A DNA stretch of 64,000 bases from Minisyncoccota bacterium. Its GTDB lineage: Bacteria > Patescibacteriota > Minisyncoccia > Phycocordibacterales > PALSA-1337. Positions 1 to 64,000 of this stretch are shown here, in pieces. The notes under the pieces are model-generated. The model saw only the letters and a list, made by a program, of their open reading frames with translations, was not told the DNA's origin and ran no database searches. Position numbers and translations under genes: made by a program. The DNA lies in NCBI GenBank assembly GCA_036170235.1, contig JAVHOW010000016.1:5511-69510 (forward strand), in the 5' to 3' direction. Positions within the stretch are counted from its first letter, which is position 1. Every line of letters starts with the position of its first letter.

Positions 1-2
1 TT

Positions 3-1142
3 CTTGGCCATTCTTCAAAAGCTGGGGCTGGAATAATAAATGTTTCCAATGGTATAGAAGAGGCCGATGCCTCTGCCGCATGGACAGTTGCTGGAATAGC
101 TCAAGGTGTTGCATGGACTAATCTAAATAATCAATATCTTAACAGCTGTACGGATATCAGCAGCCTTACACCAGCCGCTTTAGAGGGAGTTGTTATCAAT
201 GGAGGTGCACCAGGAACGTTCCCGCCAGGCTGTTATTGGAGTTCTGGTCCGATGGGCATAACCGCTAGCGGTATTGTGACTTTAAGTGGCGCTGGGACCC
301 ACCTCTTCAGGCCAGGTGGAGCGCTTACTACTGGTGCCAACTCACAGGTTAATTTAACTGGTGCAGGGGCATCAGCTTGTGACGTGTTCTGGATTCCAAT
401 AGCGGCGACAACTCTCGGTGCCAACTCTATATTCACAGGAACTGACATTGATGCTTCGGGTATTACTATCGGTGATACCGTAGCTTGGTCTGGTAGAGCC
501 TTGGCCTACGGTGGAACCATCACTTCCAATGGAGGAATTGCTACCGTAAATACCATCACCGTGCCGACATGTACTAATCCCGCATCGCTCACTGTTACCA
601 AGACGGTTATTAATGATGGCGGTGGAACCAAAGTTGTCGCTGACTTCCCGCTGTCAGTCGACGCGACATTGGTCACTTCCGGCGTGCTCAATAACTTTCA
701 AGCTGGTACGTATGTGATAACCGAAACCACAAATTCCAACTATAACCAAACATTCTCTGGTAGTTGCATCGGCGGTAACATCACTATTGTCTCCGGTCAA
801 GACTATGCCTGCACCATCACCAACACTTATGTGCCACCGCCAGTCTCATCTAGTAGTTCGGGTGGGGGCACGCACTATGGCTGTAAAGATCCAAACGCTT
901 CAAATTATGAGTATTTTGCATCAAGTAATCCTGCATTGTGTGTATATACCAATGCGGTAATCTCTCCTATTGTTGTCGCTACTACTACAATTAACACTAC
1001 AGTCTTCGTTCCAAAACTTCCAAACACAGGATTTCCTCCTGAAAGGAAAAGTATTCTGTGGGATGATATAGCCATCTTGGCTGGTACTTTAATGTTGGTT
1101 TCAATCTCGCTTGTTATGTTTTTTAAAAAAATCAAGATATAG
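3..1142 (+). CDS. Surface protein, 5'-partial. It has an ice-binding-like (DUF3494) beta-helix region, a DUF11-like repeat domain and a C-terminal LPNTG sorting signal followed by a TM segment and KKIKI tail.
   Basis: The frame is open from the window start with no stop before 1142. The track ORF 252..1142 lacks a signal peptide, so the start is upstream of the window. LPNTGFPPERKS is followed by a hydrophobic stretch and a basic tail. Confidence 0.7.
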   Translation, partial: LGHSSKAGAGIINVSNGIEEADASAAWTVAGIAQGVAWTNLNNQYLNSCTDISSLTPAALEGVVINGGAPGTFPPGCYWSSGPMGITASGIVTLSGAGTHLFRPGGALTTGANSQVNLTGAGASACDVFWIPIAATTLGANSIFTGTDIDASGITIGDTVAWSGRALAYGGTITSNGGIATVNTITVPTCTNPASLTVTKTVINDGGGTKVVADFPLSVDATLVTSGVLNNFQAGTYVITETTNSNYNQTFSGSCIGGNITIVSGQDYACTITNTYVPPPVSSSSSGGGTHYGCKDPNASNYEYFASSNPALCVYTNAVISPIVVATTTINTTVFVPKLPNTGFPPERKSILWDDIAILAGTLMLVSISLVMFFKKIKI

Positions 1143-1161
1143 TCTAATATGCTCTGCTATT

Positions 1162-1971
1162 ATGAAAAACTATAAACACTCCACAACGATTCTTCCTAAC
1201 ATATTCTTTATTTTGTTGTCATTCGTTTTGGGTGCAACTCCAGTATTCGCGCACAGAAGTCCAGATACTTGTACCGGTAGTGGTTTACAAATCAGTCTTT
1301 ATACGAACCTTACAGAGGTTCATATCGGAGATCTTATTTCTTATAGTGTAGATGTGTATAATGGTCTTAAAATTGGACCCGTTGTTTGTGATGCTACCGA
1401 TATTACAGCTTCTATCGTCACACCTGATGGTCAAAATCATCCTATTACACTCCTACGGACGACACTTTTAAATGGACAAGTCGATTCGTACACAAATGTT
1501 GTAACCTATACCGCACGAACTCAAGATGTTAAAACTGATGGCACGCTGACGGCGACTGCAGTTGATACAGGTAAGATTCATCAAAATGATACTGATAGTG
1601 ATGGAGGTGCTAATCAAGGTGTAAATACCACAGTATTAACTAACACTCCTCCAGTGGTTGTTTCTCCACCAGTAATCCCTACAAGTCCTTCAGGTGGTGG
1701 TGGCTGTGCATATGGTTATAACTTTCAGTTAAATAGATGTAATTACACCCCAGTTATACCACCTCCTGTTACACCACCTCCTGTAATCATCACACAAAAT
1801 ATTCTACCAAATACTCCTATGGTTCTTGGAGCTTCAGATACGAAATTTCCAAATGCTGGCTTTGGTCCGGATGAAAGGTCATTTCCATTTGGAATAGTTC
1901 TCTTTGTTGGAGTTTTGACGTTATTTGCGGCAACTAGCAAGACATATATGTATGTCATCAACAAAAAATAG
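1162..1971 (+). CDS. Secreted surface protein with signal peptide, DUF11-like repeat domain, a Pro-rich PPV linker and a C-terminal sorting-signal-like motif FPNAG followed by a TM segment and a short Lys tail.
   Basis: N-terminus MKNYKHSTTILPNIFFILLSFVLGATPVFA is a signal peptide. The C-terminus FPNAGFGPDERS...FVGVLTLFAA...INKK has the same architecture as the upstream LPNTG protein. Confidence 0.7.
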   Translation: MKNYKHSTTILPNIFFILLSFVLGATPVFAHRSPDTCTGSGLQISLYTNLTEVHIGDLISYSVDVYNGLKIGPVVCDATDITASIVTPDGQNHPITLLRTTLLNGQVDSYTNVVTYTARTQDVKTDGTLTATAVDTGKIHQNDTDSDGGANQGVNTTVLTNTPPVVVSPPVIPTSPSGGGGCAYGYNFQLNRCNYTPVIPPPVTPPPVIITQNILPNTPMVLGASDTKFPNAGFGPDERSFPFGIVLFVGVLTLFAATSKTYMYVINKK

Positions 1972-2557
1972 TTGGTTATTATCAGCATTTATGGTAGGTA
2001 TATTTATATTCCTGTATCTTTTGCTTACCAACGCCAATAGTACTACACAAACTATCCAAGTTGCTGTGCAAACTACCGCATTAGCACAAAAATATACACA
2101 GATCAAAAAAGAGATTGTGACAACATTTCCAGTTCGTCTCATAATTCCTACAATCAGTGTTGATGCGGAGGTTGAGAGTGTGGGACTTACAATCGAAGGA
2201 GCTATGGACGCTCCAAAAGGTCCTCAACATGTGGGGTGGTTAAATATCAGTCCTAATCCTGGAGATAATGGAAATTCCGTCATTGATGGACATCGTGGTT
2301 GGAAAAATAATATCTCGGCAGTTTTTGATCGTCTGCATGAATTACGTATAGGAGATCAAATATATGTAAAAGATAATAATGAAGTTTCTACTTTATTTAT
2401 AGTTCGGAAAATTAGAACCTATGCCCAAGGAGAGGATGCTGAAGAAGTTTTTAGAGCAAGCACCGGGGTGCATCTCAATCTGATTACTTGTGATGGTAAT
2501 TGGGATGTTAGTAAAAAAAGTTATACCAAACGGCTGGTTGTGTTTGCTGATAGATAA
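1952..2557 (+). CDS. Sortase family transpeptidase.
   Basis: N-terminal TM helix, catalytic His in IDGHRGW, and the TLXTC motif as LNLITCDG. It lies immediately downstream of two sorting-signal proteins. The start is ambiguous among 1925, 1952 and 1991. Confidence 0.8.
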   Translation: MSSTKNSWLLSAFMVGIFIFLYLLLTNANSTTQTIQVAVQTTALAQKYTQIKKEIVTTFPVRLIIPTISVDAEVESVGLTIEGAMDAPKGPQHVGWLNISPNPGDNGNSVIDGHRGWKNNISAVFDRLHELRIGDQIYVKDNNEVSTLFIVRKIRTYAQGEDAEEVFRASTGVHLNLITCDGNWDVSKKSYTKRLVVFADR

Positions 2558-2736
2558 ATTAGCATGTCAAAAAAATAAGAGTAAGCGAATTATGCTAGTT
2601 GGTTATATAAGTTCACATTACTAATAAATACGCTGTAATATCTTTGTCCTTGGAACGGCAGATATTATGAGGGTAGTAAATGGCAGGTCGAGCGTTTATA
2701 TTTTACCAACTACATTAATTATAATTATAAAATACT

Positions 2737-3402
2737 ATGACTAATAACATAAGTTTTTCGAAAGTTTCTTCTAGTGTGCTTCTTGGGGTGGGTTTACTAA
2801 TTATGACCGTGCTAGTTATGGCGGCACCTTCATCCGCTAAGGCAGATACATTGTATCGCCAACTTCAAGTTGGTATGTCAGGATCAGACGTAGGTTCACT
2901 TCAAACATTTCTCGCGCAAGATAGGACTTTATATCCACAAGGATTGGTGACAAATTACTTCGGTTTTCTTACAAAGTCAGCCGTTGCAAACTTCCAATCA
3001 CGTAATGGTATTCCTGCAGTCGGTCGCGTTGGACCAGCTACGCTTCCAGTTCTGAATGCTCAGATGGCAGGCGGGATTAGTAGTGGTGGAGATATCTATG
3101 CTCCAGAAATCTACAGTGTCAATACTGGCGTAAGCAATAATTCAGCCACGGTTTCTTGGGCAACGAATGAGCCTGCTCGTGGTGTTATGTATTACAGTAA
3201 TACTCCGCTCATGGCTTCTGAAACTCTAACGGCTGTTACTATTAGTGGTTCTACTGCTTTATCTGACTCAACGCTTCGTTCTTCACAAAGCATTGGTATC
3301 TCTGGATTGCAGTCGAATACGACATACTACTACATGGCCTATTCTACGGACGCTACAGGCAATGTTAGTGTGACATGGCCAGCAACATTCCATACTAACT
3401 AG
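2737..3402 (+). CDS. Secreted protein with a peptidoglycan-binding (PG_binding_1-like) domain followed by a fibronectin type III-like domain.
   Basis: Signal peptide present. LQTFLAQ...YFGFLTKSAVANFQSRNGIPAVGRVGPAT is PG-binding-like. SATVSWATNEPARGVMYY...NTTYYYMAYSTDATGN is FN3-like. Confidence 0.65.
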   Translation: MTNNISFSKVSSSVLLGVGLLIMTVLVMAAPSSAKADTLYRQLQVGMSGSDVGSLQTFLAQDRTLYPQGLVTNYFGFLTKSAVANFQSRNGIPAVGRVGPATLPVLNAQMAGGISSGGDIYAPEIYSVNTGVSNNSATVSWATNEPARGVMYYSNTPLMASETLTAVTISGSTALSDSTLRSSQSIGISGLQSNTTYYYMAYSTDATGNVSVTWPATFHTN

Positions 3403-3430
3403 TCGCTAGTAGTGTGAAAATGAGTGAACA

Positions 3431-3463
3431 AAAAAATCACCGTTTATGACGGTGATTTTTTTG
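3431..3463. terminator. Rho-independent terminator hairpin.
   Basis: aaaaaatcaccgtttatgacggtgattttttt. GC-containing stem followed by a T-run, between convergent genes. Confidence 0.6.
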
Positions 3464-3530
3464 TTGTGCCGGCTGGGACAATGTTTGGAACTTTTTTAGC
3501 TTGTAATATGGCTAAATAAGAAATACCTAG

Positions 3531-4073
3531 TCAAAAACTCATCTCGTACCAGTTTAGTTTATATATATCTTGAATCAATATTCTTTCACCCGTTGCCCAT
3601 GTCCTGTTCTTTTCCAGTCCAAGAAGCCCAATAGCTTTTCTAACACTCATTTCGCTTGAACCTTCAATTTCAAGAAACGCCGGCATCCCGGGGTATTGAT
3701 CTATGTCAAACGTCCAATCCTTTAATGAGAATGTTGTACGAATTTTTTCTTGATGTGCATACTTCTCGAGCCCAATTTCTTGGAATAAATCTGATAACTG
3801 TTCTGGTGTAGCAATGTTAAAGTTGATTTCTTTATGTTTTCTAACACCACCTGTAATGTTTGATTTCGCTTTCCATGTGACCTCATGCTTTCCTTCAGAA
3901 TTTGATCTTATCCGTAGAAACCAAAGATCCTCGCCTTCCTTCGTACCAATTGGTCTATACCAATCAACTATTAAGGTAGTTTTCTGTATCTTTTTTGCCT
4001 TCAATAAAATAAGTGACTTAATAATTTTTTTCTCATCAATATCCAGCACTTTTGTTTCGATTTCGAATGCCAT
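3531..4073 (-). CDS. CYTH domain protein (class IV adenylate cyclase / triphosphatase-like).
   Basis: N-terminal EIETK (ExExK) motif and the size are typical of CYTH/CyaB. Confidence 0.65.
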   Translation of the reverse strand: MAFEIETKVLDIDEKKIIKSLILLKAKKIQKTTLIVDWYRPIGTKEGEDLWFLRIRSNSEGKHEVTWKAKSNITGGVRKHKEINFNIATPEQLSDLFQEIGLEKYAHQEKIRTTFSLKDWTFDIDQYPGMPAFLEIEGSSEMSVRKAIGLLGLEKNRTWATGERILIQDIYKLNWYEMSF

Positions 4074-4095
4074 AAAAGTTTAGTTGATTAAAGAA

Positions 4096-4494
4096 TTATT
4101 TTCTTGCTGTCAATTCAATCTCTTCTTTTAGGAGGTCGAATTTTACTATGAATTTATCGAAGAAACCTTTTTGTCCTGCTAGTCCATAAGGTACAATATT
4201 TCCTCCAACTGAAGGCATAAATCCACCCTTAATATCGTATGATATATTACCGACTTTCAACGTAACTGGATGGACATAATACAAAGAAACTTTTCCTCCT
4301 ACACCAAACGCTTCTTTAATTTCACTGTTACTTCTATTTATACCAATATCTTCCCCAATTTCTGAGTCAAAAAAGCAGTGATCAGCACCGGAATCAACCA
4401 ATACTTCATAATCGGTAAACTTACCTTTATTTATTAGTTGCACTGATATAACAGGACGCAAAGCGTCCCCATATGCTTTATACTTGAACTTCAT
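4096..4494 (-). CDS. Retropepsin-like (clan AA) aspartic protease.
   Basis: VLVDSGADHCFFD contains the D-S/T-G-A active-site signature at ~130 aa. The start overlaps the upstream gene stop by ATGA. Confidence 0.7.
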   Translation of the reverse strand: MKFKYKAYGDALRPVISVQLINKGKFTDYEVLVDSGADHCFFDSEIGEDIGINRSNSEIKEAFGVGGKVSLYYVHPVTLKVGNISYDIKGGFMPSVGGNIVPYGLAGQKGFFDKFIVKFDLLKEEIELTARK

Positions 4495-4694
4495 AATAAG
4501 GCACCGCCAATAAAAGCTGATAAATTTGAAGGCATACGTGTAAAAATAGGGTGAGGATGACCATTCTTCAAGGCGCGGGCACGTGCTTCTTTCAATGTTT
4601 TACCGTATCCTACCACAGTTATTTCGTCTTTGAGTAAAGCTACCCAAAGTCCTTTATATTTTTTGTAGATTTGAGTCCAGTTGATTGCTGACAT
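4491..4694 (-). CDS. Small protein (DUF5678-like) cotranscribed with the aspartic protease.
   Basis: A 67-aa ORF with a 4-nt overlap with the protease gene. The KGLWVAL...VVGYGKTLKEARARA pattern is present. Confidence 0.5.
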   Translation of the reverse strand: MSAINWTQIYKKYKGLWVALLKDEITVVGYGKTLKEARARALKNGHPHPIFTRMPSNLSAFIGGALL

Positions 4695-4718
4695 ATCATA
4701 ATTTTAGCAACAAAAAGT

Positions 4719-4740
4719 ACTTCGTCAATATTGACGAAGT
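4719..4740. promoter_or_regulatory. Perfect 22-bp palindrome ACTTCGTCAATATTGACGAAGT upstream of the minus-strand three-gene operon. Candidate operator/promoter.
   Basis: Seen directly in the sequence, 25 nt upstream of the first gene start at 4694 on the minus strand. It contains TTGACG. Confidence 0.4.
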
Positions 4741-4935
4741 TATTCTCCAGTACTCTAATAAAGTTTTTGGTGCCCGGGGTGCCTAGTAGGTCAATCTGCT
4801 GATTGAGGAATCTTTCCTTACAGGAACTGTACAGGCTTCACATTTTTTCGAATTCGACAAGCTCATTCTCAAAAATATGTTCAGCCTTTTCGATTCCCAC
4901 ACGTGAGTCGCGCAGGCGACTCACTCCCGAGCCAC

Positions 4936-4966
4936 AAAAAAATCCGCAAAGAAGCGGATTTTTTTC
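4936..4966. terminator. Hairpin plus T-run terminator downstream of tRNA-Leu (minus strand).
   Basis: aaaaaaatccgcaaagaagcggattttttt. Confidence 0.55.
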
Positions 4967-4968
4967 TG

Positions 4969-5052
4969 TGCCCGGGGTGGGAATCGAACCCACACAGCCT
5001 TTCGGCTACAAAATTTTAAGTCTTGCGTGTATACCAATTTCACCACCCGGGC
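4969..5052 (-). tRNA. tRNA-Leu (anticodon UAA), type II with long variable arm.
   Basis: Cloverleaf folded by eye. Acceptor GCCCGGG/CCCGGGC, anticodon loop CUUAAAA, long variable arm GCCGAAAGGCU, T-loop GGTTCGATTCC. CCA is not encoded. Confidence 0.8.
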
Positions 5053-5154
5053 GGGTTAGTTATAAGTTTACAATTATCAGTCATTAATTACTATTCAAAG
5101 CGCACGGTGTTTTGACTTTTGACTAATAACTAATAATTGCAAACTAATAACTTG

Positions 5155-5227
5155 AGGCCACGGCGAGAATCGAACTCGCGTATAGCTCTTTTGCAGAGAG
5201 CCGAATTACCACTTTTCTACGTGGCCA
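5155..5227 (-). tRNA. tRNA-Cys (anticodon GCA).
   Basis: Acceptor GGCCACG/CGTGGCC, anticodon stem-loop GCTCT-CTGCAAA-AGAGC, T-arm GCGAGTTCGATTCTCGC. Confidence 0.8.
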
Positions 5228-5276
5228 CCTCACTATACTAGCACGTTACTTTACAGACTTTAAGGACTTTATGACT

Positions 5277-5603
5277 TTACAGACTCTTCTCGATTTCGTC
5301 TATCTTTTGCCTGTTTTTCTCACCGATATCGATTGCGACTTCAAAGAATGGAATGCGTCCAATACGAGATTTTTCCATGACATACTGACGAAAATCGGTA
5401 AGCTGACGATGGGCGAATTCGAGTGCGGATGCTTCAGCGTTTTCAGGTAGAACTGTCATCAGAATGCGCGCCTTGCCACCTCTACTGAATATTTCAACAC
5501 CTGTAATCGTGATCAATGATTGCCTGTTTGACTCGCGTGAAAAATACTCGGCAGCGAGCTCGCGAATCATTTCTTTTAGTTTGTCGTCTTTTTGAGCGGT
5601 CAT
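5277..5603 (-). CDS. rbfA: Ribosome-binding factor A.
   Basis: 108 aa, adjacent to infB as in the canonical nusA-infB-rbfA context. RbfA-like sequence. Confidence 0.8.
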   Translation of the reverse strand: MTAQKDDKLKEMIRELAAEYFSRESNRQSLITITGVEIFSRGGKARILMTVLPENAEASALEFAHRQLTDFRQYVMEKSRIGRIPFFEVAIDIGEKNRQKIDEIEKSL

Positions 5604-5616
5604 AAAATATATAATA

Positions 5617-7170
5617 TTAAACCTTCTCCACCGTCCTTATCGCTTCTATTCTATCTCCTGGCGCGACTTCAACTTTGGCATCTAATAACATACCAAACTC
5701 GAATCCTTCACGGACTTCATCCGTAGTTTTCTTTGCCTGCTGGAGTCCGCGTATTTTACCACGACCAATCTCGGCCTCACGACGCATGATACGTACTTCA
5801 TTTCCAGTAAAAATAGAGCCAGTTTCAACTTTGCCACCAACTACTTGCTTATCTTTTTCTTTTGAGAATAAAGCCATGATTTTGGCGCGGCCGGTCATTT
5901 CCTCGACATATTCTTTTGGAACTTTTGCCATGAGCGCGTCTTTGACATATTGCGTGAGTTCGTAAATTATACTGAAGTTTTTGACCGAAAGAGGAATCGC
6001 CGAACGTTCAATCATACTTTCAGCGCCTTTTTCCGGTGCGGCGTTGAAACCAATCAGAAGAATAGTTGGATCGCCGAGCGCTGTCTTCACATCATTTTCA
6101 TTTATGTCACCAATTCCTTCAGAGACAATTTTTAACTGGACTTTGTCATGTGTAACTTTTGCCAATTCATGCTTGACGCCATCGAGACTACCTATGACGT
6201 CGGCTTTAATAATGATTGGGACAATAACAATTGCCGGCTCTTCTTTTCCTGTCTTAGTTTTTTCGGTGATAGTAGAAACAGTTCTCATTTCATGTTCGTA
6301 TGCTTCTACCATTTTCTCCGCCCCTTTTTTGCTTGTTGTAGTCACAAAATCAATTCCACATGCCGGCATAGTATTCCAACCGAGAATTTTGATCGGCATT
6401 GCGGCAGTAGCAATCTCCACTTTTTCTCCTTTGAAATTTTCAATGAAACGAACTGGCGTGAATGCGTTGCCGGCAACCACAAATTCTCCTAGTTTTAGCG
6501 AACCATTTTTCAGAAGTAATGTCGCGGAAATACCTTTGCGCGTATCAAGTGTTGACTCAATGACACTGCCGGTTGCATTCAAACCTAAGTCAGCTTTTAG
6601 GTCAGCCAATTCTGTTACAAGCAGGAGCATGTCGAGTAGTTCAGGAACACCTTTGCCAGTCACTGCCGAAACTTCAACGCAAGGAACATCGCCACCCCAA
6701 CCTTCGACGTATATTTCATTTTCACCGAGACTTTGTTTGGCGCGTTCAATGTTCGCGTTCGGTTTGTCGATCTTGGTGATAGCAACGATGTAAGGGATTT
6801 TGGAATTTTTAATAATTTTGTAAGCTTCAACGGTCTGTGGTTTTACTCCATCTTCGGCAGATACGGCAAGAATTGCGACATCAGCAACCTGCGCGCCACG
6901 TTCGCGGATACCGCAGAAGGCTTCGTGACCAGGCGTGTCCAAGAAAGTCAGCATAGTTTTTTTGCCTTCAGGTGAAGTGTGTTCAACTTGGTACGCTCCC
7001 ATGTGCTGGGTTATACCGCCAGCCTCGCCAGCAACAATGTTGGTTTTGCGGATATAGTCGAGCAAAGTCGATTTGCCATGGTCAATATGCCCCATGACTA
7101 CAATCACAGGAGGACGCTCTGTATGCGAGGCCGTGACGATCAGGTTTTTATGATGTTTGGTAGGCATGGT
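5617..7170 (-). CDS. infB: Translation initiation factor IF-2, short form lacking the long N-terminal region.
   Basis: G domain GHIDHGKST, DTPGHEAF, NKID. Likely start is MPTKHH. The track ORF extends to 7242. Confidence 0.9.
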   Translation of the reverse strand, partial: TMPTKHHKNLIVTASHTERPPVIVVMGHIDHGKSTLLDYIRKTNIVAGEAGGITQHMGAYQVEHTSPEGKKTMLTFLDTPGHEAFCGIRERGAQVADVAILAVSAEDGVKPQTVEAYKIIKNSKIPYIVAITKIDKPNANIERAKQSLGENEIYVEGWGGDVPCVEVSAVTGKGVPELLDMLLLVTELADLKADLGLNATGSVIESTLDTRKGISATLLLKNGSLKLGEFVVAGNAFTPVRFIENFKGEKVEIATAAMPIKILGWNTMPACGIDFVTTTSKKGAEKMVEAYEHEMRTVSTITEKTKTGKEEPAIVIVPIIIKADVIGSLDGVKHELAKVTHDKVQLKIVSEGIGDINENDVKTALGDPTILLIGFNAAPEKGAESMIERSAIPLSVKNFSIIYELTQYVKDALMAKVPKEYVEEMTGRAKIMALFSKEKDKQVVGGKVETGSIFTGNEVRIMRREAEIGRGKIRGLQQAKKTTDEVREGFEFGMLLDAKVEVAPGDRIEAIRTVEKV

Positions 7171-7351
7171 AGTAGTAAATCGGCGCGATGCGCGCTTGCA
7201 CATTAGAGAATAGAGTGTAGCAGAAATGATGAAGTTTGACAATCACTATTTCTATATGGTGATGTCATGAGTCATTATGTATTTTATTTCTATCTACAAG
7301 GATTTATTGTCTAAAAATGTTCCGCGCGCTATAGTAAACAAATCTAACTTT

Positions 7352-9604
7352 ATGCCTAAAACACCATTCACCCTCGCAACGCCATTCGAGCCTGCTGGCG
7401 ACCAGCCGAAGGCAATTTCCGCATTGACGGATGGTCTCGCTAAAGGTTTTGACCGCCAGACATTGCTTGGGGTGACTGGGTCCGGTAAAACCTTCACCGC
7501 TGCAAATGTCATAGCTCAATATGGCAAACCTACGCTCATAATTGCTCACAACAAAACATTGGCTGCCCAACTCGCGCAAGAGTATCGAGAATTTTTTCCA
7601 AATAACGCCGTGCATTATTTTGTTTCTTATTATGACTACTATCAGCCAGAAGCATATATTCCGTCGAGTGATACTTATATCGAAAAAGAGGCGATGATAA
7701 ATGAAGAGATCGAACGTCTGCGCCACGCTTCGACGCAAGCACTTTTGACGCGCAAGGATGTCATCATTGTGGCGTCAGTTTCCTGTATTTATGGTTTGGG
7801 CAGTCCAGAAGAATATGAAAAAGTTAATTTGAAATTGAAAGTCGGCATGGAACTTTCGCGCGCGGAACTTATTCGCAAATTGATTGACATCCATTTCGAG
7901 CGCACGACTGCTGATCTTACGTCTGGTCAATTTCGCGCTATTGGAAACACTGTGGAAATCATGCCAGTGAACGAGAAGACTATTTATCGGTTGGAATACG
8001 GAGGTGACACCTCCGGAGGTAGCACCTCGATTGCCACTATTACTGAACTGGATCCTGTTTCAAGATCGGTTCGTAATGGTAGCTTAGGGACTTCCTCGCC
8101 AGCATTACTTGAACCACGGACTATTTTCATTTTTCCAGCAAAGCATTTCATTTCTAGTGATGAACAAAGTGCGCGTGCTTACAAAACTATTCAAGCAGAA
8201 TTGACAGATCGACTCAAGGTTCTGGAGAAATCAGGAAAATTGTTGGAAGCAGAGCGTTTGAAGCGTCGGGTCAAATACGATCTTTCTATGATTAAAGAAA
8301 TTGGTTACACAAACGGTATCGAAAATTACTCTCGTCATTTTTCTGGAAAAATGCCAGGCGAGCCACCGGATTCTCTGCTTTCATATTTTCCATCGACTAC
8401 GCTCGGGACAGGTCCGAATGCCAAGAAAGTTCCTGATTTTCTGACTATTATTGATGAGTCTCACGTTACAATTCCACAATTGAATGGAATGTATGCTGGA
8501 GATTTTTCGCGTAAGGACACATTAGTCGAACACGGTTTCAGATTACCATCTGCAAAAGATAATAGGCCGTTAAAGTTTGCTGAATTTCTGGAGCGCGTTG
8601 GTCCGATAATTTATACTTCGGCAACGCCGGGAAAATATGAGGCAGAGACAAACAGCCAGGTTGTTGAGCAAGTCATCCGTCCGACGGGTCTCGTCGACCC
8701 GGTCGTGGAGATACGACCTATAAGGGAGTCGTCACATGTTCGTACGGAGCGACTTTCGGAGCGAGCGAAGGCGAGTGAGAAGGAGGTGTCGGCTGAGCAC
8801 AGCCGAACACCGTTCGCGGAGGGCGAACATGTGACGACTCCCTACATGGGTCAAATCTTTGACTTCATCGCCGAAGCTGAAAAAACTATTGCAAAAGGCG
8901 ACCGCGTGCTCGCTACCACATTAACCAAAAAAATGGCCGAAGACCTGTCCGAATTCCTTAAGGAAAAAAATATCAAAGCCTCCTATTTGCACAGTGACGT
9001 CAAGACTATCGAGCGCATAAATATTCTGACTGATTTTCGCAAAGGGAAGTACGATATTCTGGTTGGCGTTAACTTGCTTCGTGAAGGTCTGGATCTGCCA
9101 GAAGTTTCTCTCATAGGCATTCTCGACGCTGACAAAGAAGGTTTCCTCCGTTCCGAAACCGCGCTAATTCAAACTATCGGTCGCGCCGCTCGTAACGCCG
9201 CTGGTAAAGTGATTCTCTACGCCGACAATCTCACTGGTTCAATGGATCGCGCTATCAAGGAGACTAACCGTCGTCGCGCTATCCAGGTGGCATATAATAC
9301 CAAACATGGCATTACCCCGCAGACTATTATCAAAGCCATCCACGACATCACTGATCAGTTGCGCACCAAACATGACAAAGCCGTCAACGAGCTCGTCAAG
9401 ATTGATGAAGAACTGGCTCGCACCAATCCGAAGTTGTTGATGAAACAAAAGCAAGCGGCCATGGAGGAGGCGGTCAAGATGTTGGATTTCGAGACCGCGG
9501 CGTTGGTGAGGGATGAACTTATTGCGATTGAAGAGAAGTGGGGGAGGGAGAAAAAAGCGGTGGCGAAGAAGTTGAAGGAGGAGGGGAGGAAAACTAAAAT
9601 CTAG
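7352..9604 (+). CDS. uvrB: Excinuclease ABC subunit B, with two in-frame inserted palindromic elements.
   Basis: PAGDQP, Walker A GSGKT, the helicase motifs and a C-terminal UvrB/UvrC interaction coiled coil. Likely start is MPKTPF. Confidence 0.9.
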   Translation: MPKTPFTLATPFEPAGDQPKAISALTDGLAKGFDRQTLLGVTGSGKTFTAANVIAQYGKPTLIIAHNKTLAAQLAQEYREFFPNNAVHYFVSYYDYYQPEAYIPSSDTYIEKEAMINEEIERLRHASTQALLTRKDVIIVASVSCIYGLGSPEEYEKVNLKLKVGMELSRAELIRKLIDIHFERTTADLTSGQFRAIGNTVEIMPVNEKTIYRLEYGGDTSGGSTSIATITELDPVSRSVRNGSLGTSSPALLEPRTIFIFPAKHFISSDEQSARAYKTIQAELTDRLKVLEKSGKLLEAERLKRRVKYDLSMIKEIGYTNGIENYSRHFSGKMPGEPPDSLLSYFPSTTLGTGPNAKKVPDFLTIIDESHVTIPQLNGMYAGDFSRKDTLVEHGFRLPSAKDNRPLKFAEFLERVGPIIYTSATPGKYEAETNSQVVEQVIRPTGLVDPVVEIRPIRESSHVRTERLSERAKASEKEVSAEHSRTPFAEGEHVTTPYMGQIFDFIAEAEKTIAKGDRVLATTLTKKMAEDLSEFLKEKNIKASYLHSDVKTIERINILTDFRKGKYDILVGVNLLREGLDLPEVSLIGILDADKEGFLRSETALIQTIGRAARNAAGKVILYADNLTGSMDRAIKETNRRRAIQVAYNTKHGITPQTIIKAIHDITDQLRTKHDKAVNELVKIDEELARTNPKLLMKQKQAAMEEAVKMLDFETAALVRDELIAIEEKWGREKKAVAKKLKEEGRKTKI
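8000..8029 (+). repeat. Double mini-hairpin GGAGGTGACACCTCC GGAGGTAGCACCTCG, in-frame inside uvrB, encoding GGDTSGGSTS.
   Basis: Perfect 15-nt palindrome followed by a near-copy. It lies in a 17-aa region that is extra relative to E. coli UvrB, recalled from memory. Confidence 0.55.
8723..8843 (+). repeat. ~121-nt GC-rich palindromic element with 19-20-nt terminal inverted repeats, inserted in-frame in uvrB.
   Basis: TIRs gggagtcgtcacatgttcg / cgaacatgtgacgactccc. The core gactttcggagcgagcgaaggcgagtgagaaggagg... is ~85% identical to a copy in uvrA. It accounts for a ~40-aa insertion between the EVRP and RVLxTTLTK regions of UvrB. Confidence 0.75.
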
Positions 9605-9668
9605 TTGTAATCAACAGATTGTTCACATTTAGGGAGATGTTGTATTGTCAATTACAGCGTGATAGTAT

Positions 9669-9908
9669 TTGGATATGTCTGAAATCTTCAAAAATTCACC
9701 CACTTTTCGATTGTTTAAAAGAGAACCTTCATTTGCTGGGGGTGTTTCTAGTGTGCTTGATTTGGGTGCAACATTACAACAATATAATAATTCTGCTACT
9801 GGAAATGAGGCTGATTGTGATGCACTCAAAAGTGATTGGCAAGCTGTTGGAAATGATCTAAATAATTCTATAAAAATGTATGAACAGGAACTTACAAAAT
9901 CAATATAA
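9669..9908 (+). CDS. Hypothetical small protein.
   Basis: ORF only. Weak support. Confidence 0.25.
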   Translation: MDMSEIFKNSPTFRLFKREPSFAGGVSSVLDLGATLQQYNNSATGNEADCDALKSDWQAVGNDLNNSIKMYEQELTKSI

Positions 9909-10272
9909 TCGTAATCCTGTAGTTATACAACAACAGTCGGTAGAGTCATTTTCTGGCCCTCTCCCTCATCCTGATGTTTTGAGGAAATTTAATGAAGTGG
10001 TTCCTGGTTCAGCAGAAAGAATCATTAAGATGGCGGAAGAACAATCAGCGCATAGAAAAGAACTTGAACAAAAAGTTATTACTTCTGATATTTCTAGATC
10101 AAAATGGGGTCAAATACTTGGTTTCATTATTGCCATTGCAGGATTGATCGTTTCGGCTTTAGTGGCTATATATGGTAGCGCAATTGCGGGCGGTATAATT
10201 GGAGTCGGTACACTCGCGTCTCTAGTTAGTGTGTTTATGTCTGGATCGAAGGCAAGAAAGGATAACAAGTAA
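9880..10272 (+). CDS. DUF2335-like membrane protein.
   Basis: PLPHPDVLRKFNEVVPGSAERIIKMAEEQSAHRKELE motif plus a C-terminal Gly/Ala-rich TM region. Confidence 0.5.
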   Translation: MNRNLQNQYNRNPVVIQQQSVESFSGPLPHPDVLRKFNEVVPGSAERIIKMAEEQSAHRKELEQKVITSDISRSKWGQILGFIIAIAGLIVSALVAIYGSAIAGGIIGVGTLASLVSVFMSGSKARKDNK

Positions 10273-10570
10273 TGTGTAGATTTACAAAGATGTACAATGA
10301 TTTTTTGAAAAAGAATTAGTTTAATATCAGAGATATATGATTTAACTCATAATAAATCTGTTGCATTTCATCCTGTTTTCAATAATGGTGATGATATAAA
10401 CATTTATTAGAATTATATAAAGAGATATCAAAATGCCCTTGAAGCAAATTTTAAATAATATGAAATAAAACCATTCTTACTCAATTTTTGTAACTAATAT
10501 CAAACATCATCCTATATTAAATTTGTCGCGACACCACTTAGCAGAACAAAAAATATGCTAATATTCACCC

Positions 10571-11131
10571 ATGTCCATCAACATCATCTATCTCGCCGAA
10601 GAATTTGCTCGCAAGGCTCACCTGTCTGATCATGTGGGTAAAACAATCAATGGAATAAAAAGAATGCGAGTTGTGCATTTGCAGGAAGTGGCTGATCTGG
10701 TTTGGGCCTCTGGAGGAAGCGATAATGAAATAGCGGCGGCTTGGCTTCACGATTCGGTCGAAGACACGTCGGTTACTTTGGATGACATCAGAAAAAATTT
10801 TGGTGAAGAAATTGCGAGGATAGTTGAAGGATTGACTGACTTGGAAGAATTTAACGATTTACCTTTACAAGAGCGCAAGAGGAAACAAGCAGAACGAGTA
10901 AAATCAGAAAGTTTGAGTGTTCGTAGGGTCAAAATGGCTGACCAGACTTCTAATGTTAGGCTTGTGTCAACTGAACCGTTTCTTGATTGGCCAGCTGAAA
11001 ATAATCCTACATACATTGCTGGTGCGAAGCTCATAGCGGATGCATGCAAAGGTGTGAGTCCGATACTTGATGATTTGTTTGCGAAAGAATATAGAAAAGG
11101 AGCGGAGCGGTATGGTTTGAAGATGAGGTAA
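10571..11131 (+). CDS. HD-domain phosphohydrolase, (p)ppGpp hydrolase-like (SpoT/Mesh1-type HD).
   Basis: HLQEVA...AAWLHDSVEDT is the His...HD signature. ~186 aa. Confidence 0.6.
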   Translation: MSINIIYLAEEFARKAHLSDHVGKTINGIKRMRVVHLQEVADLVWASGGSDNEIAAAWLHDSVEDTSVTLDDIRKNFGEEIARIVEGLTDLEEFNDLPLQERKRKQAERVKSESLSVRRVKMADQTSNVRLVSTEPFLDWPAENNPTYIAGAKLIADACKGVSPILDDLFAKEYRKGAERYGLKMR

Positions 11132-11319
11132 TCAACAAATTATACTTACAACACAAAAAAACACACTTGAGAACTTGTGCGATAAGATTTTTTTGCTATA
11201 CTTACAGCATTCAGAATGTAAGTTTTTCTCGGTTCACAAGACTTAAATACAAAAATAGATAGTTTCTACAATTCAATAATCCAGTGACGCATAAGTCACT
11301 GTACTAGTTCGCTGATTGA

Positions 11320-11645
11320 TTCAGGAAGTGGCTGAAATATTTCCCGTGAACAAGGAAGTAAGGCATGTCTCGAAAGGCGAAAGGGCCGAGTAGGGCATTC
11401 TTGAGGCAAAATATCTACAGAGGTATTGTTCACAAGCGGGTGCAGATAAACTGAGTCACCCCGTATCTGTAAAAACGTACAGAAACAACTCCGCGGTCTG
11501 CTTCTGTACGTGGATATGTCGGACAAGTGGCGTCGGTTGGTCGCCAGTCCATGAGATCTAAGGTAGGCCTTGGAGATCATCAAAAATAAAAGCTGAAGCA
11601 ACCCCTCAAGTGCGAGTGAACCCAAAATCTCGCCTTCCTGAATCA
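11320..11645 (+). ncRNA. rnpB: Probable RNase P RNA (rnpB), reduced bacterial type.
   Basis: GC-rich island in AT-rich DNA. Terminal helix UUCAGGAAG...CUUCCUGAA. GAAAGGGCCGAGUAGGGCA resembles the GGAAAGUCCGGGCUCCAUAGGGCA P4/J5 region. ACAGAAACAACUCCGC resembles ACAGARARCAAACCGCC. A 3' GAACCC is present. The 109-aa antisense ORF has a Cys/Arg/Ser-rich, non-protein-like composition. Confidence 0.45.
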
Positions 11646-11696
11646 GTTAGGGAACATTTGATCTTATTAGGATTGTTAATTTATATACTTACCATG

Positions 11697-12215
11697 AATA
11701 CAGAAAATAAAAACAATATTGTGATTTATGAATCAGAGGATGGTAAAGTAGAGTTACAAGCGGATATAAAGAAAGATACGATTTGGGCGACTCAATTACA
11801 GATTGCTCAATTGTTTGAGACTACTTTACAAAACATTAATGCACACCTTATTAAAATATATAACGATGGTGAATTAGATAAAAATCCAACTATCAAGAAA
11901 TCCTTGATAGTTCGAAAAGAAGGTGGTAGAGCCGTGAAAAGGGAAATTGAGCTGTACAATCTCGATGCTATTATCGCCGTAGGCTACCGCGTCAATTCCA
12001 AAAAAGCCACCCAATTTCGCATCTGGGCGACCAGTGTCTTACATAAGTATTTAGTCGAAGGTTTTAGCTTAAATAAAAATCGTCTAGAAAAGTCACCAGA
12101 AAAACTGGTCGGTCTTTATAAAACCATCGCATTTCTTGAGTCAAAAAGTCTTAATGGAAAGCTCAAAGGAAAAATTACTCTTAAATTAACTGAAGAAATG
12201 GAACCAAATGAATAG
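11697..12215 (+). CDS. RhuM family protein.
   Basis: YNLDAIIAVGYRVNSKKATQFRIWAT signature. Likely start is MNTENK. Confidence 0.7.
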   Translation, partial: NTENKNNIVIYESEDGKVELQADIKKDTIWATQLQIAQLFETTLQNINAHLIKIYNDGELDKNPTIKKSLIVRKEGGRAVKREIELYNLDAIIAVGYRVNSKKATQFRIWATSVLHKYLVEGFSLNKNRLEKSPEKLVGLYKTIAFLESKSLNGKLKGKITLKLTEEMEPNE

Positions 12216-12355
12216 TGATATGGCAAATTAAGTTGTAAAGAATTTCTTTACAACTCCTACAGAAAATCCCCAACTAACAAGTAATCCTTGCAAGTTCAAC
12301 TAGTAAAGATTCCTTACTAGTTCAAAATCAGTCCAAATCGCGCTATACTACCATT

Positions 12356-13114
12356 ATGTTACAAACCATTATCATAATCGTCGTCATTCTCCTTGCATTA
12401 TCACTAAAAGTCGTTAAGGAATATGATCGCGGTGTTATTTTCTTTCTAGGAAAGTGTACGGGGGTTCGAGGGCCGGGACTTATTATTCTGATCCCTATTT
12501 TGGAGCGCATGACCAAGGTTACTTTGCGCACCATCACTATGAATATTCCGTCGCAGAAGATTATTACCAAAGATAACGTTTCCATCGATATTGCCGCTGT
12601 GGCTTATTATCACATCGTTGATCCGCAGAAGTCAGTGGTTGCTATTGAAAATGTTTATGATGCAGTCAATCAGATTAGTCAGACAACTGTCAGAAATGTT
12701 GTTGGAAGATTTTCACTTGACCAACTCTTGTCACAGACGAGTGATATCAATGTGCAAATAAAAGATGTTATCGATAATCATACTGAGCCATGGGGTGCGC
12801 AAGTAACTGCTGTTGAAATTAAAGATATTGTTCTCCCAGATAATATGCAACGTGCTATGGCCAAAGAAGCTGAAGCAGAACGTGAACGTCGTGCAAAAAT
12901 CGTCGCAGCAGAAGGTGAATTCCAGGCGGCAGTAAAACTTGGTGAAGCAGCCGATATTATTTCTGCTCATCCCGTAGCATTGCAACTTCGCACACTCCAA
13001 ACTATGGCAGAAATTTCAGTTGAGAAAAATTCAACTATTATTTTCCCAGCGCAGTTCATGACGACAGTGCAGGAGGCGATCGCGACGATAAGGGGGGATT
13101 CGAAAAATAAATAG
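12356..13114 (+). CDS. SPFH/band-7 (stomatin/prohibitin-like) membrane protein.
   Basis: N-terminal TM helix then an SPFH domain and a coiled-coil [20 protein letters not shown]. Confidence 0.8.
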
Positions 13115-13165
13115 TAGGAAGAACAGATTTGTATTTGCATATAAATTTCATGGTACAATACACCA

Positions 13166-13948
13166 ATGCCTATAGCTCCAAAAAAAGAAAAAATACTCGT
13201 TATTGAAGGTGATGCGGCATTTGGTCAGCGTATTGTTGACGCCTTGAAAAATGAAGGATACATTGCCACGCTAGTCACTGATGGCACTGCAGGATTGAAA
13301 GCCATATATGACACATTGCCACACCTTATTCTTGTTGACGTTGTTCTTAGTAGAACTGATGGTTATGATGTTATAGCAAAGAAACACACTGAACCGCTTC
13401 TGACAAAAATTCCAGTGTTCTTGATTTCTACTCGAGGAGTGCCTATCAATATGGCTCGCGTGCCACAGGGCGCTGTTAAAGAATACATTCTCGATCTTCA
13501 TGCGGATACCGCGGAGATCATCAAACGCATAAATAATTTATTCAATTATTCTAACAGTTCAGAAACTTCCGAACCAAAAAATAAAAAGAAAGTCGTTTGG
13601 GTAGAGGACGATAAACTCATTGGTACGATTCTAGCCAAAAAGCTAACATCTTCCGGGTTTGAACTTTTTCACGCGAAAAATGGCGATGAAGCTCTGAAAT
13701 ATTTAGCCAATAATGTTCCAGACGCTATCGTCTTGGATCTCATTATGCCCGGCATTGGAGGTCTTGATATTCTACAAAAAATAAAATCTGATCCTCGTCT
13801 CAAAGATGTTCCAGCCATGATTCTTTCTAATATCAATAAACAAGAAGATGTTGATCGTGCGAAAATACTTGGTGCAAAGAAATTTTTGGTCAAAGCGGCC
13901 GCTTCGCTTGATCAGATTGTTGCGGAGGTTTGTGATTTGTGCAAATAG
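13166..13948 (+). CDS. Response regulator with two tandem receiver (REC) domains and no output domain.
   Basis: Two copies of the D...D...T...K receiver pattern, ILVIEGD...LILVDVVL and VVWVEDD...AIVLDLIMPG. Confidence 0.7.
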   Translation: MPIAPKKEKILVIEGDAAFGQRIVDALKNEGYIATLVTDGTAGLKAIYDTLPHLILVDVVLSRTDGYDVIAKKHTEPLLTKIPVFLISTRGVPINMARVPQGAVKEYILDLHADTAEIIKRINNLFNYSNSSETSEPKNKKKVVWVEDDKLIGTILAKKLTSSGFELFHAKNGDEALKYLANNVPDAIVLDLIMPGIGGLDILQKIKSDPRLKDVPAMILSNINKQEDVDRAKILGAKKFLVKAAASLDQIVAEVCDLCK

Positions 13949-14011
13949 GTAACCCTTCACATGCGCAAAGCCCTTGCTTTTAGGGGTTTTTTGTGATACG
14001 ATCGCCAAATT

Positions 14012-16756
14012 ATGTCAGCTATGCGTAAACATAGTCCGGGAACTGGCGAAGAAAAGATCGTTGTGAAGGGCGCGCGGACGCACAACCTCAAGAATATTAC
14101 CGTCGAGATGCCGCGCAACACGATGATCGCCATTACAGGACTGTCTGGTTCTGGAAAATCTTCGTTGGCATTCGATACTATATTTGCCGAAGGGCAACGC
14201 AGGTACGTTGAATCTCTTTCCGCGTATGCACGTCAATTTTTGCACAAAATGCAGAAGCCTGATGTTGATGAGATTTCTGGGCTTTCGCCAGCTATTTCGA
14301 TTGATCAAAAATCACGCTCTAATAATCCACGTTCAACAGTCGCGACAATAACGGAAATTTATGACTATCTACGTATTCTTTTTGCGCGTGTTGGAAAACC
14401 ACATTGTCTGACTTGTGGACGCATCATTCATCGTATTTCTCAAGAAGAAATCTTAAATACTATTTTGCAGACAGTTACTACTCGCGCTACTCAAGCTAAA
14501 AAAGTTTATGGCGTGAATATCAGTGATGCCAAAATTCGTGTTTACGCGCCAGTCGTGGTTGGTCGTAAAGGTGAATACTATCAGATGCTTTATGATTTGC
14601 TTGGTAAAGGTTATGACCGTGTCAGAATTGATGGAAAAATTCAACGCTTGCGTGATCAGATTATTTTAGAGAAAAATAAAAAGCACGATATTGACGTGCT
14701 AGTTGATGAGATTTTCGTTTCTGAATTCAAAGATGCCAAGCAGTCTGGTAATGCGCGTGAGCGTCTGTCGGAGTCCATTGAACGAGCTGTGCATGAGGCG
14801 GAGGGACTGATAAGGATTGAGTATCCGTGGGCGACGGCGACTGGAGTGGGGGGAGGACATGCTCTCGAGACGACTTTCGGACCGAGCGAAGGCGAGGGAG
14901 AAGGAGGCGCCGGCCGAGCACGGACGGACGCCGTTCGTCGAGGGAGCAAGTCCTCCCCCCACTCTGAAGTTGCCAACGTCAACGAAACCCTAATGTCCGT
15001 AAAATTCATGTGTCCATACGACGGTTTTTCATATCCAGAAATTGAGCCACGATTATTTTCATTCAATTCTCCATATGGCGCTTGTGCCGCTTGCAACGGT
15101 CTTGGTACTGAAGGATTATTCGCCGAAACAGTTTGCAAGGTCTGTAACGGTGTTCGTCTGCGTGATGAAGCTTTGCACGTGAAGATTGATGGCAAAAATA
15201 TCGTTAATACCACCTCATTATCTATTGAAAAAGCCATTAAATATTTTAATGAAATAAAATTAACCGACGCTGAAAAAGAAATTTCCAAAGTTGTATTAAA
15301 GGAAATTCAAGCGCGCCTCTCGTTTATGGTAAATGTCGGTATTGAATATCTGACTCTAGACCGCCGTGCCAACACGCTTTCTGGTGGTGAAGCACAGCGC
15401 ATTCGTCTAGCTTCGCAATTGGGATCTGGACTTGTTGGCGCGCTCTATGTGCTCGATGAACCAACTATCGGTTTACATCAACATGACAATGATCGCTTGA
15501 TTCAGACACTTCTTCGTCTACGCGATCTCGGCAACACTATTATCGTTGTTGAACATGATGAAGATACGATGTTCGCTTCTGATTACATTATTGATATTGG
15601 TCCTGGCGCTGGCGTGCATGGTGGAGAAGTAGTTGTATCTGGATATTTGGATGATTTACTTATGGCAAAAAAGAATACCTCAGGTTCACTCACTCTCGCG
15701 TATTTGCGTGGTGAGGAAAAAATTGAGATACCAAAAACTCGTCGTGAACCAAAAGGTAAAATCATGGTTCGAGGTGGAAATGTATTCAATATTAAAAATA
15801 TGGATGTTGACATACCTTTGGGTTGTTTGAATGTTATCACCGGTGTTTCTGGTTCAGGAAAGTCATCATTGATGTATGAAATTTTGCATAGAAATTTAGC
15901 GGCTCGTTTCGAAATGCGCCATCGCAGTAATGAAACAATCAATTGCAAAGAATTCAAAGGCTCTGAATATGTTGGTCGCGTGATTTTGATAGACCAATCT
16001 CCGATCGGTCGGACGCCACGATCCAATCCCGCTACTTACACGGGAGCATGGACTCACGTTCGCGACCTGTTCGCCTCAGAACCAGAATCACGTGCCCGCG
16101 GTTGGGGAGCGGGCAGATTTTCATTCAATCGCCCCGGCGGTCGCTGTGAGGCATGCGAAGGTAATGGTGAGATTGCCGTGGAGATGCACTTTTTGCCAAC
16201 AGTTTATGTTCTTTGTGATGTTTGTAATGGCAAGCGTTTTACCAAAGAAACTCTCGAGATAAAATTTCGCAAGAAAAATATTCATGAAGTGCTGGAACTG
16301 ACGATTGAAGAGGCGATTGAATTTTTCAAAGATATTCCAGCGGTTGAAGATCGTCTGCAAAGTATGATGGATGTTGGTTTGGGTTATGTAAAATTGGGAC
16401 AATCTGCAACAACTTTATCTGGTGGTGAAGCGCAACGCGTGAAGATTTCCTCGGAGTTATATCGCGCGCATTTGCAGAAAACGATTTATTTGCTTGATGA
16501 GCCGACAGTTGGTCTTCACTATGAAGATGTAAAAAAATTGATTGATATTTTGCAAAAATTGGTGGATAAAGGGAATACGGTCGTGGTTATTGAACACAAC
16601 TTGGATCTCGTAAAAAATGCTGACTACGTTATCGATATTGGTCCAGATGGCGGTGAACGTGGTGGTAAAATCGTGGCGAAGGGGACTCCAGAGGATGTTG
16701 CCATGAGCAAGACGAGTTATACTGGAAAATATTTGAAGAAGATGTTGAGGAAGTAG
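14012..16756 (+). CDS. uvrA: Excinuclease ABC subunit A, with an in-frame inserted palindromic element.
   Basis: Two ABC ATPase modules, [14 protein letters not shown] and [10 protein letters not shown]. Zinc fingers CxxC. LSGGEAQR signature twice. Confidence 0.92.
14844..14964 (+). repeat. ~121-nt GC-rich palindromic element with 15-nt terminal inverted repeats, inserted in-frame in uvrA.
   Basis: TIRs gagtggggggaggac / gtcctccccccactc. The core gactttcggaccgagcgaaggcgagggagaaggagg... is homologous to the uvrB copy. It encodes the Gly/Glu/Arg-rich segment [42 protein letters not shown]. Confidence 0.75.
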
Positions 16757-16816
16757 GTTTTTGGTGGAAATAAAAAACCGGACGAAATTCGCCCAGTGTA
16801 AAAATTTCTCATTTAG

Positions 16817-17236
16817 TTAAATCACAACCGTCATCATGTTTGTTAAAGCAGAAAACAGGATTCGGATTAGTGAAATAATTAAAAGAAAGAACGAGATGAA
16901 TCCTGCCATGATGACAATGATTGTGCTGATAGTTTTTACTGGGAGCCAAATCTTCCATTTCTGATTTGGGCAACCAAGTTCTTCTTCGTAGTGGTTTATG
17001 AACCACACGATGCCTTTCAGTAAATTTCTTCCAACCAGAAATCCAAAGATCACAAGAACGATTTGCGCGGCAAGTGATTGGGCGATGCTGTAGGTCAAGA
17101 TGACCAAGAATGTGATGCTGAGGACCCACATACACAATCCTTTAAGTTGATCAGTCCGTCGGATAACTGGCGGGAATACGTGTTGATCTGGAGATTGACT
17201 TAGAATCTCACTGTTCCGGCTGAATAATTTTGCCAT
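16817..17236 (-). CDS. Hypothetical membrane protein.
   Basis: Two to three predicted TM helices. No recognised domain. Confidence 0.4.
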   Translation of the reverse strand: MAKLFSRNSEILSQSPDQHVFPPVIRRTDQLKGLCMWVLSITFLVILTYSIAQSLAAQIVLVIFGFLVGRNLLKGIVWFINHYEEELGCPNQKWKIWLPVKTISTIIVIMAGFISFFLLIISLIRILFSALTNMMTVVI

Positions 17237-17302
17237 AATTCACCTCATAGTTATTGGTTTTTGTTGTGCGAATTCGTAAGATACTGTACTCTTCATCTTA
17301 TG

Positions 17303-18562
17303 ATCAGTCAAGACCTAGCTAAAAATAAATTACCTGACAAACCTGGCGTTTATTTATTCCGCGACTATCGGGGTAGGCCGATCTATATTGGTCGGGCAAC
17401 TTCACTCAAAGATCGTGTAAAGAGTTATTTCTCCAATGACCTTATAGAAACTCGTGGTCCACGAATTGTGGATATGGTTACGAAATCGAAGAAGATAACA
17501 TGGAAAGAAACTGATTCTGTACTCGAAGCTATTATTCTTGAAAGCGTGCTCATCAAGCGTTATCAGCCACATTACAATGTCGATGAACGCGATGATAAAA
17601 GTTCGCAATATGTGGTTATAACCGATGAATTATGGCCGCGAGTATTTCTTGTTAGAGCTCGTGATTTTGACTTGGCTCACCGAAGCGGAGCGGAGGTGGC
17701 TCTTGGCTATAAAGTAAAAAAGTATTTTGGTCCATATCCGCACGGTGGATTGATCAAAGAAGCGCTTAAAATTCTTCGCAAATTATTTCCATTTAAAGAT
17801 AAGAAATCGTTTGACCAACGCCATGACGCGTTTTATCGTGCCATCGGTCGTTCACCGAAAGAAGATGATACCAATGCTCATAGACGCTATGTAAGGACGA
17901 TTGAAAACCTGATTTTATTTTTTGAAGGAAAGAAAGATCAGGTGCGAATGCGTATTGAAAAAGAGATGAGTGCATTTGCTCGCGCGTTAAAATTCGAATC
18001 AGCTGGACAATCAAAAAGACTTTTGTACGCGCTTGATCATATAAATGACATGGCGCTTATTAAACGAGAAAGTGAACGAAATGTTAGATCTGGTGGCTCA
18101 TTGAAGTCAGATTTTCGAATTGAAGCATATGATGTCGCGCATTTATCAGGAACTAATGTTGTTGGTGCCATGACGGTTTCAGTTAACAAAGAATTTGCGC
18201 TAGCTGAATATCGCAAGTTCAAAATTTCTCGACAAGTCAATGATGACCTTTCTGGACTCAAGGAAATCCTCAACCGTCGCCTCAATCATACAGAATGGGT
18301 ATATCCGGATTTTATTATTGTTGATGGAAACGAAACACACCTTTCGCATGCTGAATCAGTTCTTAAGGTTCGTCGAATTTCAATACCTATTATTGCGGTT
18401 ACAAAAGATGAACGGCATAAAGCGGCGCGATTTATTGGAAATCCAGATATTATTAAAAAATACAAAAAAGAAATAATTGCTTTGAATGCTGAAGCGCATC
18501 GTTTTGCTATAAAGTATCATCGGCAGAAAAGGGTTCGGTCATTCAGGGGCGGATTGGACTAA
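17303..18562 (+). CDS. uvrC: Excinuclease ABC subunit C, short form with GIY-YIG and endonuclease V-like domains and no C-terminal HhH.
   Basis: GVYLFRD...IYIGRATSLKDRVKSYF is GIY-YIG. DFIIVDGNETHLS...IPIIAVTKDERHK matches the UvrC RNase H-like region. Confidence 0.8.
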   Translation: MSQDLAKNKLPDKPGVYLFRDYRGRPIYIGRATSLKDRVKSYFSNDLIETRGPRIVDMVTKSKKITWKETDSVLEAIILESVLIKRYQPHYNVDERDDKSSQYVVITDELWPRVFLVRARDFDLAHRSGAEVALGYKVKKYFGPYPHGGLIKEALKILRKLFPFKDKKSFDQRHDAFYRAIGRSPKEDDTNAHRRYVRTIENLILFFEGKKDQVRMRIEKEMSAFARALKFESAGQSKRLLYALDHINDMALIKRESERNVRSGGSLKSDFRIEAYDVAHLSGTNVVGAMTVSVNKEFALAEYRKFKISRQVNDDLSGLKEILNRRLNHTEWVYPDFIIVDGNETHLSHAESVLKVRRISIPIIAVTKDERHKAARFIGNPDIIKKYKKEIIALNAEAHRFAIKYHRQKRVRSFRGGLD

Positions 18563-18590
18563 AGGTTTTTATAGCATTATACTTGTATGA

Positions 18591-19574
18591 ATGAAACACC
18601 TTACTCGCGTTGGCGTGCTCCGTGGCGGTCCAAGTAATGAATATGAAATTTCGCTCAATTCTGGGGCGACGGTACTTTCGGCATTGCGTACGCATTTCGA
18701 GCCGCAATACGAGCCCCGAGATATTTTTATTGATCGACAAGGAACATGGCATATTGATGGCGTGGCTGTAAATCCAGAAAGTATGTCTTCGAAGATTGAC
18801 GTGGCTTTCAACGCACTGCATGGTTCGTATGGCGAAGATGGAAAGATTCAGGCATTTCTTGAGGCACACTGCATTCCATTTACTGGTTCTGGATCGCTCG
18901 GTTCGGCAGTTGGCATGAATAAAATCCTCGCAAAAAAAATCTGCGCTGACCACGGTATCAAGAGTCCATATTGGAAAGAAGTTTCATCAGATTCGGTTCG
19001 TGCTGATGTGGAAGCGGTTGCGCAGGAATTATTCACTACTTTTATTTTGCCAGCGGTTGTCAAACCGAATTCTAGCGGTTCGTCTGTTGGCGTTTCGATA
19101 GTTCACAATTTTGCAGAATTGGTCACAGCTTTAATGAGTGCCGCTCTTCATGACGAAACTATTCTTATAGAAGAATTTATTCCCGGCATTGAGACTACTT
19201 GTGGCGTAATCGAGGGATTTCGTGGTCATGAATTATACGCCTTGCCACCAGTTGAGATCCGTCCCCATAGCGGTTTTTTTGATTATTCAGCAAAGTATCA
19301 GGGAAAATCAGAGGAAATAGTTCCAGCGACATTTTCAGAATCAATAAAAAAGTCTTTAGAAGATTTGGCTGGGAAAATTCATCTCGCTCTCGGTTTGCGA
19401 CATTATTCGCGTTCGGATTTTATCATTCACCCACGCAGGGGAATATACATGCTTGAAGTTAATACTCTGCCAGGACTTACTTCGGAATCATTAGTTCCAA
19501 AATCATTACGCGCAGTTGGAAGCGATGTTCATGAGTTGGTCGGTCATTTGATCGGTTTGGCGATGAAGAAATGA
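18591..19574 (+). CDS. ddl: D-alanine--D-alanine ligase.
   Basis: VGVLRGGPSNEYEISLNSG, HGSYGEDGKIQAFLE, and ATP-grasp motifs. Confidence 0.88.
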   Translation: MKHLTRVGVLRGGPSNEYEISLNSGATVLSALRTHFEPQYEPRDIFIDRQGTWHIDGVAVNPESMSSKIDVAFNALHGSYGEDGKIQAFLEAHCIPFTGSGSLGSAVGMNKILAKKICADHGIKSPYWKEVSSDSVRADVEAVAQELFTTFILPAVVKPNSSGSSVGVSIVHNFAELVTALMSAALHDETILIEEFIPGIETTCGVIEGFRGHELYALPPVEIRPHSGFFDYSAKYQGKSEEIVPATFSESIKKSLEDLAGKIHLALGLRHYSRSDFIIHPRRGIYMLEVNTLPGLTSESLVPKSLRAVGSDVHELVGHLIGLAMKK

Positions 19575-19703
19575 TAGGGAATTGAATAATCGGCGGTAAT
19601 CGTGTATGCTGTTTCGGTACCTTTAATAGGGAAATTAATAGGCCTGTAGCTGTCTCGGTAGTAATGCAGCAAGGTGGTTTAACTTATTGAAAATTTAATA
19701 CAC

Positions 19704-19776
19704 GGGCCCGTAGCTCAGTTGGTAGAGCAGTGCTTTTGCAAAGCAAAGGTCGGAGGTTCGATTCCTCTCGGGTCCA
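19704..19776 (+). tRNA. tRNA-Ala (anticodon UGC) with a G3-U70 pair.
   Basis: GGGCCCGTAGCTCAGTTGGTAGAGC...anticodon loop TTTGCAA...GGTTCGATTCC. Acceptor has G3:U70. CCA is not encoded. Confidence 0.85.
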
Positions 19777-19826
19777 CTGTTGATCTGTACCCCATAAAGT
19801 GGACACAAGGTCCATGGTCGGTATTT

Positions 19827-19867
19827 TTGACAGTGAAAATTGACAAGTTATGGGTATTTGATATTAT
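19827..19867 (+). promoter_or_regulatory. Sigma-70-like promoter, TTGACA (two overlapping copies) - 16 nt - TATTAT.
   Basis: TTGACA at 19840-19845, 16-nt spacer, TATTAT at 19862-19867. It precedes a GC-rich structured region. Confidence 0.5.
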
Positions 19868-19875
19868 GTAGAAAC

Positions 19876-20150
19876 AGTTGGCTTCGGCCTTACCCCCGTA
19901 AGAGGGAGAATGTTGGAAAAGTCGTCAGAGCAAGTTTCTGGCGGCTTTTCTTATAGTTGTAAAAATGTCCTGTTCCAAAAATCCTATTTTTTCGACGAGA
20001 CGGCGTGTATCAACAACTCGCAGTTGGGACAGGTTGGCTCTTGCTGGACTGCCGTCGATAATGCCGACGGCAAGGCGGAGCGGGTGTTCGCGGACCGACT
20101 AACGAGGTCCACCAAAATGAGCGTAGCGAATATGTTCTAGTTATCACGTA
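19876..20150 (+). ncRNA. Candidate structured non-coding RNA of unknown class, promoter-driven and ended by a bidirectional terminator.
   Basis: GC-rich island with multiple strong local hairpins: GGCUUCGGCC with a UUCG tetraloop, GCCGUCGAUAAUGCCGACGGC, and GGACCGACUAACGAGGUCC. The 76-aa ORF inside has no SD spacing and a non-protein-like composition. Confidence 0.3.
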
Positions 20151-20301
20151 ATAATTACTAACCTCTCACGGCTTCAATATGGTCGCTTTATCAGCCCTAA
20201 TCAAGTATACAATTATGGCAGATGCACCAATATGTCCATCATGTTCACACCCAGCTCATTCGGGTAAAAAGTGCGAAACGTGTGAATGTGTCAAGTAAAT
20301 C

Positions 20302-20340
20302 AAAAAACCACCCTGAGTTTTTATCGAAGGGTGGTTTTTT
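20302..20340. terminator. Bidirectional rho-independent terminator. Copy 1 of an identical 39-nt hairpin repeat.
   Basis: aaaaaaccaccctgagtttttatcgaagggtggtttttt between convergent units. Its reverse complement is identical to 60616..60656. Confidence 0.7.
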
Positions 20341-20360
20341 GATAGTGAGAGCAACAAATA

Positions 20361-20582
20361 TTACATTGTTGAACCAGCGGACGAAGAAACACTGCAATTT
20401 TTGCAGGTACTCTTGTGGGTGAAGATGAGGTACAGAGCTGAAAGACCTACGAGGATGTATACGATCCTTGCAATAGTTGCACCAAGATACATAACTACAT
20501 CACCAACTCCAATACCGACTAGGAGCCAGTTCAAGCCTCCGATAACTAATAAAATAAACGCGACAGAGTGTAATGCTTTCAT
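20361..20582 (-). CDS. DUF378 family small membrane protein.
   Basis: 73 aa with two TM helices and the LNWLLVGI motif. Confidence 0.6.
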   Translation of the reverse strand: MKALHSVAFILLVIGGLNWLLVGIGVGDVVMYLGATIARIVYILVGLSALYLIFTHKSTCKNCSVSSSAGSTM

Positions 20583-20756
20583 AATAGTACTTTAATATTA
20601 TTAATAATAAACTGTTACCTTGTACACTAGAAGTAATTATAGCAGATAGGGTATATGTTGTTTTGCCTAGTTATACACACCCTCGTTTAGCACTTACAGG
20701 GCTTAATTATTAAAAAATTTGCATCAAGCTCTCTTCTAAGCTACTATACTTCCTCT

Positions 20757-20951
20757 ATGGGAGAAACATTTGGTGGATTATTTGGAACACTGTGGGAAGT
20801 GTGGAAAGAAATGGCTTCCGCTGTTTTTGGCGTTATTCCAACGGTATTACATTTTATATTTTGGGCGCTTGCCGGTATCATTATCTTGCCGTGCGTTTTT
20901 ATTGCGGGTAATTTATATCCAAAATGGATAGAGTGGGGAGAAGATTTCTAA
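20757..20951 (+). CDS. Hypothetical small membrane protein.
   Basis: 64 aa with two hydrophobic helices. Confidence 0.3.
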   Translation: MGETFGGLFGTLWEVWKEMASAVFGVIPTVLHFIFWALAGIIILPCVFIAGNLYPKWIEWGEDF

Positions 20952-21013
20952 TAAACAATTTCTAATTTTTTATAACATTTGCGGGGGTAAGCTTTTCACT
21001 GTAAACTTGTCAT

Positions 21014-22480
21014 ATGTCGCAACTTTCCGATTCCAATAATCCCCCAGCTTTGCACCCGACCATTTTTATTATTTTTGGTATCACTGGCGATCTAGCCTCA
21101 CGCAAACTTATTCCCGCTCTTTTGAGCCTCTATACCAAAAAATTATTACCATCTCGTTTTGCTATTATCGGATTTTCTCGTCGAATATTCAGTAGAGAAG
21201 AATTCCGCGAATTTATCCGTAGCCGCATGAATGTTAGACTTGGTCAATTCAAAGAAGAAGATATCAAGCATTTTCTAGATCACATGTCATACGAGCAAGG
21301 CATGTTCGATGACGCTGGCGCATACACGCGCTTGGCATTGAAAATGAAAAACATCGATGATCGTTGGGGTCAATGTTCCAACAAACTGTTTCATCTTTCT
21401 GTTCCACCAACATTGTACGAAAAGATTCTGGTTAATGTCGCTCATTCAGGACTTGCCTCAGCATGCGATGATGGTCTCGGTTGGACTCGTGTGCTCATCG
21501 AAAAGCCATTTGGCAGTGATAGTGCGACTGCGCATCATCTCGACAAGTTGCTCGGTTCATTATTCAAAGAAGAACAAATATTTCGCATTGATCATTATCT
21601 TGCCAAAGAAGTTTTGCAAAATATCATCGCTTTTCGTTTTTCAAATTCGATGTTTGAGCCATTATGGAATAAGAAATTCATTGACAAAGTCCACATCAAA
21701 CTGTTTGAACGCGCGACCATGGAGGGTCGTGGTGCTTTCTATGATCCGATCGGAGCTCTAAAGGATGTCGGTCAAAATCACATGTTGATGATGTTGGCGA
21801 TTATCGCTATGGAGCCGCCAAAATCATTTACCGCGCGTGATATTCGTAGTGGACGCGCCAAAGTTATATCAAAATTGAAGCAGATGTCTGGACGTTCTAT
21901 ATCCAAACAAGTGGTACGTGGTCAGTACATGGGATACATGCAAGAGTCTGGCATCTCTCCACAATCGCAGACCGAAACATATTTTCGAATCAAGTCGTAC
22001 ATTGGTTCGGCGCGCTGGAAAGGCGTACCTTTTTATCTGGAAAGTGGCAAGGCGCTTGCAGAATCAAAGGCGGAGATAGACGTGTATTTCAAAGAAGCAA
22101 AAATCAAGAAGCAAAAAAATAAATATTTATCCGGTGATTCAGACGGAGGCGAAAGTGTTCCTGATAATCGGCAAAATATTTTAACGTTTCGCATTCAGCC
22201 GGATGAAGGCATTCGCATTCGTTTTTTTGTAAAAGTTCCTGGACATGAATACAAAACCGAATCCAAGCCGTTAAAGTTCAAGTACGCGGACGTGGCAGGT
22301 TTCGAAATGATCCCGAATGATTATGAACGACTTATCAACGATGCTTTTGTTGGTGATCAAACTCTCTTCGCTTCAACAGACGAGATCATGGCTTCATGGA
22401 AATTCATGATGTCTATTCTAGATAATTTGAAAAACATCCCGCTGACCTTGTATGAAAAAGGCGCGGAGTATGTGGAGTAG
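21014..22480 (+). CDS. zwf: Glucose-6-phosphate 1-dehydrogenase.
   Basis: N-terminal NADP-binding FGITGDLASRKL, the RIDHYLAKE active-site motif, and ~488 aa. Confidence 0.9.
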   Translation: MSQLSDSNNPPALHPTIFIIFGITGDLASRKLIPALLSLYTKKLLPSRFAIIGFSRRIFSREEFREFIRSRMNVRLGQFKEEDIKHFLDHMSYEQGMFDDAGAYTRLALKMKNIDDRWGQCSNKLFHLSVPPTLYEKILVNVAHSGLASACDDGLGWTRVLIEKPFGSDSATAHHLDKLLGSLFKEEQIFRIDHYLAKEVLQNIIAFRFSNSMFEPLWNKKFIDKVHIKLFERATMEGRGAFYDPIGALKDVGQNHMLMMLAIIAMEPPKSFTARDIRSGRAKVISKLKQMSGRSISKQVVRGQYMGYMQESGISPQSQTETYFRIKSYIGSARWKGVPFYLESGKALAESKAEIDVYFKEAKIKKQKNKYLSGDSDGGESVPDNRQNILTFRIQPDEGIRIRFFVKVPGHEYKTESKPLKFKYADVAGFEMIPNDYERLINDAFVGDQTLFASTDEIMASWKFMMSILDNLKNIPLTLYEKGAEYVE

Positions 22481-22581
22481 GTTTATGACAAGCAAATTCC
22501 TGCGGATTCGTTAGTTTTAATACTTCGCACATCGGTGGTGGAGCTCTTTTTATTTTTCATTTCTTATGTTAAATTATCACT

Positions 22582-23214
22582 ATGATAATCAATTACCTTG
22601 GCGGACAATTCGTGAAAGTTCAATTTGGCGACACTATCCTCGCTTTCAACCCTATTTCCAAGGATTCCAAGCTCAAAGTTTCAAAGTTCGGCGCGGACGT
22701 TGTTTTGACCAGTGTCAATCATCCCGACATGAACGGTTTTGATCAAGTTATGTTTGGCGACAAGAAACCATTCGCCATTTCCGGTCCAGGTGAATATGAA
22801 GTCAAAGGCGTGTTCATCAAAGGCTTTGGATCCGAATCTGGCTATGATGGCGAAAAGAGAATCAATACTATATATACGGTTGCGCTTGAAGGCATGAACA
22901 TTTGTTTTCTTGGTGCGTTGAATACAACCGAATTGCCCAAGGAAGCTGATGAGGCCATAGATGAAGTGGACATTCTTTTTGTGCCAATCAGTGGCGATGG
23001 TGTGCTCGATCCAGCCAAAGCGTACAAGTTGGCAGTTTCTATTGGTCCCAAAATAATTATTCCGGTGAACTATGGTGATGGGGGTGATAAAGACGCTTTG
23101 AAAAAATTCCTGAAGGAAGCAGGGGAGAATCCAAAGCCAGAACCGAAACTTACGCTCAAGAAGAAGGATTTGGAAGGTAAGGAGGCGTATGTTGTGGTGT
23201 TGGAGAGGGAGTAA
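22582..23214 (+). CDS. MBL-fold metal-dependent hydrolase (COG2220-like).
   Basis: ~210 aa with beta-lactamase-fold-like motifs. Weak assignment. Confidence 0.45.
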   Translation: MIINYLGGQFVKVQFGDTILAFNPISKDSKLKVSKFGADVVLTSVNHPDMNGFDQVMFGDKKPFAISGPGEYEVKGVFIKGFGSESGYDGEKRINTIYTVALEGMNICFLGALNTTELPKEADEAIDEVDILFVPISGDGVLDPAKAYKLAVSIGPKIIIPVNYGDGGDKDALKKFLKEAGENPKPEPKLTLKKKDLEGKEAYVVVLERE

Positions 23215-23262
23215 AATTGTACCTTGCGCTTCGATATAGCAGTGCTAGAATTATTACATAAT

Positions 23263-23562
23263 ATGAAACTCCAAACACATCTCGAAAACCTACGCGCAAA
23301 ACCAGAACATATCCGCAAAAGGATAGCTTTTTGGTCATCATTCGGAATTACTGCAATTATCTTTGCATTTTGGCTGGGTTCATTTTCTATTACTGGAAGT
23401 ACGGCAAGTGGTGCCGTGGCTTCTGCGGTCTCAAAAGCTGGTAGTCCTGGAAGCTCGCTGATTGCAGGCGTCGGAAACTTTTTTGTTGATATAAAGGAGA
23501 TGCTTTTTGGTGCGAAGAAGATCAAATATAGTGAGGTTGTGGTGACGCCGGGGAGTAAATAG
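23263..23562 (+). CDS. Hypothetical small membrane protein.
   Basis: One TM helix. The stop is immediately followed by a REP palindrome. Confidence 0.35.
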   Translation: MKLQTHLENLRAKPEHIRKRIAFWSSFGITAIIFAFWLGSFSITGSTASGAVASAVSKAGSPGSSLIAGVGNFFVDIKEMLFGAKKIKYSEVVVTPGSK

Positions 23563-24121
23563 TCCAAGGTCCGACCTTGGATAGGATGTTATTTTGTGGT
23601 CTCTTTTCACCCAAGTAATCTTTGAAACTTGAGAACTCATAGACCTTCGAATATTCGACTGCTCTATCATAGTGCTCATATCTTACTTCTCTCAACATAT
23701 CTGGTTCTTCAATACCAAAAGGGTTTAAATGTATATATTCAATAATACGAGCTAAATATTGATCGGTATCAATAGTTTTTGCTTTATATTTTCCTTGAAA
23801 TATTGTGCCCGAGTGATTATATTTTTTATTGAAATACATTACATACGCGGTACAGAGTTTTCTAACAAATTGTTCAACTTGCTGATCAGTTTCGACCATA
23901 AGTCCCAAATGAAAATGATTTGGCATAAGACAATACGAGAATATATCCACGAGATTTTGTTGTCGGTCTATAGAAAAAATATCAGATTTATTCAATTTGA
24001 AAACTAGAGGCTTTGAATCATTCGCTATATACAACAAACAGACAAAGCGTTGATAATCGCTCTTATCATTGAATATAGGCGCTTTATGAGCACCGCGATT
24101 GTAGATATGGTAGTAAGGCAT
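23522..24121 (-). mobile_element. IS200/IS605-like Y1 (HUH) transposase of the REP-associated tyrosine transposase (RAYT) type, flanked by two REP-like palindromes.
   Basis: YHIYNRGAHKAPIF and LMPNHFHLGL give the HUH motif as HFH plus a catalytic Tyr region. REP copies lie at 23563 and 24126 in inverted arrangement around it. The likely start MPYY is just inside the upstream REP. The track ORF extends to 24178 with GTG. Confidence 0.7.
23563..23581. repeat. REP-like 19-bp perfect palindrome TCCAAGGTCCGACCTTGGA, copy 1, at the 3' side of the RAYT gene.
   Basis: Exact palindrome seen in the sequence. Confidence 0.9.
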
Positions 24122-24125
24122 TTGT

Positions 24126-24144
24126 TCCAAGGTCAGACCTTGGA
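24126..24144. repeat. REP-like palindrome TCCAAGGTCAGACCTTGGA, copy 2, at the 5' side of the RAYT gene.
   Basis: Exact palindrome with a variable centre base. Confidence 0.9.
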
Positions 24145-24153
24145 CAACATATT

Positions 24154-24208
24154 CTATCAAACCGGAATGAAGAAACACTGAAGAAACGATAAAGAAGTAA
24201 TGAAGAAA
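24154..24208. repeat. ~45-bp repeat tatcaaaccRgaatgaagaaacactgaagaaacgataaRgaagtaatgaaga, copy A.
   Basis: Near-identical to 28475..28525 and 44725..44765. It lies at the 5' end of the minus-strand RAYT unit. Confidence 0.7.
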
Positions 24209-24268
24209 TTAAAAAACCGCGGGCGACTGGGTGTCGCGACGCGGATGAAAACGGCCTTCCATGTAATC

Positions 24269-24496
24269 TTAGTTGTAATCGTCGAGCAACTTATCAATTC
24301 TGTGATAGAGATGCCAGCCAGCATTCCTCCATATGTGTATTGTCCAAAGAAGGACTATTGGAAACAAAAGCGCGCTTGCGACCATGATTAAGTGTGGAAA
24401 ATTTTTCGGAGTTGGAAGTATTCCAATCCAAATGACAATGCTCAAGATACTTCCAATTGATGCGAGACTCCAGTAGAAAATCAAAAGAATGAGCAT
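24269..24496 (-). CDS. Small membrane protein, PLDc_N-like.
   Basis: Two TM helices, 75 aa. Confidence 0.35.
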   Translation of the reverse strand: MLILLIFYWSLASIGSILSIVIWIGILPTPKNFPHLIMVASALLFPIVLLWTIHIWRNAGWHLYHRIDKLLDDYN

Positions 24497-24699
24497 TAAG
24501 GCATTCTTATGGAATCGTGCGGTGATAGAATCGGTTCTGTTGTCAATGGTTTTTGTTGATCTTAATTAGACGTGCCGGTAGTTTCATAGTTGACCTTTAA
24601 TTTTTTCTTATTTCTACTATGTATATTCTCATCTAATACACACAATGTCAAGCTGACACCACACCTTATTTTTGCTACAATTAAGTGGTAAAATAATTT

Positions 24700-24718
24700 T
24701 CCAAGGTCGGACCTTGGA
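24700..24718. repeat. REP-like palindrome TCCAAGGTCGGACCTTGGA, copy 3, 8 nt upstream of the gyrA start codon.
   Basis: Exact palindrome overlapping the expected RBS region of gyrA. Confidence 0.9.
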
Positions 24719-24725
24719 GTGATTC

Positions 24726-27200
24726 ATGGCAAAGAAAACCAACCAAATTGAAGCCGAACCAGTAGCACGACCAGCGGGAGCTGGCGTTGTGGCACGCAAT
24801 ATCACCACCGAGATGCGTGAGTCTTTTCTAGACTACGCAATGTCAGTTATTACTGACCGCGCGCTTCCGGATGTTCGTGATGGCTTGAAGCCTGTGCACC
24901 GCCGCATTCTCTATGCTATGCACGAAAAAGGTCTGACATTTTCCTCAAAATTTCGTAAGTCCGCAGTGCCAGTCGCTGACGCGATGGGTAATTATCACCC
25001 GCATGGTGACGTAGCTATTTATGATTCGCTTGTCAAAATGGCGCAAGATTTCACTATGCGATATCCGCTGGTTCAGGGTCAAGGAAACTTTGGAACCATT
25101 GATGGAGATCCAGCCGCCGCTATGCGTTATACCGAAGCCAAGATGTCACGCGTTGCCGCTGAACTTCTCCGTGATATCGACAAGAACACCGTTGATTTTC
25201 GTCCAAACTACGATGGCACTCGCAAAGAGCCGACCGTTCTTCCAACTGCGGTTCCGAATCTTCTTTTGAATGGCACGCTCGGTATTGCCGTTGGTATGGC
25301 GACCAACATCGCTCCGCACAATCTCCGGGAAGTCGTTGATGCGACCATGCATTTGGTTGATAACAAGGATGCGACCATTGACGATATTTTCCAATTTATC
25401 AAAGGTCCAGATTTTCCAACGGGCGCGGTTTTGTATGGTGAAAAAGATATTCATCATGCATACGCAACTGGTCGTGGTGGTATGACTGTGCGTGGTGAAG
25501 CGGAGATTGTTGAAGACAAAAAAGGCCAGTATCAGATCGTCATTAGTTCCATCCCATATCGTGTCAACAAATCAGAGCTCATCATTCGCATGGCAGATCT
25601 CGTTCGTGAAAAAATCGTTGAAGGAGTCCGTGGTTTGCGCGATGAATCAGACAAAGAAATGCGCATTGTTCTTGATTTAAAAAATGGCGCGTATCCAGAA
25701 AAGATTCTCAATTTACTCTACAAACATACCCAGCTCGAAGAAACATTTCACATGAATACAGTGGCGCTCGTTCACGGTGTGCCACAGACGTTGTCGCTCA
25801 AGTCTATTTTGGAAGAATTCGTTGAGCACCGTATTGAAGTCATTCGCCGTCGAACAGCTTTTGATCTCGCCAAAGCCGAGGATCGTGAGCATATTCTGCT
25901 TGGTTTAAAGAAAGCACTAGATCATATTGATGAAATCATTACTTTGATTCGCGCGTCAGCTGATGTTACCGCGGCTCATGCAGGATTGATGAAGAAGTTC
26001 AAGTTCAGTGACAAGCAAACAACGGCTATTTTGGAAATGCGTTTGCAAAAACTCGCTGGCCTAGAGCGCAAGAAAGTTTTGGATGAATTGAAAGAAGTTC
26101 AAGCCTTGATCGAAGAATTAAAAGGCATTCTCGGTAGTGAAAAGAAAGTTCGTGGCATCATCAAAACCGAACTTACTGAAATCAAAAATAAATATGGCGA
26201 CGATCGTCGCACCAAGATTGTGAAACATGGCGTCAAGGAATTCAATCCAGAAGATTTGATTGCTGATGAAGAATCAGTATTGGTTTTGACCAAAGGCGGT
26301 TACATCAAGCGAACCAATCCTGATGAATATCGCAAACAGAAGCGTGGTGGCGTTGGTGTAGTTGATCTAGATACCAAAGAAGAGGATTTTATTTCACATC
26401 TTGTTTTTGCTTCAACACACAATGATTTGCTATTTTTTTCTGACAAAGGCAAAGCGTATCAAATCAAGATGTATGATATTCCCGAAGGCAAGCGTGCTAC
26501 TAAAGGTAAATCCATGATGAATTTCTTGTCTCTGGCAGAAGGCGAGCGCGTAACTTCTATTTTACCAATGCCGAAAAATAAGAAAGAAGCAGAAGATTTG
26601 TCATTGATGATGGTAACCAAAGATGGTACCGGTAAAAAATGTTCGGCAGCTCATTTCAAGGATGTGCGTCGCTCTGGTTTGATCGCAATCACACTCGATG
26701 CTGGTGATGAACTCATTTCTGCTTCGTTTGTTTCAAAAAATGATACGGTGACGATTGCCACCAAAGAAGGTCAGTCAATCCGTTTTGATCAAGATGATGT
26801 TCGCGAAATGGGTCGCAATGCCGCAGGTGTTCGTGTTATCAAACTTGATAAAGGTGATGCCGTCATTTCCGCTGATATTGTTTCCAAAGATGCCAAAAAT
26901 CCAGCTTTGTTCGTCATGGGTGCCAATGGTTATGGAAAAAAGACCGATCTTTCTGAATACAAAGTTCAAAACCGCGGTGGTTCCGGAATTCTGACTATGA
27001 ATATTACGGCGAAAACTGGTCCCTTGATGGCGGCTAAAGTCGTGACTGACGACGAAGAAGAGATTGTGGCTATGTCAAAGAAGTCGCAAGTTATCCGCGT
27101 TGACCTCAAAGAAATTCCGATGCTGAGTCGTGCTACGCAAGGTGTCAGAGTGATGAAGTTACGAGATGGTGATCAGTTGGCGAGTTTGATTTGTTTGTAA
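24726..27200 (+). CDS. gyrA: DNA gyrase subunit A.
   Basis: Active-site region [10 protein letters not shown], a GyrA-box-like QKRGGVGV, and 824 aa with a C-terminal beta-pinwheel. Confidence 0.88.
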
Positions 27201-27302
27201 ATAAAAAGCCACCATATTTCAGGAGGCTTGCTCAATCGTTTTTGGTAAACAGGAGAAAGAGATCATCGAGAAGATTAAATAATTGGAAGGATTTTTTCCT
27301 AC

Positions 27303-28373
27303 TTATTTTTCTTTCGAACGTGGAATCTTCACCACAAACTTCGCGCCTTTTCCTTCTTCACTCACAACTTCAATAGTTCCACCCAAATCCTGTTTAACAA
27401 TAGTCTTGACTGTCATCATCCCAATACCGCTACCACTTTTCTTGGTGGTGAACCGGTCTATGAAAAGTCGCGTCTGATTTTCCGCAGAAATACCACAGCC
27501 GGTGTCTGATACGGATAATTCAATGATCGACTTCTTTTTTATTATTGAAATTGTTACGACATGCTCTAAAGGCTCCTGTTTTTCAGTCCTAACGCACTCG
27601 CGTTTTTTCGTTGAATCAAGTGCTTGAGTATTATTTTGAATAGAAGTTTGCATAGACGCCTGAATACATGCGTCAATCGCATTCGAAATCAGATTTACTA
27701 ACAACTGATGTAGACGAACAGGATTAACATCCAAATACACTGGTTCTTTTTGATTAACTTTGATTTGCACTCCAGCCATGCGCGCCTTATAACCAATAAT
27801 ATCCAAGACAATATTAATTTCTTTGTCCACATTTGCAAGCATCATTTTTTGATTTTCTGGGTTTAATTCATTATTCGAATCCACTGTTTCATTACCTAAT
27901 GACCTCTGCACGCTTTCCATAAATGAATTCATTCGTCGCGATGACTCAATAACAGTCTGGACCATTTCTTTTTCTTCTATTTTATTTGAATCGTTCATAT
28001 GATAATCAAGTTGTTGGACGTATAGAGACACTGAAGAAAGTGGACTTATTAGATCATGAAAAAGTCCTTGTGATAATTTTCCAAATTCCGCGTTTCTTTC
28101 TAATTCGATCATTCGCTGTTCTTCTGCGTGGACAAATTCGGTAGTGCGCTCCGCGATGTGTCGAGTCAAAGAATTTTTCTTATCTTCCAACATTTTTTCC
28201 GAAGCCATAATTCGAACGCGTGAAATTTTTATCTCGCGATCTGAGAGCCAGACAATCGCGCAGACCAGGGTGAATATTGTGGTATAGATAATACCATCTG
28301 CCACGGTGAACGCGCCTGCGTCCGTGACAGATGGTTCCCCCTCATCCACCTGCGAGAATGTAAAGGGTTTCAT
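27303..28373 (-). CDS. Sensor histidine kinase (HisKA + HATPase_c) with an N-terminal TM anchor.
   Basis: H-box LSQGLFHDLISPL. N, G1 and G2 boxes (DTGCGI, GSGIG). Confidence 0.85.
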   Translation of the reverse strand: MKPFTFSQVDEGEPSVTDAGAFTVADGIIYTTIFTLVCAIVWLSDREIKISRVRIMASEKMLEDKKNSLTRHIAERTTEFVHAEEQRMIELERNAEFGKLSQGLFHDLISPLSSVSLYVQQLDYHMNDSNKIEEKEMVQTVIESSRRMNSFMESVQRSLGNETVDSNNELNPENQKMMLANVDKEINIVLDIIGYKARMAGVQIKVNQKEPVYLDVNPVRLHQLLVNLISNAIDACIQASMQTSIQNNTQALDSTKKRECVRTEKQEPLEHVVTISIIKKKSIIELSVSDTGCGISAENQTRLFIDRFTTKKSGSGIGMMTVKTIVKQDLGGTIEVVSEEGKGAKFVVKIPRSKEK

Positions 28374-28474
28374 AGTATTATCTGTTCACAAAAATGGAAG
28401 AATTGTGCTTCATGACATGTCACCATACTGATATTAATAAATGGATATGTCGACACATAACCTTATATACCGTA

Positions 28475-28525
28475 TCAAATCGAAATGAAGAAACACTGAA
28501 GAAACGATAAAGAAGTAATGAAGAT
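28475..28525. repeat. ~45-bp repeat, copy B, between the RR stop and the HK start.
   Basis: tatcaaatcgaaatgaagaaacactgaagaaacgataaagaagtaatgaaga. Confidence 0.7.
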
Positions 28526-28539
28526 TTTTTCCTATGGCT

Positions 28540-29211
28540 CTATTCAGCGCTCATAATGTACCCTCGACCAGGGACATTTTGGATATAATCAGGTTTATTT
28601 GAGGCATTGAGCTTCCTTCGGATATTGCGAAGATGCGTTTCTACAGTATTTGAGAGTATGTCTGCATCCGCGGTCCATACGTGTTCCAGAATAAGGATGC
28701 GTGATACCAAAGTTCCTTGGTGTTGAATTAGATATTCGAGCACGGCGAATTCTTTGCGAGTTAGAGATATATTGCGACCTTCGCGAGTGACAATGTGGGT
28801 ATCTTGATTGAGTATGATATCACCGACTACTAGGATTGGCTTCTTGGTTATATTTGGACGGCGATGAATAGCGCGCAAACGAGCCTGTAATTCCTCAAAT
28901 GAAAATGGCTTGACGAGATAATCGTCAGCGCCATGATCGAGTGCGGCTATTTTTGTTTCGACGGTATCAGTGACTGAAAGAAAAATAATCGGCGTGGTTT
29001 TTCCTGCCATCCGAATTTCTTTGCAAATCGTTAAGCCATCTTTTTTCGGTAGGGAATAATCTAGTAGGATCGCGTCATAGTCATAACTTTTTCCCATGAA
29101 TGATCCATCACCACCAGTGGATGCAATATCTACGGAGTAAGCTTTAGCTTTGAGGCTGTTCTCAAGCATATCTGCTAAACTCTTGTCATCTTCAACGATG
29201 AGGATTTTCAT
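28540..29211 (-). CDS. OmpR-family response regulator (REC + winged helix).
   Basis: MKILIVEDD...D...LPKKDG plus a C-terminal wHTH. Confidence 0.88.
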   Translation of the reverse strand: MKILIVEDDKSLADMLENSLKAKAYSVDIASTGGDGSFMGKSYDYDAILLDYSLPKKDGLTICKEIRMAGKTTPIIFLSVTDTVETKIAALDHGADDYLVKPFSFEELQARLRAIHRRPNITKKPILVVGDIILNQDTHIVTREGRNISLTRKEFAVLEYLIQHQGTLVSRILILEHVWTADADILSNTVETHLRNIRRKLNASNKPDYIQNVPGRGYIMSAE

Positions 29212-29312
29212 GAGCGTATGTTATTATTTAGTACGCTAAATATAACATAGTTGTGTAAGATGTCGAGGTTGTCTTACGTCATATATAGGTATAAGCTGTT
29301 GACATCTATTTG

Positions 29313-29331
29313 TCCAAGGTCCGACCTTGGA
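29313..29331. repeat. REP-like palindrome TCCAAGGTCCGACCTTGGA, copy 4, upstream of the 29360 gene.
   Basis: Exact palindrome 28 nt upstream of the ATG. TTGACA lies 9 nt further upstream. Confidence 0.9.
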
Positions 29332-29359
29332 TATGAATTAACTTCTAATTACTATTATC

Positions 29360-30595
29360 ATGAAAAAATATATTATTGCATCAAGTATAGCTCTGTTCGC
29401 TCTCGCTTCAGTAGTTGGGGCGCAGAATTTTACATTTTTAAATAATTTGTCAGTTGGGGCTAGTAGCTCTGATGTGGTCAACCTACAAACTTGGCTTATT
29501 TCAAATGGGTATGATATTCCCGCATTGAGTTCGGGGGTGGCTTTTCATGGATATTTTGGTTCGCAAACAAAAACTGCATTAATGAAATATCAATTTTCTA
29601 ACGGAATTCCAAATACCGGCTATTTTGGTCCAATGACTAGGGGGAGGATGAATGGTGGAGATTCCCGTGGGGCAAGTCCACTCAATGTCATTTCACCAAA
29701 TGGTGGGGAAGTTTGGCAGAAAGGAACAACACAAACTATAAGATGGAATGCACCGTATTATTTCAGAGCGACGTATGCAGATATTAAACTCGTTCCGTAT
29801 TATCAGCCATGTACTGGTCAGGTATGTCCGATGGGTGCTGTGCAATCGTCAGGTGCTCAAACATCGATGATGTATCCATATCGTGCGCCGTATACAATTT
29901 CTACAAATATAAGTATCAATCAGAATTCGTATAGTTGGAAAGTTGGGAATGTATTGACTGATGGAAATCTTGATACACCGGTTGGTCAAATAGTTGCTCC
30001 AGACGGCCAATACACCATCCAAGTCTGCGAAACAGGTACCAATAATTGTGACTCAAGTAATTCACCTTTCACTATTACTTCTTCAGCCCCACTTTCAGTT
30101 TTGAAAGTAACTTCCCCAAATGGTGGGGAAGTTTGGCAGGCGAATTCAACACATCGAATCGCTTGGTCTGTAACAGATCTATCTAATGTCGATGCGCCAT
30201 TTGATATCTATCTCGATCAGGCAAATATTTACTGCATTACAACACCATGTGGGAGTACTTATGTTCTTGATAGAAACATCATGACCTCAACTATCTATAA
30301 TTGGATAGTGGCAACTGACATCAATAATGTCCAGATTCCTGCGGCAGATTATAGGGTTCGTGTTTGTATAGCCGGTTCAACGACAAACTGTGATTCGAGT
30401 GACTCATCCTTCACTATTAGCTCAACACTTCTCCGAATTTGCCCAAGTCAAAAAATAGTAAATCAGATGCCCGTTGTTACTGGTCAAGATTATCCTGCGT
30501 ACTATATATTGAACGGTCAACGTCGCGAATTGACAGAATTTGATCAAACTTGGGTACAATCAAATTGTACAGTGCCACAGCAGATAGTTTATTAG
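29360..30595 (+). CDS. Secreted protein with an N-terminal peptidoglycan-binding domain and two ~130-aa internal repeats beginning SPNGGEVWQ.
   Basis: Signal peptide. PG_binding_1-like LQTWLISNGY...YFGSQTKTALMKYQFSNGI. Repeat units at ~aa 112 and ~aa 254. Confidence 0.6.
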   Translation: MKKYIIASSIALFALASVVGAQNFTFLNNLSVGASSSDVVNLQTWLISNGYDIPALSSGVAFHGYFGSQTKTALMKYQFSNGIPNTGYFGPMTRGRMNGGDSRGASPLNVISPNGGEVWQKGTTQTIRWNAPYYFRATYADIKLVPYYQPCTGQVCPMGAVQSSGAQTSMMYPYRAPYTISTNISINQNSYSWKVGNVLTDGNLDTPVGQIVAPDGQYTIQVCETGTNNCDSSNSPFTITSSAPLSVLKVTSPNGGEVWQANSTHRIAWSVTDLSNVDAPFDIYLDQANIYCITTPCGSTYVLDRNIMTSTIYNWIVATDINNVQIPAADYRVRVCIAGSTTNCDSSDSSFTISSTLLRICPSQKIVNQMPVVTGQDYPAYYILNGQRRELTEFDQTWVQSNCTVPQQIVY

Positions 30596-30625
30596 ATCTT
30601 TGCAAGAATGTGGCAAAATAAAGCA

Positions 30626-30653
30626 AAAATCCGTCACCAAAGACGGATTTTTG
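30626..30653. terminator. Rho-independent terminator.
   Basis: aaaaatccgtcaccaaagacggattttt. Confidence 0.6.
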
Positions 30654-30924
30654 TAGAGTCTAGTATAAGGTCTCTGACCTCTCACGCCTCATCAACCGTA
30701 CAATTATAGCAAAATAATAATTACTGTCAATACTTTGTGGTTCTTTAAAGAACCTTTTAAATTTGACACCCTTATTGTCTCTATGCTAAGCTAGCTGGGT
30801 TCGTATTTTATAAAAACTAATAACAATTTATCCTGGCACTTGGTTTCGTTAATGGGTATTGAAGAAATGGTATAAACTTCAGCATCTGTTCACTGATCCA
30901 AGTGACAGGCACTAAAATAATATT

Positions 30925-32112
30925 ATGGCAGCAGAATTCAATCGCACAAAGCCACACGTTAACGTTGGTACCATCGGACACGTTGACCACGGCAAAACTA
31001 CGCTCACCGCTTCTATCCTTGCAGTTCAGGCCAAGAAAGGTCTTGCAAAGGACAAGTCTTATTCAGATATCGCCAAGGGTGGTACTGTTCGTGACGCGTC
31101 AAAGATCGTTACTATTTCTCTAGCTCACGTTGAGTATGAGACACCTGTTCGTCACTACGCTCACATCGACGCTCCAGGTCACGCTGACTATATCAAGAAC
31201 ATGATTACCGGTGCCGCTCAAATGGACGGTGCTATTCTCGTCGTTTCCGCTCTTGATGGTGTGATGCCACAGACTCGCGAACATATCCTTCTTGCAAAGC
31301 AAGTTGGTGTTCCAAAAGTTTTGGTTTTTCTTAACAAGTGTGACATGGTTGCCGAAGCAGATTTGCTCGACCTAGTTGAAGAAGAGGTTCGTGAACTCCT
31401 CACTAAGAACGGCTTTGATGGCAAGGAGGCTCCAGTTATCCGTGGTTCAGCATTGAAGGCTCTCGAAGGTGATCCAGTATGGACAGTCAAGATTGACGAG
31501 CTCATGAATGCTCTCGATACCTTCATCCCTATGCCAGTTCGTGATATCGACAAGCCATTCCTCATGCCGATCGAAGACATTTTCTCTATCGAAGGACGTG
31601 GAACTGTGGTTACTGGTCGTATCGAACGCGGTCAAGTCAAGGTTGGTGACGAAGTTGAGATTATCGGCTTCCGTGATACCGTAAAGACTACTATTACTGG
31701 TATCGAAATGTTCAACAAGCAGCTCAAGGAAGGTATTGCCGGAGACAACGCTGGACTCCTTCTCCGAGGTACTGCAAAGGATGACGTTTCTCGCGGTCAG
31801 GTTTTGGCCAAGACCGGTTCCGTCAAGCCTCATACCGAATTTGAGTCAGAAGTATACGTTTTGAAGAAAGAAGAAGGTGGTCGCCACACTCCATTCTTCA
31901 CTGGATATAAGCCTCAATTCTATATTCGTACTACAGACGTTACTGGTGAAGTAACCCTCCCTGAAAAGGTTGAAATGGTTATGCCAGGTGACACGATCAC
32001 TTTCAAAGTCAAACTCGTTGCTCCAGTTGCTCTCGAAGCTCAAATGCGTTTCGCCGTCCGTGAAGGAGGCAAGACCGTTGGTGCTGGAGTTATAACGAAG
32101 GTGGTAGCGTAA
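30925..32112 (+). CDS. tuf: Elongation factor Tu.
   Basis: [22 protein letters not shown]. 395 aa. Confidence 0.97.
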
Positions 32113-32120
32113 TAGATCCC

Positions 32121-32516
32121 ATGGTTACAGAACATAAAACAATTAAAAAAGAGACTCACGCCAAGGTTCCTCGCGCACCTCGTGCCAAGAAGGTCAAGGC
32201 TGTAGGTGAGGCACCACATCTCCGTATCCGTGTTCGTGCTTATGAGCACAAGATTCTCGATGCATCATTGAAACAGATTATGGATACAGCCGCTCGTTAT
32301 GACGCGGAGATCCACGGTCCAGTTCCATTGCCGACCGAGATCAAGAAGTACACGGTCAACCGCTCTTCCTTTATTGACAAGAATAGCCGTGAACAATTCG
32401 AAATGCGCGTTCACAAGAGACTAATAGATATTATTAATCCCAATCCGAAGGTCATCGAAGCTTTGACGAATCTAAGTCTACCATCAGGGGTGAACATAGA
32501 TGTGAAGATGATGTAG
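32121..32516 (+). CDS. rpsJ: 30S ribosomal protein S10 with a ~30-aa basic N-terminal extension.
   Basis: The core RIRVRAYEHKILD...GPVPLPT is S10. The N-terminal extension is KKETHAKVPRAPRAKKVKAV. Confidence 0.9.
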   Translation: MVTEHKTIKKETHAKVPRAPRAKKVKAVGEAPHLRIRVRAYEHKILDASLKQIMDTAARYDAEIHGPVPLPTEIKKYTVNRSSFIDKNSREQFEMRVHKRLIDIINPNPKVIEALTNLSLPSGVNIDVKMM

Positions 32517-32690
32517 TGTGATGGTGATGGCGCAGTGAACTTTGATTTTATGAGCCGAGAACTTGTCTGAGCGGAGTAACGCTCCAAACAAAATGGGAAT
32601 CGCCACTAATCCCTGTAACATTTTGTTTGGAGCGTACGTCGCGAGTCTCGCAGGCGAAATAAAATTAAAGTTCACTGCGCCATCACACAC
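32517..32690. repeat. MITE-like ~170-bp element in the rpsJ-rplC spacer with ~30-bp terminal inverted repeats and nested internal hairpins.
   Basis: 5' arm tgatggcgcagtgaactttgattttat (32525-32551) versus 3' arm ataaaattaaagttcactgcgccatca (32659-32685), with 1 mismatch. Internal stem gctccaaacaaaatg...cattttgtttggagcg. gcgagtctcgc hairpin. Confidence 0.7.
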
Positions 32691-32705
32691 CAATTCGTAA
32701 ATAAC

Positions 32706-33326
32706 ATGAAATTCATTCTTGGAAGAAAACTGAATATGACCCAAATCTTTGATGCCAAAGGTGCAGCATTACCTGTGACTGCTGTTTCTGTGCGTTCAAA
32801 TATTGTCACTCAAGTCCGTACCAAAGACACTGATGGTTATGAAGCTCTCCAAGTTGGAGAAGGTTCAAGGAACCCCGCTCGCATTGCCAAGCCCCAAAAA
32901 GGTCATTTCAAGGAGCTCGGTTCATTCGCTGCAGTATCTGAATTCCGAGATTATACTCCTGGAGCTGGTATGCCAACACTCAAAGTTGGTGACAAAGTTG
33001 AACTTTCACAGTTTGCCGCAGGTGACATGATTACAGTCAGTGCTATTTCCAAAGGTAAAGGTTTTCAAGGTGTGGTCAAGCGTCACGGTTTCGGTGGAGG
33101 TCCTCGCAGTCACGGTCAGAAACACTCCGAACGTGAGCCAGGTTCCATCGGTGGAGGCTTACGCACCCGCGTTCCAGTCGGTATGCGCATGGCCGGACGC
33201 ATGGGTTCTGATCGTATTACTGTGAAGAATTTGAAGGTCATTCACATTGACCCAGAGGAAAGTATCATGTATGTTTCTGGAGCTATTCCAGGCAAGAGAG
33301 GGACGTTGGTGGAGATTGTTGCATAA
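32706..33326 (+). CDS. rplC: 50S ribosomal protein L3.
   Basis: MKFILGRKLNMTQIFD start and L3 core. Confidence 0.95.
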   Translation: MKFILGRKLNMTQIFDAKGAALPVTAVSVRSNIVTQVRTKDTDGYEALQVGEGSRNPARIAKPQKGHFKELGSFAAVSEFRDYTPGAGMPTLKVGDKVELSQFAAGDMITVSAISKGKGFQGVVKRHGFGGGPRSHGQKHSEREPGSIGGGLRTRVPVGMRMAGRMGSDRITVKNLKVIHIDPEESIMYVSGAIPGKRGTLVEIVA

Positions 33327-33337
33327 TGAAATAAAAT

Positions 33338-34006
33338 ATGGAATCAACTATATACAATCAAGACGGTAAATCAACAGGGAAGATCACTCTTTCCAAGGAC
33401 GTATTCGGCGTACCATGGAATGCAGACTTGGTTCATGAGATCGTTCGTTTGATGAATTCAAATTCACGCAACGCAATCGCAAACACAAAGACCCGCGGTG
33501 AAGTCCGTGGTGGCGGTAAGAAGCCATGGAAACAGAAAGGTACAGGTCGCGCTCGTCACGGTTCCAGTCGTTCTCCGATCTGGGTTGGTGGTGGTGTTAC
33601 GCATGGTCCGCGCGCAGATAAGAACTTTGACCGCAAGATCAACAAGAAAGCTAAAGTTCGAGCTCTCTACACTATTCTTTCTCGTAAATTCAAAGACGGA
33701 GAGATTTTATTTGTTGATTCATTGAATATCAAAGCTCCAAAAGCGCAGGATGCCAAGAAAATCATTTCATCTCTTGCAACCATCAAGGGTTATGAGAAGC
33801 TCGCTACCAAGTCTACGAACGCCGCCATGATTGCGCTAGACAAGAAGACCGACGCTCTAACCAAGAGTTTTCGTAATTTCGGCAATGTTTCAGTAGAGGA
33901 ATTCCGCAATATCAATCCAGTTTCTATCCTCAATCATACATATTTGATCGTTACCAATCCGGTTGAGTCGTTAAAACTTTTAACGAGTAAGACCAAAAGC
34001 GAGTAA
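33338..34006 (+). CDS. rplD: 50S ribosomal protein L4.
   Basis: Operon position and L4-like sequence. Confidence 0.9.
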   Translation: MESTIYNQDGKSTGKITLSKDVFGVPWNADLVHEIVRLMNSNSRNAIANTKTRGEVRGGGKKPWKQKGTGRARHGSSRSPIWVGGGVTHGPRADKNFDRKINKKAKVRALYTILSRKFKDGEILFVDSLNIKAPKAQDAKKIISSLATIKGYEKLATKSTNAAMIALDKKTDALTKSFRNFGNVSVEEFRNINPVSILNHTYLIVTNPVESLKLLTSKTKSE

Positions 34007-34015
34007 ATTTAAATG

Positions 34016-34034
34016 TCCAAGGTCTGACCTTGGA
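34016..34034. repeat. REP-like palindrome TCCAAGGTCTGACCTTGGA, copy 5, in the rplD-rplW spacer.
   Basis: Exact palindrome between L4 and L23 inside the operon. Confidence 0.9.
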
Positions 34035-34048
34035 CAAACTAAACCACC

Positions 34049-34510
34049 ATGTCATTATTTGGATCAAAAAAGAAAACAGAAGCGGTAATTAAAACTCCGA
34101 AAGAGGCGAAGGCGGTAAAAGCTGTGTCAACAAAATCTGCAAAACCAGCAAAAGCTCCAAAGATTGAAAAGGCAAAACCTGTTTCAAAAGCTGTTACTGT
34201 TGTCGGTGATAAATTAAATACATCAGATGGAACTTTCAACACTGCATCTGTTATTCTTCGTCCTCGTATTACAGAGAAGTCAGGTATTTTGAGTCAAGGT
34301 GGTGTATACACATTCGAAGTAACCAAGGGTGCAAATAAAAATTCAGTTGCGTCTGCTGTGAAAGCGCTCTACAAAGTTATTCCAGTCAAAGTTGCAATCC
34401 TTAACAATCCTGCCAGAAACGTTTTTATCCGTGGTCGCCGAGGAGTTGTGCCAGGTGTTCGCAAGGCATTAGTTACGCTAAAGAAAGGAGATAAGATCGA
34501 CTTTGTTTAA
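34049..34510 (+). CDS. rplW: 50S ribosomal protein L23 with a ~60-aa Lys/Ala-rich histone-H1-like N-terminal extension.
   Basis: C-terminal L23 core ILRPRITEKS.... N-terminal KKKTEAVIKTPKEAKAVKAVSTKSAKPAKAPKIEKAKP. Confidence 0.85.
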   Translation: MSLFGSKKKTEAVIKTPKEAKAVKAVSTKSAKPAKAPKIEKAKPVSKAVTVVGDKLNTSDGTFNTASVILRPRITEKSGILSQGGVYTFEVTKGANKNSVASAVKALYKVIPVKVAILNNPARNVFIRGRRGVVPGVRKALVTLKKGDKIDFV

Positions 34511-34526
34511 TCTTTAATTTATTATC

Positions 34527-35384
34527 ATGAAATCATTCCGCCCAACATCAAAATCACGCCGACACATGACAGTCTTGCCATTCAAGGAATACTTGACTGC
34601 TTCAGAGCCGTACAAGCCGCTCACAATAGGTTTCAAGCGTGACATGGGGCGCAATGCTTTTGGTCGAATCACGGTTCGTCACAAGGGTGGAGGTCACAAA
34701 AAGCTTTACCGTATCATTGATTTCATGTACGACAAAAAAGACATGATTGCCACAGTTAAAACAGTTGAGTATGATCCATTCCGCACTGGTTATATTGGTT
34801 TGGTCAACTACAAGGATGGTACCAAGCGTTACGTTTTGCTTCCAAAGACTATGAAAGTCGGCAATTCATTTATCGTATCAGAGAATGCTCCTATTCAAGT
34901 CGGCAATCGTCTTCCAATCAAAAATATTCCAGTTGGTACGTTTATTTATAATATTGAAATCAAACCTGGCAGTGGTTCCAAACTCGTCCGTTCTGCTGGT
35001 TCATTTGCTCAAGTATCCGCAAACGATGCCGGTTATACCAATATCAAGCTACCATCAACTGAAGTTCGTAAGGTTCATGAAAATGCATGGGCATCGATCG
35101 GCGCGGTTTCCAATGAAGAAAATCGTCTGGTTAATATCGGCAAAGCTGGTCGCAGTCGCTGGATGGGTATTCGCCCAACAGTCCGTGGTACCGCCCAGAA
35201 CCCAGTTGACCACCCATATGGTGGAGGTGAACAACGCCAAGGTCGCGGTCTCCGTCGTTTGAAGACTCGTTGGGGCAAGCCAGCAGGTAAGGGTCAGAAG
35301 ACGCGTACCCCAAAGAAATATTCAAATGTCTTTATCGTTTCTCGAAGACAAGTTGGTAAAAAGAAGAGTGTGGCGAACCAGTAG
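34527..35384 (+). CDS. rplB: 50S ribosomal protein L2.
   Basis: GGGHKKLYRIIDF, GRNxxGRIT, and the C-terminal His region. Confidence 0.95.
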   Translation: MKSFRPTSKSRRHMTVLPFKEYLTASEPYKPLTIGFKRDMGRNAFGRITVRHKGGGHKKLYRIIDFMYDKKDMIATVKTVEYDPFRTGYIGLVNYKDGTKRYVLLPKTMKVGNSFIVSENAPIQVGNRLPIKNIPVGTFIYNIEIKPGSGSKLVRSAGSFAQVSANDAGYTNIKLPSTEVRKVHENAWASIGAVSNEENRLVNIGKAGRSRWMGIRPTVRGTAQNPVDHPYGGGEQRQGRGLRRLKTRWGKPAGKGQKTRTPKKYSNVFIVSRRQVGKKKSVANQ

Positions 35385-35401
35385 GAAAAACACTTATACA
35401 C

Positions 35402-35429
35402 AAAAAATCGGTACATTACCGATTTTTTT
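35402..35429. terminator. Bidirectional terminator between rplB and the antisense HK.
   Basis: aaaaaatcggtacattaccgattttttt. Confidence 0.65.
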
Positions 35430-35539
35430 GTTATACTATCCTCCATGTTCAAATTTATAGTCAAAACAACCAAGAAAATATTCGATACGATCGCGCTTAT
35501 GATTGTTGACAAGAAGATAATTGGTTAAATTTTCAAAGT

Positions 35540-36424
35540 CTATCTAACTGCTTTCAATCTAATAGTGAATGTAGCACCGGTACCAATGCCAGCTGAATCT
35601 ACGCTTATATTTCCTTTGTGTCTCCGCGTAATAGCTTGTGCCAAGTATAGTCCAACACCAAACCCTTCAGTGTCTACAGCTTGAGCATTTTGAGCGCGGA
35701 AGAATTTGGTAAATACATGAGGTAAATCTTTTTTGTCTATGCCAATGCCATGATCTGTTATTGATATTATTGCTTCATGTCTAATTTTTTGCACAGTCAC
35801 GTCTACATTTTGACCAGGCGGGGTATACGCTAACGCATTCCCCAGTAAAGTTTGCAAGACGAACTCCATGCGTTGCGGATCTATCTTCACTTGAATGTCA
35901 GTCGAAGGGCATTGCACGGAAAAGAAAATATTTTTTTCATGAAATGCATCTTTTAAGATATTACTGACTGTACGTACAAATTCACAAAGATTTACTTTTT
36001 CAAAAGCATATGCGGAAACCGAGTTGTTGTCAGAATCCGTGAGCTCAATGAGTGTATTGGTAAGTTTGATGAGCTTTTCATTTGATTGTTGTATGTCCTG
36101 GATGCTTTGGTGTTTGTAGGAATCTTGTTCAGATTTTAACAGTTCTTCCGATACCCACTTTACTTGAGTGAGTGGCGTGCGAAACTTGTGAGCAATGATG
36201 GTGATGAATTCGTATTTGAGAGTTTCATTTGTCCGAAGTTTCTTAACTATAGTCCAGATAATAATACTCAAGAACAAAAGTATTGAAATTACAAATAGTG
36301 TCGCGATGAAGCCATTTTGAATAGAAATTGAGAAGATAAGACCAAATAATGATTTTTGATTTTCCATGGTGATAAGATGACTTACTATAAGTATATCATA
36401 TGCCTGCTGAAGTGAGCGCGTCAT
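35540..36424 (-). CDS. Orphan membrane-anchored sensor histidine kinase, antisense within the ribosomal protein cluster.
   Basis: H-box HKFRTPLTQVKW, HATPase_c motifs (DHGIGI, GFGVGL), N-terminal TM. Confidence 0.8.
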   Translation of the reverse strand: MTRSLQQAYDILIVSHLITMENQKSLFGLIFSISIQNGFIATLFVISILLFLSIIIWTIVKKLRTNETLKYEFITIIAHKFRTPLTQVKWVSEELLKSEQDSYKHQSIQDIQQSNEKLIKLTNTLIELTDSDNNSVSAYAFEKVNLCEFVRTVSNILKDAFHEKNIFFSVQCPSTDIQVKIDPQRMEFVLQTLLGNALAYTPPGQNVDVTVQKIRHEAIISITDHGIGIDKKDLPHVFTKFFRAQNAQAVDTEGFGVGLYLAQAITRRHKGNISVDSAGIGTGATFTIRLKAVR

Positions 36425-36602
36425 ATATTGCGGTGCTAAGTATTCTAGCTATAACGAGGGAGTCGAAGAATTTTTATAATAGGAAAAGGAATTTGAGGAG
36501 GTAGGGTATTTGATTCTCCTTTTTCAATCGATATAGCTCATATTAAACTGTTACCGTAGATCATTCTGAACTTTTCTGGTTGCCGAATCGTTTTTCATCA
36601 AT

Positions 36603-36631
36603 TTGACTTCAAACCGCCGCTCTGTTAAGAT
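36603..36631 (+). promoter_or_regulatory. Sigma-70-like promoter TTGACT-17-TAAGAT for the rpsS and downstream operon segment, followed by a leader hairpin.
   Basis: TTGACT at 36603-36608, 17-nt spacer, TAAGAT at 36626-36631. Leader hairpin gatgcatgcgcgttcgcatc downstream. Confidence 0.45.
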
Positions 36632-36740
36632 GCTTGGCAAGCTCTGTGGAGCCTATTTTATTCGGTTTCTTGTTGAAAGATGCATGCGCGTTCGCATCTC
36701 AATCTTTCAATTATTTAATTTTCAAATTGTAATTTAAATC

Positions 36741-37088
36741 ATGGCACGATCACTTAAGAAAGGACCCTATATCGAAGAGCGACTCTTGAAGAAGATCGCA
36801 GGGAAAAAGCCGGCAACAACTGGGGTTATTAAGACTTGGTCACGCCGCTCCCAGATTTCACCGGAGATGGTGGGTTTCGTTTTTGGTGTCCACAATGGGA
36901 AGATACATATAGAAGTTTTGGTAACCGAGGATATGGTTGGACACCGCCTCGGTGAATTTTCGCCTACACGCAAGTTCGTGCGTCATGGAGGTAAGATGCA
37001 GAAGGAGATTGAAATGAAGGCTAAGGAAGCAGAAGTTTCAGCCGCAAAATCTGCAAAGGAAGCCGCTACAACCGCTACCAAAAAATAA
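36741..37088 (+). CDS. rpsS: 30S ribosomal protein S19 with a Lys/Ala-rich C-terminal extension.
   Basis: [10 protein letters not shown]...HNGK is S19. The extension is [30 protein letters not shown]. Confidence 0.92.
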
Positions 37089-37097
37089 TATACTGAC

Positions 37098-37475
37098 ATG
37101 ATTACCGCATCACTCCAAAATCATCGCATCTCTCCTCGCAAAGTCCGTCTGGTCGCAGATATGATTCGCGGTAAAAACGTCATTTTGGCAAAAACTATTT
37201 TGACCAATGCCTCCAAGAAGGCCAAGCATCCTATACATGACCTTTTGGATTCCGCTATTGCCAACGCTCTGCACAATCACAAAATTGATTCAGAGAACCT
37301 TTTTGTACAAGAGATTCGCGTTGATCAAGGTTTTGTTATGAAGCGTTCCATGCCAGTTTCGCGTGGTTCAGCGCATCCGATCAAAAAGAGGACCAGTCAT
37401 ATTAGTATTATTTTGGCACCACGCGTAAAAGCAGTTAAGCCAGTTGCTAAAACAGCTGTCAAATCAAAAAAATAA
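37098..37475 (+). CDS. rplV: 50S ribosomal protein L22.
   Basis: Position and sequence. Confidence 0.9.
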   Translation: MITASLQNHRISPRKVRLVADMIRGKNVILAKTILTNASKKAKHPIHDLLDSAIANALHNHKIDSENLFVQEIRVDQGFVMKRSMPVSRGSAHPIKKRTSHISIILAPRVKAVKPVAKTAVKSKK

Positions 37476-37476
37476 C

Positions 37477-38151
37477 ATGTCCCACACCGTACATCCATAT
37501 TCACATAGACTTGGTATCATTCGCGATTGGAAGAGTCGCTGGTTTGGCATGGATAAAGGATATCGCACAGCTTTGAAGGCTGATTTGTCGGTTCGTGAAT
37601 TCCTCCAAAAAGAACTTCGCGCCAACTATATTGGTGGTATTGATATTGAGCGCAATCAGAAAGTTCTTCGCGTGATCATCAAAACATCTCGCCCAGGTAT
37701 GCTCATTGGCAAAGCTGGTGACGGTGTTGTCAAACTTCGTGAAAAGATAGCCAAGATTATTCGCAATGCAAAAGCCGAAGTCCCAGGACAAGAGCTCAAG
37801 GTTGATATCGAAGAGATTCGTAATCCAGAGTCAAACGCAATGATCGCTGGCATGATGATCGCTGAATCACTAGAAAAGCGTTTGCCATTCCGTCGTGTGA
37901 TGAAACAAACTATTGAAAAAGTCATGGCGAACAAGAGTGTTCTCGGTATCCGTATTCGTCTAGGTGGTCGTCTCGGTGGCGCGGAGATCGCTCGCAGTGA
38001 GGAACTCAAGAAAGGCCGTATTCCACTTCAGACACTCCGCGCGGATATTGATTTCGCTCGCGAAAAGGCCCATATGACCTACGGCGATATTGGTATCAAA
38101 GTTTGGATTTATAAGGGTGAGATTTTCAAAAAAGACCAAAAGAACGCATAA
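37477..38151 (+). CDS. rpsC: 30S ribosomal protein S3.
   Basis: MSHTVHPYSHRLGIIRDWKSRWF start and KH domain. The track ORF starts earlier at 37444. Confidence 0.93.
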   Translation: MSHTVHPYSHRLGIIRDWKSRWFGMDKGYRTALKADLSVREFLQKELRANYIGGIDIERNQKVLRVIIKTSRPGMLIGKAGDGVVKLREKIAKIIRNAKAEVPGQELKVDIEEIRNPESNAMIAGMMIAESLEKRLPFRRVMKQTIEKVMANKSVLGIRIRLGGRLGGAEIARSEELKKGRIPLQTLRADIDFAREKAHMTYGDIGIKVWIYKGEIFKKDQKNA

Positions 38152-38171
38152 TTTTTCATTAATTTACTACC

Positions 38172-38597
38172 ATGTTATTCCCAAAGAAAGTAAAACATCG
38201 CAAACACTTCACCAAGCGCAAAAATCGCGCCAAGGAAGCTGGTAAACACGAGACGCGTGGCGTCACGGTTGCTTTTGGATCATTTGGTCTCAAAGCTATG
38301 GCATATTCTCGCGTCACTTCAAATCAAATTGAAGCCGCTCGTAAGGTTATGACACGATATGCCACAAAATCTGGTAAGGTTTGGATTCGAATTTTTCCTG
38401 ATATGCCATTCACTCAGAAGCCAGCCGAAGTAAAAATGGGAAAAGGAAAAGGTGATCCAGTCGGTTTCGTAGCCGAAGTTCGTCCAGGTCGTATCATGTT
38501 CGAGATCGATGGTGTTGATAACAAGACCGCGGCAGAGGCACTTCGCAAAGCTGGCACCAAGTTGCCAGTGAAGACCAAGGTTGTAGCGCGCCTTTAG
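38172..38597 (+). CDS. rplP: 50S ribosomal protein L16.
   Basis: MLFPKKVKHRK... Confidence 0.93.
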   Translation: MLFPKKVKHRKHFTKRKNRAKEAGKHETRGVTVAFGSFGLKAMAYSRVTSNQIEAARKVMTRYATKSGKVWIRIFPDMPFTQKPAEVKMGKGKGDPVGFVAEVRPGRIMFEIDGVDNKTAAEALRKAGTKLPVKTKVVARL

Positions 38598-38645
38598 GAT
38601 ACGAATAACGAATAACGAAGAAAGATTCACGATTCACGAATAAAA
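38598..38645. repeat. Heptamer-periodic repeat array ACGAATA ACGAATA ACGAAG...GATTCAC GATTCAC GAAT in the rplP-rpmC spacer.
   Basis: Seen directly. Related arrays lie at 46207, 46614 and 61715. Confidence 0.6.
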
Positions 38646-38653
38646 ACAAAACT

Positions 38654-38851
38654 ATGAAAAACAAAGACATTTCAAATAAAACACCTTCTGACCTAACCAA
38701 GCTTATTACAGAAAAGCGTGAAGCTCTTCGTGTATTCAGATTTGGATCCGCTGGCGCAAAGGCTAAAAACGTCAAAGAAGGAAGGGCTATCAGAAAAGAT
38801 ATCGCTCGAATATTGACTGCTTTGAATGTATCAAAACATGTCGCGAAATAA
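38654..38851 (+). CDS. rpmC: 50S ribosomal protein L29.
   Basis: Size, position and sequence. Confidence 0.88.
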   Translation: MKNKDISNKTPSDLTKLITEKREALRVFRFGSAGAKAKNVKEGRAIRKDIARILTALNVSKHVAK

Positions 38852-38925
38852 AAACCAGCAGATGATTTTGCCAAATCAAGCGATAAACTAGACAAATCAC
38901 CAAATTTCAAGTAAACTCCAAACTC

Positions 38926-39183
38926 ATGACTACTCCAGCAACAACCGAAAAGAAGCTCAAACGCCAGACATTCACTGGTGTGGTGACTTCTGATAAGATG
39001 AAAGATACCTGTGTGGTAGTCATTGAGCGCTACGTCAAGCATGCCAAGTACCACAAGTATATGACCAAGAAGACCAAGCTTATGGCGCACGATGTTGGTA
39101 ATACCAAGAAGATTGGCGATAAGGCGACTATCGAAGCTTGCAGACCACTTTCCAAGAACAAGTCATTCAAAGTCATTGCATAA
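38926..39183 (+). CDS. rpsQ: 30S ribosomal protein S17.
   Basis: Sequence and position. Confidence 0.9.
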   Translation: MTTPATTEKKLKRQTFTGVVTSDKMKDTCVVVIERYVKHAKYHKYMTKKTKLMAHDVGNTKKIGDKATIEACRPLSKNKSFKVIA

Positions 39184-39203
39184 TATTCTAGAACTAAACT
39201 ACT

Positions 39204-39575
39204 ATGATTCAACCACGTTCAATTGTTAATATCGCTGATAACTCCGGAGCCAAGATCGGACGTATTTTCAAGGTACTTGGATCTTCAAAAAAGCGTTACG
39301 CTGAGCTTGGTGAGATCGTGGTGCTTTCAGTTCAAAAGGCAGAGCCACGTAAGGCTATCAAGAAGAAAGACGTTCTTCATGCCGTGGTTGTTCGTCAGGT
39401 AAAGCCGACTCGTCGCAAAGATGGTTCATACATTCGTTTTGATGAGAACGCAGTGGTCATTATCGAAAAAGGCAAAAAGGAGCCGGTCGCTGGTCGTATC
39501 TTCGGACCGATCCCTCGCGAGATTGGTGAAGCTGGATTCAAGACTATTGCTTCAAAGGCGCCAGAAATTGTTTAA
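39204..39575 (+). CDS. rplN: 50S ribosomal protein L14.
   Basis: MIQPRSIVNIADNSGAK... Confidence 0.95.
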   Translation: MIQPRSIVNIADNSGAKIGRIFKVLGSSKKRYAELGEIVVLSVQKAEPRKAIKKKDVLHAVVVRQVKPTRRKDGSYIRFDENAVVIIEKGKKEPVAGRIFGPIPREIGEAGFKTIASKAPEIV

Positions 39576-39584
39576 ATTAATATC

Positions 39585-39803
39585 ATGCATATCAAGAAAG
39601 GAGATACAGTACTAATATTGTCAGGTGACGACAAAGGCAAGACCGGCAAGGTTGTCAAGGCTTTTCCTGCAGAAGGTAAAGTAGTCGTCGAAGGTATGAA
39701 TACGGTCCGCAAGCATCAGCGTCCAACTAAGCAAGGTCAGAAGGGTCAGGTCGTTGATCTCGCTATGCCAATGCATGCATCGAAGGTCGCTAAAAAAGAA
39801 TAA
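39585..39803 (+). CDS. rplX: 50S ribosomal protein L24.
   Basis: KKGDTVLILSGDDKGKTGKV KOW motif. Confidence 0.9.
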   Translation: MHIKKGDTVLILSGDDKGKTGKVVKAFPAEGKVVVEGMNTVRKHQRPTKQGQKGQVVDLAMPMHASKVAKKE

Positions 39804-39806
39804 CGA

Positions 39807-40403
39807 TTGAATTTCAATATCATGTCATATAAAACAGTATCAGAATTAAATAAAGAATCTTACTCAACACTCAAGGAAAAGTTGGGACTTAAGAATCCGA
39901 TGCAAGCACCACGCCTGGTCAAAGTCGTGGTATCCAATGGTTTCGGTTCAGTAAAGGATAAGAAAAAGATTGAGCTCATCGCTGATCGTCTCGCCAAGAT
40001 CACTGGTCAGAAACCAGCTGTTCGTGCGACTAAGAAAGCTATCGCTACATTCAAGACTCGCCAAGGTGACGCTGTCGGCTATCAGATCACTCTTCGTGGT
40101 CCTCGCATGACAGAATTCCTCGATCGTCTCATCCACGTCGCTCTACCTCGCACCAAAGACTTCCGTGGTCTCGCTCGTACATCAGTTGACGCTATGGGAA
40201 ATTACACTATGGGTATAAAGGAGCACACTATTTTCCCCGAAACTTCCGATGAAGATTTGAAAGATGTCTTTGGTTTCGCTATTACGATTGTTACAACTTC
40301 CAGTGATAAAAAAGCGACGTTGGCGTTTCTAGAACATATTGGTATGCCATTGAAGAGGGAGCCCACCTCCGCTGAAGCTACGGAGGGCAAGGAGGTGAAG
40401 TAG
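39807..40403 (+). CDS. rplE: 50S ribosomal protein L5 with a C-terminal extension encoded by a palindromic repeat module.
   Basis: L5 core. Alternative start MSYKT at 39822. The C-terminus ...KREPTSAEATEGKEVK is extra. Confidence 0.9.
   Translation: MNFNIMSYKTVSELNKESYSTLKEKLGLKNPMQAPRLVKVVVSNGFGSVKDKKKIELIADRLAKITGQKPAVRATKKAIATFKTRQGDAVGYQITLRGPRMTEFLDRLIHVALPRTKDFRGLARTSVDAMGNYTMGIKEHTIFPETSDEDLKDVFGFAITIVTTSSDKKATLAFLEHIGMPLKREPTSAEATEGKEVK
40364..40397 (+). repeat. Hairpin repeat module cacctccgctgaagctacggagggcaaggaggtg, in-frame at the rplE 3' end.
   Basis: Nested inverted repeats cctccg/cggagg and cacctcc/ggaggtg. 28 nt are identical to a copy inside gyrB at 56609. Confidence 0.8.
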
Positions 40404-40454
40404 GTTGTCTTAAATAAGTGGAAAATAGCCTTACAAAATAAGGTTATTTTTGTA

Positions 40455-40483
40455 AAAACACCCGTTCGGAAGGGTGTTTTTTT
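40455..40483. terminator. Bidirectional terminator after rplE.
   Basis: aaaaacacccgttcggaagggtgttttttt. Confidence 0.65.
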
Positions 40484-40511
40484 CTTTACTTAACTGATAA
40501 TTTTCTAACTA

Positions 40512-41588
40512 TTAAATCCCACTCGTCGTAGTACTCATAACCTGCCCTGAAGTCACAGTATTCCCACTAGCATCCACGGACTGGACCTTGAAATAGTAAG
40601 CTGTACTTGTAGCCAATCCCATGACTGAAATGGAGTGGTTCAGTGTTAGTGCACTATTGGTGATGAATGAAGTCGTACTTGCATTCACATCCAAAGGATT
40701 TGTACTCGAGTAGAACACCTTTGAAGTTGCGAGCTCATCAGTTGTCCAAACAATAGTTGTGGTTGAAGCGCCTGGAGTTGCAGTTAGAGCACTAATAACT
40801 GGAGGTGTGACATCAGCTGGAACAATTACACTGCCAGTATGAGCAGAGAATGTCGATGAAGTGGTCACGTTGCCAGATGTATCAGTTGATTCAATGACAA
40901 GGTAATAAGTCGTATTTGGTGTAAGTCCTGACAACGTAAGCAAGTGAGTCTTGGTAGTACTTGCATTGGAAACATACGAAGTCGTGCTTGCATTCAACAC
41001 AACAGGAAGAATTGTTGAATAATAGACGCGATCGGTTGTATTTTCATTTGTTTTCCAACCGACTTTGATGGTTGAAGTTCCGAGAACAGTCACAACGTTA
41101 CTGATGACTGGAACTTTGGTATCAGCCGATGGCGAGGAATTATTGCCATGGAACTTCTTATTGATACCGAATGGTAACCAGCAATTTAAAACATTGGTGT
41201 CAGAAGTACCATTATTCTTTATCCAACCAGGTGCGACCAGATGACCGTATGCCTTGAAACATTTGCCGAATGCAGAGTTTTTATTTGAATTTGAAGACGA
41301 ATCTTTTTCTGATTTTGATTCAGATTCATGTGAATTTGACCTTGTAGAAGTTGAAATATGAGAATTTAAATTGTTGGACTTTTTATCATGCTCAACTTCA
41401 CTATCTATATGATTCGAATTGGAATTTGAAGTAGAAACTGTTACCGAACGCTCGACACGGTTTTTGCCGTGGTCATTATTATTTTCTTTTTCATTCTTAT
41501 TATTTTCTTTAGCAAAACTAACTAGGGGACTCATGACAAGAGCGAGTGCGAGTGTGCCAATGGCGAAAGAGGTAATGTAATTTTTCAT
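40512..41588 (-). CDS. Secreted protein with a signal peptide, a His/Ser/Asn-rich low-complexity region and two FN3-like domains.
   Basis: Signal peptide. Repeated ...TVTSSTFSAHTG / TTYYLVIESTDTSGN and AYYFKVQSVDASGN motifs. Confidence 0.6.
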   Translation of the reverse strand: MKNYITSFAIGTLALALVMSPLVSFAKENNKNEKENNNDHGKNRVERSVTVSTSNSNSNHIDSEVEHDKKSNNLNSHISTSTRSNSHESESKSEKDSSSNSNKNSAFGKCFKAYGHLVAPGWIKNNGTSDTNVLNCWLPFGINKKFHGNNSSPSADTKVPVISNVVTVLGTSTIKVGWKTNENTTDRVYYSTILPVVLNASTTSYVSNASTTKTHLLTLSGLTPNTTYYLVIESTDTSGNVTTSSTFSAHTGSVIVPADVTPPVISALTATPGASTTTIVWTTDELATSKVFYSSTNPLDVNASTTSFITNSALTLNHSISVMGLATSTAYYFKVQSVDASGNTVTSGQVMSTTTSGI

Positions 41589-41807
41589 AAAAATTGTTAT
41601 GTGTAATTAATTTATAATCTACTTATAGTACTTTGTAATATTTGTCAGCTTAATAAAAGCCAACAGATTATATAAACGGACTAGAAACATAAACCTTACA
41701 TCGACACAACTGCACATTTATTGTATATTCTATTAGCACTCAACCTATCAGGAATTGCTGAAATTCGCAGAAAACGTAAGAATAGCGCCATTCATTCGTT
41801 ACACATC

Positions 41808-42413
41808 ATGAATACCGATAATCATATAAACAAGCTCAGAAGCACCTTTACTGACATATACAACACAGAGGCAGATTCTTTGTTTCGTTTTTGTCTTATT
41901 CGAGTCAGCGATCGAGAACAAGCGCTTGATTTGGTTCAAGAAATATTCACTCGCTTTTGGCAGACAATGAATCAAGAAGGTCGGCACATAGACTATCCGC
42001 GAGCTTTTCTTTTCACAGTCGCACGGAATGCTATCATTGATTGGTATCGCAAAAAGAAAAGTATTTCTTTGGAAAGCATGGCTGATCCTGAAACAGATGA
42101 ACCGTATGAAGCAATTCAAGATTCAGATCTAATGGATAGTAAATTGGAAGGCGAGGGGCGATTCCTGATTTCTGCCATAAGTAAATTGAGTTCTGGTCAC
42201 CGCGACGCTATCTATCTCCGATTTGTTGAAGGATTGTCACCTCCAGAAATTGCCAAGATCTTGGGGATATCAACCAACGCAACATCAGTTAGAATTACCA
42301 GAGGAATTGAAGAATTACGGAAATTGACAGGATATGACATTGAGATCGATGGTGGAGATAATTTTTCTAAAGAAGGAGGTGCGGATACAGCAGATAAATT
42401 AGAGTCAAAATAA
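41808..42413 (+). CDS. ECF (sigma-70 family group 4) RNA polymerase sigma factor.
   Basis: Region 2 DLVQEIFTRFW and region 4 HTH ...EIAKILGISTNATSVRITRG. Likely start is MNTDN. The track ORF starts at 41721. Confidence 0.8.
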   Translation: MNTDNHINKLRSTFTDIYNTEADSLFRFCLIRVSDREQALDLVQEIFTRFWQTMNQEGRHIDYPRAFLFTVARNAIIDWYRKKKSISLESMADPETDEPYEAIQDSDLMDSKLEGEGRFLISAISKLSSGHRDAIYLRFVEGLSPPEIAKILGISTNATSVRITRGIEELRKLTGYDIEIDGGDNFSKEGGADTADKLESK

Positions 42414-42417
42414 AAAC

Positions 42418-43509
42418 ATGAAAGACACACGATTCAACAAAGCAATAAAAGATATAAAGAATATATCCATGACATCTGCGGAAAAGCGAATGGTCTTTGA
42501 ATGTGTGATGAAGACTACGCCAATTAAAAGTACTTGGACTGTGTATTCTTTTGGTAAGTGGATACAGACGCATCGCTCAATTTCAGCTTTAGTGTTTATT
42601 GTAATTGTTATTTCGGCGGGAAATTCTGCCGTATTAGCCTCACGTAACACACTTCCTGGTGACACGCTTTATCCGATCAAAGTTAATATGGTTGAACCGA
42701 TTCGCGTTGCCTTTGCTCCAACTCCAAGGATTAAGGCGGAGATTCAGACTGAATTGGTACAGAGTCGTTTGCAAGAAGCAGAAACCTTGGCGGCGCGAGG
42801 TCAGCTCAATGATGGAAAAGAGCAAAGTTTAAATCAGCGTATTGATCAACAAGTTTCCGATTTGACTGCAAATATTAATGAAGTAAAAAAAACGTCACCT
42901 GAAAAAGCTGATGATATTAGTACGACGTTAGAAGCAAGCATCAATGCTCACACACGAATACTCGATGTTATTGCCGTCAATCGTGGTGAATCTCATAGTA
43001 ATAGCAAAGAAAATGGCGCCATTAACGTAGATGGAGCCGTTACGTCTGCTATGGTGGCATCGTCATCAATGTCAGAATCGACACAAACTTCAAGAACTTC
43101 TTTGAAACTTAATAAAAAGTCAGAATCAAAAGATGAGTCAAAGAACAATAAAAAGTATTCAAAAAGAAAAGAATCGGTGGAATCATTAATCCAATCAACA
43201 ACCGCTGATGTTGCAGGTGCGACTACAACAGCTACATCTTCATTACTTCAGGAAACTATAGTTAATGATGCGCGTATCAACCTTGATCATGCCCAAGAGA
43301 AACTACAAGAAGCTCAAAATCATAATAGTAATGGTAATTCTAGTGAAGCCTATTCGGCACTGATTGATTCTGAACGCGCCACAAAAGAGGCGGCGTTGTT
43401 TATAAAGGCTACATCACGACTGGAGAAGGAGGTAAAAAATGAGGAGATAAATGCTTCTTCACATGGGAACAATAATGTCCAAGGTGGTCAATCGGGTAAA
43501 GTGGAATAA
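42418..43509 (+). CDS. Putative membrane anti-sigma factor (DUF5667-like) cotranscribed with the ECF sigma.
   Basis: Immediately downstream of sigma, with a 4-nt gap. Single TM helix and a coiled, low-complexity extracytoplasmic region. Confidence 0.5.
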   Translation: MKDTRFNKAIKDIKNISMTSAEKRMVFECVMKTTPIKSTWTVYSFGKWIQTHRSISALVFIVIVISAGNSAVLASRNTLPGDTLYPIKVNMVEPIRVAFAPTPRIKAEIQTELVQSRLQEAETLAARGQLNDGKEQSLNQRIDQQVSDLTANINEVKKTSPEKADDISTTLEASINAHTRILDVIAVNRGESHSNSKENGAINVDGAVTSAMVASSSMSESTQTSRTSLKLNKKSESKDESKNNKKYSKRKESVESLIQSTTADVAGATTTATSSLLQETIVNDARINLDHAQEKLQEAQNHNSNGNSSEAYSALIDSERATKEAALFIKATSRLEKEVKNEEINASSHGNNNVQGGQSGKVE

Positions 43510-43672
43510 GGCGGACTGACTAACCTCACATACATACTGCACTCATTAATCAAATGGGCGCAAAATGAAAATACACTCAAAATATCGAGGGATTAAGGGG
43601 TTTGTGGCGTAGATTGTTTTTGGGAACATTGAAATAAACCAACGAAAAAACCAATAAACGAAAGAGAAACTT

Positions 43673-44187
43673 ATGGCCCATGTTATCGAATGTAGATTTT
43701 GTGATGGTACATCATTAAACCATGACCACGATGAATGTGCTCAAGAGTTTGGTTTGAGCGTGGAGCGGAGAATTTTAGAACACACAACTAGATATCTTGA
43801 AACTCCTTTACCGCAAACGATTATTAACGAGCTCAAAAGTGATTGTTGGAAATGGTACCTGGAATATCTCGATCTTATATATTTCCACAAGTTAATTATT
43901 CCCATCTTATTCAAAATAGAACAGGATCACATTATGAAGATAGGAGATATAGAAGCCACATTGAACGCAAATCTGCTGATTTCGTTGTTTGTGATAAAAA
44001 GACATGTGTACCATGTTTAGTTATTGATATTGATGGAAGTGTACATAATAGATTAGATATACATGAAAAAGATGCAGAGATAAATCAAATACTTAATGCT
44101 ATTGGGTTACCAATATTACGTTTAACCAATGAAGATTCAAGGGATAGAGAACTTGTTAAAAACAAAGTCTTTGGAATGATTAAGTAG
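43673..44187 (+). pseudogene. Frameshifted DUF2726 (NERD/nuclease-related) gene with an N-terminal Cys/His cluster.
   Basis: Two overlapping ORFs, 43673..44020 and 43843..44187, in different frames. The second carries the DUF2726-like pattern SADFVVCDKKTCVPCLVIDIDGSVHNRLDIHEKDAEINQILNAIGLPILRL. Confidence 0.5.
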
Positions 44188-44304
44188 TCAACCAATAATG
44201 GGTAGTTATAAATTTGACTTTCGAAATATTTTTTGCTAATATAATTCAAGTTACTAGTCGCCAATAATTGGCAATTGAACCCGCCCACAAGGCGGGTTCC
44301 GACA

Positions 44305-44718
44305 TTACACCAAATCTTTCATGTACCTCCTTATTACCTGAAAATCTTCGTAAGAAATAGTGTCAATGTAGCGATCTAATCTTTTAGTGCTGACTAAGCG
44401 TAATTGATGGATCTTTGCCACACGAGTAATACCACCGCAAATAAAAGTGTAATGAATTCTGCTTTCTTTTGGCCACTTTTTTGTTGTGAGAGGAATAATC
44501 CATAAAGTCTCATCAGTAAATATACGAAATATAATCACTGGTCTGATAAAATTATCACCTTTACCATCCTCTTCACTACCGATATTGCAACCAAGAAAAC
44601 ACCACCAGATATCCCTTTCCTTGAATATGAGTCTTTCTTTTTTATCATGAACAATTTTTTTCTTTATGTTCCATGAATCAAAGTTCTTTATATGTTGTTT
44701 TGCTATTCTTGTATCCAT
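44305..44718 (-). CDS. PemK/MazF-family toxin (mRNA interferase-like).
   Basis: IRPVIIFRIFTDETLWIIPLTTKKW resembles the RPxlVls...vaPiTs core of MazF/PemK. No antitoxin is evident. Confidence 0.5.
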   Translation of the reverse strand: MDTRIAKQHIKNFDSWNIKKKIVHDKKERLIFKERDIWWCFLGCNIGSEEDGKGDNFIRPVIIFRIFTDETLWIIPLTTKKWPKESRIHYTFICGGITRVAKIHQLRLVSTKRLDRYIDTISYEDFQVIRRYMKDLV

Positions 44719-44724
44719 CTTCCA

Positions 44725-44765
44725 ACTCTATCAAACCAGAATGAAGAAACACTGAAGAAACGATA
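44725..44765. repeat. ~45-bp repeat, copy C, directly upstream of the PemK-like gene start.
   Basis: tatcaaaccagaatgaagaaacactgaagaaacgataagga. Confidence 0.7.
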
Positions 44766-45040
44766 AGGATGACCTTCTTTCAGCTTCGACTCGGATGTTG
44801 TGCCTGCGAGCAGTCACACATCCTCGCTTGCTGAAATAAAGAAACAGTGAAGATTTTCAAATTTGACTTCCTCACACCCATTTGTTAGTATATCCACACC
44901 TTCATAAACCAAGGTTTTTCATACAAAACAGTGATTGGAAGCACACCCTTAACGGGATAGCTAACCAGTCCTCATTTTTTTGAGAAAAATTGCAAGCAAG
45001 TCACTTGAAAGAGTGCGTCGCCAACCCAAAATATCACCTT

Positions 45041-45226
45041 ATGGCAAAAACATCAGTCATCGTACGATCCCAAAAGAAGCCGAAATTCAAGTCGCGCGTC
45101 GTTCGACGTTGTTTCCGATGTGGACGTAAGCGCGGATATATGAGAGATTTCGATCTCTGCCGTATTTGTTTCCGAGAATTCGCAAACGAAGGTGTGATTC
45201 CTGGCATCAAGAAGTCTTCATGGTAA
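45041..45226 (+). CDS. rpsZ: 30S ribosomal protein S14 type Z (zinc-binding).
   Basis: 61 aa, [16 protein letters not shown]...[20 protein letters not shown], with four Cys. Confidence 0.9.
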
Positions 45227-45264
45227 TAACTAATTTTTTCATTTTCCACTTTTAATTAACTATT

Positions 45265-45651
45265 ATGGTAACCGATTCTGTATCAAACCTCATAATTCGC
45301 ATCAAGAATGCCAGCGACGCAAAGAAAGCTTTGGTTGCTGTTCCAAATACAAAGTTGGTTGAAAATATCGCGCACGCACTGAAAAAGACGGGCTACATTT
45401 CTAGTGTCCAAAAAAATAAAGACACTCGCGAGCTTGAGATTGGAATCGTTTATTTCGATGGAGCCCCTCGTATCAACGGTGTTGAGCGTATTTCCAAATC
45501 ATCTCGCCGCGTATACATGAAAGCCAACGACATTCGCGTTTTTCGCAGTGGTTTCGGTAACACATTTCTTTCAACTCCAAAAGGCATAATGGTTGACATG
45601 GATGCCAAGAAACTAAAGGTCGGTGGGGAAGTCTTATTCAAGATTTGGTAA
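45265..45651 (+). CDS. rpsH: 30S ribosomal protein S8.
   Basis: Sequence and position. Confidence 0.92.
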   Translation: MVTDSVSNLIIRIKNASDAKKALVAVPNTKLVENIAHALKKTGYISSVQKNKDTRELEIGIVYFDGAPRINGVERISKSSRRVYMKANDIRVFRSGFGNTFLSTPKGIMVDMDAKKLKVGGEVLFKIW

Positions 45652-45673
45652 TATTTAATTTTCATTAACTAAT

Positions 45674-46207
45674 ATGTCACGCATTGCCAAAAAACCAATA
45701 ACTATTCCACCAAAGACCGAAGCTTCTTTTTCAGGCGGTGTCATGACCGTTAAAGGTCCTTTGGGCACCTTGACCAAAACATTCCGTCCATATATCAACG
45801 TTGTTGTTGAAAATGGCGCTATCACACTTACACCAAACGTCAAATCATTGCAGTCACGCGCTCTTTGGGGCACTTATGCTTCTCATATAAAAAATATGCT
45901 TACAGGTGTTAATAAGGCATATGAAAAGAAGCTTGTCGTCGAAGGCATTGGTTTCAAAGCTGACGTCAAGGGCACCAATCTTGTCATGGCTCTTGGTTTT
46001 TCACATCCTGTTTCAGTTCCTATTCCAGCTGATCTCAAAGTTACTACCGAAAAGAACAATGTTATTGTATCTGGTATGGATTGTGAGAAAGTCGGACAGT
46101 TTGCCGCAGTTGTTCGCGCCTCAAAGAAGCCAGAACCATATCTCGGAAAGGGTATTCGATACTCTGATGAGGTTATCAGACGTAAGCAAGGCAAGAAGGC
46201 GGCATAA
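45674..46207 (+). CDS. rplF: 50S ribosomal protein L6.
   Basis: MSRIAKKPITIPP... Confidence 0.92.
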   Translation: MSRIAKKPITIPPKTEASFSGGVMTVKGPLGTLTKTFRPYINVVVENGAITLTPNVKSLQSRALWGTYASHIKNMLTGVNKAYEKKLVVEGIGFKADVKGTNLVMALGFSHPVSVPIPADLKVTTEKNNVIVSGMDCEKVGQFAAVVRASKKPEPYLGKGIRYSDEVIRRKQGKKAA

Positions 46208-46254
46208 AACGAATTACGAATAACGATTCAAGATTCAAGAATACAAACAAAAAC

Positions 46255-46605
46255 ATGAACACACTTCAAACAAAACAGAAAATATTCGCACGCAGAAAGA
46301 CACGTATTCGTGCCAAGATTTCTGGTACCTCGGAACGTCCTCGTTTGGCTATTTTCAAATCACACAAGTATATATACGCTCAAGTTATTGATGATAACAA
46401 AGGACATACGCTTGCCGCTTTCAATTCACGCATGTCAAAGGCCAAGACTCCGGTTGAGCGCGCGAAAGACGTTGGTATCGAGATTGCCAAGAAGGCAAAA
46501 GCCGCTAAAGTCACCAAAGTCGTCTTTGATCGTGGTGGATATATTTATACCGGCAAAATCAAAATGGTCGCTGATGCCGCTCGTGAAGGAGGACTTCAAT
46601 TTTAG
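46255..46605 (+). CDS. rplR: 50S ribosomal protein L18.
   Basis: RPRLAIFKSHKYIYAQVIDD... Confidence 0.9.
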   Translation: MNTLQTKQKIFARRKTRIRAKISGTSERPRLAIFKSHKYIYAQVIDDNKGHTLAAFNSRMSKAKTPVERAKDVGIEIAKKAKAAKVTKVVFDRGGYIYTGKIKMVADAAREGGLQF

Positions 46606-46657
46606 AACATAATACGAATCCACGAATTATACGAATGCCACAAATAACACAACTACT

Positions 46658-47428
46658 ATGACAGCAAAAGAAATCAAAACAAATAACGATTCATCTCAAG
46701 TAAAAATTCCAGCGACTGGTATTGATGTTGCTGAAGTCGTTTCTTCTACTACTGACAGTTCTTTAGATGTGGCAACTGAAGCCAAAGATGTTGCTTCGGA
46801 AGTTGCCCCAGTTGCCAACAAAATCACTCCAGGTCGCAAAATGCGTGGTGATCCAGCTCGCCGTGGAGGTTCTAGTGGTCCACAAAATCGTGGAGGTCAA
46901 CGTGGTGGAGGTGGTCGTGGCGGGGAAACACGTGAGCGCATCAAACCAGAGTTTGATTCTAAAATTATCGACATTCGTCGTGTGACTCGTGTGACATCCG
47001 GTGGTCGTCGCATGAATTTCAGTGTTGCCGTTGTTGCTGGTGACCGCAAGGGTCGCGTTGGTGTCGGTCTTGGTAAGAGTATCGATACTGCATCTGCAGT
47101 TGAAAAGGCTACTCGTGAAGCCAAGAAAAACCTCATTAAAGTTCCATTGTCGGCCCAGATGACTATTCCTCACGCTGTTGAAGCCAAGTTTGCCAGTGCT
47201 CGAATCATGATTTTCCCAGCTCGTGGACGTGGTGTGGTTGCAGGTAGCTCGGCTCGCGCAGTTATCGAGTTGGCTGGTATTCGCGATGTTTGTGCCAAGT
47301 TCATTTCTGGAAGTAAGAATCGTTTGAATAATGCCAAGGTTGCAATTGAAGCCTTAAAAAAGTTGAGTAAGGTTAGTCGCGCATCGCTTACAACAAAGCC
47401 AGAAAATAAAAAGGGCGCATCAGTATAA
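46658..47428 (+). CDS. rpsE: 30S ribosomal protein S5 with a ~90-aa N-terminal extension containing a Gly/Arg-rich stretch.
   Basis: S5 core VTRVTSGGRRMNFSVAVVAGD.... N-terminal RRGGSSGPQNRGGQRGGGGRGGETRE. Confidence 0.9.
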   Translation: MTAKEIKTNNDSSQVKIPATGIDVAEVVSSTTDSSLDVATEAKDVASEVAPVANKITPGRKMRGDPARRGGSSGPQNRGGQRGGGGRGGETRERIKPEFDSKIIDIRRVTRVTSGGRRMNFSVAVVAGDRKGRVGVGLGKSIDTASAVEKATREAKKNLIKVPLSAQMTIPHAVEAKFASARIMIFPARGRGVVAGSSARAVIELAGIRDVCAKFISGSKNRLNNAKVAIEALKKLSKVSRASLTTKPENKKGASV

Positions 47429-47443
47429 TTTTAATTAAACATC

Positions 47444-47995
47444 ATGCAATTCCATCAACTAAAACGAAATAATCCAAACATGAAGCGCATCACCGTTGCG
47501 CGTGGTGGTAAGCGTGGCAAGACTTCAGGTCGTGGAGGTAAGGGTCAGTCAGCTCGTGCCGGTAACAAGCGTCGTCCAGAATGGCGTGACATCATCAAGA
47601 AGCTACCGAAGTTGCGTGGTCGTGGCGTCAATCAAAACAAGCCAGTCTCTTCTGCTTTGATCATAGTTAATATTGCCGCTTTGGAAAAAGTATTCTCCGC
47701 TAATGACGCGATTACTCCAACCATTCTTGTTGAAAAAGGTCTTGTAGCAAAATTATCTGGAGTTATGCCTATGGTCAAAATTTTAGGTGATGGGGAAGTT
47801 ACCAAGGCCTTCAAAATTTCTGGCTGTACTATTTCCGTATCAGCAAAGGAGAAGATTGAGAAAGCTGGCGGTTCAGTGGTAGCGCTTCCTTCACGTGTAG
47901 TTCCAAAGCAGAAGGGTCCAACCCATGAAAATGACAAGAATACTGCTCCAGTCAAGGTTGAGAAAAAAGAAGTAAAAAAAGAGAAGAAGTTATAA
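47444..47995 (+). CDS. rplO: 50S ribosomal protein L15 with a Lys-rich C-terminal tail.
   Basis: GGKRGKTSGRGGKGQ. It directly follows rpsE with no L30 gene between. Confidence 0.9.
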   Translation: MQFHQLKRNNPNMKRITVARGGKRGKTSGRGGKGQSARAGNKRRPEWRDIIKKLPKLRGRGVNQNKPVSSALIIVNIAALEKVFSANDAITPTILVEKGLVAKLSGVMPMVKILGDGEVTKAFKISGCTISVSAKEKIEKAGGSVVALPSRVVPKQKGPTHENDKNTAPVKVEKKEVKKEKKL

Positions 47996-48048
47996 TTCAC
48001 AGTCTCCATTTGAATGATATAATAAAGAGTAATTGAAACTACAACAAT

Positions 48049-49320
48049 ATGAAAAACTTTTGGGATAAAATTTCAATAGCACTCAAAGACGCAGTCTTAC
48101 GAAAAAGAGTTGGTTTTACTATTCTTGCTCTTGTGCTGTTTCGTCTTTTAGCAACAATTCCAATTCCCGGTGTTAATGCTCAAAATCTTTCAACATTGCT
48201 CAATTCAAGCCAATTTTTTGGTTTCTTGAACATTTTTTCAGGTGGCGGACTTTCCAATCTTTCTATTGTCATGCTTGGTGTAGGACCATTCATCACCGCG
48301 ACTATCGTTATTCAGCTTTTGACTATGATGTTTCCAAAATGGAAAGCACTAATGCACGATGAAGGTGAGGCTGGTCGCATGAAACTTTCCAATTATTCAC
48401 GTTGGGGTTCGATTCCTCTAGCAGTTCTGTCAGCTGTCGGATTTCTTACATTACTGCAATCACAGAATGTATTGCCAGCCCTTGGAACATTTTCTTTTAT
48501 AATAAATGTTGTCGTTATTACCGCTGGATCAACGCTACTTATGTGGATTGGTGAACTTATTTCCGAATTTGGTATTGGTAATGGCGTCTCGCTCATTATT
48601 TTTGCTGGTATCGTTTCAGTATTGCCGAGTAAAATTACTCAATTCTTCGCGAGTTATGATTCAGCCAACATACCGGTTTATGCCGCGGCTTTAGTCATCG
48701 GACTAGTCGTTATTGCAGGTGTAGTTTTTATTACCGAAGCAGAACGATCTGTGCCAGTGACTTATGCCAAGCAAGTCCGTGGAAATAAAGTCTACGGTGG
48801 TGCTTCAACATATCTTCCATTGCGTCTGAACCAAGCAGGTGTTATTCCGATAATTTTTGCTCTTTCTATTCTTCTTTTTCCTCAAATTATTTCAAACTTC
48901 TTATCTCATGTTTCGAACACAACGATTGCAGATTATGCGGTCGCATTTACAACATTCTTCAATAATCCATGGGTATATGGCGGCTTCTACTTCATTCTAG
49001 TTGTGGCCTTCACTTACTTCTATACCGCCGTTACATTCGATCCAAAACTAATTTCAGAGAACCTCCAGCGTTCAGGAGCATTCATCCCTGGCGTCCGTCC
49101 AGGAGAGCACACTCGTGACTATTTGGCGGCTATTGTGACCCGCATAACACTGGTTGGAGCATTGTTCCTTGGTATTATCGCTATCTTGCCTCTGATCATG
49201 CAAGCATTCACCGCCAACAAATCTCTAGCGATCGGCGGTACAGCGCTCCTCATCGTGGTTTCAGTTGTGCTCGATTTGCTCAAGAAGATTGATGCGCAAG
49301 TAAGTATGAGGGAGTATTAG
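48049..49320 (+). CDS. secY: Preprotein translocase subunit SecY.
   Basis: Ten TM segments, GVNAQNLSTL..., 423 aa. Confidence 0.93.
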   Translation: MKNFWDKISIALKDAVLRKRVGFTILALVLFRLLATIPIPGVNAQNLSTLLNSSQFFGFLNIFSGGGLSNLSIVMLGVGPFITATIVIQLLTMMFPKWKALMHDEGEAGRMKLSNYSRWGSIPLAVLSAVGFLTLLQSQNVLPALGTFSFIINVVVITAGSTLLMWIGELISEFGIGNGVSLIIFAGIVSVLPSKITQFFASYDSANIPVYAAALVIGLVVIAGVVFITEAERSVPVTYAKQVRGNKVYGGASTYLPLRLNQAGVIPIIFALSILLFPQIISNFLSHVSNTTIADYAVAFTTFFNNPWVYGGFYFILVVAFTYFYTAVTFDPKLISENLQRSGAFIPGVRPGEHTRDYLAAIVTRITLVGALFLGIIAILPLIMQAFTANKSLAIGGTALLIVVSVVLDLLKKIDAQVSMREY

Positions 49321-49357
49321 GAAGATTGTTATTTGTAAAAATGAAATATAAGCAAAA

Positions 49358-49384
49358 CAAAATCCCGTTCAAAAACGGGATTTT
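49358..49384. terminator. Rho-independent terminator after secY.
   Basis: aaaatcccgttcaaaaacgggatttt. Confidence 0.6.
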
Positions 49385-49502
49385 GCGAGGTTTACCTTCA
49401 TAATTTGGATTCCTCCCCTTGTCAGTTTTATAAGTATAGGCTATTTAAATAAAAAATCAAATTTGACTCCCACCCCCAATTCTGATAGTCTATATTCTAC
49501 CT

Positions 49503-50204
49503 ATGGAAATCAAAACCCCAGACAAAAAGAGCATAGAAGCAATGTTCACAGCAGGAGCTCACTTCGGACTTGGACGTTCACGACGTCATCCTACAGTGAC
49601 CCCATTCATTTTTGGTACAAAGAATACCACGGACATTTTCGACCTCGAAAAGACTGCCGATACACTCGAAAACGTCAAAACTATGATTTCTGCGCTAGCA
49701 AAGGAGGGCAAGACTATCCTCTTTGTCGGTGGCAAGAAGGAAGCCTCTGTAGCCGTCAAAAACGCCGCTATGTCGATAAATATGCCGTATGTAGATGGTC
49801 GCTGGATTGGTGGCTCTTTGAGCAATTTTGGCCAGATCAGGAAGCGCATCGATCGCTATGAGAAACTTATTTCTGATCGCGAAAAAGGCGAACTTTTAAA
49901 GTACACCAAGCGTGAGCGCATGTTGATCGACAAAGAGATCGCATCTCTTGAGAAGATGTTCTATGGCATTGTTTCTTTGAAGAAGATGCCAGATGTTATT
50001 TTCATGATTGATCCTCGTCGTGAGAAAAATGCCGTTAAAGAAGCAACTGATATGAATATTCCAGTTATTGCTCTTTCTGGTTCTGATTGCAACATTACCG
50101 AAGTCAAATATCCTATTGTTGGCAACGATGCATCAAAAGCAAGTATTGGTTTTTTCCTAGATGAGATTGTGAAAGCCTATCAGACTGGAAAAAAGGTTAG
50201 TTAA
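49503..50204 (+). CDS. rpsB: 30S ribosomal protein S2.
   Basis: MFTAGAHFGLGRSRRHP... Confidence 0.92.
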   Translation: MEIKTPDKKSIEAMFTAGAHFGLGRSRRHPTVTPFIFGTKNTTDIFDLEKTADTLENVKTMISALAKEGKTILFVGGKKEASVAVKNAAMSINMPYVDGRWIGGSLSNFGQIRKRIDRYEKLISDREKGELLKYTKRERMLIDKEIASLEKMFYGIVSLKKMPDVIFMIDPRREKNAVKEATDMNIPVIALSGSDCNITEVKYPIVGNDASKASIGFFLDEIVKAYQTGKKVS

Positions 50205-50237
50205 GCATACGCTCCGAGGCTACAAGCCTTTATTCCC

Positions 50238-51050
50238 ATGATCAGCCCATTCCTGTTATGGAAATCGAATAAGAATACCGACAAAGAGAAACCGCCCAGT
50301 TCTGATGTTTCTTCTTTGAAAAATCTCAAAGAAAAACAGGCCTTATTATCAAAGAAATTCTCCATTCCATCCGATCAGATTCCAAAAATTCCAATAACTG
50401 ACCAATCAACACCAAATAATTCATCAAAATCATCAACTAATCAATCAACTATTATGTCATCAACAATCACTACCGAACAAGTCAAAGCTCTTCGTGACCA
50501 AACTGGCATTTCTGTTATGCAGTGCAAGAAAGCTCTCGAAGAAGCTGGAGGTGATACAGAGAAAGCTATAGTCATCTTGCGCAAGAAAAGTGGTGAATTA
50601 TCAGCCAAGAAGGGCGATCGTACTTTCGGTGCAGGTACAATTCAGGCATATATTCATGCCACTGGAACAGTTGGAACTATTGTCGAGCTCAATTGTGAGA
50701 CTGATTTCGTTGCCAACAATGACGGATTTAAAACCTTGGCACGCGATATTGCCATGCACATTACAGCTACAAACCCAAAGTTTTTGAACAAAGATGATAT
50801 AAAAGAATCAGACATGACTGCTGCACGTTCTGTTTTCGAAGAAGAAGTAAAGGGCAAGCCAGCCGCAATGAAAGACAAGATTCTTGCTGGCAAGCTCGAT
50901 ACTTATTTTGCTGAAATGGTGCTTGCAAATCAGCCATTCATCAAGAATCCAGAAACGACTATCCAAGGACTAGTTGACGCCGCTGTCCAGAAATTCGGCG
51001 AAAAGATCGCTGTTGCGCGTTTCAAGAGGTTCAAGGTGTTGGAGAATTAG
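50238..51050 (+). CDS. tsf: Elongation factor Ts. It is either a short form with a Ser-rich N-terminal extension, or the start is at 50452.
   Basis: UBA-like TTEQVKALRDQTGISVMQCKKALEEAGGD and the dimerisation core. 199 aa from 50452. Confidence 0.85.
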   Translation: MISPFLLWKSNKNTDKEKPPSSDVSSLKNLKEKQALLSKKFSIPSDQIPKIPITDQSTPNNSSKSSTNQSTIMSSTITTEQVKALRDQTGISVMQCKKALEEAGGDTEKAIVILRKKSGELSAKKGDRTFGAGTIQAYIHATGTVGTIVELNCETDFVANNDGFKTLARDIAMHITATNPKFLNKDDIKESDMTAARSVFEEEVKGKPAAMKDKILAGKLDTYFAEMVLANQPFIKNPETTIQGLVDAAVQKFGEKIAVARFKRFKVLEN

Positions 51051-51117
51051 CTTGTTGAAATTCAAGGAGTAAGGTTAAGGTGCGATTATTCGAATCTCTA
51101 ATTACTAATCTCCAATT

Positions 51118-51492
51118 ATGTACACCACTATCATCACATTCTACATAGCATTTCTCATCGTTATAGCGATGATCCTTTTGAAACGCCACGAAGTGAAGAG
51201 TGGACATCCAACTATTATTTCTCGCCTTGGCCGTGGCAGTGACCATATCTTCCATGCTATTTTTGGTACTGTTGGAAACGCTTGGTCTTATGTTAACAAA
51301 CATACGTTTGTGGCTTTGGCGCACTGGATAGCGTTCCATATTCTGCTTCGTATCCGCAAAGTCTATGTTGAGGTCAAGTCGCGCGCTATTGCCAATCCAC
51401 AAGGCAAAAAAATGCTCGATGCTGTCCGTGGTCGTGGTGAGGTCAAGAATCACGGAGCTTCGTTTTATTTGAGGAGGATTTCGGAGAAGTAG
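51118..51492 (+). CDS. Hypothetical membrane protein.
   Basis: N-terminal TM helix. No recognisable domain. Confidence 0.35.
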   Translation: MYTTIITFYIAFLIVIAMILLKRHEVKSGHPTIISRLGRGSDHIFHAIFGTVGNAWSYVNKHTFVALAHWIAFHILLRIRKVYVEVKSRAIANPQGKKMLDAVRGRGEVKNHGASFYLRRISEK

Positions 51493-51643
51493 GAAGTGTG
51501 ATTCGTGTAAGGTGTGTGGAATTTTTTTTGTTGCAAAAATGTGAAAAAATTGGTAGTCTGTTTATCATCGCCGACATAGCTGTCTTGGTAGGTATCGACA
51601 CAAGGTGATAGTGTAGATTAAAAATGTAATGTTCGTATGGTTT

Positions 51644-51719
51644 GCCGACATAGCTCAGTTGGTAGAGCGCCACTTTTGTAAAGTGGATGTCCGGGGTTCG
51701 ATCCCTCGTGTCGGCTCCA
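51644..51719 (+). tRNA. tRNA-Thr (anticodon UGU) with encoded CCA.
   Basis: GCCGACATAGCTCAGTTGGTAGAGC, anticodon stem CCACT/AGTGG with loop TTTGTAA, T-arm CGGGGTTCGATCCCTCG, acceptor 3' TGTCGGC-T-CCA. Confidence 0.85.
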
Positions 51720-51791
51720 GAATTAGTTCTAATATATTTGGATCGTATTCATAAGGTGAAATATTCCCGTTTTTTTGCTACAGTAGTATGC

Positions 51792-52511
51792 ATGAATCCC
51801 AAAGAGCTGAGTATCCAAAAAGGTCACTTACACCCAATGACGCAAATGATTCGCGAGATTCAAACGATCTTCGAGGAGATTGGTTTTGAGGTGGCACAAG
51901 GACCGGAGTTGGAGACGGAATTCTACAATTTTGACGCGCTTAATATTCCTGCGAATCATCCAGCTAGAGCGATGCAAGATACGTTTTGGGTGAATACATT
52001 AAAAGGGTCAAAAGATCGTCTTGTTTTGCGTACGCACACGTCACCAGTGCAGATCCGCTATATGCAGACACATAAGCCACCATTCAAAATTATTGTACCA
52101 GGCAAGGTCTATCGCAATGAGGCGACGGATGCCACGCATGAGGCGCAATTTTATCAGGTTGAGGGACTTTATGTTGCCGAAAAAGTTTCAATGGCGGAAC
52201 TCAAGGGCACCATGGAATACTTTTTCAAAAAATTATTTGGTGATGATGTCCAGCTTCGTTTTCGTCCAAGCTTCTTTCCATTCGTTGAACCTGGTGCGGA
52301 AGCGGACATATTCTTCAAAGGGAAGTGGTTGGAGGTAATGGGTGCTGGTCCAGTCCATGAAAACGTCTTGCGCACAGCTGGCATTGATCCAGAAAAATAT
52401 TCGGGGTTTGCGTTTGGCGGAGGTATTGATAGATTGTTGATGATTAAATATGGTTTGGATGATATTCGTCAGGTGTATTCGGGGGATTTGAGGTTTGTTA
52501 ATCAGTTTTAA
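51792..52511 (+). CDS. pheS: Phenylalanine--tRNA ligase alpha subunit, core-only short form.
   Basis: Class II motifs. Start is MNPKEL. The track ORF start at 51687 overlaps the tRNA and is rejected. Confidence 0.88.
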   Translation: MNPKELSIQKGHLHPMTQMIREIQTIFEEIGFEVAQGPELETEFYNFDALNIPANHPARAMQDTFWVNTLKGSKDRLVLRTHTSPVQIRYMQTHKPPFKIIVPGKVYRNEATDATHEAQFYQVEGLYVAEKVSMAELKGTMEYFFKKLFGDDVQLRFRPSFFPFVEPGAEADIFFKGKWLEVMGAGPVHENVLRTAGIDPEKYSGFAFGGGIDRLLMIKYGLDDIRQVYSGDLRFVNQF

Positions 52512-52513
52512 TA

Positions 52514-53878
52514 ATGAAAATTTCCTACACACAACTGCAAACATACCTTGAAGACAAACTTCCAACACCAGAAAAGTTGGCTGACGCTTTCACTTTTCAT
52601 GCATTCGAAATCGAGAGTATGGAGAAGGAGGGTGACGATACCATTTTAGACATAAAAGTTTTGCCAGATCGCGCTTGTTACGCAAAATCTTATGAAGGTA
52701 TTGCGCGAGAAGTGTCGGCGATTCTTGGTTTGAAAAAGAAAGCAGAAAAAGTGAAAATTCCCGATTCGAAGCACACGATTACTGTTTCAATTTCTCAAAT
52801 AAATGAAGTGCTTGGTTCGGATATTTCACAAAAAGAAGCGGTTTCGATTTTGACTAGAATGGACATTAAAGTTACAGAAAAAGGGGATATTCTCGAGCTC
52901 TCAGTACCCTGCGATAGGCTTGATTTGCAGTCATGGCGCGATATTCCCGAGGAAGTTGGACGTATTTATGGTTATGACAAAATTAAGTCGATTTTGCCAA
53001 AAAATACTACATTTAAGCCTATTGTTGAGAAAGCATTTTATTACACTGAAAAGATCAAGAATATTCTAGTTTCTGCGGGTTTTTCCGAAGTTTACACCTA
53101 CAGTTTAGTTGCAAAAGGCGTGTATGAAATCGAGAAACCTTTGGCGGCTGATAAGAATCATTTGCGAACAAATCTGACTGATGGAATAGTGAAGTCGCTT
53201 GAGTTCAACGCACGAAATGCTGATTTGCTTGGCTTGGATGAGATTAAAATCTTTGAGATTGGTAAAGTGTTTACAAAAGATGGCGAGCACACTTCGTTGT
53301 GTGTTGGGATAAAAAATATCAAGAAAGCAAAAGGTGCTGAGTTGGCAAAAGAAAAAATTAAAAAAGTTCGCGACGAGGTGCTTAAAGTTCTTGAAGTAAA
53401 TGCGACTATTCTCTGCACGGTTGATGATTCTGGCGGAATTATTTCTTTGAATGTGGAAGCGGTTGGTATGACCAATAATTCAGACGGGATTTTCGAAATT
53501 AATCTTGATAAAGTGGTGGCGACGTTATCGGAGCCTAATTCGTATGCGGATCTCAATTTTAGTAAGGCTACAACGATAGAATACAAGAAGTTTTCTGTAT
53601 ATCCGTTCATTGTGCGCGATATAGCTGTTTTTGTCCAAGGTCCGACCTTGGACACTGAAGTTTGGTCTGTAATAGAAAAAGTTCTGAATGAGGTTGGTGC
53701 CGCGAATTTATTGGCTCATCATTCATTGTTCGATACATTCAAAAAAGATGGCAAAGTTTCGTACGCTTATAGGATGATATTCCAATCTATGGAAAAAACT
53801 CTAACAGATGACGAGGTTAATTCTATTATGGAAAAAATTTATGCTGAAATAAAAGGTAAGGGTTGGGAGGTGAGGTAA
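52514..53878 (+). CDS. pheT: Phenylalanine--tRNA ligase beta subunit, short form (454 aa).
   Basis: B1 N-terminus MKISYTQLQTYL. B3/4, B5 and the FDX-ACB C-terminus (FPFIVRDIAVFV). It contains a REP palindrome in-frame. Confidence 0.85.
   Translation: MKISYTQLQTYLEDKLPTPEKLADAFTFHAFEIESMEKEGDDTILDIKVLPDRACYAKSYEGIAREVSAILGLKKKAEKVKIPDSKHTITVSISQINEVLGSDISQKEAVSILTRMDIKVTEKGDILELSVPCDRLDLQSWRDIPEEVGRIYGYDKIKSILPKNTTFKPIVEKAFYYTEKIKNILVSAGFSEVYTYSLVAKGVYEIEKPLAADKNHLRTNLTDGIVKSLEFNARNADLLGLDEIKIFEIGKVFTKDGEHTSLCVGIKNIKKAKGAELAKEKIKKVRDEVLKVLEVNATILCTVDDSGGIISLNVEAVGMTNNSDGIFEINLDKVVATLSEPNSYADLNFSKATTIEYKKFSVYPFIVRDIAVFVQGPTLDTEVWSVIEKVLNEVGAANLLAHHSLFDTFKKDGKVSYAYRMIFQSMEKTLTDDEVNSIMEKIYAEIKGKGWEVR
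53634..53652. repeat. REP-like palindrome TCCAAGGTCCGACCTTGGA, copy 6, inside the pheT coding sequence (encodes VQGPTLD).
   Basis: Exact 19-mer within the ORF. The ORF length is unchanged relative to the expected PheT spacing. Confidence 0.9.
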
Positions 53879-54044
53879 AATCCGAGGGCGGCTCCGCTCG
53901 CAGGCTCGCCGGGTTGCTTGCGTAAATTTTTTTTGGCGTTATAATTGTCACATATATTTTTCTCAAGGAAGCTACACGAAATTAGATTGAACTTGTAGGT
54001 GTAGCGATGGGTCCGATTATAAACAAAATAAGCAATACCTATAT

Positions 54045-54497
54045 ATGACTAATATGACTATTTCACCTATACAACCAATTCGAGGGGATTACGTTACAAA
54101 AGGAGAGTTCGGAGAATTCAAAGCTGAAATGCGCAATTTTCACTTCGGGTTCAATGATTTTAGAGAGGAGATGTATATTTTCAAAGATGATGTCTCAAAA
54201 CGCTTTGATGCCGTAGATGCACGCTTTGGTGCTGTAGATTCACACTTTGATGCTGTTGATGCACGCTTTGATGCTGTTGATTCACGGTTTGATGCTGTTG
54301 ATGCTCGATTTGATTCAATAGATGCTCGATTAGGTTCACATGATACACGTTTAGCTGGTATTGATAAACGGATCGATGTATTAACCAAGAGTCTGTTTGA
54401 ATTTCGTGAGGAAGTTCCACGATATATGAAAACGTTACAAGAAGGATTTCGTGAGGATCTTAGAATAGCGCTCGAAATACATAGCACTCAAAAATAA
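54045..54497 (+). CDS. Heptad-repeat protein with 8 tandem xFDAVDxR units, probably coiled-coil.
   Basis: RFDAVDARFGAVDSHFDAVDARFDAVDSRFDAVDARFDSIDARL is encoded by 21-bp tandem DNA repeats. Confidence 0.55.
   Translation: MTNMTISPIQPIRGDYVTKGEFGEFKAEMRNFHFGFNDFREEMYIFKDDVSKRFDAVDARFGAVDSHFDAVDARFDAVDSRFDAVDARFDSIDARLGSHDTRLAGIDKRIDVLTKSLFEFREEVPRYMKTLQEGFREDLRIALEIHSTQK
54205..54372 (+). repeat. Tandem 21-bp repeats (8 units, degenerate) inside the 54045 CDS.
   Basis: tttgatgccgtagatgcacgc / tttggtgctgtagattcacac / tttgatgctgttgatgcacgc ... Confidence 0.8.
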
Positions 54498-54697
54498 GAG
54501 GTATTTTTATCCACAATTAACCCCTTTTTCGCCTTGAAAAGCGCTTTCTTTGTGCACCAGAATCTGCTATAATTAGAGGCATAAAAGCAACAAAATAAAG
54601 GAGCAAAATAAGCCCATATTAAGCCATATTCTGACCCTTTTAGTAGTATCATTTTTTATTTATATTTTATTTACATTTCATTTAATAATAATTCCAC

Positions 54698-56869
54698 ATG
54701 GCAACCGAAAAAGAGACCAAAAAAAATAAGAAAAATCCTGAAAAAGGCACCGGTAAAGGTGGTTATGATTCCTCATCAATCACCGTACTAGAAGGTCTAG
54801 AACCAGTGCGCAAGCGTCCTGGAATGTATATTGGCACAACTGGACCAGATGGTCTTCACCACCTCATCACAGAAATTTTCGACAACTCTCGTGACGAGGC
54901 TATGGGTGGTTTTGCCAATGATATTGAGATCGTACTTTTGCCAAACAATCGTGTTCGCGTAGTTGATAATGGTCGCGGTATTCCAGTAGATGTACACAAG
55001 CAGACCAAAATTTCCGCATTGGAAATGGTTATGACAGTTCTTCATGCTGGAGGCAAATTTGGCGGTGAAGATAGTGGGTATAAAGGTGCTACAGGAGGTC
55101 TTCATGGTGTCGGTGCGTCGGTGGTCAATGCTTTGTCAGTGTACGCGCAGGTTTTGGTGCACAAGGACGGTGGTATTTATATGCAGGAATATTCGATCGG
55201 CAAACGCAAAGCCGCGGTGAAAAAGATTGGTTCAAGTAAACTTCATGGAACTATCGTGACTTTCCAACCAGATTCAGAAATTTTCAAAGAAGGTGTTGTT
55301 TTCGATTTCAATCGTGTAGTCAATCATATGCGCCAACAAGCGTATCTAGTTCGTGGACTTCGGATCAGTGTTATTGATGCGCGTGGTCAGGTTGCTGGTT
55401 TTGGTTCAGATAATGAACTATTTTATATTCGCGATACTGGTGTTGACGCGCCATCCTACACTTTCTTTTTCGAAGGAGGTTTGGTTTCATTGATCAAATT
55501 TACCAATCAACTCTACAAACCGATCCACAAAAATATTTTCTATGTTGAGAAAAAGGTAGAAGGTGTGGAGTCAGTCGAAGTTGCTTTGCAGTATTCCGAT
55601 GATGTTTCATCGCGTGTTATGGCTTTTGCGAACAATATTAGCAACCCAGAAGGAGGCACACACATAACTGGTTTCAAGACGTCACTCACTCGTACTTTGA
55701 ATACTTATGCAAAAAATAACAATTTGTCGAAAAATGGCGAAGATAGCTTCACTGGTGATGATGCTTTGGAAGGACTGACATCTGTTGTTTCAGTCAAACT
55801 TCGTGAAGTCCAGTTTGAAGGTCAAACCAAGGCCAAACTCGGCTCTATGGAGGCTCAGGGCGCCGTAGCGACTGTTTTTGGTGATGCGTTCGCAGCATTT
55901 TTAGAGGAAAATCCTGACGATGCGCGTGGTATCATTAACAAAGTTATTTTGGCTATGAAGGCCCGTAAGGCCGCCAAAGCCGCCAAAGATTCAGTTTTGC
56001 GCAAAGGTGCTTTGGAAGGTATGACTTTGCCTGGCAAGCTCGCTGATTGCCAGTCGAGTGATCCTGCGGAATCCGAAATCTTCATCGTAGAAGGAGACTC
56101 TGCTGGTGGTACTGCCAAACAAGGTCGTGATCGTCGCATCCAAGCTATTCTGCCACTTCGCGGAAAAATTTTGAACATTGAACGCGCGCGGTTAGATCGT
56201 ATGCTCGGTTCAGAACAGATCAAGAATCTGGTCTTGGCATTCGGTACAGCGATCGGTGATACATTCGATATTTCCAAACTTCGTTATCACAAAATTATTT
56301 TAGCAACAGATGCTGACGTTGACGGTGCGCATATTCGCACACTTATTTTGACGCTTTTGTATCGTTATTTCCGTCCACTCATCGATGGTGGCCACGTTTA
56401 CATTGCTCAACCACCCTTGTACAAGGTGAAAAAAGGCAAAGAAATTCTTTATTTCTATAGTGATGAAGAAAAGATCAGGGCGCTCGGCAAGGAGGCTGAA
56501 ACTATTGAACAAGCGGAAGCTGACCTTGATATGCAAGATGCAAATAATATCCAATCACGAGCCGAACTTCTGGAGCGTGCTGAAGCAGAATCGGACGCAG
56601 AATTGGCACCCTCCTCCGCTGAAGCTACGGAGGGCAAGGAAGGGAAGACACCAAAAATTTCAATCCAGCGCTATAAGGGTCTTGGTGAAATGAACCATTA
56701 TGAACTTTGGGAGACCACTATGGATCCAGCTCGTCGCATTCTTCGCCAAGTGACTGTTGATGATGCACAAGATGCGGATAAGGTGTTCGATATGCTGATG
56801 GGTGATGATGTTCCTGCTAGAAAATCATTTATTCAAAGCAATGCGAAGTTGGCGACGTTGGATATTTAG
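54698..56869 (+). CDS. gyrB: DNA gyrase subunit B, with a C-terminal-region insertion that includes a palindromic repeat module.
   Basis: GHKL ATPase (EIFDNSRDEAMGG, GLHGVGAS), Toprim (EGDSAGG), and C-terminal QRYKGLGEMN. Confidence 0.93.
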   Translation: MATEKETKKNKKNPEKGTGKGGYDSSSITVLEGLEPVRKRPGMYIGTTGPDGLHHLITEIFDNSRDEAMGGFANDIEIVLLPNNRVRVVDNGRGIPVDVHKQTKISALEMVMTVLHAGGKFGGEDSGYKGATGGLHGVGASVVNALSVYAQVLVHKDGGIYMQEYSIGKRKAAVKKIGSSKLHGTIVTFQPDSEIFKEGVVFDFNRVVNHMRQQAYLVRGLRISVIDARGQVAGFGSDNELFYIRDTGVDAPSYTFFFEGGLVSLIKFTNQLYKPIHKNIFYVEKKVEGVESVEVALQYSDDVSSRVMAFANNISNPEGGTHITGFKTSLTRTLNTYAKNNNLSKNGEDSFTGDDALEGLTSVVSVKLREVQFEGQTKAKLGSMEAQGAVATVFGDAFAAFLEENPDDARGIINKVILAMKARKAAKAAKDSVLRKGALEGMTLPGKLADCQSSDPAESEIFIVEGDSAGGTAKQGRDRRIQAILPLRGKILNIERARLDRMLGSEQIKNLVLAFGTAIGDTFDISKLRYHKIILATDADVDGAHIRTLILTLLYRYFRPLIDGGHVYIAQPPLYKVKKGKEILYFYSDEEKIRALGKEAETIEQAEADLDMQDANNIQSRAELLERAEAESDAELAPSSAEATEGKEGKTPKISIQRYKGLGEMNHYELWETTMDPARRILRQVTVDDAQDADKVFDMLMGDDVPARKSFIQSNAKLATLDI
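56607..56647 (+). repeat. Hairpin repeat module caccctcctccgctgaagctacggagggcaaggaaggg, in-frame in gyrB (encodes PSSAEATEGKEGK).
   Basis: A 28-nt stretch cctccgctgaagctacggagggcaagga is identical to the rplE copy. Confidence 0.8.
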
Positions 56870-56875
56870 TAAATT

Positions 56876-56904
56876 AAAAATACCCTTGAGCAAGGGTATT
56901 TTTA
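56876..56904. terminator. Bidirectional terminator between gyrB and hsp20.
   Basis: aaaaatacccttgagcaagggtattttta. Confidence 0.65.
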
Positions 56905-56908
56905 ATTC

Positions 56909-57373
56909 TTACACCGTCTTGACCTTCAACTTTGACTGTCTCTTCTTGTCTAATTTGGGTAATTTCAAGATGAGTAAACCATGCTTTTCAACCGCCTCTG
57001 CTTCATCTACGTCAATCTCTTCGGGAAGCTGAACGGTACGCGAGAATGAACCCCAAAATAGTTCACGAGTAAAATAATCTTCATCACGGGCTATACGTTC
57101 TTCTTCGCGGGTACCACGAATAGTGACCATATCACGAGTAATAGAAACATCTAGATCTTCTGGACGTACACCAGCAATCATGGCTTTGACTACGATCATT
57201 TCAGGCGTCTGATAGACGTCAATTGTGAGCTCGGCGTCTTTGTCGGACTCTTCTTCGATCCAAGTCGCGACTTCTCCACTACCTTTTTTTGCAACTTTAG
57301 TTTCTGCTGATTCATCGTCCATACGGACGGTGCCAGTGAGACGCTCGAAGAATGATCTTTTGTCTTTTGCCAT
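56909..57373 (-). CDS. Hsp20/alpha-crystallin small heat-shock protein.
   Basis: ACD core ...TIDVYQTPEMIVVKAMIAGVRPEDLDVSI...GLLILKLPK. Confidence 0.85.
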   Translation of the reverse strand: MAKDKRSFFERLTGTVRMDDESAETKVAKKGSGEVATWIEEESDKDAELTIDVYQTPEMIVVKAMIAGVRPEDLDVSITRDMVTIRGTREEERIARDEDYFTRELFWGSFSRTVQLPEEIDVDEAEAVEKHGLLILKLPKLDKKRQSKLKVKTV

Positions 57374-57523
57374 AGTAATATTTAGTAAGATGTATTAAGA
57401 ATTTCCTTGTAATTATAGAGCAAATAAGAAATTAAAGGAAGATTGATAAAGGTTGATAGTGTGTACAACCCTGAATCTTGTACAAAGTAACAAATTCAGG
57501 ATCCGTAGTCGCATGACTATAAG

Positions 57524-58213
57524 TCACCACAACTTCGGACGGACGACTTTTATTTCTTCAAATAGAATAATCATGATAACAACTGCTCCCCAAATCCAAG
57601 AAAATGTTTTGAGCGTGTCCATGGGATTTGATTCGAGGATAGAAAGATTGAACGCGGTGTGTATTGCGATTGCTCCGCATAGTCCGACTATAATAGCAAT
57701 AATTTTTGTGAATTTACCGTGGTAAAAAACATATCCTAGCGTAAATCCAACACTTGCCGAACTGACGACGTGAAGAAGAGTCGCGCCCATAAAGCGCATA
57801 TTTCCAGTAACAATACTTCTGGCAATTTCTCCGCCAGAGAGCGGACCCATAATAAAAAGCGCATTTTCTAAAGCGGCGAAACCAAGAGCAGTAACAATGC
57901 AGTAAATCATCGCATCGATAGGTTCATCGTTTTCTTTTGAATGTAGAGCAATGACGGCAACAGCTATGAATTTGGATATTTCTTCAACTGCCGCCCAAAG
58001 AGTATAACGAATGGTTTCATCATTATATATGCTAGCGACATATTTTTCCGCGAACACAGCCGCGATAACTGCTGCCATGCCGCCTAGAAAACATGCAACA
58101 AGCAATGAGCGTGGTTCAGGATGCTGACGATCTTCGCGGAGCCAAAACCAGAGCCAAATAAAAGAGGGAAGTAGTCCAGATAATATTGCGTATGTAAGAG
58201 CGGTGGCTGACAT
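57524..58213 (-). CDS. PrsW-family intramembrane metalloprotease.
   Basis: Multi-TM protein with the EExxK motif (EEISKF) and FxxxH (FMGATLLH). Confidence 0.65.
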   Translation of the reverse strand: MSATALTYAILSGLLPSFIWLWFWLREDRQHPEPRSLLVACFLGGMAAVIAAVFAEKYVASIYNDETIRYTLWAAVEEISKFIAVAVIALHSKENDEPIDAMIYCIVTALGFAALENALFIMGPLSGGEIARSIVTGNMRFMGATLLHVVSSASVGFTLGYVFYHGKFTKIIAIIVGLCGAIAIHTAFNLSILESNPMDTLKTFSWIWGAVVIMIILFEEIKVVRPKLW

Positions 58214-58435
58214 AGACTTATAATACTAGTATATCAAAGTTTATTTGCGCGCGCCTGTTTACAATAAAAATTTATACTATACTATTGACAAATATGCAAT
58301 TATTTGCTAGAAAGTGTACAGAATCTACATTGTCTATTAGTTGAAGGCAGGACTCACTATTGAGATAATGAATGTTCCTAGTGGACGTTCTTCTGTATTG
58401 TTGATTGATAGACTAAATAGAAAGAAAATTGAAAC

Positions 58436-59554
58436 ATGAAAATGAAACTACTGTTCGTTCTGGCGCTTACTTGCGCTTGCACGATGTCGGCCGTCACTTT
58501 GACGGTCGTGAATGGTGATGACGATAACGTCGTCAACTTCAAAAACACTCAACCAGGATACGTGCCAGCAATTAAGGCCGCTATGCTTGGTTTGCAAAAT
58601 TCGCGTCCCGCGATCGGCGAGAACGGAGTGTATATCTCTTCGGAGCCTGCACTTACATCGCCAAACCTCGGTCAAAGCCGTATTTACGTGATGGCGGGTC
58701 TGGCCGGTGCTGATGTGCCAACGGATCGAACACTCAATCCAGCTGCTTGGAATCGTATTCCAACAACATGGGGAACCAACTTTGGTTTTCAGTGGTTTGA
58801 TATGACGACAACCACTTCATTGAGTTTCATGGGTGCTCCAGCACCTGTGAGTGGTTTGGCTACCAACGAACATGGTCACAGGATAGTTATCTCGTTGAGT
58901 GGTCGAGGAAACCCAAGTGGGTATTACGTCAGAGTTTCCACCTCGTTGACAAATATTGCCTCGGCGTATTTTCCGATCAGCACTAATTCGGTTGGTGACA
59001 CTCCTTTACAGTTCAGCTACACCTTTGTTGGAATCGATTATGGTGAAGATGGTGTTCTGAACAGTGCTTGGAGCGCACAGCTTGGAAAATGGGTCGCAGG
59101 CGGTGACGATACGGTGTATGACGGTAGCCAAGTTTCGCCGGTGTATCCGTATCAAGTCCACATAGATTATTGGCAACGGTTTGGATCAAGCGTGATTCTC
59201 ACTGGAGCAGGACCGTCGAATTTTTCCGATGTAATGGATCAGTTTGCGACTATGCCGATTCCGTGGTTAAAGGCGGAGTTGATTACAGGTGACACTACCG
59301 TAGCGTCTGAAACAGTGACTGCGGCTGTTCCGTCATTGAACATCATGAAATATACGCCAACGATGTACCGATTATTGATTGTGGGGGGTCAATACAATTT
59401 CCCTTATGATCTTGAGTCGGCGACTGACCTAAGTGGCGCTCCTTGGGTGAAAATGCTCGGACAGACGCTGTTTCTTGGCAGTCAAGGACAGTTTGATGTC
59501 ACCAATGCTCTACCCCAAGACTACTTTCGGCTCAAAACACGCCGTACATGGTAG
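58436..59554 (+). CDS. Secreted hypothetical protein, compositionally GC-rich relative to its neighbours.
   Basis: Signal peptide MKMKLLFVLALTCACTMSA. No recognised domain. Confidence 0.5.
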   Translation: MKMKLLFVLALTCACTMSAVTLTVVNGDDDNVVNFKNTQPGYVPAIKAAMLGLQNSRPAIGENGVYISSEPALTSPNLGQSRIYVMAGLAGADVPTDRTLNPAAWNRIPTTWGTNFGFQWFDMTTTTSLSFMGAPAPVSGLATNEHGHRIVISLSGRGNPSGYYVRVSTSLTNIASAYFPISTNSVGDTPLQFSYTFVGIDYGEDGVLNSAWSAQLGKWVAGGDDTVYDGSQVSPVYPYQVHIDYWQRFGSSVILTGAGPSNFSDVMDQFATMPIPWLKAELITGDTTVASETVTAAVPSLNIMKYTPTMYRLLIVGGQYNFPYDLESATDLSGAPWVKMLGQTLFLGSQGQFDVTNALPQDYFRLKTRRTW

Positions 59555-59593
59555 ACACCTTCTCTGATCCTTGAGGGTTCTGGAAAAAATGTT

Positions 59594-59627
59594 AAACGGC
59601 TTGCCATTCGTGGTGAGCCGTTTTTTT
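59594..59627. terminator. Rho-independent terminator.
   Basis: aaacggcttgccattcgtggtgagccgttttttt. Confidence 0.55.
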
Positions 59628-59686
59628 GTTGACAAATATTCATATGTATGATAGCTTTTTGCTATTATAAAAATTCGTAAGAATAT

Positions 59687-60598
59687 TTGAACACACATAT
59701 GAAAAATAGTTTTAATTCAATAACTTTCTTGGCATTTGTCGCTCTAATGCTCGCTTTTGTGACGCCTGCTATGGCGGCTACAATCAATGGCGCCGATGAC
59801 ACTATTGCTCCCCCAACTGTAGTCACACCTTCAGGACAAAACACATCAACTCCAGCAACAACTAACGGTGCTGATGATACTGTCGCTCCTCCAGCTAATG
59901 CCCCAACAACAGGTTCTTCAGGTTCAGTTGCTCAAACAACCAATGGTGCCGATGATGCACCAACCACACCAACAACCCCAGCAACACCTCCAGTTACTTC
60001 TTCAGGTGGCTCTTACTATTCAGGCGGTTCATCGGGTGGTGGTCGTTCATTTCTTGCTTCTGCTGTTTCTACGGTAACTCCTACAGTTACACTTGTTTCA
60101 ACTACATCATGCCCACTTATCACTGACTATCTCAAACTCGGTGGCAATAACAATCCAGCACAAGTCACCAATCTTCAAATCTTCCTCAAGAATTCTGAAA
60201 AGCTCGGTGTTGACGTTAACGGTACATTTGATCAAAAGACCGAAGATGCAGTGAAATCATTCCAGCTAAAGTACCTTCCATCAATTCTCGGTCCTTGGGA
60301 TGCTACACGCGCAACTGGTTTCGTATACATCACAACTACCAAGAAGATCAATGAGCTCGCTTGTGCATCACCGATTGTTCTCTATGCTGAAGAGCAAGCT
60401 ATTATCGCCGCATACAAAGCGCGTGGCGTTGTTGTAGAACAACCTTCAGAAACTGTTGCTCCTGCAAATAGCAATGCAACTGGAACTCTCGAAGTTGGTA
60501 CAAATGATAATGGTCAAGCCGCAGATAATACAGCGGCAGTTGGCGGTGCATCAATACTATCTCGTTTCTGGGATTTTATCGTGAATCTATTCAGGTAA
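59687..60598 (+). CDS. Secreted protein with three TNGADDT-APP repeats, a Pro/Thr-rich linker and a C-terminal PG-binding-like domain.
   Basis: Signal peptide. Repeats ATINGADDTIAPP / TTNGADDTVAPP / TTNGADDAPTTP. LKLGGNNNPAQVTNLQIFLKN...FDQKTEDAVKSFQ. Confidence 0.55.
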   Translation: MNTHMKNSFNSITFLAFVALMLAFVTPAMAATINGADDTIAPPTVVTPSGQNTSTPATTNGADDTVAPPANAPTTGSSGSVAQTTNGADDAPTTPTTPATPPVTSSGGSYYSGGSSGGGRSFLASAVSTVTPTVTLVSTTSCPLITDYLKLGGNNNPAQVTNLQIFLKNSEKLGVDVNGTFDQKTEDAVKSFQLKYLPSILGPWDATRATGFVYITTTKKINELACASPIVLYAEEQAIIAAYKARGVVVEQPSETVAPANSNATGTLEVGTNDNGQAADNTAAVGGASILSRFWDFIVNLFR

Positions 60599-60615
60599 TT
60601 ATTTAACATCTAAAT

Positions 60616-60656
60616 CAAAAAACCACCCTTCGATAAAAACTCAGGGTGGTTTTTTT
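60616..60656. terminator. Bidirectional terminator. Copy 2 of the identical 39-nt hairpin repeat, in inverted orientation relative to 20302.
   Basis: aaaaaaccacccttcgataaaaactcagggtggttttttt. Confidence 0.7.
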
Positions 60657-60696
60657 GTTGGACGAATAGATGAGGTGTCAACTTATTTATTAATTC

Positions 60697-61989
60697 CTAA
60701 TTTCCTAATCTCTTTGTACCGTGGGCACGAATTTCTTTTGATGTGTTGGGTCCACTTAGTGCGCCAGCCAGCGCAATCATCAAAGCATTGTCACCTGAAA
60801 TGTGTTGAGAAGGTAAGTATAATCCAATCCCATATTCCGTAGCAGTTTTTTGAAATTGCGCGCGAAGCATGGAATTGGCACTGACACCACCGCCGATAAT
60901 CACTGATTGAGCGCCAGTTTCTTCAATAGCTTTTCGAAGCTTTGCGTCAAGAGTTTCCGTGACAGAATCTTCAAATTCACGCGCTAATCCTTTTTTGAAT
61001 TCATCGCTCAAAAAATTATCTTTTGAGTTTGTTGATTTTTCCTCATCTTTCACTGCGTAAAGAACCGCGGTTTTTAGTCCTGAAAATGAAAAATTTAAAT
61101 CCCCACTATTTATCATTGGTCTAGGTAATTTTAAAATAGATTTAATTCCTTGCTCACGCGCTGATTGTGCCAGTTTTGAAATATGCGGACCGCCAGGATA
61201 TGGTAATCCAAGCAAGCGCGCGACTTTATCGAATGCCTCACCAACCGCGTCATCTTTGGTCTGACCGATGATGGTGTAGTGAAATTTTTGGGCAACCAGT
61301 TTATTTGATGATGTTTCAACTTTAACCAACTCCGTATGCCCGCCACTAATGAGTAATGCTAATGCTGGCATTGGTAACGTTTTTAACTTTTGCCATTCGC
61401 AATTTGCAACATCTGATTCTAGTAATGATCCGACGACATGACCTTCCATATGATTTACGGGAATAACAGGTATATTCCAAAGTCGCGATAACATTTTGGC
61501 AAATACGATTCCTGTCCATAAAGCTGGTTCAAGTCCAGGACCTTCGGTGACCGCTATAGCGTCAATGTTTGGTTTATAAGCGAGAAACTGTGCATTCACT
61601 ACGGATGCCACCAAATCGGAATTTTGTTCTGCGAATTCAGTTTTGAACGATGCTGTGATTTCATTGAAGTTACCAATTTTTTCAGTCGTAGGAGTATTCG
61701 TTCGGGTGTCTTCTTCTTGAATCTTGAATCGTGAATCTTGAATCGTTACACTTATTTTTTTGTCTACTTTTAATTTTTCCAAAATTTTTTCCAATAATGG
61801 CACCAAATTTTTTTCATGTTCACGTTTTGCCAAAGTAGGGAAGACGCCGCCATACGCACTATGAAGCTCCGCTTGAGAATGAATCAACGATGAAATAACC
61901 CGACATTCGAATATGCCGTTATTGTCGCATGTCTCTATGATTGCGAGCGCTGTTTCGTCGCAAGATGTTTCGATTCCGAGGATGATCAT
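60697..61989 (-). CDS. tsaD: tRNA N6-adenosine threonylcarbamoyltransferase TsaD (Kae1/Gcp family) with a ~60-80-aa internal insertion.
   Basis: MIILGIETSCDETALAI and the HxxGH metal site (HMEGHV). 430 aa, versus ~340 typical from memory. The insertion contains heptamer DNA repeats. Confidence 0.85.
   Translation of the reverse strand: MIILGIETSCDETALAIIETCDNNGIFECRVISSLIHSQAELHSAYGGVFPTLAKREHEKNLVPLLEKILEKLKVDKKISVTIQDSRFKIQEEDTRTNTPTTEKIGNFNEITASFKTEFAEQNSDLVASVVNAQFLAYKPNIDAIAVTEGPGLEPALWTGIVFAKMLSRLWNIPVIPVNHMEGHVVGSLLESDVANCEWQKLKTLPMPALALLISGGHTELVKVETSSNKLVAQKFHYTIIGQTKDDAVGEAFDKVARLLGLPYPGGPHISKLAQSAREQGIKSILKLPRPMINSGDLNFSFSGLKTAVLYAVKDEEKSTNSKDNFLSDEFKKGLAREFEDSVTETLDAKLRKAIEETGAQSVIIGGGVSANSMLRAQFQKTATEYGIGLYLPSQHISGDNALMIALAGALSGPNTSKEIRAHGTKRLGN
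61715..61747. repeat. Heptamer array cttgaat cttgaat cgtgaat cttgaat cgtt inside the tsaD insertion (encodes TIQDSRFKIQE on the minus strand).
   Basis: Seen directly. Same periodicity and core (GAAT/ATTC) as the r-protein spacer arrays. Confidence 0.6.
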
Positions 61990-62059
61990 GGGTGTTTGGA
62001 GGTGCGCTCATTGTACCAAGTCCGAACATTTTTTCAAAACAAAAGAACGTGTTAATATA

Positions 62060-64000
62060 TATGTATAAAATGACCTCGACAAAAATAGAAACTTCTCATA
62101 TTTTCGCATTATTCTTTACGCTTATTCTTGGTTTTTTTACATTTATAAATTGGACCAATCAGCAATATGATTTAATATCAAACATTTCTCCGTCTTCACA
62201 GTTGGCTCAAGCCTTTATCACTCCTGATCCAGCCCAAAATCTACTAATTATTTATAATAGTAATTCTCTTGTTCCAGAAAGTGCAGAATTGAAAGATTTT
62301 TATTTAGTAAATCGTCCCGGTATTACAAATGCTAATGTTTTGGGAATTGATATTAATAAAACTTCTACGCAATATGATAATATCAGTCCATTTGATTATA
62401 TTAGTGAAGTTGATTTTAATACTATTATTCGTGATGCCGTTTCCGCTTGGTTTCAAAGTCATACTGATAAATCTATTAAATATATAGTTGTTATGTATGG
62501 TGTTCCTACTCGTGTGATCAATAATACTACTTATGCCGGTAGTGTAGATAATAGATTAAATCAAATTAATGGTGCATTAGTTACTCGTATGGATATGGGA
62601 ACTGTTATAGCAACAAAAGCTTATATTGCAAAATTGGCGGCAGCTTATACTGGTAATCTAATAATATATTCAAATAATGTAGGTAATACATATTATTTTG
62701 ATGATGCTCAAGGATATACTCAAGCAAATAATGGTCAATTTGCACAGAACGCAGTATTAGGTGTTAATCCATCAGCAAATATAGTATATTCTGCGACAGG
62801 AGATCCACGAACTGATGGTGTACACATACGCAATGCTAGTGATGTAAAAGGGTTTATGACATGGGGGGCTAATGGTTATCTTGGCCCAGATTATGCTAAT
62901 AATGGCTACTTTAAATTCTCTGGAAATTCTGGATGGTATATTTTACAAACAATAGAGTCGTGGAATGGTCAGCGTTACACTGTAAATTCTGGTCAGTCTA
63001 CTTTTCTTAAGTGGTTTTCTTCTGATGCTTTTGGAGGTACTAATTATGAGAATACTCCAATTGGTGCTGTAGTACATGTGGAAGAACCAGGTTTAGGTGG
63101 TGTTAATTCTCCACAATATTTCTCATTATGGGAACAGGGATATCCTTTTGCAGATACTGCTTGGGGAAGTAGAGTTACTCCATTTTTTATGGCAATAGGA
63201 GATCCTCTTGTTGCTAGTTCAAAATTTACACCAGTAATAGTAGATATACCAGTAGCCACAATTAATATCTCTTCACCATCAATAATTTCTGGTCAATCAG
63301 TGACTATTACATGGTCATCAAATAATGCAAATTCATGTCTAGGTTTTGGTGGAACATTTGGTGGAATAAAATCTATATCTGGAACAGAAATAGTGACTCC
63401 AATAACTAATACAATATATAGTATCACTTGTGCTGGTCCTGGTGGTATTTCTAGTATAAATAGCGTATCTCTTTCTATTACAATTCCAGATACTATAAAA
63501 CCAGTTATTTCTAATATTAGATCCTCTCCCATTATAAATAGTGTAAGTATATCCTGGTCAGTAAATGAACCTGTGGAATCACAAGTATTATATGGACTTA
63601 CTACAAATTATGAATCTAATACATCTATATCAAATTTAAAAACCCAAATTATTTCTGGTTTAGCACCAAATACTCTGTATCATTATCAAATAAAATCTAT
63701 TGATACTGCTGGTAATATTGCTACTTCTTCAGATAATACATTTACTACACAAGTACAGCCAATAAATTCTACTATTACAATAGCATCTAGATTAAATGGA
63801 AAGATTCTTACTGTAAGTCAGGTTGGTAATTCCTGTGTTTCAAATCTGAATTCTCCTACTGGTAGTAATACAGCAACATGTTCACGAAATATAGATGTTA
63901 CAAGTCCAGGTATGTATTCAGTACAGTGGTATCGTGGGTATCCTATTGGAGCAGATATAAAAAAAATACCGACAATAACACCGGCACAAAATCTTATTAA
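62060..64000 (+). CDS. Large surface/secreted protein, 3'-partial and open to the window end. It has an N-terminal TM anchor and FN3-like domains, is very AT-rich, and is absent from the supplied ORF track.
   Basis: Manually translated from ATG 62060 (MYKMTSTKIETSHIFALFFTLILGFFTF...) with no stop through 64000. ...SISWSVNEPVESQVLYGLTTNYES...LAPNTLYHYQIKSIDTAGN is an FN3-like motif. Confidence 0.6.

What the first reader, a model, noticed from the sequence alone, without database searches (positions are those of the whole stretch)
53634..53652. REP palindrome embedded in-frame inside the essential pheT gene, and another 8 nt upstream of the gyrA start codon
REPs are by definition extragenic. 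Here one exact copy lies inside the pheT ORF, where it is translated as VQGPTLD in the FDX-ACB domain region with no length change. Another at 24700..24718 occupies the expected Shine-Dalgarno position of gyrA, where it could form a hairpin that occludes initiation or acts as a regulatory site. A further copy at 34016 sits between rplD and rplW inside the ribosomal operon.
Basis: seen in the sequence. Interest (0 to 1): 0.6.

Follow-up and report, generated by a model that had tools for sequence, protein, structure and literature searches.

The report
RAYT-linked palindrome inside pheT gene
A 19-base palindrome found six times in this window is the repeat partner of a tyrosine-transposase gene next to gyrA, and one copy does sit in frame in a surface loop of the essential pheT gene, which turns out to be common for this element across the Patescibacteria (candidate phyla radiation).

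Summary
TCCAAGGTCNGACCTTGGA occurs six times exactly in the window (0.04 expected), with no degenerate copies. The pheT copy is in frame (V374-D380), and pheT has the same length as its sister alleles. The gyrA copy ends 7 nt before the ATG. A third copy lies between rplD and rplW.

Two further copies flank a Y1 (HUH) transposase gene at 23522..24121 (- strand). Its best structural match is the E. coli REP-associated transposase bound to a REP hairpin. Homologues in at least six other Patescibacteria genomes are flanked by the same palindrome, so this is a REP-RAYT system.

Copies are mostly intergenic (59 of 85 against about 13% non-coding DNA). About a quarter lie in frame inside housekeeping genes: LeuRS twice, PolA, TsaD, UvrC and others.

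Orthologous pheT loops and gyrA leaders in relatives carry other REP "dialects", in two cases (L081 pheT, L124 gyrA leader) matching a REP found elsewhere in the same genome. A 70-nt tract around the pheT palindrome is shared between two otherwise divergent lineages.

How a same-length replacement arose is unexplained. I rate this a new variant of a known kind, of moderate to high interest.

The parts
23522..24121 (-). RAYT-like Y1 (HUH) tyrosine transposase gene, 199 aa. It has the HUH motif 'NHFHL' and the Tyr motif 'YIHLNP'. Its last ~19 codons read through REP copy 1.
   Evidence: Pfam Y1_Tnp 2.4e-10. NCBIfam best hit REP_Tyr_transpos, 42 bits, below the 80-bit cutoff. AF2 model pLDDT 89; best PDB fold match is 4ER8, the E. 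coli RAYT bound to a REP hairpin, E 5e-6. 4016 homologues at E<=1e-5; every named source organism among the 120 listed is Patescibacteria, and JGI names several 'REP element-mobilizing transposase RayT'.
23563..23581 (.). REP copy 1 (centre C). It starts directly after the stop of the conserved 99-aa gene (..23562) and lies at the 3' end of the RAYT ORF.
24126..24144 (.). REP copy 2 (centre A), 4 nt upstream of the RAYT ATG (24121).
24653..24681 (+). gyrA promoter-like site CTGACA-17-TACAAT with TG (extended -10), conserved in relatives.
24700..24718 (.). REP copy 3 (centre G) in the gyrA leader. It ends 7 nt before the ATG at 24726, and the stem covers the GGAG at 24716..24719.
29313..29331 (.). 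REP copy 4 (centre C), between a divergent response-regulator gene and a peptidoglycan-binding protein gene, 28 nt before the ATG at 29360.
34014..34036 (.). REP copy 5 (23-nt perfect palindrome, centre T) in the 42-nt rplD-rplW spacer.
53632..53654 (.). REP copy 6 (23-nt perfect palindrome, centre C) in frame in pheT, encoding V374-D380.
52514..53878 (+). pheT host gene (short form, 454 aa).

Best explanation
The 19-mer (full consensus about (G/T)T(T/G)-TCCAAGGTC-S-GACCTTGGA-(A/C)A(C/A)) is the REP of a REP-RAYT system native to Patescibacteria.

Shown:
- It is a multi-copy perfect palindrome.
- It flanks a Y1 HUH transposase gene on both sides, here and in at least six other CPR genomes.
- It is strongly enriched in intergenic DNA, typically 0-9 nt after stop codons.
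- Related genomes use related 'dialects' that flank their own RAYT genes.

Inferred:
- The RAYT recognises the hairpin that the palindrome forms in single-stranded DNA and cleaves and rejoins next to it. This would spread and maintain copies, as shown biochemically for the E. coli RAYT.

The palindrome has no stop codon in any reading frame unless the centre base is T/A in one frame. It encodes short turn-forming peptides: QG[PR]TL[DE], PRSDLG and SKV[GR]PW. Copies that land in surface loops of proteins are therefore tolerated.

The pheT copy is such a survivor. It spans the end of strand beta-1, a 4-residue turn and the N-cap of helix alpha-1 of the FDX-ACB domain. It reached pheT after the split from the closest known relatives, replacing 7 codons with no net length change. 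The likeliest routes are a short conversion or recombination patch, or an insertion trimmed by selection on loop length. This step is inferred and not resolved.

The gyrA-leader and rplD/rplW copies are ordinary 5'-UTR or post-stop REP positions. The gyrA copy may also damp translation, because its stem covers the SD sequence.
For: Repeat: 6 exact copies against 0.04 expected.

Other genomes: the genome scan found 73 loci, 68 from Patescibacteria and 5 from other phyla, read as chance matches.

RAYT: Pfam Y1_Tnp. HUH and Tyr motifs are invariant in the family alignment. The best NCBIfam hit is REP_Tyr_transpos. The best fold hit is 4ER8, RAYT bound to REP.

Flanking: the RAYT is flanked on the 5' and 3' sides by the palindrome in the window and in L019, L049, L064, L065 and L069. 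In L016 only the 3' copy is present. Other dialects flank other RAYTs (L083-L086; L091, L109, L112, L114).

Synteny: gyrA - RAYT - 99-aa gene - Lactamase_B_3 is shared with a Taylorbacteria genome. There the RAYT is 57% identical (P0177) and PheT 55-59% identical, which fits vertical descent.

Extragenic bias: 59 of 85 CPR copies are intergenic against 12.6% non-coding DNA, p about 1e-33. 20 of 49 stop-side distances are 0-9 nt.

Intragenic copies confirmed in PolA, LeuRS (twice), a P-type ATPase, TsaD, UvrC (twice), a PIF1 helicase, an M20 peptidase and a class-V aminotransferase.

PheT: sister alleles lack it and have the same length. The peptide lies in the beta1-alpha1 turn.

Dialect match: pheT of the Taylorbacteria genome has CCGAGGTTCCACCcCGG, and the REP flanking that genome's RAYT P0171 is CCGAGGTTCCACCTCGG.

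RAYT and pheT copy go together: a relative without a RAYT at the syntenic locus (L124, the same genome as L079) has no REP in pheT.

Hairpins: ssDNA hairpins of -7 to -10 kcal/mol, z -4 to -6.
Against: - The RAYT scores below NCBIfam's curated cutoff, and sequence profiles do not separate it from IS200-type TnpA.
- No GTAG/CGTC tag lies next to the stem.
- Density is modest, about 1 copy per 10-20 kb.
- No doublets (REPINs) occur in the window itself.
- Known Y1/RAYT chemistry inserts DNA; it does not explain overwriting 21 nt with no length change.
- The same 18/19-nt dialect is used by RAYTs only 33-45% identical, while the syntenic 57%-identical RAYT uses another dialect. REP sequence therefore does not simply track RAYT phylogeny.
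- There is no biochemical evidence.
Confidence: 0.8

Rival explanations
1. The palindrome is the binding site of a conserved dimeric DNA-binding protein (a global regulator or nucleoid or partition protein). It is kept by selection for that binding. The RAYT association would then be secondary.
For: The sequence is invariant at 18 of 19 positions, with no 1-3-mismatch copies in the window, and is identical across CPR classes. This is typical of operator or parS-like sites. In one Saccharibacteria genome there are doublets 42-44 nt apart, about 4 helical turns, with non-conserved spacers. Many copies there lie about 16 nt from an extended -10-like TGnTAnAAT, by my reading of the flanks.
Against: Sites sit mainly just after stop codons and inside ORFs of unrelated housekeeping genes, not in promoters of a coherent regulon. 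The Y1 gene is flanked on both sides in the window and five of six other loci, with only the 3' copy in L016. Several dialects coexist in one genome, each next to its own Y1 gene. No candidate binding protein was identified.
Confidence: 0.08
2. The palindrome is a DNA-uptake-sequence-like signal. Patescibacteria are naturally competent, and biased uptake plus homologous recombination spreads the motif, which would replace homologous sequence without changing length.
For: The replacement in pheT is length-neutral. A 70-nt tract, 68/70 identical and centred on the palindrome, is shared by two pheT alleles that are 70% identical overall, corrected p about 1e-5. The motif is shared across a large clade with 'dialects'. 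Competence of Patescibacteria is from my own knowledge and was not tested here.
Against: Density is 10-20 times lower than known DUS/USS, at about 1 per 10-20 kb. The motif is a perfect palindrome. Several dialects occur within one genome. The tight flanking of Y1 genes is not predicted. Some intragenic copies do add length.
Confidence: 0.05
3. The copies are the ends (LE/RE) of an autonomous IS200/IS605-type insertion sequence, and the solo copies are leftovers.
For: The Y1 fold matches ISDra2/IS608 TnpA almost as well as it matches the RAYT. Hairpins flank the gene.
Against: There is one transposase gene against five other solo copies in the window. The two ends are the same palindrome rather than distinct LE and RE. 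The gene sits at a syntenic chromosomal locus in a genome with only 55-59% PheT identity. IS200/IS605 excision is seamless and leaves no solo hairpins (established knowledge of the family).
Confidence: 0.05
4. The pheT and gyrA palindromes are locally selected structures, unrelated to mobile DNA. One would be an mRNA hairpin regulating gyrA translation, the other a protein-level or mRNA-level feature of pheT. They would have converged on the same sequence.
For: A hairpin is kept at the same position of the gyrA leader in three relatives, with two compensatory base-pair changes between the window and L124. The stem sequesters GGAG.
Against: The same 19-mer recurs at four other unrelated places in the window and in 68 Patescibacteria loci elsewhere. 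The variants at pheT and in the gyrA leader equal REP dialects found elsewhere, in two cases in the same genome. The whole-leader fold is not better than shuffles, z -0.5.
Confidence: 0.02

Closest known systems
REP / REPIN - RAYT systems of Enterobacteria and Pseudomonas (Nunvar 2010, PMC2817692; Bertels & Rainey 2011, PMC3116915; Messing 2012, PMC3479197; Bertels 2017, PMC5581495)
   Same: Both have a short palindromic repeat in many copies, mostly extragenic, and a Y1 HUH transposase gene flanked by the repeat. In both, the transposase sits at a conserved chromosomal locus and each RAYT has its own REP family. Inverted doublets occur in some genomes.
   Different: The host is Patescibacteria; no paper in the searched library describes such a system there. 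The palindrome is perfect, 9-1-9 to 11-1-11, and has no GTAG/CGTC tag. It is nearly invariant across classes. About a quarter of copies are in frame inside housekeeping genes. Doublet spacers are not conserved.
Rickettsia palindromic elements (RPEs) and other intragenic MITEs (review PMC10969869)
   Same: These are also palindromic repeats found in frame inside unrelated essential genes of a reduced genome, tolerated in permissive protein regions.
   Different: RPEs are about 100-150 bp and add a peptide segment; no dedicated transposase is known for them. Here the unit is 19-23 nt (7 codons), it is linked to a RAYT, and at pheT it replaces rather than adds sequence.
IS200/IS605 family (IS608, ISDra2)
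   Same: Both use a Y1 HUH transposase fold and recognise subterminal DNA hairpins in single-stranded DNA.
   Different: In the IS family the whole element is the mobile unit, with distinct left and right ends and a target tetra- or pentanucleotide. Here the hairpin alone is repeated and the gene appears fixed in place.
DNA uptake sequences (Neisseria DUS, Pasteurellaceae USS)
   Same: Both are invariant short motifs shared by a clade, with dialects. Both occur inside genes at tolerant positions and can spread by homologous replacement.
   Different: Density here is at least 10-fold lower, the motif is palindromic, it is linked to a transposase, and several dialects occur per genome.

Membership tests
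REP-RAYT system | Short palindromic sequence repeated many times in one genome | tested here: met
   6 exact copies in 64 kb against 0.04 expected. About 35 copies on the contigs of one Saccharibacteria genome.
REP-RAYT system | Copies predominantly extragenic | tested here: met
   59 of 85 CPR copies are intergenic against 12.6% non-coding DNA, binomial p about 1e-33. However, roughly a quarter are truly intragenic. The ORF calls are crude, made with my own greedy ORF script.
REP-RAYT system | Y1 transposase gene flanked by the REP on both sides | tested here: met
   In the window, copies at 24126 and 23563 flank 23522..24121. The same holds in L019, L049, L064, L065 and L069. L016 has only the 3' copy, and its N-terminal region looks degraded. 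Variant dialects flank other Y1 genes.
REP-RAYT system | The transposase belongs to the RAYT branch rather than to IS200-type TnpA | tested here: inconclusive
   NCBIfam's best hit is REP_Tyr_transpos, but at 42 bits against a cutoff of 80. Profile against PDB sequences: ISDra2 E 0.05, 4ER8 E 0.27. Foldseek top hit is 4ER8, E 5e-6, with the longest alignment at 182 columns; ISDra2 follows at E 3e-5. HUH and Tyr-x-x-x-N-P are invariant.
REP-RAYT system | RAYT is single-copy, chromosomal and vertically inherited | tested here: inconclusive
   There is one copy in the window. The gene order gyrA-RAYT-99aa-Lactamase_B_3 is shared with L085/L086. It is absent at that locus in the closer relatives L123 and L124, which implies loss. 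The complete genome is not available.
REP-RAYT system | REPs arranged as inverted doublets (REPINs/BIMEs) | tested here: inconclusive
   There are none in the window. Six doublets (C-form then G-form, 23-25-nt spacers) occur in CAYPDT01, and head-to-head doublets in L083/L085. Spacers are not conserved between doublets.
REP-RAYT system | RAYT binds and cleaves REP hairpin ssDNA | not testable with these tools
   Only the predicted ssDNA hairpin stability is available.
GTAG-/CGTC-tagged REP superfamilies (PMC3733652) | Conserved GTAG or CGTC tetranucleotide at one end of the stem | tested here: not met
   The flanks of 84 distinct copies favour T at -2 and -1 on both sides, which extends the palindrome. 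There is no GTAG or CGTC.
Rickettsia-type intragenic palindromic elements | Element of about 100-150 bp inserted in frame, adding a peptide module | tested here: not met
   The unit is 19-23 nt. There is no length change at pheT. Small length gains are seen elsewhere.
IS200/IS605 insertion sequence | Whole element (gene plus distinct LE and RE hairpins) present in several copies | tested here: not met
   The window has one gene and identical palindromes at both ends, and solo copies outnumber the gene.
DNA uptake sequence | Very high density (about 1 per kb) of an oriented motif, and biased uptake | tested here: not met
   Density is about 1 per 10-20 kb. Uptake bias is not testable here.

The most novel reading that the evidence does not exclude
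REP copies in Patescibacteria may be positions that are actively maintained rather than passive insertions. At orthologous sites, including the pheT coding loop and the gyrA leader, the hairpin would be repeatedly rewritten into the genome's current dialect. This could happen by RAYT-catalysed REP-for-REP exchange or by short-patch conversion, which would explain length-neutral replacement inside an essential gene. It would also imply a host-level function for the sites, for example a gyrase or chromosome-organisation signal, or translational control of gyrA.
Probability: 0.2. Interest if true: 0.8.

Novelty: new variant of a known kind. Interest (0 to 1): 0.6.

Why it matters
REP-RAYT systems have been described mainly in Proteobacteria (my own knowledge of the field) and are treated as strictly extragenic. 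This one is widespread in the reduced, gene-dense genomes of the candidate phyla radiation, and its palindrome is almost invariant across classes. It routinely sits in frame inside essential genes (aminoacyl-tRNA synthetases, PolA, TsaD, UvrC).

This provides a natural set of 'filled' and 'empty' orthologous sites, with dialect changes and a visible conversion tract. Those sites can be used to ask how REPs move and how they are kept perfect, and whether they serve the host. These are open questions in the REPIN field.

There are also practical consequences:
- The 7-codon peptides (QGxTLE/D, PRSDLG) are a recurrent, non-homologous feature that can mislead alignments and gene trees of CPR proteins.
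- The RAYT ORF is over-extended through a REP in automatic annotation (218 aa against 199 aa).

Tried and rejected
- Chance: rejected.
- Known RNA family: an Rfam scan of the window found only four tRNAs.
- Substitute transcription terminator: rejected. The window has ordinary bidirectional terminators with T-runs elsewhere, and the REP lacks a T-run at most sites.
- Window is one of the scanned genomes: megablast of the window against L001-L073 found nothing.
- pheT REP decayed in the sister alleles: rejected. By hand comparison of the codon rows, P0002 shares only about 4 of the 21 positions, and its peptide resembles the majority PESV-type loop.
- Single origin of palindrome-bearing pheT alleles: not supported. 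They are polyphyletic on an NJ tree.
- Centre base as an orientation marker relative to the flanks: not consistent in CAYPDT01. It does alternate C then G within doublets.
- Sequence-profile discrimination of RAYT from IS200 TnpA: too weak to decide.
- My first Y1 start coordinate was wrong. It was corrected to ATG 24121.
- Literature searches for this sequence, or for REP/RAYT in Patescibacteria, found nothing.
Full report
**1. The observation.**

The motif is a perfect 9-1-9 palindrome, TCCAAGGTC-N-GACCTTGGA. A search allowing up to three mismatches returns six matches, all exact, at 23563, 24126, 24700, 29313, 34016 and 53634. Dinucleotide-preserving shuffles give 0.04 expected.

At pheT and in the rplD/rplW spacer the perfect palindrome extends to 23 nt.

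The pheT ORF (52514..53878, 454 aa) is intact and carries B5, PheRS-beta core and FDX-ACB domains. The palindrome is read as V374-Q-G-P-T-L-D380.

The gyrA copy ends 7 nt before the ATG at 24726.

The same pheT sequence is present in an independent read-level assembly (L074).

**2.

The ORF between copies 1 and 2 on the minus strand hits Pfam Y1_Tnp. Its real start is the ATG at 24121, 4 nt after copy 2. The longer ORF in the list, and the 218-aa database entry P0121, read through the palindrome.

The evidence that the protein is RAYT-like:
- It is 199 aa and has the HUH motif (NHFHL) and a Tyr motif (YIHLNP). Both are invariant in an alignment of 27 family members.
- Its best NCBIfam hit is 'REP-associated tyrosine transposase', at 42 bits, below the 80-bit cutoff.
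- A confident AlphaFold model (pLDDT 89) finds as best PDB match 4ER8, the E. coli RAYT bound to a REP hairpin (E 5e-6, 182 aligned columns). ISDra2 and IS608 TnpA follow.
- The family has 4016 members at E<=1e-5. Every named source organism among the 120 listed is Patescibacteria, and JGI already labels several as RayT.

**3. The association holds across the candidate phyla radiation.**

An exact-pattern scan of one genome per species found 73 loci. Sixty-eight come from Patescibacteria: Saccharibacteria, Paceibacteria, and Kaiser-, Yonath-, Lloyd-, Taga-, Nomura- and Yanofskybacteria. Five hits in other phyla look like chance.

Homologues of the window's Y1 protein (33-45% identical) lie next to the palindrome in six of these loci. 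In five of them, as in the window, a copy lies upstream of the start and another at or over the stop. In L016 only the 3' copy is present and the N-terminal region looks degraded.

The locus is syntenic over long distances. A Taylorbacteria genome has gyrA - ORF - Y1 - 99-aa gene - Lactamase_B_3 (L085/L086), the same order as window 22582..27200. Its Y1 is 57% identical (P0177) and its PheT 55-59% identical to the window's, which fits vertical descent.

That Y1 is flanked by a related dialect, TGAGGTC-S-GACCTCC, arranged as an inverted doublet. A second Y1 in the same genome (P0171, L083) is flanked by inverted doublets of ACCGAGGT-TCC-ACCTCGGT. One RAYT per REP family, a conserved locus and doublets are the hallmarks described for REP-RAYT systems (PMC5581495).

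**4. Where copies sit.**

I used a crude greedy ORF call. By that call, 59 of 85 CPR copies are intergenic although only 12.6% of the sequence is non-coding (p about 1e-33). Stop-codon distances pile up at 0-9 nt (20 of 49), while start-codon distances are broader.

The window has ordinary bidirectional intrinsic terminators elsewhere, so the palindrome is not the organism's terminator.

As single-stranded DNA the copies fold into 8-10-bp hairpins with a 3-nt loop, at -7 to -10 kcal/mol and z -4 to -6.

The centre base is C or G in 73 of 84 distinct copies. The flanks extend the symmetry, with T at -2 and -1.

**5. Intragenic copies are a habit of this family.**

About a quarter of copies lie well inside long ORFs. 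Pfam confirms the hosts: DNA polymerase I, LeuRS (two genomes), a P-type ATPase, TsaD, UvrC (two genomes), a PIF1-type helicase, an M20 peptidase and a class-V aminotransferase. By my reading of the translations, there are also DHFR, GrpE, RpiB, RNase HII and a second cysteine-desulfurase-like protein.

The palindrome reads the same three frames on either strand: QG[PR]TL[DE], PRSDLG and SKV[GR]PW. A stop arises only with a T/A centre in the third frame. This follows directly from the sequence.

The two LeuRS copies lie in the same loop just before the FTTRPDT motif, but one residue out of register, and one has a degenerate second copy beside it. They look like independent hits on one permissive loop.

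In L019 a copy sits in frame inside the RAYT gene itself and adds about 12 residues. So insertions that add length do occur.

**6. The pheT site.**

In the AlphaFold model of the window's PheT, V374-Q375 end strand beta-1 (366-375) of the FDX-ACB domain. G376-L379 form the turn, and D380 starts helix 380-393. Local confidence is high.

Most homologues have a 'PESV-SA' loop of the same length. That includes the closest ones, P0002 (85%, SELVQA) and P0003 (84%, PETIDDA).

At the nucleotide level the window differs from these sisters essentially only in the seven codons that spell the palindrome. The flanks show ordinary, mostly synonymous divergence.

**7. Relatives carry other dialects at the same site.**

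| Allele (locus) | aa identity to the window's PheT | Sequence at the site |
|---|---|---|
| P0004 (L078) | 78% | Left arm and centre kept; right arm broken by a 6-nt insertion |
| P0005 (L077) | 75% | Perfect variant (TC)GTACAAGGTC-N-GACCTTGTAC(GA), a symmetric double change |
| P0009 (L075) | 70% | Same variant as P0005 |
| P0038 (L081, Taylorbacteria) | 55% | TGTCCGAGGT-TCC-ACCcCGGACA |

The Taylorbacteria variant equals, with one mismatch, the REP that flanks RAYT P0171 of the same genome.

The GTACAAGG variant is a REP dialect in its own right. A metagenome scan found 36 loci with it, none of them pheT (no PheT match by tblastn) and, from the printed flanks, apparently mostly outside genes; seven of these loci also hold Y1 homologues, two of which (L112, L114) are flanked on both sides.

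Palindrome-bearing alleles are polyphyletic on a PheT tree built without the site.

P0005 and P0009 share a 70-nt tract with 68 identities, centred on the palindrome, although the genes are 70% identical overall (corrected p about 1e-5). P0005 drops to 41/70 against its sister P0006 in that tract. A short horizontal conversion tract carrying the palindrome is the simplest reading.

**8. The gyrA leader.**

A promoter-like CTGACA-17-TACAAT with an extended -10 TG lies at 24653..24681 and is conserved in relatives. The REP therefore lies in the 5' UTR.

The predicted RNA hairpin (centroid -11 kcal/mol) pairs the GGAG located 6 nt before the ATG. The whole-leader fold is no better than shuffles (z -0.5).

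The two closest relatives found by GyrA (94% identical) have no Y1 gene at the syntenic locus. Even so, they carry a hairpin at the same leader position:
- L124 has CTGAGGcCGGACCTCAG. This is the dialect seen as a perfect copy elsewhere in that genome (L079, 11918) and has two compensatory pair changes relative to the window.
- L123 has a shorter AAGGAT-agca-ATCCTT.

The orthologous spacer for copy 4 in L123 looks like a decayed copy, with roughly 12 of 19 positions matching by hand count.

L124 is from the same genome as L079, which has no REP in pheT.

**9. Interpretation.**

The palindrome is the REP of a Patescibacteria REP-RAYT system (confidence about 0.8). The pheT copy is a true family member tolerated in a beta-alpha turn.

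Shown:
- the repeat itself;
- the flanking of Y1 genes;
- synteny of the RAYT locus;
- the extragenic bias, with many intragenic exceptions;
- dialect matches at orthologous sites;
- one conversion tract.

Inferred:
- RAYT catalysis on the ssDNA hairpin, by analogy with the E. coli enzyme;
- the route into pheT.

Not explained:
- how 21 nt were overwritten with no length change;
- why orthologous sites carry the local dialect;
- why RAYTs only 33-45% identical share one dialect, while a 57%-identical syntenic RAYT uses another.

Rivals considered were a protein-binding operator or partition site, an uptake-sequence-like signal, IS200/IS605 ends, and locally selected hairpins. Each explains part of the picture. 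All fail on the Y1 flanking, the site distribution or the density.

**10. Novelty.**

Full-text searches found no description of this sequence or of REP-RAYT systems in Patescibacteria. A broad survey of Y1 HUH enzymes does not mention these phyla.

Palindromic elements in frame inside essential genes are known from Rickettsia (PMC10969869). Those are about 150 bp, add a peptide module and have no known dedicated transposase.

I rate this a new variant of a known kind.

Noticed in passing
window 52514..53878: PheT is a short form (454 aa: B5, catalytic-like core, FDX-ACB) without the B3_4 editing domain. Related lineages (P0009, P0023, P0028, P0038 and others) have forms of about 655 aa with B3_4. 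PheRS editing may have been lost in this clade.
   Followed up: no
window 51644..51716 and 51687..52511: A tRNA gene overlaps the 5' end of the longest pheS ORF, so the true pheS start must be further downstream. Relatives' PheS are 226-258 aa against the 274-aa ORF here.
   Followed up: no
window 11888..11912, 12231..12255, 12298..12322, 30109..30133: There is a second set of 25-nt perfect palindromes with AACT...AGTT ends (one reads AGTT...AACT). Three are clustered around the 12.2-kb spacer. Their nature is unknown.
   Followed up: no
window 34049..34510: The rplW ORF has a Lys/Ala-rich N-terminal extension of about 67 aa ahead of the L23 domain.
   Followed up: no
L020 1..2499 and L073 1365..4505: LeuRS of two Patescibacteria genomes carries a NUDIX domain inserted after the editing domain.
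   Followed up: no
L019 6137..6832: A REP copy lies in frame inside the RAYT gene itself (FQGRTLE), with a partial duplicate beside it. It adds about 12 residues relative to the L049 homologue.
   Followed up: partly
L001, L027, L034, L039, L065, L070 (CAYPDT01): Six REP doublets (C-centred copy then G-centred copy) lie 42-44 nt apart. Their spacers are not conserved in sequence, unlike classical REPINs.
   Followed up: partly
L124 5071..5553; L079 4016..5936: In the closest relative's genome, a HicAB toxin-antitoxin pair occupies the position where the window has the RAYT. An NgoPII-type restriction-modification pair sits upstream of pheS and is absent from the window.
   Followed up: no
L032 5490..5545, L046 2538..2590, L006 5150..5200, L073 3481..3530: Several full copies have a degenerate second copy 10-12 nt away (for example GAAAGGTCCGACATT, TTAAGGTCCGACCTTGT). 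In TsaD and RpiB this gives duplicated RSD(L/I) peptides.
   Followed up: partly
window 24145..24652: About 500 nt between the RAYT and the gyrA promoter have no ORF of 80 aa or more. Relatives have a 154-158-aa gene at this position (L085, L123). This may be a decayed gene.
   Followed up: no
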